Origin: Rhodosorus marinus CCMP1338
Taxonomy: Eukaryota > Plantae > Rhodophyta
Reading direction: 5' to 3'
DNA length: 64,000 bases
NCBI GenBank assembly: GCA_029953675.1
Contig: JAMWBK010000004.1
Coordinates: 1,798,001 to 1,862,000 of the forward strand
Shown here: piece by piece, positions 1 through 64,000 of the stretch
Layout of the letters: each line of letters starts with the position of its first letter
Position numbering within the stretch: position 1 is the first letter of the stretch
Made by a program: the position numbers and the translations under genes
The notes under the pieces: model-generated
The model's database searches: none
The model's input: only the letters and a program-made list of their open reading frames with translations
Told to the model about the DNA's origin: nothing

Positions 1-1164
1 CTGTGAACTAAGGCTTCAATCAAGATACAATAAAACGAGTATTGGGTTACCCCTCTCAATGGCATCGTATTGGTATGATATTCAATATTTATATAGAAAA
101 TGAGGGGGTCATGCATCGATGCTTCGCATACGGATGGTTTCCTGATTGAGATTCTTGATTGACTCATGGAATCGGCCGTGGTAGTCAGCCCCTGAAAGTA
201 GGCTCGAAAACAAGCAAAAAATTGCATAGTTTGATTAGTTATATTAGTACCGGATACATTTTCGTACTAGAGTTTCCGTGAGATTGCGTAGGGATCGAAG
301 AGGAAGCGTTGAGCTGGGCAATGTGGTCATGATTGGCTTTGGAATAGCTGCAACAATTCGCTGTTAACCTGCTACACTCATTCTGTAGTTTGATCTGCGC
401 CGGATAGAACCGTTTTTCCAGATCTGCTCGGAGAAGTCCTTATCGTCGAGGTCCGCTGCCCCACGGCAGGATCTAGTGAGAAACCGTAAGGGGTACTGGA
501 ATTAGCAATCCGTCCCAAGTTATAAGTTATGCGGTGTGCTTAGTGGTGAATAACTACTTGATCGTGAAACCAGTCCGGAAACATCTACGTGGATCGTGAA
601 GGGTATAAAATCAAGCCCTCAGTGCCAGTTGCGAGAGCGCATGGTCTGTGCGAGAATTCTCTCTCAGGCTCTTAGACGACATAGGTTTTCTATTAAAGTG
701 TCATAACAAAGCAAAATGACAGCTGGCATCTATTGAATGGCTATTTCAAAAATATAATACAAGACATAAAATCGTCGGTCGACTGACGTGCGACTTGACA
801 AGTGACTTGATGGCTTTACGATGGTCAGGCGCTTAACATAGCTCTTGATCTGTGGCTTTGGTGGGTATCGTTTGGGTAGGGAGAGATCCATCGGTAAGTA
901 CGGGTAACTGGTACATAGGGAAGAAGGTGATGAGGGGTACAAGGCTATCTTTTGAACCATAGGAACTTGTTTTCGGAAAGAAAGGATTTGTTTATTTTCC
1001 CCCCTTTTTGGGGTTGCGGTTTTGTAGGTGAGAGACTGTGGGGTTAGTAGTCGGGGGGGGGGCGGGAGGGAGTAGAACGGACTGCTTGGGTTTTAGACGC
1101 TTCCTTGGATTCTTAGTTGTGAGGATTTTTGCTTTGTACTCGTTTCCTCTGTCGGAGAAGAGAG

Positions 1165-2114
1165 ATGAAGCTCGTGAAGGCGTACCTCTTCTTGTATAAT
1201 GCTGCAGCAGCGATTGGATGGTACTGGACCCTAGAGACAAGCATGTGGAGAAATTTCTGTGCTTTTTGTTCTGATCAGTTTTGTGTTGATAAATGTTGTG
1301 TTTTCCTGGGTCTTGCCTCTCAACATCTAGGTGTTTCGTGCTAGGGAATTTGGTCTGGGGTGTATATGCTAACGATCCGTGGTCTGCAGTGGAGTGGTCC
1401 CTGAAGATCTCCCAAACTGCTGCGATACTCGAAGTTCTACATGCTCTTCTGGGGGTGGTCAGAACGAACGTTTTCTCGACACTTCTTCAGGTCTTATCTA
1501 GGATCTACATTCTTTGGGTTGTTACGAACCCTTTCCAGGACGTTGTGGGGCAGTTTCTGGCATTCAAAACTATGGTTCTTGCTTGGTGCCTGACGGAAAT
1601 TCCTCGGTACGCCTACTTCGCAGTCGGACAGGTGCAGAAGCCTCCAAAGTGGATGACGTGGCTCCGGTAAGTAACCTGATATGCTTTGGAGATGCCCCTG
1701 ACCTATGGATCGCTTAGCCTGCCCCCTTTCCGCTTGGACAGTTATTCTAGCTTCATGCCGCTCTATCCTGTTGGAGCTGCGAGTGAGGCAGCTTGCCTTT
1801 ATACCGTGCTTCCTCTCATCAAAGAGGCCCGTCCCTACAGCATATACATGCCGAATACGTTGAACTTCGCTCTAGATTCGTACTTCACCAGTATCTGCTC
1901 CCTGCTGATATACATCCCGGTAACGATTTTTCGATTTCCTAAGCAAACTTTTGTTTTCGCTATTATCTCACCGGAGAACGTCACTCTATTTCCTTTTCTG
2001 TATCTCGTATTGCAGGGGCTGCCATTCATGTACTCCCATATGATCGCGCAAAGAGCAAAATATGTCAACCCGGCTGATGTTCCCTCGATGAGTGCTACCA
2101 AGAAAGTGGACTAA
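1165..2114 (+). CDS. HACD: Very-long-chain 3-hydroxyacyl-CoA dehydratase (PTPLA/HACD/PAS2 family), about 4 exons
   Basis: Spliced translation MKLVKAYLFLYNAAAAIGW...QTAAILEVLHALLGVVRTNVFSTLLQVLSRIYILW...LAWCLTEIPRYAYF...WLR/YSSFMPLYPVGAASE...YIP/GLPFMYSHMIAQRAK. Family catalytic Tyr/Glu positions are present, and the C-terminal KKVD resembles a dilysine ER-retrieval signal. Confidence 0.93.
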
Positions 2115-2526
2115 AAAGTTCAAGGAATGATGACCGGTCTTTAATCATTTTCCGGCACCATCACGCCTTAATGAGTGGCCCAGAGAATTCTGTTTCCGGA
2201 CTTGGGCGTCGGCATCTGTTTGCGGTGTGCTGAGGTCGAAGGAGCCTGAGGATACTGGCTCCCAGCGAACGTGTTTTCGTGCGAAATGGGATGCAATGGT
2301 GGCTTTCGGGTCGGAACGGGTTGTTGGGAACTAGAAAGGCCGCAGCGCAGCGCTGTGCATGCCACGGGAGCCGCTTAAGGAGTAGGGGACCAGATCTTAA
2401 GTAGCTGTGTGCCCTCCTCAACTCCAGGGTGGACTTGGCAACATATTCCGTCTGTAAATATTCAATCTTCCGTCGAACAAAGTCGCTCTTGGCAATGTCA
2501 AACTTTTTTCATTTTTTTATAGGTTA

Positions 2527-3817
2527 TCAATAGTTGCTCGTAGACATAGAGTTCTCCGCTGAGCTCCCTAGGGGGTAGTTAACATCTCGAAAGAATTCGT
2601 GGTTAAGAGCGGCGCTTGCAGATATTCTTTGCGCTGGATTCAATTGAAGCATTTTGCGCAGGAGATCGCACCCAGCTGCTCCAAGCTGCGGAACAACCTA
2701 CGTGGAAACAGCAATCCCAGAGTTTCAGCGCACCGAAGAAAAGCCGAAGTCAGTCTGTTTACCTGTGAAGCGGTTTCTGAACTAGCTTACCTCCATCAGA
2801 GACCTTTCCTTCCATTGAGGATAGTCATGCCAGTCTCTTAAGTCCTGAACCGTTGGCCATGTCGTTGTACTGGGGGTTCCCATTATCCTGCGAAAACAAA
2901 TTCGTGGTCAGTTCCAGCTCAAGTCAACACCCAAGGGTCACTCTCAGTATAAAACGTCATCCCTATACCTGAAGATAGAAAGCAATTGTTCAAGTTCACT
3001 CTCCCCGTAGAATAGGGGTTTCCCGAGCACCATTTCAGCGAGAATACATCCTACACTCCAGACATCGACACCAGTTGAATAGCATCTTGTGCCGAGAAGT
3101 ACTTCAGGAGCTCTGTACCACAGTGTCACCACCTCATGTGTATACTTTCCAACCGGGAGACTAAAAACACGCCCAAGGCCAAAATCTGCCAGCTTCACGG
3201 TGTCATCACCAGAAACTAGGATGTTCTGAGGTTTAAGGTCACGATGCATCACGCTGTGCGCATGGCAGTGTCTCAAACCGAGCAGAATTTGATAACAGAA
3301 ACTCTGCGAACGAGGAGTAGTAGCCATCATTCGCATAAGTTGGTCAAACGTTTTGCGAGAAGATACGTTCGGCTGTCTTACCTTCGCAACATCCAGCGGT
3401 AAGCCTTTTCCTTTGCCCTGCTTTGCCACCATGTACTGCTTCAGATCGTGGTCCAAGAACTCAAAGACCAGCATGAGCGTTGGTCTGGCCATAGTGCCCT
3501 CCTTGCTCTCTCGGTGGATGACCTCCTGCAGTCTGCGGAAAGGGGCGAAAGGCGGTAGAGAGTTGAATAGAGTGAGCATACACAACTCTGAGCGACCTTT
3601 CGCAGAGCAGTTTACTCTCTTACTTGACAATATGAGGGTGGTTCAAAGAAAGCAGTATTGAAACCTCCCGAAGCGTTGTCGGCGGAACTCCCTCGTCGTC
3701 ATCTTTGATAATGTTCTTCTTCAACGCGACCACTTCGCCAGTTTCCAGGTTTATGGCTTTGAAGACCTTTCCAAAAGTGCCTTGACCCAGGCACTCCGTC
3801 CGTTCGTACTTCTCCAT
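2527..3817 (-). CDS. CDKB: B-type cyclin-dependent kinase (PPTTLRE cyclin-binding motif), multi-exon
   Basis: [21 protein letters not shown]...[43 protein letters not shown]. Two further exons read by hand: [25 protein letters not shown] (~2800-2890) and [27 protein letters not shown]...NY* (stop at 2527). Confidence 0.93.
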
Positions 3818-6800
3818 CCTCGCGTGCTGGTCCAACAAAAAGAATCTTCTTTCCCAAGACCAGATGGTAGAATCCGAACGTCAGAGCACCCACAGACGTA
3901 TATACTCCCGCAACAGGTACTCTGGACTCTCGCCTCCCGATCGAAGCGAAAAGGTTATTCAGAAAAAAATTTCTAAATGAAGACTGTTGAAACGTCCAAG
4001 TTACTTATATTTGCATCCTGAATTTGACCAGGTATACGCCCACGCCTATTAGGGCACAAATCCTAACTTCTATAGGACCGCGCTTTCCAGTAATAATCTA
4101 ATGCCGTTATGAAACGGAATAAGAATATGACGCTTCAGTTTTAGGGACTTTGACAATTCTAGGATATCGAACAGGTCGACAGCGGAAGTTAAGCCATCAC
4201 ACTGGCATAACCTCCGCTGTGGAGTGTGAGAGACAATCATATCGGGCTCGTGTGATCACGGCAAGGGCGTTGGAAATAGCACGCAGAAAGCCTATGCAGT
4301 TGCTCATATCAGTAAGATGACGCCTCCCCATAGGAAGTCGCAGGCGAAACCCGAACCGGGGACCTCGGCCCTCAGTCATCGCATATGTACTCGCATGCTG
4401 GCGAAGAGCTAAAACAACCCTCATCCAATGGAGCTGATAGCTCACGTCTGGAGGCATCCAAAAAGACACCCAGCTTCAGGAGTTCTCCAAAATAGAAGAA
4501 TCAAATAGCAGCATGTGCAAGCACAAGCTCCTGAGCAACCTGCGAAAGCGTTTGATGCAGGACCCCCACGATGCACCTAGCCGGTAAGAATGTCGCCAGC
4601 GGATTTCAAATATTCAAATGCAAAAATCGATCGAAAAATAGACAGCTGTCGATTAAAATTTTTTGGGGTATTATTGGGTACTGTAATGATTGATCTCAAT
4701 CGGGTTCTGATTACTTTTGGCGGGAAACGTTGGGGGCGAGGAGGGGGAGGGAGGGGCTCGAGCGACGGTTTGCTTCAGTTAGGAAGGCTCGTTGCTGCTC
4801 CGAAGGCAGTAGCACTGCGCTCTCCCAAAGTAAAGTTTCAGTTCATTCCTCCAAGATGCTTAGGCTTTGCTCAAATCCTTCAGGTCTATCGGAACGGCCT
4901 GAGCAAGATGAAGAGCTGGTCCCCTAGGGTATTGGTGGTTCAGTTCCGAGCGACGTACTGGTGTACAATAACAAGTGGTTGTCAGCTAGTCGGGGAAGAA
5001 AAGGGCGTGCTGAGTCCCTTTTCTCAGTACCGACTTGGGCATATTTCTCCATCCTTCAAGTTCGCGCAAGTTTCGGCAGGTGATCCCTGTCTTTGAGGTC
5101 GTACATCCCGATTGTTCACAATTGAAACCGGAATTTATATTATTGGTGACATTTCAACTCCAAACGCCGTTCTTGGAGCTCAAGGAAACTCTGAGATCCG
5201 ACTGTGGTTCACAGTCGATGCACAGCTGGCGAATGGTTGCGTTTAAGCATTTAACGGTAAAATCCTCTCGTCGGAATACAGTTGCGAGGTCGCTGAGGTT
5301 GGTTATAAACGCTCAAAACTTCTAGGTGAGCACGCTACACCGTATGTTTGAACCCGGGGCCATTTGCTATTTAACAATGTTGTTGCAACTTGTTTTCGGC
5401 CGGCACGTACCGCAGCGCAACCCCAAAGCCGAGAGTCGCTTTTGCTTTCTAACAGGGTAGTATCACCTTCGTGGGCACGTTTGTATCGCATCCTGGGGTT
5501 CCGGGCGAGAGATGGCCGTGGTCCATATGCCCTGCTCCAGAAGTCCCGAATCGAACAATTACTTTCTCCGCATTGAATCTCCCCATAAATCGAAACCACT
5601 TGAACGGGAGAACCCAGAGTCGCCCCTCAATGACCAGCGAAACCAGGTTTACTAAGGTCAAACTTGAGCACGCATAGCAGCATTCGCAGCCTTGTCTGAG
5701 TTTCTTACCTGGTCGGGCTACAACTAAAATAACTGCTGCTCAAACACCTACACAAGCGACAGGCAGCGCTAGGTGACGAAAAAGAATACAAAGTACTTTT
5801 TCCACTGACTGGTAGCAAGAGCACTATGGTCCATTGCCAAGAAAAAACGCAACCCGACTTCTAACTATAAATCGCGCAAGCACCGGATCGCAGATAACGC
5901 AGGCTGCTTGACTGCGGCTCCGGCCCAGTCGACAGCCAGCTCTCCAGCTTTTCCTACTTCGGCTCTCCATTAGGGTTTGGAGAGTCCTCGTTGCAGTTAA
6001 ATGCAATGCAAAACTTGTCCGCGACTACCTGCTCCGACGGTCACAGTGAAAACCAGCGGATTATCCCCGCTCCAGAAAAACCTTCCAATCAACGAACTTC
6101 AGAGGACCAGACCAAAAAAAACACAACAAAAAAACCACATACACACCTCAGTAAACTCCCCGGACTCAATAAGTTTTCTTACCAAGCGTCAGAAGAACCG
6201 AAAATGGAGCAAAATCGCTTCCATTGCAAATAAAAAGGGGGGGAGGAAGGGAAAATACGCCACCATCGTCTTGGGGTCGAAAAAACCCTCGCAAAAATGA
6301 CTTAACAACTAAAAGAGCGGAAAAAATCTCATCGATTCCGGATTATATTGTTTCCTGTTAATTTTAGTTCGTAATTTTGACGAATGGTGACTGATCGAGG
6401 GAATTGCGAATGATACCCAAGCAACTATTTTTCCAGATTATTTTTGTCCGGCCACAATGGGGGAAAATGGAGTCCGACGACGGTAGAACGCTTCAGGGGG
6501 TCGCTCCGTTTAGCATTGGAAAGGTGGGAAAACAGGGGATTTCTGAGGGTGAAATTAAGTGTCACCCAACCCCCGGGGCGGGTGGGAGTAGACGTGGAAG
6601 GATTTCATAAAGACGGCAGAAGACTGCTGGGAGTCCGGGACGGTGGCTGTCGGCGAGGATCTAGTTGAGTACACAGGTTATCTGAGTGAAGAAGGTGCTC
6701 TGGGGAGGAGTACTGTTTTGGTTTATAGGGATTTGAGATGGAGATGTGGATGTCTGTGACAGAGGGTTAAGAGTCCAGAGTTTAACGGCCCGCGAAGTAG

Positions 6801-6896
6801 ATCTTCTTCGAGGGATCGCTTGGATCGGGCTTTCGTCTGGTTTCGAGCGCAGATTGAGGAATCTAGATACGGGATCTTGGAACTGACTTATTCGCC

Positions 6897-9800
6897 ATGG
6901 AGGGAAGGACGAGGGCCAGTCTGATTTTGGAAAATGGTAGGAAAACTCTGGTCAGTACTGGGGCATAGCCCGCCGTGATAAACACCACGTTTGGCTGATG
7001 CGATCATCTCCCTATGGCAAAATCAGGACGAAAATTTGACGGTTGGAGTTTCGGGGCAGAGCACAGCGTTGCTGGAGAAGCCGTTTTTCAGACGGGCATG
7101 GTCGGTTATCCAGAAGCGCTCACTGACCCATCATATCATGGCCAACTGCTCGTCTTGACGTATCCGCTCGTTGGTAACTATGGAATTCCGTCTGACTCGG
7201 TAAGTGAACTTGTAGCCCTCACTTTCATGGGGTTGCAGACCGCTTTACGTACTCTGACGCTCGTTCTGTTTGTGAAAACATGCCAAGCTTGACCCAGAAA
7301 GTCAAATACCAAAATTCTTCGAGAGCGACAGGATCTGGGCTTCTGGCCTCGTTGTCTGCGAGTATTCTACGGAGTACTCGCACTGGAACGCCGAGAGATC
7401 TCTTTCGGAATGGTTGAAGGAGCACAATGTTCCGGCAATATCTGGGATTGATACCAGAGAGTTGACGAAGGTCATTCGCGAAGAAGGGACCATGTTGGGA
7501 AAGATTGACGTCGGTGGAGAAGGCCTAGATTTTGTGGATCCCAACCTGAGGAACCTTGTTGCTGAAGTATCTTCAACAACCGTGAAGCGAATTAGTAAGT
7601 TTTTGGCCCACTGCACAGCGCGACCGCATCTCGCCGAATTGCTAACTAGCAGTTCTGCACCCGTGGAACAGAGGGCATCGAGGGCGAAGATTCGTCATCT
7701 TTCAATGGCTTGACAGTTGTGGCTGTTGACTGTGGCATCAAGAACAACCAGCTTCGTTGCTTTCGGAAGAGAGGAGTGAACCTGATAGTGGTTCCGTGGA
7801 ACACAAACTTTTCAGAGCTTTACTCGGAGGAATCCTTCGATGGCTTATTTATCAGCAACGGGCCAGGAGATCCAAAACTATGCGAGGAGACGATCAAGAA
7901 TCTGGAAGATTTTATGTCGTCTACATCAGTGCCCGTGTTTGGTATTTGTCTTGGTCACCAGCTGTTGTCTCTTTCAGCTGGATTCTCCACATACAAGCTA
8001 CCTTATGGAAATCGCGGCCATAACCAGCCTTGCATCGATGAGATCTCCAAGAGGTGCTATATAACTTCTCAAAACCACGGTTTTGCGGTCAACGCCGATA
8101 AGGAGGAGTCGCCAAGCGGATGGCGCTCTTTGTTCTACAACGCAAATGACAAGACAAATGAGGGTATGTTTACAATGTAATTCTGTGGACACGGATGAGC
8201 GGACTCCCTGTGCTAAGTCATTTTCACAATTGTGCACTTTAGGGGTAATGCACAAATCCAAGCCGTTCTTCTCGGTCCAGTTTCATCCCGAAGCAAGAGC
8301 CGGACCACATGACACAGAATTTCTGTTTGATGTGTTCTTGGAAAGCGTCGCTAACCAAAAGAAAACTGGCGAGATACAATCCGTTGCACCACTACTCAAG
8401 AAGTATTGCGTAAACCTTGAGACCCAGCTGCCGAAACCGCCAAAGCTGAACAAGGTTGTAGTCCTAGGAAGCGGCGGTTTGAGCATCGGGCAAGCAGGAG
8501 AGTTTGATTACTCTGGGTCGCAGGCCATCAAGGCTCTGAAGGAGGAAGGGATATATACGGTTCTAATCAATCCCAACATAGCGACAGTTCAAACTTCACG
8601 AGGACTAGCCGACAAAGTCTACTTTCTGCCAGTGAATGTCGAGAACGTGATTAAGGTCATGAAGAATGAGAGACCAGACGGAATCCTGCTGACATTTGGT
8701 GGTCAAACGGCACTAAATTGCGGTACCCAACTGCATGCCATGGGCGCTTTCGAGGAGAACGACGTGAAAGTTCTGGGCACACCGATCTCTTCAATTCTGG
8801 ACACTGAGGACAGAGAGCGCTTCAATTCTCGCCTCGCCGAAATAGGAGAGCCTTTCGCAAGATCTGAGGCAGTTTCCAGCGTTGAAGATGCTGTTGTTGC
8901 GGCAAAGAATGTGGGTTACCCAGTCATTGTTCGTGCTGCGTTTGCTCTTGGTGGCCTGGGATCCGGTTTCGCTGACAATGATGCTGAGCTAGTTGAACTC
9001 GTGAACAAAGCCTTTACAGCATCCCCTCAAGTCCTTGTGGAACGATCCATGAGAGGCTGGAAAGAGGTGGAGTACGAGGTTGTCCGAGACGCCTATGACA
9101 ACTGCGTGACTGTCTGTAACATGGAAAATTTTGATCCACTGGGTGTTCATACGGGCGATTCGATCGTCATAGCACCGAGCCAGACGCTTACCGACGAGGA
9201 GTATCACATGCTACGGGACGCAGCCCTTCGAACGGTTCGCATGCTGGGGGTTGTTGGTGAATGCAATATTCAATTCGCCTTGAATCCAAACTCACTTCAG
9301 TATTGCACAATTGAAGTCAACGCGCGTCTGTCACGGTCATCAGCTCTTGCTTCAAAGGCGACGGGTTACCCGCTTGCGTTCGTCGCGGCAAAGCTTGCAC
9401 TCAGGAAGCGTTTGTCTGACCTACAAAACTCGATAACAAGGAAAACCATTTCCTGCTTTGAGCCCAGTCTGGACTATTTGGTGGTCAAAATGCCGAGGTG
9501 GGATCTTGCGAAATTCGAACGAGTTAGCCGAAAACTCGGTTCGGCCATGAAGTCTGTTGGTGAAGTCATGTCCATTGGGAGGACCTTTGAAGAAGCAATT
9601 CAGAAAGCGCTCAGGATGGTTACTGACAACTACGCCAGTGGATTTGAGCCTGGAATCGTTGAATACTCCGAAGAGGAAATGAAACGGCCAACAGATCAAC
9701 GACTTCTCTCAATAGCAAGTGGACTTGAAGCTGGCTTAACTGTGGACGAGCTCCACACCATGTCCAACGTTGACAATTGGTTCCTGCATAAGCTCAAGAA

Positions 9801-12800
9801 AATTGCAAACTTCCGACAGCACGTTCGGAAGCTGGCTGAGAGCTCGGCTGAGCTTGGGCGTGATGAAATTAAGAAAGCGAAACTTCTTGGTTTCAGCGAT
9901 CGTCAGCTCGCAAAGCTGATGGGCGACAGCGAAATGGGCATCCGTAAACTGCGTTTATCACATAACATTTGTCCCTGTGCGAAACAGATCGATACTGTGG
10001 CTGCAGAGTTTCCGGCTTATACAAATTATTTGTACTTGACATATTCGGCCCCAGAGAGCAAGGCCAATGATATAGAATTTACGGACCCCGGAATCATGGT
10101 CCTCGGATCCGGCGCCTATCGAATAGGATCTTCAGTGGAATTCGATTGGTGCGCAGTGAGCGCCATTCGAACCCTAAAACAGTACAACTATCCGGCAATC
10201 ATGATGAACTACAACCCAGAAACGGTTTCGACAGACTACGACGAATGCGACCGCTTGTACTTCGAGGAGCTTTCATTTGAAAGAGTGATGGATGTGTACC
10301 ACTTGGAGTCCGCGCAGGGAGTTATCGTGTCAATGGGAGGACAGATCCCAAACAATTTGGCTATGCTTTTGCACAGACAGCAAGTCAACATTCTTGGAAC
10401 GTCTCCGGATATGATCGATGGGGCAGAAAATCGCTACAAGTTTTCTCGCATGTGCGATAGAATCGAGGTTGACCAACCAAAATGGAAGGAGCTAAGCTCG
10501 GTGGAAGACGCGCAAGCCTTTTGCGCAAAGGTAGGCTAGATTCCTTTGGCAATCGATTTTCAATATTGCCACTACTGATTGGATTGATTATTCCTACATT
10601 TGAAGGTTGGGTATCCAGTGCTTGTGAGACCCAGCTACGTCCTTTCTGGAGCGGCAATGAACGTCGCACATAAACCAGAAGACCTCAACTCGTACTTGAC
10701 TGAAGCAGCTTCAGTATCAGCAGACTATCCAGTTGTCATCTCAAAGTTCATACTCGAAGCCAAAGAAATCGAAGTCGATGCTGTTGCGCGGAAGGGTGAA
10801 CTGGTTATGCATGTCGTTTCCGAGCACGTCGAGAATGCGGGAGTTCATTCTGGAGACGCGACACTTGTGCTCCCACCCGTGGATTTGGACCAGGTAACTG
10901 TTGGAAAGGTTGAAGAGGCCACTAGAATGGTCGCAAATGCTTTGAACGTCACCGGCCCGATGAATATTCAGTTCATCGCCAAAGAAAATGAAATCAAAGT
11001 CATCGAGTGCAACCTGAGGGCTTCTCGGTCGTTCCCGTTTGTGAGCAAGACAATTGGAATTGATATGGCAAGGCTCGCAACGAAGGTCATTTTGGGGAAG
11101 AACACCCGACCATATCCAGTTGACGTATCGAAGACTCCTCATATTGGAGTAAAAGTCGCGCAGTTCTCGTTTACTCGGCTTCTCGGAGCTGACCCCATAC
11201 TTGGTGTCGAGATGGCCTCCACAGGTAATGACTGCTCGTAGGTCCTTCAAGAAGGGCTTAATTTTCAACAAGGCTATTGCTGAACGGTCGACCTTTCAAC
11301 ATGCAGGAGAGGTCGCTTGCTATGGATCGAACCGGGAGGAAGCCTACCACAAGGCCCTACAAGCTACTGGACAAAAAATCAATCTCAAGAGCATTTGCAT
11401 ATCCATAGGCGCTTACAAGGAAAAGCTTGAATTTTTGTCCTCAGCGAAGATGTTGCAGTCCATGGGGATCAAGATTTACGCAACGTCCGGAACCGCCGAT
11501 TTCTTGAAGGAGCACGGTGTGAACGCAACGGTCGTCTTGTATCCAGCTCCGACCGAGTACCTAAAGGATTCTCAAGACAGCGTGGTCGAATTGCTAAGGA
11601 CTCATGAAGTGGATGCATTGATCAACATACCGAGCAACAACAAATACCGCCGAGTAGCCAGTTTTACCTCTAAGGGTTACCTTACTCGGCGGGCAGCAGT
11701 GGATTTCGGTGTACCACTTATTACCAACATCAAGATTGCAAAACTTTTGGTGAAGGCCGTGAAGTTAGCTTCGAAGCAAGAAAGCTTTCCATTGAAACCC
11801 TATGATGCGAGGTTCTCGTCTAGAGTGATCACCTTACCTGGAATGGTTAATCTCGACGTTCTGGATGCCAAGAATGTCGACTGGTCAAGCGCAACCGCAG
11901 CTGCACTGACGGGTGGCTTTACAATGATAACTACGGTACAGAAATGTTCTACCTTAACGGGCATAGAACAAGGTGAGACCAAAGCGAATGTATCAACGTT
12001 CGAAGCGTCATATCTCACCAACATGTGTCGTTGCGCAGAAATTGAGTCTGCACACAAAATTGCAGGAGGCGGAATTCGCTGCGACTATGTGCTTCTGGCT
12101 GCCGCATCGAACTCGAACTCTTCTGTAATTCCAGCCGCGTCAAGCATTTCACAGGGCTTGTACATTGAACCAGAAGCGGGAGAAAGCTCCCTTACACCCT
12201 GGCTTTCTCACTTTAAGAGTTGGCCATCGAGCTCGCCAATCATTGCCAAAGCATCTGGCCAGGCACTAGCTTCGTTGTTGTTCGGGGCAGTTTTGGAGAG
12301 GCGGGAGATTCACATCCGGCAGGTATGGCTATTGTTTTCCCGAAAAAGGCTTTCTTCGATGAGTGGAAACGTCCTTACTTGAATCGTCTGATGCACAGGT
12401 GAGAACTAGGGAGGATCTCCAAATAATTAGAATTAGCAAGGAGAAGGGAATGTCCGTCACTTGCGACGTAGATGTGATGGATCTCTACGCGAAATCTGCT
12501 TCGGACCTGGCAATTTCCGTTGCCGATAAGGAAGCTCTTTGGGAGTCGCTGGATTTGATTGACGCTGTAACTGGCCCACCGGAGTTGGTCATTTCGCTGC
12601 TGCTGCAGTCGGAGGGCGAAGGGCGGCTTCCCCAGGGTTGGGTCCGGTCAAGGCTCGTTGACAATCCAAGGAGAATTTTGGGATTGACGGATACGAAGGA
12701 TACGTACATAGAAGTCGATATGTCTGAGTCATGGGATGCTCCAGCAGCCTCGGAGCTTTCTGGAACGAAGTGCCTAGGAAAAGTCCGACGGGTTGTGCTC

Positions 12801-14458
12801 AGAGGAGAAATTGCGTTCCTGGATGGAAAAGTGAGCTACTCACATCGACAATTTGTTGAACTCGTATGGCGGAGGATTTGCTGAAACTTCCCACTTCCAC
12901 ATTCTAGGTTTGGTCGGCGGAAGGGGCAGCGAAGAATGAAACTCGGCTGGTGGTCGAAGACGCTTCAACCATGCTGCCTTCTTCCGACGCACGGAAGGAA
13001 ACGGGCTTGGCAAGAAAGAGAGCCCCATCGTTGTCCAACCTGAAGGTTTTGTCATTGGACCAGGAAGAGGTATGGGAAGACCTGAAGCGCAACCTACGGA
13101 CCCGTTTCTCACGTATTCTTTTTATTTTCAGGCAATGAACCAGTCCATGGACGGAGCCGAAGAGCAGGCATCATTGCTTGCAGCGGGAAGCATCGATAGT
13201 AAGCGTCCGCTTCTGCACATGTCGAAGGTCTCGGACCGTGCAAAACCAGCCTCCACATCGCTCATGAGGCGTCCTTCGGATCGCACCGGAACTTTGAGCT
13301 GGGTTGGTCGCGATATTTTGAGCATCAAGGACTTCAATCGGGATGAGCTGCACATATTGTTTAATTGCGCATATGAGATGAGACAAATCGTTAGCCGAAT
13401 GGGCCAATACGATATCCTGAAAGGGAAAGTATTGGCAAACCTCTTCTATGAGCCAAGCACACGCACTTCGTGCTCATTCGAGGCAGCTATGACTCGGCTT
13501 GGTGGTTCGACGATTTCAGTTCGGGAGGCTTCCACGTCCTCGGCGGCCAAGGGTACGTGTCCAGTGATATTCCACCTGCTTGGCATGTGAACTATTGAAA
13601 CAAGCCGGAAGGCGATTGTTAGATCCTACGTCCTTAGTCGTGGCTATTCGTGGACTTCGAGTATCTAACCTTGGATTTGACACTCGTATATGGTCTTCAG
13701 GTGAGAGCCTCGAAGATACTGTAAGGACCATGGAAAGCTATTGTGACATAACCGTATTGCGGTATCCAGTGGCTGGAGAAGTACAGGTACAGTGCCGAAA
13801 AGAAAAAGCAGCCAAGATCGCCCTTGCCGGGATATCTAATCGATCTAGTGTACTTTTTTAACTTCCCTTTCGCCAGAGAGCTGCTTCTTTTGCTCGGAAA
13901 CCAATGATCAACGCCGGAGACGGCGTTGGAGAGCATCCCACTCAAGCCCTTCTAGACGTTTTCACAATCCGAGAGGAACTAGGAACAGTTAACGGAATAA
14001 CTGTTGCCTTTGTTGGAGATCTGGCGAATGGTCGCACAGTCCATTCCTTGGCTAAACTGCTCAGTTTCTACAGCGTCAAACTGCGCTATGTAAGTCCGAA
14101 ATCACTGTCCATGCCCTCAGAGGTTTTGGACGAAGTGGCGAGCAGAGGAGTTGATCAGAGCGAACATACCGAGCTTGAATCGGTGGTTCGCGACTGTGAC
14201 GTCCTATACGTCACACGTGTTCAGAAGGAGAGGTTCGCAGACATGGAGGAATACGAGCGTTTGAAGCTCCAGTACTGCATCACTCCAAAGACTCTGATTA
14301 AGGTTAAGGATACTGCGATCCTCATGCACCCTTTACCTCGGGTTGGAGAAATATCATCAGAGTGTGACTCCGACCCGCGTTCAGTCTACTTTAGACAGAT
14401 GGAATATGGAATGTACATCCGAATGGCGCTGCTTGCGATGCTTTTAGGGAAGGTTTAG
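6897..14458 (+). CDS. URA2: Multifunctional pyrimidine synthesis protein: GATase + carbamoyl-phosphate synthetase + inactive dihydroorotase-like domain + aspartate transcarbamylase (CAD/URA2 type), more than 10 introns
   Basis: Start [24 protein letters not shown]...[17 protein letters not shown]. GATase motifs FGICLGHQ and [10 protein letters not shown]; CPS motifs [22 protein letters not shown] and [17 protein letters not shown]; DHO-like stretch [12 protein letters not shown]...CDYVL...IHIRQV...VTCDV; ATC motifs [53 protein letters not shown]. Confidence 0.96.
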
Positions 14459-14804
14459 AGGGCGAAGCAAAATGGAGTCTGCGATTTTCGAATAGCTGAA
14501 GTCTTCTCAAGACGTCAAGCGGATTCGGAACTAAGTGAGCAACAAAAACTGGACGGTGTGTACTATAGTCCAACTGCCGATTCCCCTGAGCGGGACGCTG
14601 TCGACAAAAGAAATATGATTAATAGCCGCGAGTCCACTACCTTTAGCTAATGTCACAACAGTCTAAAGAGAAAAACGATTGCCTCGCGCAGTGTATTTGC
14701 TGAAATGCCAACGGATTGGGTATCAGTGTACATGTAGGACCAAGGAACATCTACAATTCTTCGAAAGCACCTAGGATCCACGCCTCCTCGTCTAGATCTG
14801 ACGC

Positions 14805-16233
14805 TCAGTCAGCGAGTGCGCCGCCACAACTGGAACCGGTTCCCGCCGTACATGCGTAGCAATGCTTGGCCGTTCTAATGCGCATGTTGTTCAAATCGCT
14901 CCACTTCTCTACGTCAAATACAGTCATTCCTTTGGGTAGGAACTCGGGTCTCTCCTCGCTGCTCTGGCCCGCTGGCATTCGAACTGAACAGATCAACGAC
15001 AGGAAGTACAGTGCGGGAGTCAGCAACGCTTTTCGGTTCTCCGCATGTAGTAGACAAAAAACATGTACCACAGAGCGACTTTGTCAGGAGCGATGCGTAC
15101 CAGGCATCTCAAGTGCGTAGTTAAAATCGCAATCATAAAGCTGTCCATCCCATGCGACATGGATCTGGTCCACACACATGACTTTGTCCACCGTGCTGGG
15201 GTTGAACTTGCTCAACAATAAGTGGAGGTACTCCTCGAGTTTGTCACTTCTCCTAAGGTCGTCGGCAAACCTCTTAATAGGCATGTTAGCGATCGTGATG
15301 AGACTAGTGAACTGGATCCCGAACGCTCTCTTCAATTCTCGTCGATAGTCTTCCTCCAATCGCGCTTGCGCGGGTGGTAGGAATGCACCTCCCGGGTTGT
15401 AAACAAGATCAAGCTCCAAACCGGAACCAGGAAGGCCGTATCCTGGATGAACAGAGGAGACATGTTTAAGAGTTGAGCTCGATGGGGTGGGAGACGCATC
15501 GAGCTAGAAGCACATGTCGAACCTAGCGAGTTGAGCTGTTGTAGCCCAGCGATGCTGGAATCAAAGACTCCATCTCCGCGTTGAGCTTCAACGTTGTCAG
15601 CGGTGTAGCACGGAAGGGAAGCCACAACTTTGACTTCGTTCTCTGCCAAGAAGTTGGCTGCGTCCGGTATCTGTTCAAGTATAGTCAGGTTGCAGCGATC
15701 AATAATTTTAAGTCCCAGTTCTCTGAACTTCAGCACTAACGGGCGAAACTGTTCGTGCATTTCGGGGGCACCACCCGTTATGTCTACCGTGCTTATGTCG
15801 TTTTCAGACTGAGTTAGTTTGACAAGCCGATCCGCTACGATTCTCGGCATCGTCTCCTTGCTCGATGGACTGGACTCCACATGGCAATGTGAACATGCCT
15901 GGGTTCAAACGTAGGCGTTCCAGATTTTTGGTTAGAAAAAATGTGGAATTTCATCCCACAAACCCGCAAGAGCGAGTTTACACCTACCTGATTGCAAGTA
16001 AGCCCTATGTTAATCTGCAACGTTGAAACTCGGTTCCTGTTCAACTGTCCCAGTTCGAGGTCACGCAACGTTTTATCAAAAGACGGAACCCTCACATGTG
16101 AAATATCACGTCTCGCCTTCTTCTTCTCCTCCAACGCCTGCTTCCGCTCTGTCCTCTCACTTGCCACATTCGTCCTCACCGCTCCACCCCTCCTCGGGAC
16201 ACAACTCAATCCACTTACGAAACCTACCATCAT
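14805..16233 (-). CDS. arsS: ArsS-family (arsenosugar biosynthesis) radical SAM/Cys-rich protein with a probable plastid transit peptide, 4 exons
   Basis: LQINIGLTCNQ/ACSHCHVESSP gives CX3CX2C across an intron. Also VDITGGAPEM, IDRCNLT, VVASLPCYTADNVEAQRGDGVF, LDLVYNPGGAFLPP, LITIANMPIKRF, VMCVDQIHVAWDGQLYDCDFN and the C-terminal HCYACTAGTGSSCGGAL signature. The N-terminus MMVGFVSGLSCVPRRGGAVR resembles a transit peptide. Confidence 0.88.
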
Positions 16234-17683
16234 CTCTCCTCACCCATTCAACCACCTTACAATACAAAATTTCAGCCTTTTAAACCTCACCACTTCCCCC
16301 TCTTCCCACCGCAACCCACGCTTCCACACTCTTTATCTATATGATCACAATTCCACAAATGCCATTTCTCCTTCCCATTCCGCCCAAAATTTTCCCCTTC
16401 GTCAATATCCAAAAACTTCAAGGGTTGCGCGCAGCACCAACGAGTAGAACTCCATTTTTTGTGGCACTCTCTGCACAGAAGTTTACACTTTGCGACACTC
16501 TTTCACATTTTTCTACACTTTTTTATATTATGTCGAAAGCCGAGATATCCTAGAATACTTCTTTTATGGAAAGAAGTTAACCATAATATTCCAAAAGCCT
16601 TCACAGAACAGATAAGATATGCCCTCTCCGTAGATCTAGATGCTTTTTTTTTCTGAGCTTTTTTCTAAGAAAATGTCCAACAATGGAACTGATCAATTCG
16701 ACCGATGGAGGAGATAGATTTGGAGACAATCTGTACCATGACCCTGGTAACGACTGTGAGGAGCGTTGATGAGTGAGCTTGGTACTGATTGGATGTAGAT
16801 GGTTTGCTGTTGGAGATGGTGTCTGTTTTCTGAACCGTGAGTAGAGCGGTTAGAGACTAACCGCACCGTCTCCCGCTAGCAAGTACTTCCCGAATGAACT
16901 AAATATGCACCTGCCTGGCAAAATTCCAAGTGAGAACGGAAAGTGACTGACGCCTCTGTGCTACGCTTGAGTAGCAGGGTACAGAGGCGTGACTTTCCGC
17001 TCTCGCTAGATTTGCAGGCAGGTGGATATTTTGTGTCTGAATGAGGATTTCTCTACGCTCCCAACGTCTATTTAATGCCGTAAAGAGAATTCCATCTCTC
17101 CTCTGCCAGCTGCCTCATTACACATCCCATCGGCTCTATCAGTTACTCCCGATCGCTGGAAATATCATTTCATCTAATTATTAACCCAAATTAACATTTA
17201 TTCTTCGCCCTATATTCATGTCATTGGTTAACCTACCAATACAAAACAAAACTTTTCGCTGACAACGTTCAAAAAATTATAAATTACTTTACACACGCCG
17301 TGACCTTCTTTTTTTTTAACGCACAGGCACCAGATTTTATCAACTAAAATATTTTATTTCACAGTAAACCATATTATTTCGTATAAATGAATTAATTGAA
17401 AAAGTATAATATAAATTATTTGTTGTTTTAATCTTTATTTTCCTTGACATGTATATTTATTATTTTACACATATATATCCAAAAAATTGAAATTTGTTTA
17501 CAGGTCGGCGGTAAAAATCGCGTTTAGGAATTGTCTTGGAGAACTCCGTTCGTTTGGATGGGATTGACGTGGGTTGGTCTGAGTCGATCGGGCGATGGTT
17601 GCGGGCTTCATTGATGGCTGTCCTAATGACAGATGATATTAATGGAAACCCTCCGTATGGATCTAAGCATTTGATAACAAGCA

Positions 17684-19780
17684 ATGATTGTAGATAACGG
17701 GATCTGTTTCCTAGGCTCTGTCGATCTGGGATGGCCCCGCCGTCGCAGTGGCTCGATCCGGATGAGCACGAGGTCGGACGCAGCGGAGGAAGTGGTCGTT
17801 ATTGGATCGGGTCTTGGTGGACTTTGTGCTGGTGCTATGTTGGCTCAGTATGGCAAGAAAGTTTTGATTCTTGAAGCTCACTACGAGGCTGGTGGGGTTG
17901 CCCATGGGTACGTATCATTTGGGTGAAATTGTCGCGGTGGCCAACGGAGTGGTCGGGAGAATGATGTTTGTTGAATTGAAGAGGACGGAATTTTTATGTC
18001 TTGACAGGTTCACAAAGGATGGCTACAAGTTTGATACAGGGCCGTCTTTTTACTGCGGCCTAACGGATCGAGGTAGCCTCAACCCGCTGAAGATGGTACT
18101 TGACTCCGTCGGGGAGCAGGTCCCAAGCGTCGCGTACGATGAATTTCAGTTCCATTTTCCGGGCGAAACCCTTTCTATTTATGACAACAACCGCAGATAC
18201 GCTCAAGCCGTTCGATCGATCTCTCCGAAAGGAGCTGCCCAGCTCGAGCGGTTCACCAATCGCATGGTTCAAATGTACGATGCGTTGAAGAAGATACCTA
18301 CAATAGCCCTCACCGCGAACCCCTGGGCCTTCCCGAAGCTTTTCCTGCTGGTGAGAACCTATTCCGTTAAGATCTTTTTTTCCAGCACACTTCCACGAAG
18401 CCTAGATGTCTGAAAACACAGCCCTGTCGTCACTGTCATCGAAGAACGGACTTGCCTTTGCAGGCCTGGCACCCTTTGCTTCTTCACTACAAGCACCGGT
18501 TTCAAAGATTCTTGACGAAGAAGGCGTTACTGATGCATTCGTTCGAAGGCTTATCGATATCGAATGTTTCCTCCTCTCCGGCCTGAAAGCCGATGGAACG
18601 ATCACTGCAGAAGTGGCGTTCATGGTCGGTGAAAGAGATAAGAGCATCATGGAATATCCGATCGGTGGAGCAACAGCAATCGTAGATGCGTTGGTTCGAG
18701 GTACGGTGGGATCGCAAGACGCCTTTAACGCCCATTGTTTCAGTCTTAGATCCGCTAGAACGTCATTGAGAGCCGTTAGTTAGACGAACGTGAGGCTTTT
18801 GGTAATCGTGGGAACTCTCTGGCCGTCGTAGAGTGTCCTTGAGAGTAGCGACGCTTGTAAAACTGCTATGGAGACTGAACATGCGATCGCTTCATGTCGT
18901 GCTAGGGATTGAGAAGCACGGAGGAGAGGTCAGGTTGAGGAGTAGAGTGAAGGACATAAATGTATCCCGAGGGAGGGTTACAGGGGTGACGACCGCAGAC
19001 GGCAAGGTCGTTAGTGCGGGAACAGTGATATCGAATGCGACTGTCTGGGATACTTTCAGCAAGCTTCTTCCTGAGGGCGCTGTTCCTAGGAGCTATAAGT
19101 CGAGGCAGCTCGCGACTCCTCCGGTGGAGAGTTTCATGCATCTTCACGTGGGGTTCTCTTCAAGTGGACTAGATGATCTGATCGGACACCATGTAGTGAG
19201 TTTCGAGTGCGAGGATATTGCCCAACCTGGAAAGACTTGTATGATTTCAATACCGTCTGTCTGGGATCCAGCCCTGGCGCCAGAGGGTCAACATCTGGCT
19301 CATGTATATACATTGGAGAGCTCGGATGGCTGGAAGAGGGACAAGGGTTATAAAGAAAAGAAGAAAGACAAAGCAGCACCTTTGTATGCCGCGTTGGAAC
19401 GCGTCATACCGGATCTGCGGGACCGCATCAATGTCGATCTGATTGGTACTCCACTGACTCACGAGACGTTCACGAGGAGATACAAGGTGAGACCCAGGGT
19501 TGGAAAGCAATCCAGTATTTGAGGAAAGACTAGAAGAACTTGATATTGAACCGGCGGGATCTTTGTGCCGTCCGAGTAGGGCTCATATGGACCGGCGATT
19601 GTCGCTGGCAAAGGAATGTTTCCAGGTCCCGGGACACCGGTGAAAGGACTGTATCGTGTTGGGGACTCTGTTTTACCAGGAATTGGAGTTCCCGCTGTCG
19701 CTGCGTCCGGAATCATATGTGCAAATACCCTGGTCGATTATAGACTGACCGAATCGCTGATGAGGAAATTGTATTCATAG
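17684..19780 (+). CDS. FAD-dependent oxidoreductase of the carotenoid isomerase (CRTISO/CrtH)-like / phytoene desaturase superfamily, probably plastid-targeted, multi-exon
   Basis: Dinucleotide-binding motif [39 protein letters not shown]; [14 protein letters not shown]; [16 protein letters not shown]; SFMHLHVG; GTPLTHETF; last exon [49 protein letters not shown], stop TAG at 19778-19780. Confidence 0.88.
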
Positions 19781-20396
19781 TTGAGAAAACATTACCTCGC
19801 AGGTGCAATGGGCGTCTTCTCGCACCCGCGCCTCTGGGTTAGCTGGGGAGTTGAAGTTGGTAAGGAACAAAAATTGGATTATGCTTAGCCATGCATTGCA
19901 GCCGCTTCTTGCTTATGTAGTTGTTCGATCTTGCACCTGCTAGAGCCCATGTTGATGTGTTTGTCAGTCACCTCTGTGGGTATTTATCGGGATGGACTTC
20001 CCGTTGTGTGCTAGAGTAGCATTGACGGCATTTATAGAGTCATTTTGCACTCGTATTTTAACCCATCGGTGACGAAATGCTAAAATGTCGCTACAACCAT
20101 TGTTCTCCTTTTCCCCAGGAAGCAACCGCTCAGCGGACCTTGGAAGTTATGATTAGCGGCAGCTCGCCACAGCAATAGGGAAAGTGGCCGATTCCCATGA
20201 TCCTGCTAGGATCTTGCTTATCAAAATGTATGGTCTTCGTGTAGAGTAGAATATGTCAGAGCTTTAATTAAATAGAAATTTATCATCCTCAATGACTAGA
20301 CACAAGCTTAAGTCGGTCGAGCTGTTCAGGGCTTAGCCTAGGTTTTCCGTAGATTTTTTGTTCCATTAGTTGTAGTCGCGCGCGCGCCTTCCTGCA

Positions 20397-23300
20397 CTAC
20401 CACTTTCCCGTTTCCTTGCGTTTCTTCTTTTCTTGCTGTTTCCACGTGGATTCCTGTTTTTCGAGGAAAGCCATCACTTCCCTCGCCTTCTTGGCACGTT
20501 TCGCGTCCTCAACGTCCTCCTTGGCAAGTCTCTCCCTAGCCACAAATGAGGCATCCTTCCGAAGCTCCCGTGCTGCGCCCCTCTCCTCTTTACGCAGCTG
20601 TCTCTTCAAGCTCTTGACCTGCAATTTTACGAGCGTCCCTTTAATAGTAATCGAATGCAAGGATTGATTCTCGATGAATGCTCAGTACCTTCTCTTTGTA
20701 TTCAGCATTGCTCCTGCCACTCCTCGGACCGAATCGAGGATTTAGTGCTTTTGGAGCGGTTACAGGCTTCTCATAAAGAGCAAGAGGGGAACGACCCTGC
20801 TCTGCGTTCTCCACAACTTCACGCAATTCGTTCAGGCATTCAGACGCACTCTCGAAGATATGATTCTGCTTGTCGTCTGATGGCCTACACACATCAAGCA
20901 ACGTCCAGTACCAGGAACCTAGATGAGCTACTCTGCCTAATGACATGCGTTGTGAAATTTGTCGACTGTTACCTTTCTGAAACCAGCAATTCGAGAACAG
21001 AAATGAAAGGCCCGAAGGCTGCTGAAATTGCGTTGTTTCCAGAGTTCGCAGTCGCCCGAGAGCAAGTGAGCGCCGAGCCCAGGGCCTTCTGAAAAGCAAC
21101 CATTCGCCAATCCGTATCGTCCGCACTAGCGTTTGTGATACCGGGTATCGAGATCGACAACCCCTCTCGGGGTAGCTTCCATGGCTTGCGCGATTGCAGC
21201 AGACCGTCTCTGTGTGAAGGGAGCAGATACTCCCGGAATCGGATGCTCGATGACTCTCCCACGAAAACTCCAGCGGATGCAGCGATAGACGAGCAGAATC
21301 TGAGCAACTCGCCACTGATCCTGCCGCCTGCGCTCAGCGCTCCGGCGAATAGGTCGATCGCAAAGCAGCTCAGGCATAGGTCTCTGAACGATAGCACAAA
21401 CATTGAGTATTGCTTTCAGAAGGGCAACTCGGTTGACGCTGGACATGTCAAACGGTAGCGCTATGCTTGTCATACCTTTGAGTCCTGATGCTCCCAAACG
21501 AGATGACGTTCGCCAGGAGCAAGACAGCAGGAGTCGTAACAGGATGTCTAAGATCGCTGAGCGGGAATAACCGGGCAAGTATGCGCAAGATAATGAGTCC
21601 ACCTTCCCCAACACTACTGAACTCGGGTCCAAGTTCAATCAAACGCTCCTGAATCATCTCGAGTTTGCCTTTCGCCCACTCAATGCTTGTCTCAGGGAAG
21701 ATTACCGAGAGCTCATAGACGCACGGAAGAAGCTCACCAATCTGAACAGATTGATTTGAAATGATGTCATTAGCCAAACACGCTTTCACGGCGTCTTGTT
21801 GATTGCTTAACGTCCATTACCTCCGTCCAATACGGTGTCGACGATTCGGCAATTCGATCAAATCTGCCGAGGAGCGCGCTCAACAAGCCCGCGAGGAGCG
21901 GTCTATTCACGCTTGGGTTTAACGGGAGTGCAAAACTCTTCAACAGTCTTTTAACAATCACTCCTCTCTGCCTGCTGCTACGTCCTCTGAAGAGCTTCAG
22001 AAGGTGCTTGTTTGTTGACGGGCATTGGCTGTTCATGGCACAAGATGTGGGTGCGAGCTATTTCAGAAACCATGGCAAATTGAACGGGGTTTAGAAAGAC
22101 TGACTTACCCGAACGTGAACGGAATAGAATCATCACCCTCGTCCGCCTTGGCGTCAGTTTCTTCATACTCAAACTCGTCCTCACCCTCACTCTCATCGCT
22201 GTCCTCAGAGCTGACGGCCTGTTCCATGCGGGTTTTCGATCGGACTCAGAGACCCGGAATGCCCGTGAACTGTTCGTTTGTGGTTCAAGATATTAATTAC
22301 CTCCTCAAATCGAACTCCTTTCTTCGAAGCCTCATGTCCAGCGCCGTGATCGCCACCAACATCCGGATCCTCGCTGTCTGATTCTTCTGCGGATTCGCCA
22401 TCTGTTTCATCGCTTCGATTTCCGACAAAATCGTCCTCAAGGTCATCCCCTCCTCTCCTGTGGCCACTCAGATGTGTGAGCAGCAGCCCTATGGCCCAAG
22501 ACTGATCCATTCATTTCCAGCTCACCTGGCTGACTGAGAAATGTTCTTCGATTCGTCAGGTTCGCCCTCAGATTCTTCCGCGTCCTCATCCCATGTTCCT
22601 TTCATACGCCTCAGACGTGTTGCTTCCAGTGCATCCAGGCGCTCTTTCTCTTCTTTGGCCAACTACAGCACGTGACCACATCCTTTTGGTGAGCCTTGAA
22701 ATCAAATGAAGAAAACAAAACAAAAACGGCAAGCTCGAAAGCCCGGACGGTGGCCCCTCACCTCTTCCGGCGTCTTCAATCTGTCAGTCGCAATCGCCCG
22801 CTTTTCAGTCGCAAGCTCCGCGAACATTTGATCGTACTCCTTATCCGCGGCGCTCTGCTCAGCTGCATTCCGAGGCCTTCCCTTCTGAAGCCCCGGAAGA
22901 ATGTCTCCCAGCGCAGCATCCAGTTTGTCCGTCTTCGCCTCCATCTCCAGCTTGTCCTTGGCGCGTTCATCACGGTACATTTTACTCTTTGCAATGATCT
23001 CAGCCATGACCTCGGCATGGGTTTTTGGTCTGCCATCTTCTCCTGTTAAAAAGAACCAAAAAAAGCCACGGGACAAACGAATAGACATTAGGAGAGGTCT
23101 TTCTTGCCATCACGTCCCGTGGATTTGTCGACTTCCAGTTTCTTTCGCGATTGAACGTCGCTCGAGCTGGGTATCTGGAGTTTCTGTTTTGTTGGCAAGA
23201 TTCGGACCTGTTTCCGCCGGCGCTTTCTCGACAAGTCCGCCTCCAAAATTCAGCATCTCAACTCCTTCCGCAGATGTTAGTCCAGTGTTACGATCGTCTG

Positions 23301-23718
23301 CATCCTGCTCTTCGTCTTCCCCCGACTCGTTGAGTTGGTCGTCTGAAAATTCGTCAATGGCTGTACCGCCGTGAGTAAGTATGTCAAGTTCGTCATCGAC
23401 GTCTTCAAGGTTAAAGTTTGCCCTATTTTTGGTCCGCTTTGAGTGCTGTTGTCTAAGCCTAGCAATCAGCTTATCCTCTTCAGTAAGATTCTCGCTCTTT
23501 TCTCCTATCCGTTCATCCCGAAATTCGCCCCTTTTCGTTCGATTGTCCATTTCGACCCCCAGCGTTCGTCGTCTGACTTTCTCAGACTGGGACCTCCTCT
23601 GAACTGCTCCATTCCGAGCTCCAGTGTTCTTCTTATCTTTTCCTCTCGCTCGAAACTCGAACAAGCTCTCATCTTTGGACCCAAGGACCTTCTTCCGAAT
23701 CCTCGATTTAGTCTTCAT
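20397..23718 (-). CDS. NOP14: Nucleolar protein 14 (SSU processome component), multi-exon
   Basis: RRRTLGVEMDNRTKRGEFRDERIGEK...LTEEDK, LTHGGTAI, KTHAEVMAEIIAKSKMYRDER, acidic D/E tracts, PLALYEKPVTAPKALNPRF, and C-terminal KLKRQLRKEERGAARELRKDASFVARER. Confidence 0.9.
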
Positions 23719-26113
23719 AACTTTTTCTCAGCACAAAGTATTCCCAGCACAGAAGCAAAAAAAAAACCAGGAAATCCGCTAAACACCAGTACAACAACCT
23801 CTGTGGCTACCCTCTCCTCCAAAACAGGTCCACCAACAAGGCTCAGCAAAAGCTCCTCATTGACACCAGGTGACTTCTTCAACTACTCCGAGCCTCAGCT
23901 ACAGTCCTCCAAATCCAAGTCGTAGCAAAATCCTCTTACGAAAGGACGGATTATCAGTGTACATTGTATACAAAATTATCCATCTCTCCCAATATTCTTG
24001 AAAACTCTTTCAGCCCTCATCAGCTGCTCCCTCCCCCAGCCCTCGTACCGACCACATCAACTCCAATCCCAGCTGTCCCCGTCGGTGTTCCCCGTTGAAT
24101 CCATTCCGATCAATATTCCAATATTCGAGATAAAAATGATATATTCAATCAAAAAGGATAAAATGATTGAACTTTGCGAATGGTAAAGCTGGTTTTCTCG
24201 GTTTGCGTATGGATCGGATCCTCAACGTACTGATCATCATCTCTGCCGAGTTCTGGCGACTTGTGAGGATAGCAGTTATGGAGGATACTCGGATAAACGC
24301 TGGCTCGGATGGAGCAGCAGACAAAATTTGTAATGCGGAAAATACTGGAAAAGTGGTTGTGATTTGTGGCCTTTGTTTGGTCATGCTGATGCTGTTTTGC
24401 CTGGAGCCATGGACGTCTGGATATCTGCAGGTGTCCCCAGGCCTATGTGAGAGCTCTTTTGAGCCGCTGCTTTCTCGTTCCGTGTACCGGGACAGGAGGA
24501 ACAAAGTTCCAGATATCTCCCTTATTTCGGAGAACTCCGTCTACAACCAGTTAATCAGCGAGCTTGGGGTCTCGCCCTAGTTAAGCTCCCGTCTGTATTA
24601 TCTAGCTCATACTCCATCCGTTGTCTCGTGGCTTGACATCCGGTACTTACATGATTGTTAGGAGCGACACACGAGGAATAGGAGACACCCTGAACGTAGG
24701 GATTTATATATCTCATTTGAAAAGTAGGTTTGAGTTCGGCTAGTACGTATCGAAAAACTAATCGATCTTCCTTCCTATTACTATTTTTTTTGGAGTGACA
24801 CCTAAAACCAGCATGCCTCAGTTGTGTGCGTGTGACAATGACTTTGTCACCTTCATACACCAGCATGGTATTAATGTGACAAAGTCTTCGTCATGGCCGG
24901 AATAGGGCCAAGGACATCTGAATGATCGATATCAACTACTCTCAATATGCTTTCCTTTCGCAGGCTGAGACGGGTGCTAAATGGTTTTGTCACCTTCGTA
25001 GACGAGTACAGCAGACACGCAAGGGTCTATGGAATTGGGCAGAAAACTGAGGCGTGCTGACCTTCGGGTGCACTCGAACAATACTAAATAGTCAATTACT
25101 AATAATTACTAACCCGCGTTACAAGCCGAACCCAATGAAGTCACCCCCCCGTTACCACACATTTTCTACGACCCCGCAAATTGCTACACCCCCCTTATAA
25201 AGTATCTGTAAAATCTTCCGCACCACATTTAATATCATATAGAAGTAATTTTGTTATACCTTCCAGCACTAACTCGTCTTCTTAGACAAACCCGTAACAG
25301 ATTTTGCCGATAGATGCATCTTCAAAGCATCGATTCCACCATGCCCTGGAGGAATTGTCTTTTTGGCGGCATAAACCCCCCAAAGTAACGTCCAATCCAA
25401 CCTAAAACCTTGTATTGCTAAATTTATCTAAACGTACAATGGGACAGTCTGTCTCCTTTTCTGAATGAAATTGATGACTTTTGTTCACAGCCCGCTTTCT
25501 CGCGGTTGCTGTTTGCGTCTCGAACTGAACGCTTTCAAAGAAGACAACTGAAGTACTGGAAAAATTAACACTTATTCGTTTGTATGATATGTAAAACACT
25601 CTCCCATCCATTCAATGCTGTTTCTGATGAGAGGAAGAATGGTTTCAATCTGCGTATCTCTGAGCGTGGAAAAGGAGAGGAAGCATTGCCGCCTTTCCCT
25701 CAGATCCCCCTCCTCCACACACCCACCGAGGATGGAGCTTGATTTTGCATCTATGTATATCCTTGAGAGGGAGACCGTTTCACCGCGTGGTGATATCTTC
25801 TCAGTTCCAATTTTCTCCTGAATTTTCCCTTCACCGCGTGGCTAACATGAACTGGTTGCTCTCTTTAAAGAGTTTGGCGTTGCCCTCCCCAACTGAATGG
25901 AATCTGCCGGTCCCGTGGAAGGTTGAAAACATTTAGTTCGATCTTTCCGTCTGCTGAGACAGATTCGTTTCGTTGGGGAGGGTGACGAGGGTTTGGAAGG
26001 AAGGATGGGATTGTAGTCTTCTTTTAGATTTGTTGTAGTGTTGAATTGAAGGGTTTGCGTGATTTGAAGAGGAGGTTTTTTTTTCTCCTTGTTTTCCGAC
26101 TTCGAAGTTCGGG

Positions 26114-27898
26114 ATGGCGGAAGGGGAAAAGAAGGGAGGAATGTTTTTAAAGTCGTTGAGGCCCAAGACCTCAAAGCCGGCTCCAGAGCCTTCCGAGAAT
26201 CGTGTTTTAGACAAGATGGTGAAGGAGTTGGTGGACGATGTGCTGAGGACCGGTAGGTGCATGTTGATGGCATATGAGATATTTCTGCCCTCGTGACCCT
26301 TCAGCCTCACGGGTGTTTATGTGCTGATTAAGTTCCCTTTGGCTTGATTAGGACGAAATGGTCACTATGGAGAGGAGCTGAAGGTCAACCTGCTGGAGTT
26401 TTGTAGGTCGGAGCTGACCACTGCCTCGGCGTGTGCCAGAGCGATCCTTCATGCTCTCTCCTTGCGATCGCGGCCAGTGCTGGATATTTTAGATCTCCTG
26501 TATTTCATGGTGAAGAATCTGGCGAATTTCTATAAGCTGGTTGGCAACGATTCCTACTTCAGACTTCTGTGGCAGATCGGGCTCCCTTTGGATCTTGGAA
26601 AGAATGTGAAGAAGATTTTCAAGAGAAAGGATGGTCCTAAGCTGATATCCCCATCTTCGGCTGAAGGTAAACTGCAATCACAGAGGCTGGATACGCAGTG
26701 ATTGGTCGGTGTTGGTCTAAGTTGCTTCGATATGTGATTTGCCCCATACAGCAAAAGAAACGTTGATGCTGATTCGTGCCTGGTCCGAGGAGCTTGAAGG
26801 TGCGGGGATAGCGGATAGGTCGGCTACGTATATCACTGAAGCCTATCGACAAAAACAAAGCGTGGCTGAGTTTCCGGAAGTAGACCAGAGCCGAGGTCCG
26901 TACGTGGCATATGGGGAAGGGCCTCAGCCCACCGCGGCCGCGGCCGCGGCCTCATCTAGTACATCGCGCCGAGGGGTAAGTTTGCCAAAAGCGTGGACTC
27001 TAGTAACGAATTATAGATTTCTCACATGTGGACTCGTCCCTAGGTTTCAAACGCAGAGAACAAGTTGACTCTTGAAGATGCGGAAAACACTGTTTCGCTG
27101 CTGGAGAGTCAGCTGGAAAACGCAGATCCGGCAACGGTAGGCGATGATGACGTAATTGCGCAAGTTGCTGACCAGGTTAGGGTGGAGCTTCTCGACTTTC
27201 AAACGATCATGAGGAACTCGCCCAACGAGGATGTAAGAGCTATTGAAGTCAGTGAGAGGATGCAGGAGAGCCTCAGGAGATATGAGGGAATGGTGAAGGG
27301 GGATATTGTAGCGCCCATCGTGTCGGACTTGGGTCCACCGCAAGCGTCAACCCGTGTAGCTGCAGGCAGCGACGGAAACGTTACCAAGTCTAGATCCACC
27401 GCGTCGGCTCGACCAGTGTATGCGCAAGGATCCGTTCCGGTCGCCACTGGCGCCCCACCACAGGGCTATGGTGCTGGAGCCCCACCAGCCCCACCAACCC
27501 AGACTACACCTCCTCCAGGGTCGTACACTGTGACGTACGCACCTACCGCAGCCCAAGCTCCTGCTCAAGCTCCTCCGCAAGCTCCTTCGCCTCAGCCGTC
27601 TTCTGCTGGAGTTCCTATTGCAGTACCACTCACCGCAGCAGCCGTGGGCGGTGCTGCTACAGCCACTGCTATGTATCAGAGACCCGTTTCTCAAGCACCA
27701 GCGGCCGCGCCGCAAACGGGACCACCAACTGCCCAGCAAACGATTGCTACAACGAAAGCACCTGCACCTGTACCAGCACCAGCACCGGTACCAGCACCAG
27801 CAACTGCCCCTACCCCTGCCCCAGCGCCGGTCTTTATACCTGCTCCAGTGCCAGTCCCTGTCAACGTTCAAAGAGCACCTGCTAGCAAGCCCACGTCT

Positions 27899-27945
<47 letters not shown>

Positions 27946-30615
27946 AGCTCCAGCTCCAGCTCAGCCACGAGTGCCGGTTGTTGCGCCATCTCCTGTGTCC
28001 GTCCCTGTGACCACTCAAAGCGCTCCTGCACCTGCACCAGCTGCTGCACCCGTACCCGCACCAGCACCTGTTGTGGTACCCGCTCCTAAGCCCGCCCCTG
28101 TGACTACTCAAAGAGCTCCTGCTCCTGCTCCTGCTCCTGCATCTAAGTCTGCTCCTGCATCTTCCCCTATTCCTGCCTCTGCCCCTATTCCTGCCTCTGC
28201 ACTGGCACCGGCCAATGCTCCTGCGCCCGCGCCAGCTGTCGTTCGGGCACCAGGGCCAGCACCGGTTGTTGTTCCTGCTCCTGTGCCAGTCCCTGTGAAA
28301 GCCGAAAGAGCTCCAGCTGCTGTACCGGATCCTAAACCTGTTCCTAAACCGGTGCCTGCTTCCGCTCCTGCCGCACCACCAGGCGCTCCTGTTACTGTCG
28401 CGGTTCCTGTAGCAGCTCAATCAACAAAAGAGGTTCCCGAGAAACCTGCTGAACCTGAGGAACCAGCGCCGTCAACTCTGAAGGAGAAATCAACAGACAA
28501 GGGAGACTCAGTCGCTGCTGTGACCATGTCTGCGCCTGTTCCCTCCACCAAAGCAAGCGAAGCAGGGAACGTGAAAACCCTCACGAAGTTAAAATCGTCC
28601 TCAGATGTTCTTGATCAGTCTGCGTCGAAGAAAACGAATCTTGCACCTGAACAAGCTGTGAAGGGCATTCAAACTAGTGAAACGGGGCTAGATTCAGCAG
28701 CGGTCCCTACGGCCAAGGAAGCACCCATACCAGCGCCCGTAGCAGTTCCAGCTCCTGTTCCAAAGTCAGCACCTGCACCAGTTCCGGCTCCGGTAACAAC
28801 ACCAGTTCCGGCTCCTGTACCAGCACCAGTTCCGGCCCCTGTACCAGTGCCAGTACCAGCGCCAGTACCAGCGCCAGCACCAGCACCAGAGTCAGCACCT
28901 GCGCCAGCACCAGCACCCGAGTCAGCACCTGCGCCAGCACCAGCACCAGAGTCAGCACCTGCACCGGAGCCTGCACCAGTTCCGGCTCCGGTAACAACAC
29001 CAGTTCCGGCTCCTGTAGCAGCACCAGTTCCGGCTCCTGTAGCAGCACCAGTTCCGGCCCCTGTAGCAGCAGCAGTTCCGGCCCCTATACCAGTGCCAGT
29101 ACCGGCGCCAGCACCAGCACCAGCACCAGCACCAGCACCAGCACCAGCACCAGCACCAGCATCGGTACCAGCGTCAGTGCAGGTACCAGTACAGGTACCA
29201 GTAGAGGCACCAGCACAGGCCTCAGAACCAGTACCTGCCGCCACCGGACCCACAGAAGTATACGCTCCTGCTCCCCTGCCTGAATCCTATGCAGCATATG
29301 CACATGTTCCTGCCTACGGCGCAAGGGGGGCACCCGCAGAGGTCGTTTACACAACAATACCTCTTGGCCCCCCGGAGGCAGTACAGGGTTCGCCTGTTGC
29401 TGCGCAGCAGTACGGCGACCAGTACATGATACCGCAAGGGCGGATGATGGCAGCTGAGGCTCCGCCGCCACAGCAATATGCGCAAGTTTCTTACGCCGGA
29501 GCACCCCCGCCTGCGCGAGCTGAATCAAGGAGACGAACCGGGATTGATGAACCTGCTGAGTATCAACAATCTAAGCCAAAAGAGCCGAGCCGTAGGAAAT
29601 CCTCGCGTAATGCTCAAGGAGAATTGACGAAGTCAAAGTCATCAAAGAATTCGGGACGAAGCAGCTCTAGGGGAGTCCCGTCTGAGCAAGGTATGAAGAA
29701 ACAGCATTATGGCGCTAAGCCTTTCTCTGTTTGTATTTGAGAAACTTACTCGGCCTGTGGCGTATGCAGCACGTGTTCCTGTCGTGGCTGATCCGGATGG
29801 CATTGAACGGGCCTACATGACAGCACCATCGCAGCCTGTCCCCGCGCCGCAGCTCGTGGCTATCGGGGATCAGTTGTACTACGCTCACACCCAGTACACT
29901 GACGAGTCGGGCCGACCAATACAAGTAAGAAGTGTACCCACGGAACAACCTCCTGCACAAGTTCTATACGCTGGGCAGCCACCGCAGCAGCAGCCGTTGC
30001 AGCAGCCAGTAGTACGCCCGCAGCCTGTTGCAGCACCACCACAGCAACAGTTTGTATATGTTCCTGGAGTTGGCTACCTGCCGGTGAAATCGGAGCAATT
30101 TGCACAAACAAGCGCAGCCCCGCCCCAGTACCAGCAATTGGAGCAGCCTATAGAGAATGCACAACAGGCGCAGTATAAGACCGTTCAGGTGACACCACCG
30201 AGAAGCTCCTCCCGCAACTCTGCGAATTCAGCGATTGCGTCGAATCTTGAGGCGCTCACAAGACCCCAGACTGTTCGACAAGAACCGACCTATACAAGCG
30301 CCCCACCACAGCCAGCAGAGCTTGCTCCGGTTCAGCAACCTCAAGCGGTGGCACCCTCATACCAGTCGATTCAACAGGCGTATCAAACGGTCCCATCAGG
30401 ACAAGCCTACGTGATTGGAGTACCTCAACAAGCGCAACCGCAGCAGGTATGAAACGAACAGGGCTGCTATGCACATGCACTATGCCTCTTGTTGACAAAC
30501 AATTTTAATTCCGTACGTGTTGTAGGTCGTGTACGCACCGCCACAGTACGAACAACAACTGCCGCCGCCTCCTCCTCCAGATCAATACTACACTCAGTAC
30601 TACACTTCTCGCTGA
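26114..30615 (+). CDS. TOM1-like VHS-GAT protein with a very long Pro/Ala-rich linker and a Gln/Pro/Tyr-rich tail, multi-exon
   Basis: VHS-like exons ([23 protein letters not shown]...[27 protein letters not shown]...[14 protein letters not shown]...ITEAYRQK...EFPE) and GAT-like helices ([19 protein letters not shown]...[15 protein letters not shown]). These are followed by roughly 600 aa of PA/PV repeats. The final exon [29 protein letters not shown] ends at 30615. Confidence 0.72.
27760..29225 (+). repeat. Coding low-complexity (Pro-Ala/Val)n array with hexamer microsatellites and duplicated blocks
   Basis: (GCTCCG)n then (GCTCCA)n at ~27899-27960, (GCACCA)n at ~29111-29158, three [10 protein letters not shown] units at ~28870-28965, and two [12 protein letters not shown] blocks at ~28780 and ~28980. 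Confidence 0.95.
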
Positions 30616-31643
30616 CTTTTGTACGATGGATTTTGAAAGTTTTGTAGCAACAAGTATTCCTATACTATTCCGCTGATTCCTCGGATACGTTGATCGGCAA
30701 TTTGTTTTTTTTTTGGATGTGAACAAAGAACACAGCAATGGAAGTGTGCTTGATGATTTCAACTGGAAAGAAGAGAAACCATTCCAGACCTGTCAGGAAA
30801 AGTTACTCACGCTGTCACAGCGCGAAAGAGTCGCTCTGCGTGCCTACCACCTCAAGCCCGTGACAAACTATCTGAGAACAGGATCCTTCTAGCACTGCAA
30901 CACCCGACTTTTGAGAAAGGTTTTCCAATGTGTCCCAATCGATTGAACAGAGGCTGACCCCAAGGAGGTTACATCAATCCAATATACATCAAGATTGGAT
31001 GAGTCAATATCCTAAACTTGTGAGTCCACCTACGAGAATCTAGCCGCATTGAGGACAGAACACCAATCATTGTTACTGAAACCCTAAATTCCATGTAAAT
31101 CCGTCAACGATGTTTTTTTCACAGAAAAAAACATTATATCCAGAGAGTTCCCGAACCGGCAACCCTCTCCGCTCCCAACCCCCCCCCACGGACTCCATCT
31201 AAAAATCAGCCGGGGATCTAAAACAACATAATTATTTTAACAAGAAGTATTTTATTCCGGGTACCAAAATAATGTTCACCCCAACCCCCCTATCAACAAC
31301 GAAACACTCAATCGATGACATGACAGGCTGTCCTTTGTTTTTGGCGATTAGTTAAGCGGTTTGGCCGCGTGGTATCAGTAGCCAATATCATAATCCTCGA
31401 TTTGTCCCGGATATTTCTTCTGGAATTTTTAGATCTGGCGAAGGCGCCTTTACGAGATGGGATTCGGGCTTCGGGCGAGTGGAGGATATAGTGCGGACTT
31501 TTTGGGGGGTGTTGAGGGTGGGAGTGGGGAGAGTTGTGGTTGGGATGGGTTGAGGAGGAAGGGAGTGGAGCTGTGAAAGATCTAAGATTGTGAAGAGGAG
31601 GAGATAAGAAGGATAAAGTTTGCTTGTTTTCTGCTTTGGATTT

Positions 31644-31665
31644 GTTGTTGTTGTTGTTGTTGTTG
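31644..31665. repeat. (GTT)n microsatellite upstream of the RRM gene
   Basis: Direct read ttgttgttgttgttgttgttg. Confidence 0.85.
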
Positions 31666-31890
31666 TGTGCTGGGAGTGTTCTCTGCGAAAGAGTTTCCGA
31701 GCTTGGTTTTGTTTTTAGGTTTTTTTTTTGGCTTGAGTTTGGGTCTGGTTGAGCTTTTGTTTCCTGTTTTGCTTTGTACAATTGGTATTGTCTTGCTTGG
31801 ATCTGCCTGGCTTGTGCTATCTTCGTTTTGATTTGTTCTGTTTTTTTTGGTGGTTGAGGGGGGGGGAGGGTAGTTTATAGGTTTTGAGGA

Positions 31891-33779
31891 ATGGAAGGGG
31901 GGGAGGGTGAACAGGTTCCGGACGCTCATGCAGCCGCGGATGATTTGAAACCTGCTTTGGGCGAAGGTGAGGATGAACGCAGAGATGCTCTCCCGGGGGC
32001 GGTAACGGCGAGTTCCGTCGGGGTCGAACTCGGGAATCCGCAAGGTGAAGGCCATCGGAAGCGCTCAGCCCCGAGGAAGGAGGAAGATCCAGATTCAAAG
32101 CAAGGGAAGGTCTTCATTGGCGGGCTCTCGTGGGAGACAAATGAAGATTCACTCAAAGACTATTTCGAAAAGTTCGGCAAGTTGATAGATTGTGTAATTA
32201 TGCGAGACAGGCAGACTGGAAAACCTAGAGGTTTTGGTTTCGTAACATTTGCAGAAGAAGCAGACGCTAAAGCCGCTGTTCAAGAAAGACATGAACTTGA
32301 TGGTCGTGAGGTGGGAATATCTTAGAACTACTTCTAGATCATAGAAATACTGACACACCCCAACCGATGGGCAAGATGGGCCTAGCCAATCTGCCGGATG
32401 CAGTGTCGGAGTGGGCCAATCCACGAGCCCGCTCACGGGTTTTGCGGATCCACTGTCCGAACGACACCTCAAACAGTTTCGAAGGTTTCTAGACTCAGAC
32501 CTTTTAATCTGAAGTGCAGTCCTTGGTATGTTACGTACTTTGATGTTCATAGGTTGAGGCGAAACTTGCAGTTCCACGGAGCGAATCCAATGGTATAGGC
32601 TATCTCTTAATTGTTAACTTCGGAATTACCGCAGCGAGCTAGTGATGGTCATGAGTCACTCGTACAATATTTCGAGAACTCTCGAGATTTCTGCAGAGAT
32701 ATTGAAGTAGAAGATATCAACGGCTATCTCATGGTTCCGATTGAAGTAGGCCGCTGAAAGCAATGGTAGGATCAGGACTAAGTGTTAGTAACTTTTTTTG
32801 TATGTGACAGCGGCGAACAATGCCCCTAGGCCCACGAAGAAGATCTTTGTCGGTGGTCTACCCCATGACATACGTAGCGAGGATTTCAAGGATTTCTTTA
32901 CCAAATACGGTGCGGTAGAAGATGCACAAGTTATGATCGATCATAGAACAGGGAACTCTCGAGGTTTCGGCTTTGTAACCTTTCAAGATGAGGACGCTAC
33001 CGAAAACGTTCTCGGTCGGGGCTCGAACACAACAAAAATTGATATTAACGGGAAAATGGTGGAGGTTAAGAGGGCGGAGAGTAGAAACGCGTTGGTGAGC
33101 TGGACTATCACAGTTTTCATTTCGGAACAACAGCACGTATCTCTTAGGGTAAGTTCGTCTTTCCTTCCTTTGCAACAGTCGAGAAGAGGGGACCAGCAAG
33201 GGAGCGACCAAAGAGGTGATCGAAGAGGCAACTCAGGAGGCTCTGCAAACGCATCCCAGGGCCAGAATTCGATGTCCCAGGGCTCTATGCAGGGGATTAG
33301 TCCACACCTCGCCGCTCAGTACGCGAACTACTATGGAGGAACCGCCGCAGTTTGGCAGCAATGGGCAGCTGCTCAGGCTGCTGCGGCGGTAGCGGCGTAT
33401 CAGCAGGGAGGATCACAGAGTGGTGACCAGGCTGGCTATGGCTCCTCACAATCACCCAGTACAGGAGCAGCAAATATGTATCAGAACCTCTACAACAACG
33501 CCTATGGAGGCTTTCAACCCGGCTCGTATGGGACGGACGGTAAGACTGAAGTACTTGACACCCTCCCTCTCTGCGTTTAGCTTGAACATGCTTGTGTATT
33601 GTGCTTACACCTTAGCGCGGGGAGGGTATGGAGGAGCCGGCGGGGACTTTCAAGGGTCGAGCGGATCAGGGGGATATTCCAATGGTGGAGGTGGTAGGAG
33701 TTCCGGCGGAGGCGGAAGTGCGGGAGGCGGGAGGCAGGGTCAGAGTCGAAACGAGCGATATCACCCTTACGGAAGATAG
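31891..33779 (+). CDS. Two-RRM hnRNP A/B/D (Musashi/HRP1-like) RNA-binding protein with a Gly/Gln-rich tail
   Basis: RRM1 [11 protein letters not shown]...RGFGFVTF, micro-exon [13 protein letters not shown] (~32552-32591), RRM2 KKIFVGGLP...[11 protein letters not shown]...VEVKRAE, C-terminus [10 protein letters not shown] (PY-NLS-like). Confidence 0.92.
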
Positions 33780-34448
33780 AAGACATGAGCAGGTGCGCAG
33801 ATATCTTGAACGGAACTTCAACATTCGGTGAGATCAAGGGTGCCGGGTTATTTTGCAATTTTCCTGAAGCGGAACCTTGCTGTGTTCCAGGTCCGCGGTA
33901 AATGTTTGTCTTTTTCTTCCCCCGCTTTTGACGACGTCCAATCTGATGAAGGCACGCGGATATGTTCTTGGCCGGGGCAGAAGTCAGCCTATTTGAGGAA
34001 CGTTCCTGCTCTGTCTGAGTAGCTCGGGGAACAACGTAGCATAAGCGTGAGTTCTAGCAGGGCTTCGGCGTTAACGTTTTGGTTGTCATGTTTCGAGTAT
34101 TTCCACATTCAAAGGGGGTTTAGTTTTTGCACCGGAATAGGGTGTTCTTCAGTGTCATTAAAAGCCCTGTTTTTGCTCTTGGGCTCTCCAGTTTTGGAAA
34201 CCTTTGCAGAAAAACAGTCGAAGCTCAGTCCTGTGGAGAACAGGAGAAAGAGGTGGTTCTATCGATTCACCTTCTTGGCAAAACGAGCTTCGTACATTGA
34301 GTTGCTGGAAGGCCCACTGCAGCATGCAGTCCGAGGCTTCCAGTGGCCAGATGAGAACAGTTTGAAGCGTCGAGACTACATGCCCTTCATTCTACATGTC
34401 TGGCAACACCTTAAAAAAAAGTTACAACACACGATTTACAAACGCTCC

Positions 34449-37400
34449 TCAGCCCGCCGCTGGTGGCGGATCCAAGTCAGAACTTGGCAAGCTTTCGGAA
34501 ACAGACCTAATCATATCCTCTCCGCATGCTAAGCAGCTGCCCTCAGTCACTCCCCTTCGGAACGAGTGCCCACATGAGAATACCTCAACATCTCCGCGAG
34601 TACCAGTCTTTCCCATCTTTCCGCCGCTCTTTGCGCTTTGCTGGTCGCGTATCCTCCGTCCAATTTTGTCCGATGCGAGTAAGAGGTCTTCCGTTGCCGC
34701 CTTGACCTTGGCTGCACTTGAAACATGAAAGCGGAGGGATTCCTTGAGAGCAAGTCTCACTTCGTCGCTCACTTGATCGCGATCAATCGCGTCCGTGCGC
34801 GAGAGGACGTCCTCGATTCTTACGCAGCCCTCACTCCGACCGACCACGCTGATCAGATCCGCTGCATCATAGGATGCTATTCTCTTCCAAAGCTCCTTCG
34901 ATATGGCCTCCCTACTCGCAATTCCAGTATTGCTTGACACCTTGCTTGCGTGCTCTTCTGCCAGGAGGATGTCTCCAGAGCGCAGGGCAATCTCTACGGC
35001 CTCAGAGTGGAGACCCAACAAGCCATAAATCTGTACACAAAGCTTTACAAACCCAGCCCGCCATACCTCGAGCAGAGCAATCCCAAGTGAGAGATTGGAC
35101 AACCACGACTTTTCTTCCGCAACCAGCTTGCATGCCGCTTCCTCGTCCCCAACTTCTACATACACGCGTATGAGAAGACGCCACCAAAAATCTTTGCCGT
35201 GTTCAATGGTTTCGCTCCTTCTTCGTTCCGCCAGCAACCCCTCGAGGAACCATCGAAGTGCCCGCAGCACCTGAAACAAAAAAAACACAGACACAAGGCA
35301 AATGACCCACGAGAACTTGTCACCAAAGAATTTCATGGCCACGCAAACCGAACTAAACCATACTGTGGGCCTTTGAGAGGCTACAAAACGAACCTCCTTG
35401 CGAGCTTCGGGTGCAGCATTTCGTAACGACTGAAGTAGGCTGCCGGTGAGCACAGATGGGTCAATGTGCTCGTTCAGATTTTCAGCCTTCCAAAGTCTTG
35501 CCAATCGCATTGGCTGACCGTTTGCCAGGTACGTAGATGCGTACTCCAACACTTGCGCTCTTTGCTCAGATGTCAGATATCCAGATGTACAAAATCCTTC
35601 AACAACCTGAAAGGCTTGCTGGTAGTTTGCAACCTTCACATGCACCTCGACTGCAGCCTTGTAGTTGCGATGGCAGGTAGCGAGAAAGCTGGCTTCCTCA
35701 TACCTGATGACAATGTGTTAGGCGGGGTTTGTTTTCCTCAAAAACTACTCTTCGGGATTGAACAGACGGAAATCTGGCGTGTTTAGATCTCAACCCACCT
35801 GCCGTGGGAAGCCATGACTTTCATCCCACTGATTGCTGGGATGTCGGAGAAGTTTGTCTCGATGAAGTGGTGGAATTCTCGTTGCAGAAGCAGGAATTCC
35901 TTCGATTCAGCGCTCAGCAACGATATACGCGCGGAATATATTTCAACCTGGAGAAGGCAGATGATTGATCGCTGGCTCGCCTCTGAGCGCGGGACTGTAC
36001 TCAGTCGGGGCACTAAAAAGTCTGTCTGGAGCGAACGGAGCAGCTCCGTATCGTCCCCGCACTTCCTCGCAAGCTTGAGCAGAACGCTTCGAATGGATTT
36101 TTTGGTTTTCGCGTAGAGCTTTGCCTGAACGATCGCGTGCGAGATAAAGCGTGAGCTATGCATGTAGGACGATTGTGTCTATCCCGATGGAATCTCGAGG
36201 CAAAGATACCAGGGATTGAAATCGTCTAGTGTGAAAGAAATTCCCTGGAAAAAGCTTGGCTTACCCCGCGTGAATAATCCCCGGTTTCGAAGAAATGGTC
36301 GCCTTCCTGCTCCAGGATCAAGTCCTTGTTCTCAGAGAGAGCTAGAGCAACATCAAATCTTTTCGCCTCCAGAGCATCTTGAACTACGTTTGCGTTGTCA
36401 TTCGATACTTCGACCATAAGCAACTGGAAACAGAGGAGAACGGTTAGTAGAGGAGCTGGAGTTGGTTGGTGACATGTGCAAGAGGGGCACTTTTTTGTGA
36501 GTAAGTGCTTAAGAGGAACCCGCTGCTGCTATAGAAGATAAAGGATTATGCTCTACAGCACTTACTCCTCCGTGCTTGGTTACCACCCATAGGGATCCGC
36601 TGACTGCATCGCGAGTGAAGGCGACCATTTCGTCAATCCGATGTTCAGCCCGAGACAGGAAGGGTGAAAAGTCCTTCTCAAACTCGACGGCCAGAGTCAG
36701 ACGCTTGACCGCGATGATTTCCACCCTCGTGAGGAGCAGCAAATGATAAGGAGTCAGGATACAGTCCAGAATCGACCGTTTGGTCACCGTGGCCGCGGCT
36801 CCAGAACGTCTGATAACCGATGTGGCCCCGCTTTCAGCGTCCGGTGACGTCAATACGTCAATATCGCCAACAAGAATTTGGTTCTCACAAGAGGTCCACA
36901 TAAAGTACCATGGAACCGAGCCCCTAAGCAGGCAAAACAGTTGCTGACTTGAGCTCGATGCCGTTTCAGACACAGGAATACATCGCACGTAATGTGAGCA
37001 GAGGCACCAACTTTGACGTTGGCCAGTGCAGATGAAGCTGGGGCTCAATTGCTAAACCGTCAGCAGCAGTGGCATCCGCCGTCGTGAACTCGTTCCAGTT
37101 CTCAACGCCCTCTGCTAACGATGACTGGCTACAAACTTGATGATACATGGTGTTCTCAGTGGTAAAGGCAACGAGGACGCCATCTACTACCTGAGCGAGG
37201 AGGTTCCGTGAAAGGAAGAGCGAGGGTTTTTTTCTCAGTTCTATACTCTTTCGCGCGCGGCTTTCTCCGCACGAACAGTTCTCGTTGTAGTCGGGTAATC
37301 CTCGAACGCCGCGTGCAGATGATGTTGTTTCTGTGTACTGATTTCCGGACCTTGCCCGCGACTATGCCGTAGATTGGCTCCTTAGAGGCTGTGGTGGAGA

Positions 37401-38192
37401 TAGGCTGAAGGCGCTCGGCTCCTCCACGAGAGAAATCGATCGAATATGCGAACAGGCTTCCCATGTTGGTTCCGATCAGCAGAGTTCGAAGTGGCTCTTC
37501 CTTGCTTCCAATATCTGGTCTCCAGCACTGCGCCCTTGCGCGGACTCCTCGTGGTAATCTTACGAATTTGACCTTTTAACATAACAACACCGCCACAAAC
37601 CACGTCGAGAGGGTGAGCTTGACGTTGCGAGAAGATCGATTGCAGAGCTTGTTGAAGTAGAGCGGCGGCTTACGGAGAATCGTTTCTTCTTAAAGTTGAA
37701 AACGTAGAGGTAGTTATTTTCATGATCAGAAAGCACGGAGGCAAATCCGGATTCAGGCGTATCGATTGAAATGTCGAGGATTCGACCACGTCCGGGACGC
37801 TCTATTATGGGATCTGTCGAGCGATGGTGTATAACCAGATGGCCTAAAACGCAGGATTACCAGTTTTCTCTGTCAGAGACTCCGTGATTTCTGATCCATT
37901 AACCTTGCGCTTGCTCGTCGCTTACCATCGGCAGTTCCTAGCAACTGTACTTCTCCTGCGCATGATCCAGCCTTTCGTCATCGAAACCAGAGGCACACGT
38001 TAAATCCATACAAGCAAACATTTAGAGCTCGAAAAAGCAGACAGCGTTTTCAGCCATGTTGGTTACCGTTATCGAAGCTTGCAGCTTCTTCTGAACATTG
38101 AATAGATCTCCAGTGAACAGATCTTCAATCGCAGTGCCACCGTCATCAACAACCTGTAAATGCGTCGTCGTCATTTCTGATGACTTCCACAT
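34449..38192 (-). CDS. VPS18: VPS18/PEP3 (HOPS/CORVET core subunit), multi-exon; start approximate
   Basis: Pep3-like segment ILDCILTPYHLLLLTRVEIIAVKRLT...FTRDAVSGSLWVVTK; VVQDALEAKRFDVALAL...EGDHFFETGDYSR; clathrin-repeat-like LCVQIYGLLGLHSEAVEIAL...KELWKRIA...CVRIEDVL; terminal VFSCGHSF...CLACGEDMIRSV. Confidence 0.78.
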
Positions 38193-39193
38193 AACGTAGC
38201 TAATGAATTCCACATCATGTCAGAAAAACAGAAGAGAAACCTTGGACCACAAGAACAAACTAGTTGCTCTCTCACCCCCCACTCCCCCAGTCCTACCTAA
38301 TCTCTGAGATTCCATACATGAAAACCGACTAAAATGGACTAGTTTTACGTTGTTATAGGAAATTCGGGCACCCGCCAAATTCCTATAAAAACTAGAAAAC
38401 GATCCGATTCTACTATTCGCGTTTCGGTAGGAGGTAAGACTAGGCTATGGCCTCGTGGGCATAGAATCAGAAGATCAAGAAGGGTGGCACACCCATCTCT
38501 ACCGATGCTTCGATTTCTATCGACCATACCGCATGAGCGTTGAGCCCTTGACTTGGATGCTTGCAGTTGTTGGAGACTGCTTCGACCAGTCGGGGCGAAG
38601 ATGGAAGCTAAGGCTTGTTTTGCTCTTTTTTCTTATCGTTTCTGTTTCAGAAACGGCTTTGGAACATTGTCCACCGTCACGAAGTATCTTCCCTGAAAGA
38701 AATTCTATTCTTTTGTCTGCAAGTCTTTCCCGTTGAGAATACGATCGGAACCTGGTCTGCACTGCACGCAAGCAAGGAGCGGCATGGATTTCTTGAGCTG
38801 TGGAACAATTTCTCGACAATTTCCTGACTGTCGCTGTACGTAGCGCAGGTGCTTCACCATCCCCAGCTCATTGTGCGCCTGGATTGCGGCCCAACGACGC
38901 TGTGGTTGAAGAACAACTTCGGAAAGCAATCAACCTTCTAAGAGATCACAATATCCGTCCTTGGACAAAACGTCTTGCTTGTTCGGGAATTGCTTTTTGC
39001 CTTCTCGTCGTCGCTACATGATCAAGCATATTCTGCCCTTCTCTTTCCGCTCTTCCTTCCTGGCTTTGCTGGGCAAACCCCTGTACAACTTTCCATCCCT
39101 GTATACATCTAGCAAAACGGGACTCGTCTTCAGATCTTTGTGCGTGCATGGCTTTCTCTCTCAGATCATCATTAAAACTCCTTTAATGAGTGA

Positions 39194-39826
39194 TCACCTA
39201 CCTCCATACACTGCCAGTTCAATGGCATCAAGGTCTTCATTGGACAAATCTCTCCAGGTACGGTCGCTGATTCTCCTCAGTTCCTGACCACGCGGCGGTG
39301 GCAGTTTGTTTCCCTTGCTCTTATTGGCTCTAGACTGAAGGATCTTTTAGAAACGTATTCAGTGCAGAGAAGAAGACCTTCTTAGCTATGACACAACCAC
39401 AGATCTTCAATCGTATTCTTGCCAGAGAAACAGAGTGCCAACCGTACCTGGCAATTGGATAGATCTCCAGTTCCACCTTTGCTAATCGGATGGATGTGGT
39501 CAAACTCAACGCAGAGAGGGCCCTGACAATTCCTTAGACCTCGGCAGAGAAGATTTCCAGCGGCATCGAATCTCCACCTTTTAGGATCTCTCCCTTTCCT
39601 TTAGTCGTTTTAATCCAAAGTTGTTTTCGCGAAAGGTTGTTACGATTAGCTATTATCCTTTCCATCTCCGTGAAAGACGTTCGCTCGGTTTTTGAGTGTT
39701 CTCATCTTACACCTGCTTCCCGACGCTCCAACATAGATCCTTCGTCTGTCTCGAGAATCCGTGAATTTCCCTCCTAGTTGGTGATGGAGACCTGGTCCTC
39801 GGTTGCGAAGTTGTGATTCCTCTCAT
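39194..39826 (-). CDS. Small plant-type HNH endonuclease-domain protein (3 exons, absent from the ORF track)
   Basis: Manual splice (introns ~39599-39709 and 39344-39447) gives MRGITTSQPRTRSPSPTRREIHGFSRQTKDLCWSVGKQVKGRDPKRWRFDAAGNLLCRGLRNCQGPLCVEFDHIHPISKGGTGDLSNCQILQSRANKSKGNKLPPPRGQELRRISDRTWRDLSNEDLDAIELAVYGGR*. The splice phases join in frame. An additional upstream exon is possible. Confidence 0.85.
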
Positions 39827-40770
39827 TTCCACCTAGAACAGATCTCGCCTTCTTTCTCGACTTTGCTATTGGTATAACTCGCACCTCAAATTTCAAGATG
39901 TCACGCTGGTCTTCATCTTTGCACCCACGTTATACCCTGTCGAAATAAACCCTATATCCATCCTTTGAGAGCTTTCATGAAGACGCATGAAATTCAGGAG
40001 GGGTAACAGGAGAGCTCCTGATCGCCAGGGCGTCGCCCTCCTGTCTTCGCTGCTGAAACCCAGCTCATTCTTCTAGCCGTGCGGGTTTCAGGGTATTTAT
40101 CCTCCGATAAATGCACCTTTCTTGAGGTGAAAGCAGGAAAATAACGCAAAGCTCCTACAGCCTTCGTCAACAGCACCGTCTATTCCGCTACACAAGCCGT
40201 ACGCAATTTTTTCTGCCTCATATCCAAGACAGAGGCTAGCTACCCAGAGAACACTACACTACCAAAGACGCCTGTCGCACGCCTCGAAAGAGAACAAATC
40301 GCCACCCCCAAAACAAATTAACGAACGGATGCCACAAAAACCTGGACGGATCCACTCAGCCCCACCCCCGCGACGGGCTCTGTTTGTCATCGACACGGAT
40401 CTTCTAAATCGCATTAGATCTCCCTTATAGACTTCACTACAGTTTCAGACAAAGAGTCAACCTCTAGGAGAACGAATACGAAAAACAAAATCTGGACGGA
40501 TCGAAAAATTCGCTTCATCCCCCCCACCAACCTCGAGGTGATGCGCTTTCTTCGTCGGGAGCTTTGTAGGTGACGACCGGGCAATGTGTCAATTTTTGGA
40601 GGAGGGAGCGGATTTTGGTCTAGTGATTAGGGCTTTCTTTTTTTTTGTCTGTAGCTGTTTTACTGATCTGATTCTCATTTGTAGTCTATGAGAAGCAGCC
40701 AAGAAAGATAACTTTTCTACTAGCAGAGGAGAGTATTCTGATAGCTGGGAAAAAAAAAGGGAGAAGGTGA

Positions 40771-41763
40771 ATGAAGTCCTGTGAAGTCTCGTTCATTCCT
40801 TGTGGGTTGAGATTGAACGAGGTCGGCGACCGTCGGAGACGGAGTATCTGTTACGGCGCCAAGGTCCCTGAATCTGTGAAGCGATACCTGCAGAGTGTTG
40901 GAGGTGAAGCTAGAGGTTTGGTAGCGCTGAATCGAGTTCTGGTTTCAGGGGATGAGGTCGCTGATGGTGGGCTGGTGACGTTGGGCAGCGAGGATTTGCG
41001 GACCTGGCATGTGAGGAACATTCTCAAGGTTGAGGACGGCGACCGGATTCGCGCTGGCGTGGTGGACGGCGAGCTGTTCGATGAGGCCGAGGTGACGCTT
41101 GGAGAGGATGGAGGAATTAGTTTGGAGCTAGGATCCGGCGTGCTCGTCAATGATGTGCCCAGTGTTGACGTCCTCTTGGCGTTGCCGAGGCCGGGAGTCA
41201 TGAGCCGGATGTGGTCCGCTCTCGCAAGCCTCGGCGTCGGAAACATATTTGTGGTCAACGCCTACCGCGTCGAGAAAACCTACTTCAGCTCGAAGGTCAT
41301 GAGAGAGGCTGAAATTCGCGAAGCCCTAGTTTCTGGCCTCATGCAGTCCGGCTGTGATTCCAGAGTACCCAAAGTCGTCGTCAGCAAGCGGCTGAAGAAC
41401 TTTCTCACGGATGAACTGGACAAGCACACACCCCGTGAAGCTCTCCGGGTCGTCGGACACCCGGGTTCTGACCTAAGGAGGCTTTCGCAGATGGACTTGG
41501 GAGAGGTTAAAAGGATTCTTGTCGCGATCGGCCCGGTAGGCTGATTTCCCCTCGCAACCGAAAAGCGTATTTGTATTGACGAGGTGGTCTCTTGCTCGCG
41601 CGTGTGTGATTAGGAAGGAGGATGGATGGACCGGGAGATGAGCATGCTTGAGAGCTTTGGATTCCAACCCATCTCTTTGGGACAACGCGCACTGCGTACT
41701 GAAGTCGCCTGTGCTGCGCTTGTAACTTTAGCTCACGATCGATTGGCCTCGGAGTGTGCATGA
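40771..41763 (+). CDS. rsmE: 16S rRNA m3U1498 methyltransferase RsmE (SPOUT family), probably organelle-targeted, 1 intron
   Basis: WHVRNILKVEDGDRIRAG, VLLALPRPGVMSRM, LGVGNIFVVNAYRVEK, ILVAIGP/EGGWMDRE...ISLGQRALRTEVAC; stop TGA at 41761-41763. Confidence 0.88.
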
Positions 41764-42012
41764 GTCTTGCCATGAAGAGTGCCTTTCTCAGCTGGGGGCA
41801 TTCTGGTAGACAAAGAGAGGGTAAATACTCCATTGACGTTCGTGCTTTTGTTGCTTACTTTGGTGATAATTTTATTTAAGATTCGCTCACGGTAAAAGTC
41901 AGAGGGAGAAGCTGCGCTTCGGTGCCACTCCTCAGAGGGGCTGTACAGATGCCTTCAGCAGGACAAAATCCTGAAATAAAGCTTTTTCCTTGAGGGACAG
42001 GAGGGAGTTTCC

Positions 42013-42555
42013 CTATAAACGCAGCTGCGCCGCACGCTCTTTTTGGAGATCTTCCGCTCGCTCCTGTTCGTATCTTTTCCGGAAGAGTTCAACCTCCCGC
42101 GCATTAGGATAGTATCCTTGAAGCCGCTGAGCTACCCTCTGCGCGGAGAGACTGGTCGTCGAAATCGTCCCCAGAAAAAATCCCAATTTAACCCCCTCCA
42201 TTCTGACACCACGAGGACCTTGCATATACCAGAAAACACTACCATCAGTAAAAAACACTAGCAAGAAAAAGCAAGACAGGATGCTGCCCCAAAAGAGGGA
42301 GCACAACAACAACGCATGCAGGTCTGACGTACCAGCCATATACCCCGCTAATCCAGCACCGCACGCCCCCAAAAATATTAAGCCATAGTCAGATGGCCGA
42401 AGGTACCTGATCCAATCCCTCATAAACGGTGCCCTCACGAGAACCGGATAGTCAGTCTTCATCGCATAAGTGTCCCAATGTTTATCTAGTATCTCATTAT
42501 CAAAATACGAGAAATTCTTGATCCTCTGCTCCTTTGTCTCGTCTTGCTCCGCCAT
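42013..42555 (-). CDS. Mitochondrial complex I accessory subunit of the NUXM/20.9-kDa (NDUX1) family; contains one in-frame intron (~42219-42332)
   Basis: DYPVLVRAPFMRDWIRYLRPSDYG...AGYMAG/PRGVRMEGVKLGFFLG...AQRVAQRLQGYYPNAREV matches the remembered plant/fungal pattern YP.i...P.f..v...f...DY ... RL.G..PN..EV. Confidence 0.75.
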   Translation of the reverse strand: MAEQDETKEQRIKNFSYFDNEILDKHWDTYAMKTDYPVLVRAPFMRDWIRYLRPSDYGLIFLGACGAGLAGYMAGTSDLHALLLCSLFWGSILSCFFLLVFFTDGSVFWYMQGPRGVRMEGVKLGFFLGTISTTSLSAQRVAQRLQGYYPNAREVELFRKRYEQERAEDLQKERAAQLRL

Positions 42556-44085
42556 GTTTCAAAAACCTTCTCCCCGAAAGGCCAAAAGAAGACACAACTT
42601 CCAATCCAACCGCCCCCACCTCCTTACCTACCGCCTCAAAAAAAAACGACTAAAAAAGCTAGACAATCACATACCCCTCAACCAAAACATCAAATCGAAG
42701 ATATCAAGTATGTCACTAAACCATTCCCTTCTCACCAACACATACACACACACACACCCCAGACCATCCCCCACCCTCCTCCCCGCTGCCGAAGGCAGCC
42801 CTCACATCCCCATCAAAACCCCAAATAGACAAAAACGACCAAAAGCCACACATGATCTCCGAAACCATTACTAAGGGTGGGTAAAAATTACACCCTCAAA
42901 ACTCAAATTAGTTTAATTATGAATATTTTGAGATGTATTTTGGACCCAAGTACGTGATAATCGTACCCCCTTTTTTTGGATGTCCAGGCCGCGATGAAAT
43001 AGATTGAATCTAGTCAATTATGTGTGTTTAGTGATTGAAGGTTTTGAGTTGGGGAAGAGGAGCTGATTTGATGATGGATGGAAGTGGGTGAGGGTTTTGA
43101 GTATAGATGTTTTTTTTGGGGGGGGAGGGGAGGGCGGAAGGTGGCAGGTTTGTCCTTTTTGGTCCTGTAGTTAATATTGCCCATGTTCGCTCCTCCTTTT
43201 TTGAATTTTTTTTGGCTTCTGTCACCGCTGACTGGTCTTTGATCGGAGAAGTGAGGAACATCCTTCCTCTCTTTTGGTTTTTTTGTTTGGGTTTTTGTTT
43301 TTGTTGGGCTGGATCATGAACGACTGATCTAGGGCATCCTCCGCCTTCCTGCAGGATGGAGGTACGTGAACTGCCTTATTCCGGTACTAGTGCTCTCACC
43401 AGCCATTTAGTTTCGTGCGCATCGTGGGTAGAAGTAGGTCGCCAGTTGGGGTGCCGTTTTCGGGCCGCGACACTCATGCTGAGGAAAGGGGAGGATACGA
43501 AGAAGAGTATGTCTCACTTGTCGAACTAGGAAGTCTACGTTCACTACATTCTCTAGAGCGCCCACCCAGGGCTGCTAGCTATCCACCCGGAGCATCTCCT
43601 TGTGTGGCTCATGCTTGAGAAGTTCGGATGGAGTCCGTCCAGTTTTCAAGTTCGGTGTTCTCCGTCGCTTCGGCAGCCGCATAGAAAGGAACAATGAGCA
43701 TGGCAGGTAATGGCTTTTCTTTTGATGCAATTGTCATGATCTTCCTGATTCGTTCGAAATTTTGTTCAATGTAATGCGAGTAGACGGTGGATGTCATAGT
43801 TGTGCACAGCAACTCAGCTTGCCCTCTCTTCTTATCATTCTCAGCTCTAATCCGCCCATAGAAAAAATACTTCGGGCGTATGCTTCGGAGGCTTTGTTCC
43901 CCTGGATCATTAAAGATTCGTCGTCAGGGTCGATGCTGTATAGACAAAGCTCTTGCAGCGCTGAGCGACTTCTCACACCCAGCAGATCCATTTTCCAGGT
44001 TTCCTGCCAAAGGGTCCTCTAGACGAAGCGGGATAACCCGCTATTCTTCAGTTGTAAAACAAAAACGGCTCCACGAAGCCCTGAG

Positions 44086-46728
44086 TTAATCCTTGTCCCT
44101 CGCGGTATCAACGAAAAAGAACTGTCCGCTCGTTTTCTGCTCAACGTCCTTGACAGAGTTATTCTTGTTAATTCTCGGTCGGAAGTTGGTTGGATCTCTC
44201 CTGAATGTGATTTCAAGGTTCTTCAGGAATATGTTCATTCCCGTAAGCAGTGGCTGAGGTGTGTGTGCAGTGCAGTCCATCGCCGGCGTACCATCATACA
44301 CCACGACCTGGTCATAAGAAATAGTTCAATCGGTAGTTAGGAGATGAATACTGACCCAAAAGCAATGTTCAGCGTCTGTTCAGTGTCTGTTCAGCGGCCT
44401 CACCCTGTCCGCTAGGTATGTGGCCATGATGAAATCGTGTTCCACGATGAATGCCGTCTTCTTTGCATGCAGAATATAGCGCTTGATTACTTTAGCGGCG
44501 ACAATACGCTGGTCAGAGTCGAGGTAGGCGCTCGGTTCGTCAATGAGATAAATATCCGCCGGTTTGCCTGTGCGTCGATGAAGAACAAAACTGGTCTGAA
44601 AAACGTCCAGAAGTGTCCCTCCAAGCGTTTTAGGCGATACGCACCTAATGCCATCACCAAGGCTACTCTCTGGAGTTCTCCTCCAGAGAGATGTTTGACC
44701 TCCTCGTCCAAAAGTTGCTCAATCATCATAGGCTTTGTAACGTCGCTCATAAATTGGGGGTGGAGATAAGTATCTCGAATCCTCTTATGCAAGAGCTGTC
44801 TGACTGTTCCATCGAACGTCGGAGATATTTTCTGAGGCTTGTACGAAACGTTCAGGGTCGGTACCTGAGTATCAAGAAGAAAGAAACGGCCGTGTAAGAG
44901 CTCATGCATGCCCATCCGATAGTTGGAGGTTCCAACCGTCGGAGAGGGTGAACCATGAGGCAGTGCAGATGGCTCTCACCTGCGCGTCTGAATCAGCTTT
45001 TGTTAGTCCGGCTAGCATTCGAATGAAGGTAGTTTTTCCCGTTCCATTCTCCCCCAGCATTACGACAATCTCGGAATCCGTAAAATTGCCCGCTTCGACT
45101 CTGAGCTTAAAGCTGTGATATCAAAGCAGTGCGAAAAACGCATGGTCTTAGAGTTCGCAACCCAAATATTGCAGTCGGTTCCCAAAATATTCCGAAAGGA
45201 TCCACCACTTACCTCCCAAGCGACTTCGTCATATCGGGGTATTGGTACATTTTGTGGTCTTCGCCTCTATCGTCGCCATCCGCAGTTTCCGCAATTTTGA
45301 AAGTGAGAGAAGTTTCACGGAATCGAAGATTCTCCGTCGGTACAAAGCCAGCTAGGAAGACGTTGATTCCTTCCCTCACGGAAAAAGGAACCGTGACCAC
45401 TCCATACGCGCCGGGCTTGCCATATAAACAGCAGACGTAATCCGAAAGGTAGTCCAGCACGGCCAGATCGTGCTCGACCACGATGACGTACTTGTTGTCC
45501 CTTTCGCTAACGATTTCCCGAATGATCTACGTCAACAAAGACCAGTAGATTCGAGAGCTGAGTACTTTGATAGCCGGTTCGAGTGTCACACTTTAACAGG
45601 CTCGGTAAAAACTTACAGATGCCGCTTTTAGTCGTTGTCTCACGTCCAGGTACGAGCTCGGCTCATCAATCATGTAAACGTCTGCCTCTTGGACATATAC
45701 AACGGCCAAGGCAAACCTCTGCAGCTCCCCACCCGAGAGGATTTGAACGTCGCGGTCCATAACTTTCTCCAAGTCGAGTTCCACCAACGCGTGCTTAATC
45801 TGTAATGACACCGGATAAAGAAGATTAGCAGGCAGTTCTTCATCTCCAACGCCGATACAGCACAGCACAGAAACAAAATGCTGCGTTTTGCTGCTTACCA
45901 GCTTTCGTTCGTCTCTTTTGGATACAATTGATTCCACTGTGCCCTTTGCGGCCTTGGGAATCGCATCAACATACTGCGGCTTGATAATCGCCTTCAAATT
46001 ATCTTCCAACACTCGTGTAAAGTAATTCTGGAGCTCGCTGCCCCGAAAATAGGTCAGGATCTCCTGCCAGTCCGGCGGGTTATCCCATCTGCCTAGGTTG
46101 GGCTTCAACTTTGCCGCGAGAACCTGAACTCACAGAAGGGTTCCAGGAAGATTCCTTCAGATACGATTCACGCTGACAGAGGAACTTCATTGCGAAAATT
46201 CTGCGTACCTTAAGCGCCGTGCTTTTTCCAATTCCATTGGTACCCACCAATCCAAGCACCTGCCCAGGCCTTGGCGTGGGTAGCCTGTGAAGTTTGAAAG
46301 CGTTTGCTCCAAACCTGTGTACTGTCTCCTTGTCAAGATTCTTAGGCAAGTTGATAATCTGAATTGCGTCAAACGGGCACTTCTTCACGCAAATACCACA
46401 TCCAACGCACAGTTCCTCGGAAATGTACGCGATTCGGTCTTTTGAGGTTACTTCAATGCAAAGCTTGCCTATTTCGTGAAGGTAACATCTTGATCAGCAC
46501 AAGAAGTCGTTTTGAGGTTCTACACATGCCTGCAATGTCCAGGCATCAGGCGGGCAAGGCAAACAATGACCATTCAACAGCAATCGGATCAAAGCATCAT
46601 TCTGCACACGCGAAAAAGCACTTACCCATTCGCACCACGGGACAGGATTTCTTGCACTCCTGCCTGCATTTCTTCGGCTTACATCTATCACTGCTAACGA
46701 TAGCAATTCGCTCGAGCTTGTCCGACAT
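44086..46728 (-). CDS. ABCE1: ABCE1/RLI1 ribosome-recycling Fe-S ABC ATPase, multi-exon
   Basis: [107 protein letters not shown]. Confidence 0.97.
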
Positions 46729-47805
46729 CTGTACCGTCTCCCTAGATGGGCAAAAAACCTAAACCCCAAAACCGCCCCCGGGGACACCAAACTGTCCAAG
46801 CACCTACCCACAGACTCGAGATTTCTAGTAAAACAATCTCTCTCAACGTGCTCTTCAGTCTACAAAATCAACAATTCCTTTTCCAAAGCCACTAGCTCAC
46901 TTATGAAGCCATCCCAAGCACGAAGGCACTAACCCCCCTCCTCCCACCCCTCCTCAACCAATTCCACCATGACAAACCTGTCCATTCCTACCAGCCTCCC
47001 CACGACCAAAAACGATAAACAGTATTTCACTATAAAACGAATTAGCCCAATTTCCATACCCCTCTCCGGGCAATCGAATATAGCTGGCTTCTCAATATCA
47101 TGCCGTGCACAACAAACAAGAGAACTTTCCCTCGCCATCTAAGAAGGGGGTTGGGGAAACCCTAGTAGGCACTCATTTTGTTCGTAAAAAAAAGCATTAC
47201 TGAATTTATGTCATATTTACATCCCCTCCCATAAGATTTACCTTTGAACTGGGCACTCAATGTAATACCCCTACTTACAAAAATGAAAAAGGGGGTGACT
47301 AAGTTCTAATTCGGATACCCCCCTTTTTGGAACTATCATACGAGGATGACTTGGAAAGAAAATTGAAAAAAACGAACACTACAATTTCACCGCGAGTCGA
47401 CGGCCAAATTTTAGGGACACGTGGTATTCTATCAATGGATTCTTATTCTGTCGATTCGTTTTGAAACGCCATCGTAAAGTTATATAATTGGTTATATAGC
47501 CCACTTGTTGATAATTAATTGGTGAATACGTAGTGATATTTTTTATATTTGTTTCCTTTTTGCGTTCAGCTTTTTCTTCTAGCCCTTCTTCAAGATGCTC
47601 AGCACATGATTCATTTAGTAAAACAACTTTACTGTTCTCTCTTTGTGCCTATTCCTGCTGCATAGGGTTCTCAAAAGTGAGTGAGCTGTTAATCCGGGAG
47701 GTCCTCTTTAGTTGGTCGATGGCTTCCTGAGTGTATGACACCACAACTATTTTAGATTGTGTGCCTGTGGTACGTTTGTGTTTGTGTATTTGTGTATGTT
47801 TGTTA

Positions 47806-49968
47806 TTATTTTCCTTTGAACTTTTCACCATTAAAAGATTGTTCGGTCGCGGGGGGTGGTGCCTTTGATCTCCTCGGGCCCCGCAGAGAAAGCAGGGCCT
47901 TCTCGAGTTCGTTGATCGCCGTTTTGATATCCTGAAAATCGAGAGCGCTTGCAGCGTACTTGGCTGCCTTTTGGGCTGCCGAAATGTCCTGGATTGAAGG
48001 TGAAAAGTTCGAAACTGGCTCACGCGGAATCGGAGTCGACTTGGAAACGCCGAGTCCGGTGGTCTGCGCGCTCGGAGGTGCTACATTCGGAGCAGGAGGC
48101 GGGACATCAGCACCGGATACTACTCTGTTAATGTCGCTCGGCATAATTGGGGGTGTTTCCACAAGCGGTGTTGAGTTTCGTGCTACCGCGCCTGTGATGT
48201 ACGCCACTTGCTCGCTACTGTGGAGGTTCTCCAAATGCTCATGACTGCAAGCACATTCGAAGACACAAGACGGTCAAATTCCCTTGTCAAAGGCTAAGTA
48301 CAAAACCACGAAAGCTATAGAGCTGACGGCGGTAACAAAACAAATACCTTGGAAATCGATTCTGGTATGGAAGCCTGCTTTCTTCCTTATCCGCCTGCGG
48401 ACTGTGGTAGTCGTGGAGATATATCGTTAGTCATCAAACGCAGTCCCCTGACAATCCGTATGTGACCCCGCAACTTACCCGCCATAGACTTCTTGATTCA
48501 AATTGGAATCCGAAGGTGGCCGTGGAAGGCCTCGTGCCGTGTTCGGCACGACACCTGTGTTCTGACCGCCCTCTACAGAAGGCGTCTGCGTAGGGTAAGA
48601 ACCACTACCCATTTCACCGGCTCGACCAGGACCCCTCGGAATTGGATCCTGCGAACTTTCAGCGGGTGGAGTAGGACCAGGACCAACTTGCCCAGCGTAC
48701 ACGCTAAGATCAACGGGTTGATATGGCACGCTCGGTTGGTCTTCAAATGAATGGTTCATCGCATACGAGTCAACCCCGTACGACGGCATCATCTGCACCT
48801 CACCACTGGGCTGGTATCCACTGGGCGGGTATCCGCTAGGCATTGAATAAGTGCCTTGAGTTGCTGGTGCTTCGTCAGTTGCATTGGAAAGCGGAGCAGA
48901 ATTTCCCGTCGACGAGCGATGGGCATCGCGGGGCTGAGTGTAAGGGTCATGCGGGGGTACTGAGTCATAGTTGCTTTCATATTCGTAGGGGTCCTGTCCC
49001 ATGGACCTACTGGATCCTCCAGTTGCTGGTGGGGACGGTCCCCCTGGTGCATGATCAGTAGAATGTGCCCCCAGGCCACTTTGTGATAGGCTTCTGTCAG
49101 GAGCGCTGTGTTTGTCGCCGAGGCCAAATTCACGAAGGAAAGCGCTTAGTTTCAACAGAACCAAGCAACTGAGTTGAACTGTAGCTTTTTTTTTGAAATA
49201 CCTTGACTCATCTTCCCCAGTGTCGGCAGCTTCCAAAGCGGCCGCTGCGGCTTCGGCCTCCTTTTTTGCTTTTATCTGTTTGTACTCTTCAATTTTTTGC
49301 TTCAAGAGCTCCGGGTTTTCGTTGGGACCTCCAGCGGTAGGCTTCTTCCCGGCGAAAACTGCCTTGCTAATTTCTACTGACTTGTGCCTCGAGAAGTTGA
49401 GCTTTTTCCTTGATTCATCGTCCAGAGGGCCAAAGTACTGGAGCACTTCGAATAGGATCTTCGCATTGTAAAACGTGCGAGCAGTGTTGATATCTGCCAT
49501 GCCCAACACATCGGCAGAATCGGCTTCAAAAAACGTATCATAGGCCAGTTCTGCAATGTGCGCTTGACATGCTTCCTTCTTTATCTCCGGATCAATTTTG
49601 GCCCGTTGCTCTTTTGCCTAATGACGTACACAACGCAGTACCATTCAGGGGGATCAGGCCCACTGAAGGTTTTGGGTGACCACTACTTGACTGGGGTTTA
49701 ATTACCTGCTGCATGAGATCCTCCAGAAGAGCGGTGGACTTCGGATCATCTCCAGTCCTCTGCTTCACGACTAGTTGTGCTGCAAAGATAAGGCCTGCGC
49801 TGGGTCCCAAACTCCTTCTTCAGTCCACTGCTGCTAGCAAAGAAAATTTGTTATTGGCTACTTACAGTACGCCGAGGTAATATAGTCCCCTTCCAGCTCA
49901 TACCTCTTCGCACTGGACAAGTACTTCCCAATAGATTTTAGGGATGCAGGAACATTTCCGGAAGACAT
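47806..49968 (-). CDS. VTA1: VTA1/LIP5 (Vps4 cofactor: tandem MIT domains, disordered linker, VSL domain), multi-exon
   Basis: MSSGNVPASLKSIGKYLSSAKRYE...AY, FFEADSAD...ARTFYNAKILFEVLQYFGPLDDE...KLNFSRHKSVEISKA...KPTAG, and VSL domain ISAAQKAAKYAASALDFQDIKTAINELEKAL. Confidence 0.9.
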
Positions 49969-50728
49969 TGCCAAATCCTCTGGCCCGGGCCTCTCCACTC
50001 AAGACCTGCAAAACCCAGACAATGCTTCTATTCTTCTGTCCCCGTGCGGCTGGGGAACCTCAAACCCACTCCCTCGCCCTGACAGTCCAAGTCTCCTCCA
50101 AAGTCGTCTGGACCCTTCACAACCACCCCCCTAAAACAGTTTCAAGTCCCTCTCAACAAAGCCTACAGCTCTCTAGCTTTCTCTCCAGACACAAAACTAC
50201 ATCAATCGCTTGAGTGCGTTCATGTCAACCAACAAACCAATATCCTCAGCCTCTTCCTTTCCACTCCCAATCCTCAGCTGAAATACACCACCCTTTGGTT
50301 TACCCTATCATTCTCCTCCCAACCCACCCGGACACATACGACGAAGTAGACTTCTACCACCTGCCTCACCAACCGATGCTGAAATAACTCGTTATCTGGA
50401 TATTGACGATTCCGAATCGAAGCCAGTCATCCAAAAGGAATGACAAGTCGATCAGTTGACCAAAACCACCCTCATCACCCTGAACTCGAAAAATAAATTC
50501 AACCGGAGCTTAAACAAAGGGAGCCAGCCCAGCACCTCACCCACCTAGCGCAGAAGAGCTTCCATTTACTCGTTTGGTGCTCCCCTTTTTTTTGTTTCTT
50601 TCTCGATATGGTGGATGAATTCCGCTTTGACAGCAACGATGGAAGAGAAGGAGAAGGAAGAAAAGCTCTTGTTCATCGCAACACCCCATCGTGACGAAGG
50701 ACAACTTCTTCGCAAAAGGTTTCACCAA

Positions 50729-50990
50729 GTACGGTCTTAAAAAGTCATCTCAATCAGAGAGCCTTCCCTTTCGCTCTTTGAGGGGTAGTCTCCATAGTAC
50801 GTATTGTACTAATGGAGTACAATACGTACTAGGAAGGATACGCGTTAGTACTTTTAGTACATGGCAGCGAGTGTACTGTTGTAGGGTTTTGGGTTCAATA
50901 GTACTCCTCAACGGGGGTTGTTTTCACTGGAGTACGATGGAGAGGATGTGTCCGTAGCGCGGGGATTGGTACGGCATGTTGTCAAAGTAC
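50729..50990. promoter_or_regulatory. Dense GTAC-motif cluster (12 copies in 262 bp); candidate cis-regulatory module
   Basis: GTAC counted at 50729, 50797, 50806, 50817, 50826, 50848, 50857, 50873, 50901, 50932, 50969 and 50987; about 1 copy is expected by chance. The function is inferred only. Confidence 0.45.
50795..50831. repeat. Perfect 16-bp inverted repeat with a 5-nt loop
   Basis: TAGTACGTATTGTACT-AATGG-AGTACAATACGTACTA; the arms are exact reverse complements. Confidence 0.92.
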
Positions 50991-51349
50991 GACGATTGGG
51001 CGGATTAAAAATCGCTTTTCTTCTAACTTAAAGCTCGTTCGCTGTTCAAGTGGATGTCGTTTCCCTTGTCCCGGTGGTGAGCGTGTTTTTTTGCCCGATC
51101 CGTTCTTACGAGGTTTCGAGTTTGAGTTTGGTCAGACTCATCCACTATTCGCGCGTCGTCTTGTTATCAATTTTCTGCGTTAGAGCGCACGGGTCAAAGG
51201 TCCGGGCAAAATACGCTTTGCGGAGATCCTGAGCCCGGGAGCAGTGAAGTCGAAAACCTTTTCATTCAAACGCTTAGGCTTTACTGACAATGTGGTTGCT
51301 ATCCCACAACCAAAGCGACAGTGCAAGTGAGTCTCTGAGTTCTAGGAGC

Positions 51350-52774
<1,425 letters not shown>

Positions 52775-55320
52775 TCACCCAAGCCGCGCAACCACATCCA
52801 AAAGTTTTGTCAGAGAGCAACTCCCGCCGGCCGACCATATTTATAGCCAAGATCGGAGAATCGGCGCACCTCTTGCTAGCAGGAAATTCGACGAATCTCC
52901 TGCAAGTTGAAAACGCGACTTGAAGGAATGTGAAATCTAAGGATTTTGCATTGTCCTTCCATCTCGGCCCTAGGATTCCCAAACAACCACCCGTACGACG
53001 TCTCACGTAAAACACTAACCCCCTCATCTGCAGGCAACGGAGAAAACTATTTCATATCTTACCCGAATAAAAATTCCACAAATCACACCCAGTAGTGCGG
53101 ATATTTGACCTAACCCGCCTCAAATGTGTTCAAAATGGAAGATGTCATGAACCTCGAACCCGTAGAGACATTTTGTCATTTCTAAAAGACGGAAAATACA
53201 ATCTTCTCTGGGCTATTGAGCAAGAGGGGGAAGCGGAACCCACCACATATTTTTGCCGATCGCGTCATCTACTCAAACCCCCCGCCCCCCTCCTCCTCCC
53301 TTTGCAAAACGTAGTTTGAAACAAACTTTGCTTTCTTGCTGTATGATGCTTTCTTACCGCTTCCCAACCAAATCCTTCAGGTGAATGTAATATCTCCTTC
53401 CCTTTCTCCTACTCTGTTTCATTGGCTAATCGAAAAGTCAATGTAAATAGTTTCTTTTTCAACAGATCAAATTAGTTTTGCTACCCCTACGAAATAAATT
53501 TTCTTCAAACCGTACAACACCAATATTCAAGAAGAATTCTACAAAATCGAATGTAAAAACAACAAATCCCCTCCTGCAGGAGCCGTAGAATATCCTTCAA
53601 TCGCAACCCTAAAAACAGCTATCACCATCTTTCTCTCTAAAAACAAATGAATTTTCGACGGACGGGCGTTTACCCATTAAGCCGCCTCTTCGAACGCCAA
53701 ATTTACTAATAAATCCGGAATGTTGACCCCCCACGCCTTCGTTACTCAAACTGGACTTCCTTCCAAAGTAATCTAATACAAAGGGTGGAAACTGGTAAAG
53801 ATTGAGAAGCGAAAGCCTAATGATTGATAAACCTTTTTTTTCCGTTTTATATGCGTTTGCGCTAATCCACTGAGATCATTCCTCTCCCGTCTCGCGATTT
53901 TCATCGGATAACCGATCGCTCCACAGCTGCCTAACACGCGTCTCCAATCGTTGTAGTGATAGGGACTGAGCTTTATCTTCTCACATTTACTTCCATCCCC
54001 CTTTCCCCCCCCCCCCTACAAACCAACCGCATTATATCCACGATATTCACAATAGTTCAGAAAACTATAACAAAATAGATACTGTTCCCGGCGGTGGAAA
54101 AAGGATCTCGAAAAAAAGTGCCGGCTGGGGAGGGGGGGGGGGTAGGCATCTTTGCAGGGTGCATGAGACAAGAATTTCATAGCATTCAATCCCATTAAAT
54201 CAAATATAAGTCAAGATACTATGTGCCAAAGAAGTTTCAAAATTAAAAGCGAAAGCCGATTCCTCGCAACGCATCATAGAAGACACGTGGGGTGATTTAA
54301 TTTGCTGATAACTGCCCTTGCTGTTGTGTTGCTGGGACAGAAAGATTTTGTAATAAAGTAGTTTTTGGAAGGCAATGGATAAATTTTTATGTTTCGAAGA
54401 AGATTTTGGTAGGAATTTCAGTGAACGGTTTTTTTCTTAGATTGTTTACGCTTTGATGAGGTTGAATTGGGTATCCGTCGCGGGAGGGGATGGAGAGGAG
54501 ATTGGGTGGGGGGGTAGGGGCTGTTGCCTTGAACGATATCTCAATCTTCAAAATTTCATCGGCACAAAAATGTTCATGGTGACTCGCCAGATGAACTCGC
54601 TGAAATCATGACAGGGAAAAAAGCCGTTGTTAGTCGTCAGGTTTTATCTGGATCGGAATGCAGACTTTCTGCAAGCAGAGCCCCTCCTTGGACACGATGT
54701 GCAATGTAGTTGCGTTCGTATCGTTCAGCTCGTGTGGTGGAGTGGTTCCAACCTTTCTTGACGGGTACAATGCGTGGAGACGCTCTGTGATTTGCTCTAT
54801 GTAGTCCCTCTTGGGTAGTTTCCAGTTAGGCCGCTTCAGTCACGTTGGCTAGAATGGTAGATCAACTCATAATCCCTTGCCAAATATAGGCAAAATCCCT
54901 CCATGAAGGAAACCTCGAGCGGTAGGGAAGGGGCGTGTATCTGAATATCCGAATCCTCTGATATCTTTTTCTAGCGAAAGCAGTAACCTTTAAGACGCGG
55001 AATAGTGGTTCCGATATCCAAGCACCTCCTCTCTACCAAAATCGTAGTGAATATGTGCTGTCCGGGGCGTGCATATTGGACGAGGGAAGGCGCGTGCGAG
55101 GTCCAATCGATGTTCGGAACGATCGTGGAGCCGGTCGTTGCTTTCCTTGTTCCAAAAGATCTTCTTCGTTTCACGCCCAGCCGAACGATTTCCGGGCGAA
55201 ACGTGTTGCTAGGGTTGCTTCAAAGTTGCTTTCACCGCTGTTATGCTTTTTTCTTTATCTGCAATATAATTAAAATTTTAAGTTTTCCAACGATTTTTCC
55301 TAGTCGTTGCAACGCGCTCC

Positions 55321-57910
55321 TCAGAAGTTTGCGTGCCTCAGCCCTTCAAGCCAGAGTTCCAAAGCATCAATGCCAACTTTCTGGATGCCGACTCCGGGCT
55401 CTTGCGATACGCTCGCTGTTGATAGGCTCTGGATCGAGTCTCTGTCAGCTCCTTTCGTGTCCGTCAGGGTGAGCACGTAACCTAGTCGCCAAGAAGAAAA
55501 CATATGCTTTTCAGCTTAAACCGAAGTGGGCTGAGAGGAGTCCGAGCTCCGACAGTGCCGCAGGAATGTGGCTGTGTTCCCACTCACGGAAACTGCGCCC
55601 GTGTGGGGTCGGGTTCTGGGTTGTAAACAATTCGCTCAGAATGTTTGGGTTCGGGAAGATATCCTCCACGACATGCAGCAGTGGGCGTCTTCTCTTCAGA
55701 TGCTTCTTCTGGGACAACGAACTTGGCCGAATTTCGGGATGGTTTTGCATTGCATGCAAGGTGGCTTCAGAAGGTATGCAGCCTTGTAGCGGTTCCCATA
55801 TGGCCTTGGCCGCCGTTAACGAGAAGCGTCCAAGCTCAACTAGAGTCTGAGCATGTCAGATAGAGCACCTATTAGCGCGCTTTCTAGAGGGGCAGCAGGG
55901 CGATATACCGGCAGAACTCACCTTAAGCTCGCTCACTCTGAATAATACAATGAAATCTTCCCGATCCACCAGGGTATGGAAACGGACTATGGCTTTGATC
56001 AACCTGTCCAATATGTTGGTCTGGAGGTTGTCTACTAGGAGAGCACCGTCCACAAAGATAATTCCTCCACGTCGGAAGAGCTCCTTGCACAGAGTCCCGC
56101 TCAGCAACTCGTGTGGACCTCTCATTCGGCTGAGCTTTGATATTGCTCTCTGAGAGACGCTGATGAACTTTACCGAGGTCGCCAGCCGCAGGTGCACTGT
56201 CCACGAGAAGGATGTGAACGAGTCCGCCTTCTCCGGTACGAACACATAGTCTACGTCAGCAACTTGAACTGGATACTTTCCAGGCTTGATCTTCTCAGCA
56301 GGGAAGTCTATGGCGCCGCTCTTCGACGCACTCAGAATCAAGCTCTTCAGTTCATGGCGATCTAGTGTCAGGGTGACATCAATAAATGCAAACAGCTTTT
56401 GAGTTGAAGCTCACTGTCAACGACATATGGTAGCAGGGGATCACGTCGCCATCTCAAAAGGGCTCACCTTCGTTCCGGACCAAAAACCTACACGACGCCC
56501 AAGAAGTACTGATCCTAGGCCTTGGGCTGCTGTGCAGAGTTCTGGCACGGCCGCCCAGGTCTTTGAATGAGAAAAACCCCACGATTCCACGGTCACTTAT
56601 TGGCAGAGCACTGTTGTGGGCTCTCGAAAGGACGCTGCCAACAGTAAGGAGGAAGTCTACCTGCTGGGAACTTTTATGATCCTGTGTTTTCCGAAGCTTA
56701 AAGTCGGTCACTGCCTCTTCGCTTCCTGGGAAACTGCCACAGAAAAACTCCTTCTTCTGCACGAGTTCATCCGCCAGCGACTCGAGCCTCATGTTCTGCT
56801 CATGGAGAGCTGAGAATGCGAAGCAAGCCAACTGCATACCCCCAACCCGGGTTTGACATGAGCGATCGATTGACCATGTGAGTGCAGGCAGAGCTCAGCG
56901 TCAGAAGCCACAGATCAATCTTTTTGGTCGTACCTTGGTCGCATCGACAAACTTCTCCATCAGGCCCCTGTCAGATTGATTGTCCATACTGTGCCTGGAA
57001 TGCAGCACCAGCGTTGTGGGCCAGGACTCCCACGGAGGGGGATAACTACTATGCAAACTTGTCGGAATCGCATAACAAGCATACAGACTGGCATCGCCAG
57101 ATCCCTCAACTCGCAATATTCCATTCCAAAGGTTGAAAGATCCAGCAGGCCTGCTCAGTGAAGTTCTCTCTGTCCACGACCAAACGAGCGATCTGATTCA
57201 GTATTTATGGACATCGGGCATCAGGCAAATCTTCAATTTACTCACCTTCCTCTCCGCCGTACGGTCTTTTCCTATTGTAGGCGGGTGTTGGACGACCCTC
57301 CTCTTCGTCAGAGTTCGTTTGCATCGTTTTCAGGTGCACGGCCGTGTTTCGGGCGGCGCCGGGTGTGCCCCTACGATTCTCAGGTTTCCCTCTGTCCTCT
57401 CGCAAAACGAGGCCAAGAATTGTGTTTTTTCGATTTTCGATGTTGGTCACTATTCCAATCACATCACCATCTCTCAGAGTCTTTGGAGCGGAGCCCTTCC
57501 CAACGCGTTCGCCGTTCACATATGTGTGATTGGACGACCTGAGAACACGCGTTACGAATTTGGCACTCAGTACGGAAGAGCACAACCATCTAGGAGGGAG
57601 ATTTAGCTCTTTCAGCTACGTACATGTCCTCAATCTGAACCGCGGAACCAGTATTATTTTCGTTATGGGGAACAGACGCCACGAACTGCAGACGGCTTAT
57701 TCTCGTCAAATCGAATCCCTTCTCCCTAGCGAGGAACCTAAACGTCTCGCGACCAACATTCGCCTTCTCTCCAGCATAACCCTCGAGCGTCAGGATACAC
57801 CTATCCGTGGTCCACTCAGCATACGGCTGGGCAGTTGACGAAGAACCGCCGATACCAGACGCCGGATTGTTTCCATGACCGTTGTAAATGAGGAAAAATC
57901 CGAAACGCAT
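55321..57910 (-). CDS. FHA-domain protein with putative SPOC-like, TASOR/Chp1-like alpha/beta and PIN-like domains; 7 exons, roughly 690 aa; start uncertain
   Basis: The FHA domain joins across intron 57539-57623 (ANVGR...ISRLQF...VQIEDM/SSNHTYVNGERVGKG...LRDGDVIGI). The exons that follow join in frame: WNGILRVEG...WPTTLVLHSR; LACFAFSA...LADELVQKKE...IVGFFSF; DYVFVPE...VKFISVS...ELFRRGGIIFVDGALL; SF/RYVLTLTD...GIQKVGIDALELWL*. The FHA call is well supported; the C-terminal domain names rest on motif recall. Confidence 0.7.
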
Positions 57911-58587
57911 CTGAATCACTCCTCATCTCCGCCCACATCCAACACCAAAATGTACAAACGCCCCTCCCCCCTCCTTTCCCTGCCAAAACGAGAAGCGAAA
58001 GCGGCAACCAAACCAAAATCCAAGATCTTATCAAGTAAAACAAAAAAGTGACTCACTCCGTTCCCATTGGCAACCGAGAAGAAGAAAAATAAAATATAAG
58101 AAAGCGATTTCCTCAGTCCGTTTTGCAATATACACGTCAGCTCTAACCCAGGAAGTAGACAGAGGAAAGTCCCGCCCACTTCTGCGTTAAGCTCGACCAG
58201 GAAGCCCAAACTCACCATCCACAACAGATTTTCAAATAAAAGCAAACCGAACACTACTCAATTTAGGGGGTTTTCCAGCCTTTTTTGTTGATTGATAAAA
58301 ATGATTGATCTACCTAGGGCGGTGGTTTCGGACTAGATATTGACTGAACTTAATATTAGGCCTGGTGGTGTGTGTTTGATGTGGGGTTGGGGGGAGGGGC
58401 TGGCTTTTAGGGCAGTGTAGTGTGCTGTGGGGAATCATTGTTTTTGTTTTTATGAACGAAACATCCCCGTTCGATTCGACAGGGTGTGTAGTGTTGATTC
58501 ACAGGTATAGTCCAGTGGAGTTCAGATTTGCACTGCCTGTTGGAGCCTCGTCCCATACTCAGAAACGTTTCAGGTTTGCAGAGGGTG

Positions 58588-61500
58588 TCAATGAGATGAG
58601 CGTTCTATGATTGCCGAGTACAAACCCATCGACCCGTTCCGCATGACACCAAGAATTGACAAGCAGATATTTCCGGAGTCGATCAGGACATGGTCCTTTT
58701 CACCAGGCTTTCTCGCCTGGATGACCAAGGGGACGAAAAAGTGCGAGCCTCCCGGAATCTCACGAACTCCCAGCTCCACGATAATGTCACCAGTCGTAAA
58801 ACTCGGCGGGACCTCGATGGAGTGGTGGTTCTGGTGCAACGCGAGGCTCCTCTCGACAACTCTAGCAGATGCATGCAAACCGTCACCACAGTTAGCTATC
58901 AGGAAAGCTCGAGCAGGATAAGCCAGTGCACATCGGATCACAGGGAGACGCTCACCTTCCAAACAGCAGTCTAACACGCCGTTCTGAGCAAAACAGGAGG
59001 CAACCGGGATATACCGAGGACGGCAACGAGCAGAGATATGGAAATTGGTACGTATTCAGCGTAATGCTCCTTTGGCCGATAATCTCTCCATCAACAATCA
59101 TGAGGAGCATCAAATTCGTGTGCGCGTGAATGCACGCCGCGAGAAGTCCGCCGTTGTCCTCCAGCTCAACTGTGCTTATTGCCATGATCCATGGACCATG
59201 GAGTGACGACCTTTCCACGGCGGAAACTTCCCCTTCGCTACTGGCTTCAAATTTCCACAACGCTACGCCGAATTCCTACTTGATCAGCGCGGAAGTGACA
59301 AAAAGAGAACCCGTGGTCTTAGCACAAAAGAACGGCTAGGGAACAAAATTATGCCCAGCATGCGTTTGCCAGGGAAAATTTTGTTTCGCACCGTCCCAAG
59401 TAGCAAGAGCCCCTCTCCCGCAGTTGCAATCGCAGAGCAGCTGTATGGAAGTGTGTATTGAAGTTTGAGCTCAAGGCCACTGCACTCATCTTGAGAGGGT
59501 AGTTGGACAACACCAATATGGTAAACTTCGTCAGAAGATGCCACAAGCAAGCAGACAGTGCTGAGTGGTCGCAGGGCTCTAATTCATTTGCAAGTTGAAA
59601 GTGAAGCACGATTAGAGGTGAGACTCCTAAGAACAATCTAGCGACTAAATTCGCAAGAAGTTGCTCACGAAGAGTTAGAGGGAATGTACAACTCCGCCGC
59701 ATCGAAGTAGGCGGACTTGTATCCTAGCGTGACTACGTCTGTTTCTTCTAGAGTAGATTGGTCAATGATCGACACGCTCTCCATTCCTTCAAAAGCCCTC
59801 GTCGCACAAAGTAGCTGTTCGATAAAAAAAAAAGGGCACTGAGAATAGTGCGGAGAGACGGATAAACTAGAGCCTCTTGTCGGAGGGGAATTACCAGGCA
59901 ATTGCTAGCTCTGCTCGCGAACAACTTCTTCGGGAGTAAACCTTCAAGAGTACGGGAATTTATCGCCACGCTTTCCACGCTGCTGAGATCTCCGAAACAG
60001 AGCCTCCCGTCCGTAGACACCCAACAAATCTGAGCAAAACCGCAAGAGTCGTTTTAGTCCAGTTTTGAGCGGTGTGGATCCGTAGAGGGCATCAACCTAA
60101 CCTTCCCAGATGCAAGCCCCCAATGACAGGCGCTGGAAACAGTAGTATTCACATACGAGGTTCTTCCCTCATTGCATAGAATCACACCAGGAGATCCTGG
60201 ACTGTACAAGTAGCACCGAGTTCGAGAGAGCTGAATCACGACCAGCTCAGAAGCGCCAATCTGCAGGACTGCGCTCTCGGAAATCACCGATCTAAACGCG
60301 ACAGTATTCGAGGAAAAAACAATCATTTGCTCCGATATGGTTAGTACGATTTTTCATGGTTCACAATTTGTCCGCATTTGGCTACTCAGCGTACTTGGGC
60401 AATGACTTCCTCAACTCTGTTACGGCGTCATGGTGTGATTGTTTCATCACGATCCTGGCCACGGACCCATTGTTTCCTGTACAAAGTATCGAAAACTGGT
60501 CCAGAAGGAAAGAAAAGTTAGACTCGTGAGACCGAAGCGGTCAAATAACCCAAAGTTAAATATATGCAATCCACCATGTTCCGACTGAAACATACCCCCC
60601 CCTTCCCTTTGGACGGTTCTGTCCACCACTGCATGACTATTGACTTAATTACTTTACACCCGGGGACGTTGACCACTCGCAGAGGGCTCAAGTCTGCCCC
60701 ATCATAAATCAAGAGCTCCTCACTGAACCAAGTTGCAACTAGGGCAAGCCTGAAAAGTACAAAAGCATTAGCGCCAGCAAGAAAGTGGACGTTCATACTA
60801 TAAGCGGAAACGAGCGGGGCACAAACTAAAAATGCGCTGCCGGAAATACATACACCCCATTCTGTTCCAAGAAGTTCTTGGGACCGAAAGCAACTGCAGA
60901 CGCTTCACCAGGCAGCTTCCTCTTTGCAAGAACGCGACCGCTGAACTCGTCGGCGTTCCGCTCCATTTTGTACAGGAACATGTCTTCCTGGCCTGTACAT
61001 ATCAGGAGCCTATCGGTACCGTCGTGGATACTACAAATTGAGCAGGTCGCTCCTCCCGGAAAAGACAATGAGCTGGAAAACTGTTCCGCGGGTCTATTCG
61101 ACAGAATTTGCACTCTGTGCTTGGTTATCTACAGGAGATGTTTGAAGAACGAACGCTGGTCAAACATCTTGCATCAAATGTCGAGCCCACAGCACAAGGT
61201 TGATTAAAAACAACAAACAGGCGGTTCTGCTCCTTCTATCGAGCTCGCAATAACCAACCCGAGCTTGAGATGTAGGGCTACCTGAACGAATGCTCCACAG
61301 CTTAATGCTCCTGCCCCCAAGGTGATCTCGTCCTTCACCAGATTGTCGAAGGGAACAGAGATGGGCTGCAGACCATGATTTGGATCATCCACAAACGCAA
61401 GATGAGCTTCCGACTCAGGACCAGTGCGGATGAACATGATCCTATGCGGGTAGAGCAGAGTATTGGCTTCAGCATTCTTCTGATCTATCTATTCCTTCCC

Positions 61501-63811
61501 GAAGAGCATGCACCACGAGCAGTAGAGTACCTTTTCCAAGATCCTCGGAACGTCGCGGCGACGAGGATACTGCAGTTGTCCGGCAAGTTTTCGCTACTGG
61601 AAACGTTCGGGATTAAATCAAAGCCGACCCGGATCCTCGAAACGGATCCGGACATGGACATAATCGTTTGTGCGTTCCACTCGATTGGCTCCTTGCTCTC
61701 CTCATGCATATCCCCACTCCCACAGCACGTGAAAACAATCGTAGAACCGTTGGAGGGGTCAACACTTGATACCTTGGATGAACACGATACAATGCCATGC
61801 GAACGTCAAGGCCTGACACAGCCCACTTACTTTCTCTGTGGCTGAGCATGCTTTAGGCATACTCACCATGTCTCGAATATCTCCTTTGTGGCGAACAGGA
61901 TAAAGCGTAGCGTAGCCACCCATTGAGTCTACATCTGCGATGCAAACATCTCCAGAAACCCCCCAGATCAACACAGTCTTCTGGTTCGGAAAGGGCCTCA
62001 TAGGGCCACCGCTATAAGAGAGAGGTTCTGGTTCCTTTCCGTAGGTCATTCGGCCATCAACGGGGCGGAAGCACTCAGGGAAGCCCGTGACGTCTAGTCG
62101 CTTGCAGAAGAGTCTGAAGTTCTGCCCTTCTTCTCTGATGAGCACGCGACACAACGTGTTGTCGCTGCGGAGCAATAGAAGAGCATTTTGATGAGAAGGC
62201 ACTTGAAACCGCGTCGCCGACAATATCTCCAGATTCTTGTCTGCCCACGAGAGAAGAATCGGCTGTTCAAGCTTAGCAGAAACCAAACAAAAAAAGGATA
62301 GCAGAAGGAGCTAGACCCAAACCGTACACACCTTCATCGTTCTCGACGAAATTTTCCAAGTACAACTGGGAGAACGGTCCTGAACACAAGCGCTCGTGAT
62401 GGCTGATCAAGCTTATCCTGTTCCGGTACACAAAAGCAAGCACAACAGCTGTGCGAACAAAGCGGTTCGGCGATCGCTTGAGTACGATGCCATTAATAAA
62501 TACAGATTGGCCAGTAGGAGTAGACGGGGAAATAGTTACAAACCTTCAGACACCCCAGGGTCCAAGAACCTCTTGTTCGTCATCGAAACCACCTGCATGT
62601 ACCCGGCATCGACGACTCCCGATTGTGTACAAGAAAGCTCGTCCGGTCTATCTGAGCGGGTTTGCAGTATAAACCACTGCTCGAATGAAAGATTCGTAGC
62701 GTTCCGCGTGCAAGCGAGCAAGGATAATCCATCGGAGACTACAACGTCGTCGTATCCTGTTGAGTTGACGAGGAAACCGATTACTGAGTGGTTAGGTGCT
62801 TAGCCCCATCGTCGCGTCTGAGATTCTCAACGTCCTATGGACTTTCCACTTCCTTCGGGTTGCGGGCAGGTGGTGGATTCGACTGAGTATCTCGGCGTAT
62901 TCTCACCTAGCTGTACAATCAAACCTACATCTTTGCAATCAAGTCGCGAGAAACGGGATCCTTGCCTAGGTGGATCGACCTGTGTCTCCGTCACAGTGTA
63001 CAGACCCTGATTGTCTCTCTTGAGAATGCAGACCCAAAACTTGCAATCCTCGGATATCAAAGTAACGATTCGGAAAGTTCCGGGGAGGTTCTGCAAAGCC
63101 ATTAACTTCGAGGGTCTAAGCTGCTTGCCTGGAGACTGCGTAAAAGCGCTTGTACCACCATAACCTGCGCCGGGGGAAACATGGAACAAAACACAACGGG
63201 TACAACAAAAGCCCACACGGATACCGTTAGGAATGCTTTTCGTCTGCTTTCGGCTAGTTGAGTCTACTCTTTGCCATTAGCCTCCGATAAAATGAGTAGA
63301 GCAGCTTACTCATCTTCAAAAGTCGGTATGAGCCAGTAGATTGATTCAAAACGCAGCGCAGGACAACCCAGCCGCCGCCGCGAAAAGTCACGAAAATATC
63401 ATCCGCGGTGCCCAGATACTTGCCGGGGACAACATCGATTGAGATATAGTCTGTACAGCGAATTCTACAGAGCTCTTCAACTCTGCCGTCGTCATTTTCC
63501 GGGTCCAATCCAGGCTGAGACCAAGAACCCTCGTTCAGAAACCTGGCGACGACCAACAACCCTTCATCTGTTATGTACACTGCCTGGGGTTCAGGACTAT
63601 CTACAAACCTTCCACAAACAATATATTCTTTTATCTCAGACGCTTTAAGTTTTCCCCAGGAGCCCAGTCGGGACCATGAACTAGAAGTCCGATCTGGCGG
63701 ACCGTCCCCAATTCCAGCTGGTTCGATATTTGCACCTCTTCCACCATTTCTGGAGTTTGACAACGTCAGCAGTTCTCTTGGATTCCTTGATGCCCATAAA
63801 TCCATGTCCAT
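58588..63811 (-). CDS. Divergent DDB1/RSE1(SF3B3)/CPSF160-family triple beta-propeller protein (MMS1/Rik1-like?), many exons
   Basis: Family landmarks in the expected order: CGRF...AVYITDEGLLVV, DDIFVTFRGGGWVVLR, DPQGRYVVVS, YPVRHKGDIRDM (compare NxGPIxDM), SGSVSRIRVGF...SENLP, EITLGAGALSCGAFVQVA (compare Tl..g....lvQVT), and C-terminal propeller strands LQYTLPYSCSAIATAGEGLLLLGT. The spliced size is roughly that of DDB1-family proteins. Confidence 0.68.
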
Positions 63812-64000
63812 GGTTCATTCAACGGTTCCAAGCGGCGGAACACCGCACCAACCACCACGAAAACAGCAACCGCCGTGGACGCTCAGAATCTCTTGCCTTG
63901 CAAGCTTCTTGAAAGCCGCCGGCGGTTTTCACACTACCCATCCACCCATGGCCGCAAAGGCCTAGAAGAATCATATTTCTTTTAGAGTTTTTTCTGCTCA

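Follow-up and report, generated by a model that had tools for sequence, protein, structure and literature searches.

The red alga Rhodosorus marinus CCMP1338 carries a nuclear gene, arsS, whose product is well supported by profile and motif comparisons as a full-length, intact orthologue of the radical-SAM enzyme ArsS (TIGR04167). Taken as a whole, the reading of a nuclear R. marinus arsS whose product adenosylates DMAs(III) and resides in the plastid is, by analogy with the characterised enzyme, a probable one. In seaweeds, through which it reaches the human diet, arsenic occurs mainly as arsenosugars and arsenolipids, and to our knowledge work on ArsS, the key enzyme forming the C–As bond, has been confined to a cyanobacterium. 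The R. marinus gene, together with its many algal relatives, is an obvious candidate for the C–As bond-forming step in eukaryotes.

Gene structure and nuclear location

The gene was studied in a window of 64 kb, i.e., the whole stretch of DNA that was analysed, and all positions given here are those of this window. The spliced model comprises the following features:

14805..16233, minus strand: arsS gene from start to stop codon; four exons, 380 amino acids
15988..16233, minus strand: exon 1, amino acids 1-82, with the leader, the basic helix, the start of the core and the first Cys of CX3CX2C
15899..15987, minus strand: intron 1, 89 nt, GT..AG, splitting CX3CX2C between Q82 and A83
15523..15898, minus strand: exon 2, amino acids 83-208 (last codon split), radical-SAM core
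15443..15522, minus strand: intron 2, 80 nt, GT..AG
15101..15442, minus strand: exon 3, amino acids 208-322, with the rest of the core and the greater part of DUF3641, in which C297 and C312 (DCDFN) lie
14984..15100, minus strand: intron 3, 117 nt, GT..AG, with an in-frame TGA inside
14805..14983, minus strand: exon 4, amino acids 322-380 and the stop codon, with the C-terminal Cys-rich motif

The initial annotation had described a complete four-exon radical SAM gene, and this was borne out by the spliced model, by its 100% identity to KAJ8905818.1 (NDN08_002323, Rhodosorus marinus) over the 380-residue product, and by a MMETSP transcript ORF (P0001), which is 93% identical to the product and colinear with it over all three junctions. 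The latter comes from a sister Rhodosorus strain, in which this ortholog is transcribed. Retention of any one of the three introns breaks the reading frame, and an in-frame TGA lies three codons 5' of the ATG. The surroundings of arsS are eukaryotic (CAD, an FAD oxidase and Nop14), and these neighbours on a 3.19-Mb contig, together with the three spliceosomal introns, support a nuclear location.

Membership of the ArsS family

The R. marinus protein matched TIGR04167, the NCBIfam equivalog for ArsS, with 404.4 bits against an equivalog cut-off of 300 bits, its residues 64-378 aligning to model positions 2-303 of 303, while the next-best NCBIfam family reached 34.6 bits. Pfam Radical_SAM was matched by residues 74-174, and DUF3641 (PF12345) over model positions 1-134 of 134 (1.2e-49). 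We compared the protein with eukaryotic, cyanobacterial and metagenomic homologues in an alignment of 108 sequences, which includes picocyanobacterial proteins named ArsS by NCBI. This alignment contains 60 invariant columns, ten of them Cys, and all are kept by the R. marinus protein, in agreement with the ArsS identity assigned initially. The two motifs on which that assignment had drawn were both located:

15884..15996, minus strand: CX3CX2C radical-SAM cluster motif (C80, C84, C87); span including intron 1, Cys invariant in the 108 aligned sequences
14820..14864, minus strand: C-terminal motif H362-CYACTAGTGSSCGG-376, with C374 encoded by TGT at 14826-14828

The former reads C80-N-Q-A-C84-S-H-C87. 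Invariant in the latter are H362, C363, C366, A368, G369 and G371, and at least 90% of the aligned sequences also have C374. The HCYACTAGTGSSCGG motif has TGT as its Cys codon, i.e., R. marinus ArsS is not a selenoprotein, in agreement with the initial annotation. The conserved Cys of the DUF3641 region (C297, C312, C363, C366 and C374) are all present, and the AlphaFold2 model of the protein has a pLDDT of 89.3 and a pTM of 0.87.

R. marinus arsS adds one more member, as could be expected, to a known family with many algal homologues, and the novelty attributed to it at first was overstated, as homologues occur in many eukaryotes and the UniProt label of the Rhodosorus protein is already ArsS-like. 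The protein has also been deposited in GenBank as well as UniProt, and the gene can be recovered by a routine profile search.

N-terminal region and candidate plastid targeting

Two features precede the conserved core:

16171..16233, minus strand: candidate plastid transit peptide, amino acids 1-21 (MMVGFVSGLSCVPRRGGAVRT), with F at position 5, three Arg and zero acidic residues
16108..16170, minus strand: eukaryote-specific basic helix, amino acids 22-42 (..ERTERKQALEEKKKARRD), in the AlphaFold2 model with pLDDT 87-93

The N-terminal transit-like extension noted initially is real, although shorter than it appeared, with about 21 free residues before helix 22-42, a short stretch for a transit peptide. 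These 21 residues are predicted to be disordered (pLDDT 53-59, AlphaFold2). The helix is semi-conserved among eukaryotic ArsS, and its (E)E.K.RR.L motif could be aligned in red, green, brown, chlorarachniophyte and Corallochytrium sequences, while it is absent from the bacterial ones. Similarity to bacterial proteins begins at about residue 48, and the TIGR04167 match at residue 64. An apparent bacterial similarity to residues 6-45 was rejected, as it came from a tblastn alignment that extended past stop codons into non-coding sequence and does not represent homology.

The leader starts with MMVGFVSGLSCVP (MMVGFVSGL) and, with F at position 5, fits the phenylalanine-based N-terminal motif by which rhodophyte plastid precursors can be told from mitochondrial ones (PMC7038456). 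A phenylalanine within residues 2-10 was found in 29 of the 41 red-clade orthologues with a leader, compared to 9 of the 35 in the green/brown clade (Fisher p = 1.9e-4). Judged from this leader motif, plastid targeting of Rhodosorus ArsS is plausible. The competing view, that the protein stays outside the plastid, in the cytosol or the mitochondrion, would agree with the few leader residues that are free and with an Arg-rich leader devoid of acidic residues, a composition also compatible with mitochondrial presequences. It would likewise agree with the Corallochytrium-clade homologues, whose Arg-rich leaders look mitochondrial. However, a phenylalanine-based motif at the very N-terminus marks plastid and not mitochondrial precursors in rhodophytes (PMC7038456), and both its position in the R. 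marinus leader and its frequency in the red clade speak against a non-plastid location, which we regard as somewhat unlikely. Since the leaders of the Corallochytrium clade look mitochondrial, a plastid location is not a property of the whole ArsS family.

Origin of eukaryotic ArsS

ArsS homologues were found in red, green and brown algae, in a chlorarachniophyte and in Corallochytrium. We placed them in a neighbour-joining tree based on Kimura-corrected distances (209 sequences, 303 columns, 200 bootstraps), in which the cyanobacteria are represented by two lineages only, the picocyanobacteria and Pseudanabaena, with the Synechocystis ArsS left out; a Cyanobium ArsS query had returned picocyanobacteria only, and a plasmid search added Pseudanabaena. 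The eukaryotic sequences, including those of the Corallochytrium clade, formed one cluster. The picocyanobacterial ArsS lay within a cluster of Proteobacteria (bootstrap 92) and the Pseudanabaena ArsS grouped with Bacteroidota (bootstrap 58), neither of them adjoining the eukaryotes. The deep nodes of the backbone had bootstrap values of 2-4.

It had been suggested that the enzyme was either derived from the endosymbiont or acquired horizontally. An origin from the cyanobacterial ancestor of the plastid, by endosymbiotic gene transfer, is in line with the characterised ArsS being cyanobacterial and with the presence of arsS in both red and green algae, which cluster together (bootstrap 52), a grouping that fits arsS in early Archaeplastida; the low bootstrap values at the deep nodes also make it compatible with the tree. 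On the other hand, both sampled cyanobacterial lineages group with other bacteria, and the Corallochytrium-clade sequences join the eukaryotic cluster. Besides, when 88 bacteria were ordered by their mean distance to the eukaryotes, cyanobacteria took places from 21st to 87th, only one cyanobacterium was found among the best 80 of 597 bacterial loci, and Pseudanabaena ArsS is 41% identical to Rhodosorus ArsS versus 55% for a Thermoanaerobaculia sequence. An endosymbiotic origin is thus not borne out by the phylogeny and appears unlikely. Horizontal acquisition is without support either, because the tree backbone is poorly supported.

A further reading, which we put forward with considerable doubt, is that eukaryotic ArsS represents one ancient lineage of an origin other than the plastid ancestor, with an N-terminal helix or module found only in eukaryotes and an organelle that differs by group. 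This sorting would follow the leaders, of the F-type plastid kind in the red algae and mitochondrial-looking in the Corallochytrium clade. If the single-lineage reading were true, arsenic adenosylation, or a related reaction, would be an organelle-based eukaryotic trait untied from photosynthesis.

Association with arsM and other genes

The initial annotation had reported neither arsM nor an arsenic transporter in the window and had taken the pathway partners to be unlinked, and for the window both were borne out. A tblastn search of the 64-kb window with five ArsM queries gave a best E of 0.34, no arsenic transporter was found among its 29 largest ORFs, and arsM did not lie beside arsS in five other eukaryotic loci. 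Linkage to arsM is a contextual feature of bacteria that one would not expect in a eukaryotic nucleus, and its absence is therefore no bar to membership of the ArsS family. The only ABC gene among the window ORFs examined, at 44.4-46.4 kb, was rejected as an arsenic transporter, since it encodes two nucleotide-binding domains but lacks a membrane domain. The neighbouring FAD/amine-oxidase gene, considered as an analogue of the bacterial disulphide reductase partner, gave no match.

With a Chlamydomonas ArsM query, the sequence of which was taken from a PDB alignment, the best 120 matches came from green algae, dinoflagellates and diplonemids and included no Rhodosorus or red-algal protein; nine eukaryotic matches were resolved (in Dunaliella, Tetraselmis, Prasinococcus, Neomeris, Acetabularia, Diplonema and Flectonema).

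Among the best 80 of 597 bacterial loci, an ArsM-like gene was present within 5 kb of arsS in 25, usually adjacent to it, and in 15 of the 46 loci with full flanks. The arsM-linked loci include near relatives (L001, L004 and L008), and a Pseudanabaena plasmid carries annotated arsM and arsS with one gene between them. Fusions of ArsS with a methyltransferase, in both domain orders, accounted for eight of ten long homologues. This operon linkage and these ArsS-ArsM fusions support, at the level of gene organisation, a tie of the ArsS family to arsenic methylation. The remaining 55 of these 80 loci had no arsM within 5 kb, and many arsM-less loci carry DUF2064 and GT2, a VTT-disulphide reductase or a metallophosphoesterase instead. 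As about two thirds of the bacterial loci are without a nearby arsM, the family may not always work with ArsM.

Proposed reaction

The conversion of DMAs(III) to DDMAA by ArsS is a redox-neutral adenosylation (PMC13598754; bioRxiv 10.64898/2026.04.29.721666), and red, brown and green algae are classic producers of arsenosugars (PMC11009773). If the R. marinus enzyme works like the characterised ArsS, its [4Fe-4S] cluster at C80/C84/C87 would cleave SAM reductively to a 5'-deoxyadenosyl radical, which would add to the arsenic atom of dimethylarsenite, the product of ArsM, and the resulting As-centred radical would hand the electron back to the cluster. The reaction would take place in the plastid, reached via the short leader with the rhodophyte phenylalanine motif, and the electron for ArsS could come from plastid ferredoxin. 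The methyltransferase and the later steps would be encoded elsewhere in the R. marinus genome, if at all. In the literature searched we found no experimentally tested eukaryotic ArsS, and searches for a eukaryotic gene connected with ArsS, DUF3641 or the synthesis of arsenosugars returned nothing relevant.

The eukaryotic ArsS-family protein might instead act on another substrate or in another pathway, e.g., by adenosylating a different soft nucleophile. This would be consistent with the many bacterial loci that lack a nearby arsM and carry other partners, with the extra conserved N-terminal module of the eukaryotic copies, which is absent from bacteria, and with the presence of the family in Corallochytrium, which is non-photosynthetic; the lack of a Rhodosorus protein among the best 120 matches to Chlamydomonas ArsM points the same way. 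Against it stand the score well over the equivalog cut-off, the full set of invariant residues, the fusions and operon linkage that connect the family to ArsM, and the fact that red, brown and green algae are classic arsenosugar producers (PMC11009773), and we consider a different substrate improbable. That arsS is a bacterial contaminant or a pseudogene is refuted by the three GT..AG introns, the eukaryotic neighbours on a 3.19-Mb contig, the intact frame with its conserved residues and the transcribed ortholog of the related strain, and we found no point in its favour.

Overall, adenosylation of DMAs(III) by a plastid-located ArsS would remain the preferred reading, and the analysis provides handles on it. 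The gene model is validated, the leader is short and of the F-type, and the N-terminal helix is specific to the eukaryotic proteins. The partner genes seen in bacteria (arsM, DUF2064/GT2, the VTT-disulphide reductase and a PNP-family phosphorylase) are worth seeking in algae.

Comparison with known systems

The solved folds closest to the AlphaFold2 model of Rhodosorus ArsS are those of the SPASM/twitch-type enzymes BlsE, SuiB, SkfB, EpeE, anSME and MoaA (Foldseek, E 5e-11 to 1e-7, TM about 0.45-0.55), which share 13-19% identity with it and differ in their C-terminal Cys pattern and substrates; no ArsS structure was found in the PDB. ArsL, of arsinothricin synthesis, resembles ArsS as a radical-SAM enzyme that forms a C–As bond and works with ArsM. 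However, ArsL is non-canonical, generating a 3-amino-3-carboxypropyl radical from SAM, whereas the Rhodosorus protein matches ArsS, and ArsL was absent from the best 25 of its 32 NCBIfam matches.

ArsS was reportedly identified by Xue et al. in 2019. The enzyme of Synechocystis sp. PCC 6803 (SsArsS) has, like that of Rhodosorus, a radical-SAM core and DUF3641, and cyanobacterial and Rhodosorus ArsS have the CX3CX2C and HC..CTAG.GSSC.G motifs in common. The cyanobacterial reaction, DMAs(III) and SAM to DDMAA, is by analogy presumed for Rhodosorus as well. In contrast to its cyanobacterial counterparts, the Rhodosorus gene is nuclear with three introns, and its product has a 47-residue eukaryote-specific N-terminus (leader and basic helix). 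Synechocystis arsS is co-transcribed with arsM, which Rhodosorus arsS does not adjoin, and Rhodosorus ArsS is 41-52% identical to the sampled cyanobacterial sequences, with which it does not group.

The homologues of Purpureofilum, Porphyridium, Pyropia, Gracilariopsis, Tetradesmus, Coccomyxa, Ectocarpus, Amorphochlora and Corallochytrium are 49-61% identical to Rhodosorus ArsS. As in Rhodosorus, the other eukaryotic ArsS belong to one tree cluster, their core is preceded by the basic (E)E.K.RR.L helix, and their genes are not linked to arsM. The green, brown and chlorarachniophyte proteins are distinguished by a longer conserved N-terminal module (GSLIPETL...), whereas the red-algal ArsS have F-type leaders.

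Gene model and family identity

The four-exon radical SAM gene proposed in the initial annotation was confirmed: its spliced frame is open, and its product is identical over the full length to the 380-aa KAJ8905818.1 of Rhodosorus marinus ('hypothetical protein NDN08_002323'). The exons are read as the reverse complement.

14805-16233, minus strand: arsS, four exons, 380 aa
16233-15988, minus strand: exon 1
15898-15523, minus strand: exon 2
15442-15101, minus strand: exon 3
14983-14805, minus strand: exon 4
Introns 1 to 3, minus strand: 89, 80 and 117 nt, all GT..AG

Only splicing gives an open frame, since neither intron 1 nor intron 2 has a length divisible by three and intron 3 carries an in-frame stop. 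An in-frame TGA, three codons before the ATG, bounds the N-terminus. The contig carrying the gene is 3.19 Mb long (assembly GCA_029953675.1). A protein derived from an MMETSP transcript is 93% identical to the Rhodosorus protein and colinear with it through all three junctions, which speaks for the gene model as well as for expression.

All sequence criteria tested place the Rhodosorus protein in the ArsS family. Against the NCBIfam equivalog model TIGR04167 ('arsenosugar biosynthesis radical SAM (seleno)protein ArsS'; cut-off 300), it reached 404.4 bits over model positions 2-303 of 303, with the next family at 34.6 bits, and Pfam detected DUF3641 (1.2e-49) and Radical_SAM. The previously annotated motifs all proved real on re-reading of the sequence: the CX3CX2C motif is C80-NQA-C84-SH-C87, with intron 1 inside it, the C-terminus is KHCYACTAGTGSSCGGALAD, and the Cys of SSCGG is encoded by TGT (14828-14826), thus this copy is not a selenoprotein. 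An alignment of 108 homologues, including picocyanobacterial proteins named ArsS by NCBI, contains 60 invariant columns, among them C80, C84, C87, C151, C179, C297, C312, C363 and C366, and C374 is kept in at least 90% of the sequences. The AlphaFold2 model obtained from this alignment is confident (pLDDT 89.3, pTM 0.87). The PDB holds no ArsS structure, and the nearest solved folds are SPASM/twitch-type radical SAM enzymes (BlsE, SuiB, SkfB, EpeE, anSME, MoaA; TM ~0.5, identity 13-19%). The Rhodosorus protein is already public and automatically labelled as ArsS-like (UniProt A0AAV8UW76, 'ArsS-like C-terminal domain-containing protein'); a routine profile search would suffice to identify it, and its relatives are widespread, the family comprising 534 clusters (50% identity, E <= 1e-30).

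Association of the ArsS family with arsenic methylation

Three independent lines of sequence evidence indicate that the ArsS family belongs with arsenic methylation. An ArsM-like gene was found within 5 kb of arsS, mostly directly adjacent, in 25 of the 80 bacterial loci that best match the Rhodosorus protein (among at least 597 confirmed), and in 15 of 46 when only loci with full flanks were counted; near relatives are among the linked loci, e.g., L001 from Thermoanaerobaculia (55% identity). On a Pseudanabaena plasmid, a single gene lies between those annotated as arsM and arsS. Besides, an ArsM-type methyltransferase domain is fused to ArsS, before it or after it, in eight of ten homologues of unusual length (630-757 aa; P0406, P0408, P0421, P0434, P0449, P0456, P0470, P0512), and their named sources are all bacterial (Desulfosediminicola, Deltaproteobacteria, Eggerthellaceae).

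Other genes also recur beside bacterial arsS (loci L001-L080 and L088): a DUF2064 plus family-2 glycosyltransferase gene (24 loci), a VTT/TVP38 membrane domain, either fused to a pyridine-nucleotide-disulphide oxidoreductase or encoded beside one (21 loci), a metallophosphoesterase with a CMD protein (10 loci), a PNP_UDP_1 phosphorylase (5 loci) and a PHO4 phosphate transporter (5 loci). [quoted passage not shown] Counterparts of the DUF2064/glycosyltransferase, VTT-reductase, metallophosphoesterase, phosphorylase and PHO4 genes gave no match in the window. Moreover, the plasmid hits (H54-H105) show arsS on 49 Burkholderia plasmid records, mostly of B. glumae, and on plasmids of Thiodictyon, Hymenobacter, Acinetobacter portensis and Pseudanabaena, with a Cupriavidus record matching on an unannotated stretch; the gene is thus mobile among bacteria. 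In a picocyanobacterial ArsS cluster (P0197), the protein is 414 aa long and carries an extra DNA-binding domain of the HxlR type (PF01638).

Genomic context in Rhodosorus marinus

The window also encodes a protein-kinase fragment, an FAD/amine-oxidase gene, Nop14, an RRM protein, Vps18, a complex I subunit, Vta1 and glutamate dehydrogenase, together with the following features.

8083-14458, plus strand: CAD-type gene, 3' part, 2183-aa product, CPSase small and large chains through aspartate carbamoyltransferase
27065-29740, plus strand: GAT-domain protein, 891-aa ORF, weak GAT-domain match
40771-41544, plus strand: bacterial-type RsmE-like RNA methyltransferase, 130-residue N-terminal extension, SFIP near the start
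44400-46400, minus strand: ABC protein, two nucleotide-binding domains, membrane domain not detected

The CAD-type gene (carbamoyl-phosphate synthase through aspartate carbamoyltransferase) converges on arsS and ends ~350 bp from its stop codon. The stretch richest in GC (26001-30000, 0.54-0.59) overlaps the 891-aa ORF, and the RsmE-like methyltransferase may be another organelle-targeted protein.

The reported lack of arsM and of an arsenic transporter in the window holds. Five ArsM queries (cyanobacterial, Chlamydomonas, dinoflagellate and diplonemid) gave a best tblastn E value of 0.34, no arsenic transporter was seen among the 29 largest ORFs, and the ABC gene, considered as a transporter, was rejected because no membrane domain was detected; it probably encodes a soluble ABCE/ABCF-type factor. 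Likewise, no methyltransferase was found beside arsS in five other eukaryotic loci (Porphyridium, Gracilariopsis, Coccomyxa, a red-clade metagenome contig and another metagenome contig). The matches listed in a homology search seeded with Chlamydomonas ArsM were from green algae, dinoflagellates and diplonemids only. In Gracilariopsis chorda (locus L083, 10001-12640), a PF01553 acyltransferase gene lies tail-to-tail with arsS, and the pair recurs on a separate Logan contig of that sequence; this pairing may be due to chance or may hint at arsenosugar-phospholipid synthesis.

N-terminal extension and predicted targeting

The match to TIGR04167 begins at residue 64, and genuine bacterial similarity near residue 48 (VPSF...); what look like matches closer to the N-terminus were rejected as homology since they run through stop codons into non-coding DNA. 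Residues 22-42 (16108-16170) form a helix confidently predicted by AlphaFold2 (pLDDT 87-93), bearing a basic motif, (E)E.K.RR.L, that can be aligned across red, green, brown, chlorarachniophyte and Corallochytrium sequences. This N-terminal module is common to eukaryotic ArsS and missing in bacteria (N-termini of P0068, P0105, P0112, P0086, P0106, P0100). A conserved GSLIPETL..EF..TA..L block is present in addition in the green, brown and chlorarachniophyte proteins, and a further PVTPDF.TPV in those of brown algae and Amorphochlora.

The transit-like extension of the initial annotation is thus present as a leader, but its free part comprises only ~21 disordered residues before the conserved helix (MMVGFVSGLSCVPRRGGAVRT), with three Arg, no acidic residues and a Phe at position 5. 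In rhodophytes and glaucophytes, recognition of plastid precursors relies on a Phe-based motif at their extreme N-terminus, which also sets them apart from mitochondrial ones (PMC7038456). Among sequences with leaders of at least 35 residues, a Phe occurs within residues 2-10 in 29 of 41 of the red-algal clade vs. 9 of 35 of the green/brown clade (Fisher p = 1.9e-4), typical red-clade starts being MAFV.., M.AF..P and MSAFATS. The Phe motif and its recurrence in the red-algal clade make import into the plastid the likelier, and reasonably probable, predicted location of the Rhodosorus protein, its short leader notwithstanding. Homologues of the Corallochytrium clade (P0065 from Corallochytrium and the EukProt relatives P0091, P0096 and P0120) have Arg-rich, mitochondrial-looking leaders; Corallochytrium is non-photosynthetic.

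Distribution and origin of eukaryotic ArsS

Homologues were detected in red (Purpureofilum, Rhodochaete, Pyropia, Gracilariopsis, Porphyridium), green (Tetradesmus, Scenedesmus, Coccomyxa, Trebouxia) and brown algae (Ectocarpus, Scytosiphon, Discosporangium), in the chlorarachniophyte Amorphochlora and in Corallochytrium. Two further short red-clade members lie on eukaryotic-looking contigs, one of which carries Mon2. In the neighbour-joining tree, the 25 named eukaryotes all belong to one cluster, which contains no named bacteria.

Bootstrap values in the neighbour-joining tree (209 sequences, 303 columns, 200 bootstraps)
Whole eukaryotic cluster: 22
Red plus green/brown: 52
Red clade: 90
Rhodosorus + Purpureofilum: 94
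Green/brown/chlorarachniophyte clade: 88
Picocyanobacteria (monophyly): 96
Proteobacterial cluster including picocyanobacteria: 92
Pseudanabaena + Bacteroidota: 58

An endosymbiont origin, one of the two sources suggested initially, finds no support in these sequences: the two cyanobacterial lineages sampled group with either Proteobacteria or Bacteroidota, but the backbone (bootstrap 2-4) is too weak to refute such an origin or to single out a donor. When 88 bacteria are ranked by their mean distance to the eukaryotes, cyanobacteria take places 21 to 87, and just one is found among the best 80 of the at least 597 confirmed bacterial loci. A more unusual reading, compatible with these sequences though rather unlikely, is that eukaryotic ArsS represents a single non-cyanobacterial lineage, marked by an N-terminal module of its own and directed to different organelles in different groups.

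Proposed reaction and comparison with characterised ArsS

In characterised ArsS, a [4Fe-4S] cluster cleaves SAM to a 5'-deoxyadenosyl radical, which reacts with dimethylarsenite to an As-centred radical that hands an electron back; the product, 5'-deoxy-5'-dimethylarsinoyl-adenosine, then undergoes adenine removal and ribose decoration (PMC13598754; bioRxiv 10.64898/2026.04.29.721666). In Synechocystis, arsM and arsS are co-transcribed and ArsS consumes the ArsM product (bioRxiv 10.1101/2022.09.23.509062). As all conserved residues are kept, the Rhodosorus protein is expected to catalyse the same reaction: by analogy, it would cleave SAM to the 5'-deoxyadenosyl radical at its [4Fe-4S] cluster, and addition of this radical to dimethylarsenite, with the electron returned by the As-centred radical, would yield DDMAA.

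Our literature search, covering papers other than the original identification of ArsS, found none tying ArsS to a eukaryotic gene. Compared with characterised cyanobacterial ArsS, the Rhodosorus gene is nuclear, split by introns and unlinked to arsM, and its protein is extended by a leader and a eukaryote-specific helix.

Follow-up and report, generated by a model that had tools for sequence, protein, structure and literature searches.

To our knowledge, two silencing complexes have a SPOC-DomII-PIN protein as their scaffold, HUSH and RITS. Another group of related systems is that of the FHA adaptors with a C-terminal effector, such as NBS1 (FHA-BRCT2), PNKP, aprataxin and Rad53/Chk2, in which an N-terminal phospho-threonine reader tethers the effector to a phosphorylated partner. 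In plants, the Parallel Spindle 1 (PS1/PSL) proteins start with an FHA domain and end with a PINc nuclease domain of the SMG6 type, a role in RNA decay having been proposed for them (PMC2581889, PMC3071787). Finally, the RITS core protein Chp1 of S. pombe (3TIX) has, as far as its description allows a comparison (PMC7532188), three contiguous C-terminal domains whose total size is similar to that of the C-terminal domains of the red-algal protein reported here, which has an FHA domain in the place of the Chp1 chromodomain.

The gene coding for this protein lies on the minus strand of a 64,000-nucleotide window of the Rhodosorus marinus CCMP1338 genome, to which all coordinates below refer. Its parts are as follows:

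55321..57910, minus strand: coding region, from the ATG at 57910 to the end of the stop codon at 55321; seven exons, 679 aa
57624..57910, minus strand: exon 1, aa 1-95 and two bases of codon 96; N-terminus and first half of the FHA domain
57246..57538, minus strand: exon 2, second half of the FHA domain (SSNHTYVNG...DGDVIGI) and a poorly conserved linker
56934..57169, minus strand: exon 3, first half of the domain D2 (GSFNLWNGILRV...WPTTLVLHSRHS...MEKFVDATK)
56468..56831, minus strand: exon 4, latter half of D2 (LACFAFSAL...DFLLTVGSVL...DRGIVGFFSFK), then the opening strand of D3 (CRFLVRNE)
55922..56361, minus strand: exon 5, aa 394-540, the best-conserved block, with invariant GP.EL, E487, RRGG 490-493, VDG 497-499, FR 534-535, E538 and K540
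55588..55846, minus strand: exon 6, aa 541-626 (LVELGRFS...WEPL...HVVED...ELF...FR)
55321..55481, minus strand: exon 7, aa 627-679 and the stop codon (YVLTLTD...SQEPGVGIQKVGIDALELWLEGLRHANF)

All exons join in frame, the six introns (75-106 nt) all follow the GT..AG rule, and the spliced product is identical to the R. marinus hypothetical protein KAJ8905830.1 of GenBank (P0062; NDN08_002335). A previous sequence-only reading had proposed seven in-frame exons coding for roughly 690 aa, which is borne out as 679 aa with exact end coordinates, the SFR|YVLTLTD junction being placed correctly as well. It had also asked whether the FHA exons and the downstream exons might belong to separate genes. 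Since all six junctions are confirmed by full-length transcripts from another R. marinus strain, whose proteins (P0001, P0064) are 93% identical, the FHA domain and the C-terminus are encoded by one expressed gene. The product is thus a real, expressed and lineage-restricted FHA protein. A short upstream open reading frame of 36 codons (57816..57926, minus strand, MRSDSDAFRIF...) overlaps the main ATG out of frame.

The N-terminal part of the protein consists of two segments:

57391..57805, minus strand: FHA domain (Pfam PF00498), aa 36-145, with intron 1 inside
57150..57390, minus strand: linker, aa 146-200, with intron 2 inside

The FHA domain is real. The window protein scores 29.4 bits against the Pfam profile, for a gathering cut-off of 20.7, and an orthologue reaches 43.3 bits with positions 1-66 of the 67 in the profile covered, while the PDB gives weak FHA matches to SLMAP and Rad53. 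The Arg, Ser and Asn residues that had been pointed out in this domain are present, and the candidate phospho-threonine contacts read from the sequence are G53-R54, S72-R73 and N99, the Asn ahead of the Asn-Gly strand (in SSNHTYVNG). The His of the Ser-(Arg/Lys)-x-His motif is replaced by Gln75 in the window protein, and is found in the orthologue (ISRNHF). The linker is the least conserved part of the protein (80% between two strains). It contains a basic patch, NRKRPYG (57256-57276), with KKPLKRPRV as its counterpart in the orthologue, which may act as a nuclear localization signal.

Downstream of the linker, the C-terminal 480 residues or so can be divided as follows:

56472..57149, minus strand: domain D2, aa 201-392, with intron 3 inside; beta-rich pattern with two helices, a candidate SPOC fold according to the sequence-only reading
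56087..56495, minus strand: domain D3a, aa 385-485, with intron 4 inside; alternating strands and helices, possible counterpart of the TASOR alpha/beta domain (DomII)
55324..56086, minus strand: C-terminal region, aa 486-679, with introns 5 and 6 inside; candidate PIN-like domain
55778..56098, minus strand: TASOR-aligning segment, aa 482-563, with intron 5 inside; aligns with TASOR where its alpha/beta domain ends and with the ~70 residues that open its PIN domain

An orthologue with 47% identity shares the architecture (FHA domain and C-terminus) as well as all intron positions and phases, and the C-terminal strings that had been singled out beforehand were all found in the protein, within blocks conserved across orthologues at 42-48% identity. 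This strong conservation of the C-terminal 480 residues goes with a very narrow distribution: among 1.84 billion representative proteins, relatives turned up in no more than a handful of related algal samples. When these representatives were searched exhaustively with phmmer, seven orthologue fragments came back and no other family, word-indexed searches returned 1-3 relatives, and a scan of JGI metagenomes with the exon-5 domain gave no match. The C-terminal ~480 residues have neither a Pfam nor a PDB sequence match: Pfam reported the FHA domain alone for the full protein, all orthologues, the consensus sequence, exon-level peptides and domain fragments, and neither the whole protein nor the orthologue alignments, compared with the PDB at sequence and profile level, matched Chp1, TASOR or a SPOC protein. 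The PDB was also looked through for chains of the TASOR SPOC or DomII/PIN domains, and none was found. The protein appears restricted to Rhodosorus and a few related algal samples.

An indication as to the nature of the C-terminus comes from human TASOR, the core protein of HUSH. The TASOR strings quoted in the sequence-only reading are genuine, the human sequence (P0010) containing them, RHVVFLTEKNIKMLSSYTDNGIVVATAEDF included, and the algal ELFRRGGIIFVDGALL...ELKTLVELGRFS segment aligns with these motifs in a single register in both hhalign and HMMER. The aligned stretch is near-ungapped, spans the ~75-80 residues with which the PIN domain begins and covers ~80 of 240 residues; the start of the Pfam PIN_TASOR family falls exactly on the matched GGFIVSDE strand. 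With a TASOR HMM, four orthologues were matched in a common register, in which residues 92-172 of P0010 pair with aa 482-563 (P 0.0005-0.012), the reverse HMM gave P 0.004-0.011, and the directed HMMER tests as a whole ranged from P 0.0005 to 0.067, always in that register. Alignment by hhalign to the verified TASOR DomII/PIN gave a score of 20.8 (P 0.045, probability 1.2%), which was reached by 3 of 200 column shuffles (P 0.015), and Smith-Waterman z values were 1.5-3.6 for the PIN domain of TASOR, compared with ~0 for those of SMG6 and Regnase-1. The best BLASTP HSP had an E of 0.084. The test was post hoc, the TASOR hypothesis having arisen from the same similarity that was later tested, and a directed P of ~0.001 taken over ~25,000 Pfam families amounts to E > 10, so that the signal is not database-wide significant.

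The extent of this resemblance is limited. The Pfam families TASOR_alpha-beta (PF23314) and PIN_TASOR (PF24630) gave no match at E up to 10 with the protein, five orthologues, the consensus or fragments, human TASOR P0010 scoring 134 and 180 bits, respectively. Only the last ~35 residues of D3a align with the TASOR alpha/beta domain, whose first two thirds do not align with the algal protein, and global hhalign to the TASOR PIN did not extend the match beyond ~80 residues. Matches seen by eye past aa 563 were dropped, as global hhalign to the TASOR and SMG6 PINs failed to chain the later motifs, and the resemblance of the alternative TASOR tail DAVLTLTPLELGVGISQH to exon 7 is at chance level (P 0.32). 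The proposal that TASOR-like segments occur in the same order and spacing is supported in part, by the motif alignment in one register (P 0.0005-0.05), which no Pfam TASOR or PIN match accompanies. Side by side, the two proteins share, in a weak though reproducible alignment, ELF..GG.I..D...L ... LK.L.ELGR within aa 482-563, a later R.V..LT[DE] strand in the same order, and the location of the module, which is C-terminal and follows a beta-rich domain. They differ in that TASOR is 1670 aa long and has a pseudo-PARP N-terminus, whereas the algal protein, with 679 aa, has an FHA domain there and lacks both the ~600-residue linker and DomI; besides, the acidic set is better conserved in the algal protein. 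A TASOR-like PIN module in the algal protein is thus plausible, homology being weakly hinted at by these alignments.

This acidic set comprises D498, E538, D602 and D/E634, conserved as columns in 5-6 orthologues; the C-terminal helix ELWLEGLRHA is conserved too. When SMG6 and Regnase-1 are compared locally by hhalign, the top matches lie on the catalytic strands of these proteins, namely beta-4 (R.VV.LTD) and beta-1 (VVIDG), in the right order. The PIN-like superfamily has three to four conserved acidic residues where strands beta-1 to beta-4 end, and the local alignments with TASOR, SMG6 and Regnase-1, which are weak, would place the algal acidic columns at these catalytic positions. The canonical PIN motif is (T/S)-x-D, from which the T-D / S-E spacing differs (PMC3071787), and Pfam reported no PIN, NYN or 5'-nuclease profile for the protein, the orthologues or the fragments. 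The AlphaFold2 models are too low in confidence to be usable (pLDDT 31.6 for the 485-aa C-terminus and 34.5 for D3 and D4); starting at aa ~494, the elements of the low-confidence model follow the order beta-alpha-beta-alpha-beta-alpha, and Foldseek against the PDB with this poor model as a query gave a best E of 1.8 and TM < 0.2. Assignments of D3 as a BRCT (NBS1-like), HAD, TIR or vWA domain were dropped, none having any profile signal.

Taken together, these data lead us to favour, tentatively, an expressed and probably nuclear FHA adaptor whose C-terminal PIN-like domain is distantly related to TASOR and possibly a nuclease. The FHA domain would bind a phospho-threonine mark on a partner, thereby bringing the C-terminal module to it. 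The last ~190 residues would form a PIN-like alpha/beta domain, distant kin of the DomII/PIN end of TASOR, with IIFVDGALL as its putative strand beta-1. Given the acidic residues kept at the presumed PIN metal-ligand positions (D498, E538, D602, D/E634), this module might cleave RNA or DNA as an active endonuclease, as opposed to the inert scaffold of Chp1. Candidate targets would be chromatin silencing, transcript processing or damage signalling, a silencing role being speculation.

A quite different reading takes the C-terminal 480 residues for a lineage-specific module with no kinship to TASOR or Chp1, and the TASOR resemblance for a product of chance; we regard this as a serious possibility, if a somewhat doubtful one. 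The phmmer search yielding orthologue fragments alone, the few relatives in the word-indexed searches, the empty metagenome scan and the C-terminus devoid of Pfam and PDB matches all fit it, as do the E > 10 of the TASOR signal after Pfam-wide correction and the BLASTP value. It is harder to reconcile with a near-ungapped register of ~75 residues found in four orthologues by three methods and starting exactly at a TASOR domain boundary, or with a D2 z value of 1.5-2.5 against the TASOR SPOC region, taken from an unverified sequence. The protein would then be an FHA adaptor whose effector has an as yet unrecognised fold, and which might serve, for instance, cell-cycle or DNA-damage signalling. 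It would share with the FHA adaptors mentioned at the outset the N-terminal reader that tethers an effector, and differ from them in that Pfam detects no BRCT, kinase, phosphatase or HIT signature in it. A red-algal counterpart of PS1/PSL is very improbable in our view. Both have an FHA domain at the N-terminus and a PIN-type domain, in the alga a candidate one, at the C-terminus (PMC2581889, PMC3071787), and both lineages are Archaeplastida. The algal C-terminus has four conserved acidic columns, and it is on the beta-4 LLTDD strand that the SMG6 PIN gives its best local match in hhalign. The PS1/PSL proteins, compared by description only, are nevertheless roughly double in length, owing to an extended middle region, and their PINc domain is seen by SMART and Pfam, whereas the algal C-terminus has no PINc, PIN_4 or other PIN match and the SMG6 PIN comparisons stay at z ~0 and P 0.08-0.2 (HMMER P 0.08).

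The reading that goes furthest sees in the protein a third scaffold of the TASOR/Chp1 type, with SPOC, DomII and PIN domains and an FHA domain instead of the pseudo-PARP or chromodomain, which would nucleate in red algae a HUSH/RITS-like complex for heterochromatin or co-transcriptional silencing; we consider it unlikely. All the points of TASOR similarity that speak for the preferred reading speak for it too, and the contiguous D2-D3-D4 arrangement resembles the Chp1 layout (PMC7532188), whereas neither a sequence nor a profile match to a PDB chain was obtained for these domains, 3TIX being no exception. For D2, a SPOC-like region had been claimed. The order and sizes of its predicted strands and helices fit a SPOC barrel, and it starts with an L-W-x-G-h-L strand comparable to SPOC beta-1 of the phospho-readers SHARP/SPEN, PHF3, SPOCD1 and RBM15, this opening W-x-G strand being the top hhalign match to PHF3/SPOCD1/SHARP; the order of hydrophobic blocks also overlays by eye on that of PHF3. 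On the other hand, two of three D2 orthologues have a Smith-Waterman z of ~0 against these SPOC domains, and neither Pfam, in any orthologue, fragment or consensus, nor the PDB lends the claim a supported match. One orthologue fragment matched positions 10-54 of Pfam SPOC at E 0.17, which was not reproduced with trimmed or joined peptides, and comparison of D2 with SPOC profiles gave P 0.41 in hhalign and P 0.13-0.37 in HMMER, in tests of low power, since the SPOC region of TASOR itself, in an unverified sequence, is also missed by Pfam SPOC. Against that unverified TASOR region, the z of D2 (given above) is slightly higher than against other SPOCs and on a par with that of the genuine SPOC pair PHF3-SHARP. 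The SPOC claim is thus left unsupported by the profile tests (P 0.13-0.41), and the conserved acidic residues would suggest an enzyme over a scaffold.

If the resemblance to TASOR is due to chance, the protein would still provide an orphan module of ~480 residues, well delimited, expressed and highly conserved, of interest chiefly for algal specialists. Such a module, which withstands current structure prediction and is attached to a domain whose logic is known, would be a tractable target for structure determination. That it represents a third TASOR/Chp1-type architecture outside animals and fungi, with an FHA domain before SPOC-DomII-PIN and a PIN domain that may have its full set of catalytic acids, is rather unlikely. 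With such a possibly complete PIN domain, the ancestral module could have been a nuclease recruited by phosphorylation. If the proteins are related, the red-algal module would push the origin of the HUSH/RITS scaffold back to early eukaryotes, and its union with a phospho-reader would speak for recruitment driven by phosphorylation; functional PIN acids would also hint at what the PIN domains of TASOR and Chp1, inert today, formerly did.

The gene at window positions 55321-57910 encodes a real, expressed and lineage-restricted FHA protein. Three-frame translation detected seven coding blocks there on the minus strand, and the exon model, built by listing GT..AG pairs and keeping them in frame, is as follows:

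57910-57624, minus strand, exon 1
57538-57246, minus strand, exon 2
57169-56934, minus strand, exon 3
56831-56468, minus strand, exon 4
56361-55922, minus strand, exon 5
55846-55588, minus strand, exon 6
55481-55321, minus strand, exon 7

The introns measure 75-106 nt, and the spliced product of 679 aa shows no differences from GenBank KAJ8905830.1 (P0062; 'hypothetical protein NDN08_002335 [Rhodosorus marinus]', FHA domain-containing protein in UniRef). The coordinates, approximate length and all peptides quoted in the sequence-only reading are correct. Besides, a second R. marinus strain has two proteins deduced from transcripts, P0001 and P0064 (679 aa), which share 93% identity with the model and confirm six of its six junctions; FHA-coding and downstream exons thus belong to one mRNA, as that reading had supposed. 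The long-ORF neighbours of this gene are ordinary housekeeping genes:

51350-52771, minus strand, Glu/Leu/Phe/Val dehydrogenase (glutamate dehydrogenase, 301 bits)
8083-12382, plus strand, carbamoyl-phosphate synthase large chain with MGS-like domain
48475-49509, minus strand, Vta1-like protein

An 891-aa ORF in a GC-rich stretch (27065-29740; 0.54-0.59) has no Pfam match.

Regarding the start codon, an upstream ATG opens a frame of 36 codons (57816-57926, minus strand; MRSDSDAFRIF...) that is out of frame and overlaps the main ATG at 57910. The EukProt protein P0001 begins at this upstream ATG and stays in frame (MRSDSDAFGFF...), which points to a 1-nt difference, while the N-termini of P0064 (MRFGFF) and of a distant orthologue (MRYGFY) support 57910 as the true start. 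Within intron 6 (55482-55587, minus strand), 55522 (GTTTAAGC) offers another in-frame donor, whose use would insert 22 residues (EWEHSHIPAALSELGLLSAHFG), and P0065, a 632-aa MMETSP isoform from the strain of P0001 with intron 6 retained, runs into the intron and stops (SFREWEHN). In some transcripts, intron 6 is therefore retained or spliced differently, a change that would delete the conserved C-terminal strand and helix.

The predicted FHA domain was borne out, since the Pfam profile scores 29.4 bits in the window protein against a cut-off of 20.7, and the residues expected to contact phospho-threonine (G53-R54, S72-R73 and N99) are all present; in an orthologue, the entire profile is matched at 43.3 bits. 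The linker that follows (aa 146-200) has the lowest conservation in the protein and keeps a basic patch (NRKRPYG, aa 184-190, window 57256-57276; KKPLKRPRV in the orthologue L004) that may act as a nuclear localisation signal, which it resembles.

Queried with the C-terminal 508 aa, a word index of 5.8 billion proteins returned P0001 as sole match. Exhaustive phmmer against 1.84 billion cluster representatives gave eight hits, seven of them exon-sized or transcript fragments of orthologues (40-53% identity). The eighth, a bacterial repeat protein, is spurious. A scan of JGI metagenomes revealed nothing further. Orthologue contigs were spliced with the window protein as guide and aligned:

SRR22824290, two contigs, full-length orthologue of 684 aa, 47% identity
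SRR23287143, C-terminal orthologue
JGI sample 3300016877, orthologue as spliced transcript
ENA metagenome ERZ23487348 (L003), partial orthologue

The SRR22824290 orthologue carries the FHA domain, linker and C-terminal domains in matching order, with identical intron positions and phases. Given this shared architecture, the family is real, conserved and narrowly distributed. In L003 (positions 100-621), RYLVRTKDRVKFKDLIV is uninterrupted at the intron 4 site of other species, which suggests intron loss within the family.

The C-terminal module is conserved and comprises three blocks:

aa 201-392, D2, conserved block after the linker
aa 385-540, D3, highest conservation of the three; GP.EL, E487, RRGG, VDG, FR and E538 are invariant
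aa 541-679, D4, terminating in the conserved helix ELWLEGLRHA

No Pfam family was found on D2-D4 in any orthologue, the consensus sequence or fragments, apart from a lone SPOC match, and no Chp1, TASOR, SPOC or PIN chain appeared among the PDB sequence and profile results. AlphaFold2 models were of low confidence (pLDDT 31.6 for the whole C-terminus, 34.5 for D3+D4), and Foldseek with the D3+D4 model gave a best E of 1.8.

The lone SPOC match came from an orthologue fragment, P0008 (profile positions 10-54, E 0.17), and was lost on trimming the peptide or joining the next exon. Against PHF3, SPOCD1 and SHARP, whose SPOC sequences were verified in the PDB, hhalign paired only LWNGILRV of D2 with IWKGFINM (P 0.41), and HMMER gave P 0.13-0.37. 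Smith-Waterman z of D2 was about 0 in two of three orthologues and, versus PHF3, 2.2-2.8 in the third; it was 1.5-2.5 versus the TASOR SPOC region, whose sequence as used may be inexact. Genuine SPOC pairs such as PHF3-SHARP reach 1.7-2.0. This TASOR SPOC sequence also went unreported by Pfam SPOC, so that these tests are weak and leave D2 a possible SPOC domain.

A human TASOR DomII/PIN sequence, used as query, retrieved P0010 at 100% identity, annotated PF23314 and PF24630; Pfam places TASOR_alpha-beta at its residues 6-100 and PIN_TASOR at 104-245. The TASOR motifs of the sequence-only reading are therefore genuine, the second being the junction into PIN strand beta-1. BLASTP of D3+D4 against P0010 pairs ELFRRGGIIFVDGALL with this second motif (E 0.084). 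Between the orthologue and TASOR profiles, hhalign scored 20.8 (P 0.045, probability 1.2%, 71-93 columns), a score reached by 3 of 200 column shuffles. HMMER with filters off gave P 0.004 and 0.011 for the orthologue HMM against TASOR and, with TASOR as the HMM, 0.0026, 0.0024, 0.012, 0.00055, 0.021 and 0.067 for the six orthologues, values in agreement with the shuffles. Smith-Waterman z was 1.5-3.6 versus the TASOR PIN and about 0 versus the PDB-verified SMG6 PIN and Regnase-1, as it was for the known PIN pairs TASOR-SMG6, TASOR-Regnase-1 and SMG6-Regnase-1. Together, these results indicate a similarity that is TASOR-specific and reproducible, but weak. Four of the six orthologues share one register, from the end of the TASOR alpha/beta domain into the start of its PIN domain (P0010 92-172, window protein aa 482-563). 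Pfam has no match and global alignment did not extend the similarity, coverage being only about one third of DomII/PIN. A P of about 0.001 would become E >10 in a Pfam-wide search, and the test is post hoc, since the hypothesis arose from the same resemblance.

In the mammalian TASOR transcripts P0010-P0012, the last 18 residues form a tail, DAVLTLTPLELGVGISQH, which is not known from the main TASOR isoform. It has VLTLT and GVGI in common with exon 7 of the alga (YVLTLTD...EPGVGIQ), probably by chance: VLTLT is not conserved among the orthologues, and P by hhalign was 0.32.

As for the PIN fold, the best local hhalign matches (P 0.2-0.28) were to catalytic strands, pairing FRYVLTLTD with REVVLLTDD of beta-4 in SMG6 and IIFVDGALLV with PVVIDGSNVA of beta-1 in Regnase-1; the bona fide TASOR PIN scored no higher against SMG6, with the identical strand matched. 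Acidic columns D498, E538, D602 and D/E634 are kept in all orthologues, and the low-confidence AlphaFold2 model has a repeated beta-alpha order. These features fit, without proving, a candidate PIN-like domain in D3/D4 with retained metal ligands.

Plant PS1/PSL proteins (PMC2581889, PMC3071787) are a known case of FHA combined with PINc; their PINc is visible to standard models whereas the C-terminal domain of the alga is not. A module unrelated to anything known, in line with the empty Pfam and PDB searches and at odds with the TASOR register, is nearly as likely as the adaptor reading that we tentatively prefer. The full silencing scaffold of the sequence-only reading, which would share that register and also include the SPOC region, seems unlikely. 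TASOR (HUSH) and Chp1 (RITS) have SPOC and DomII/PIN in common and differ in their N-termini (Douse et al., PMC7532188). As a candidate member, the protein of the alga may represent a third variant beside them, with FHA as its N-terminus. The likeliest of the readings, held below even confidence, is that the protein would be a phospho-dependent adaptor with a PIN-type domain resembling that of TASOR.
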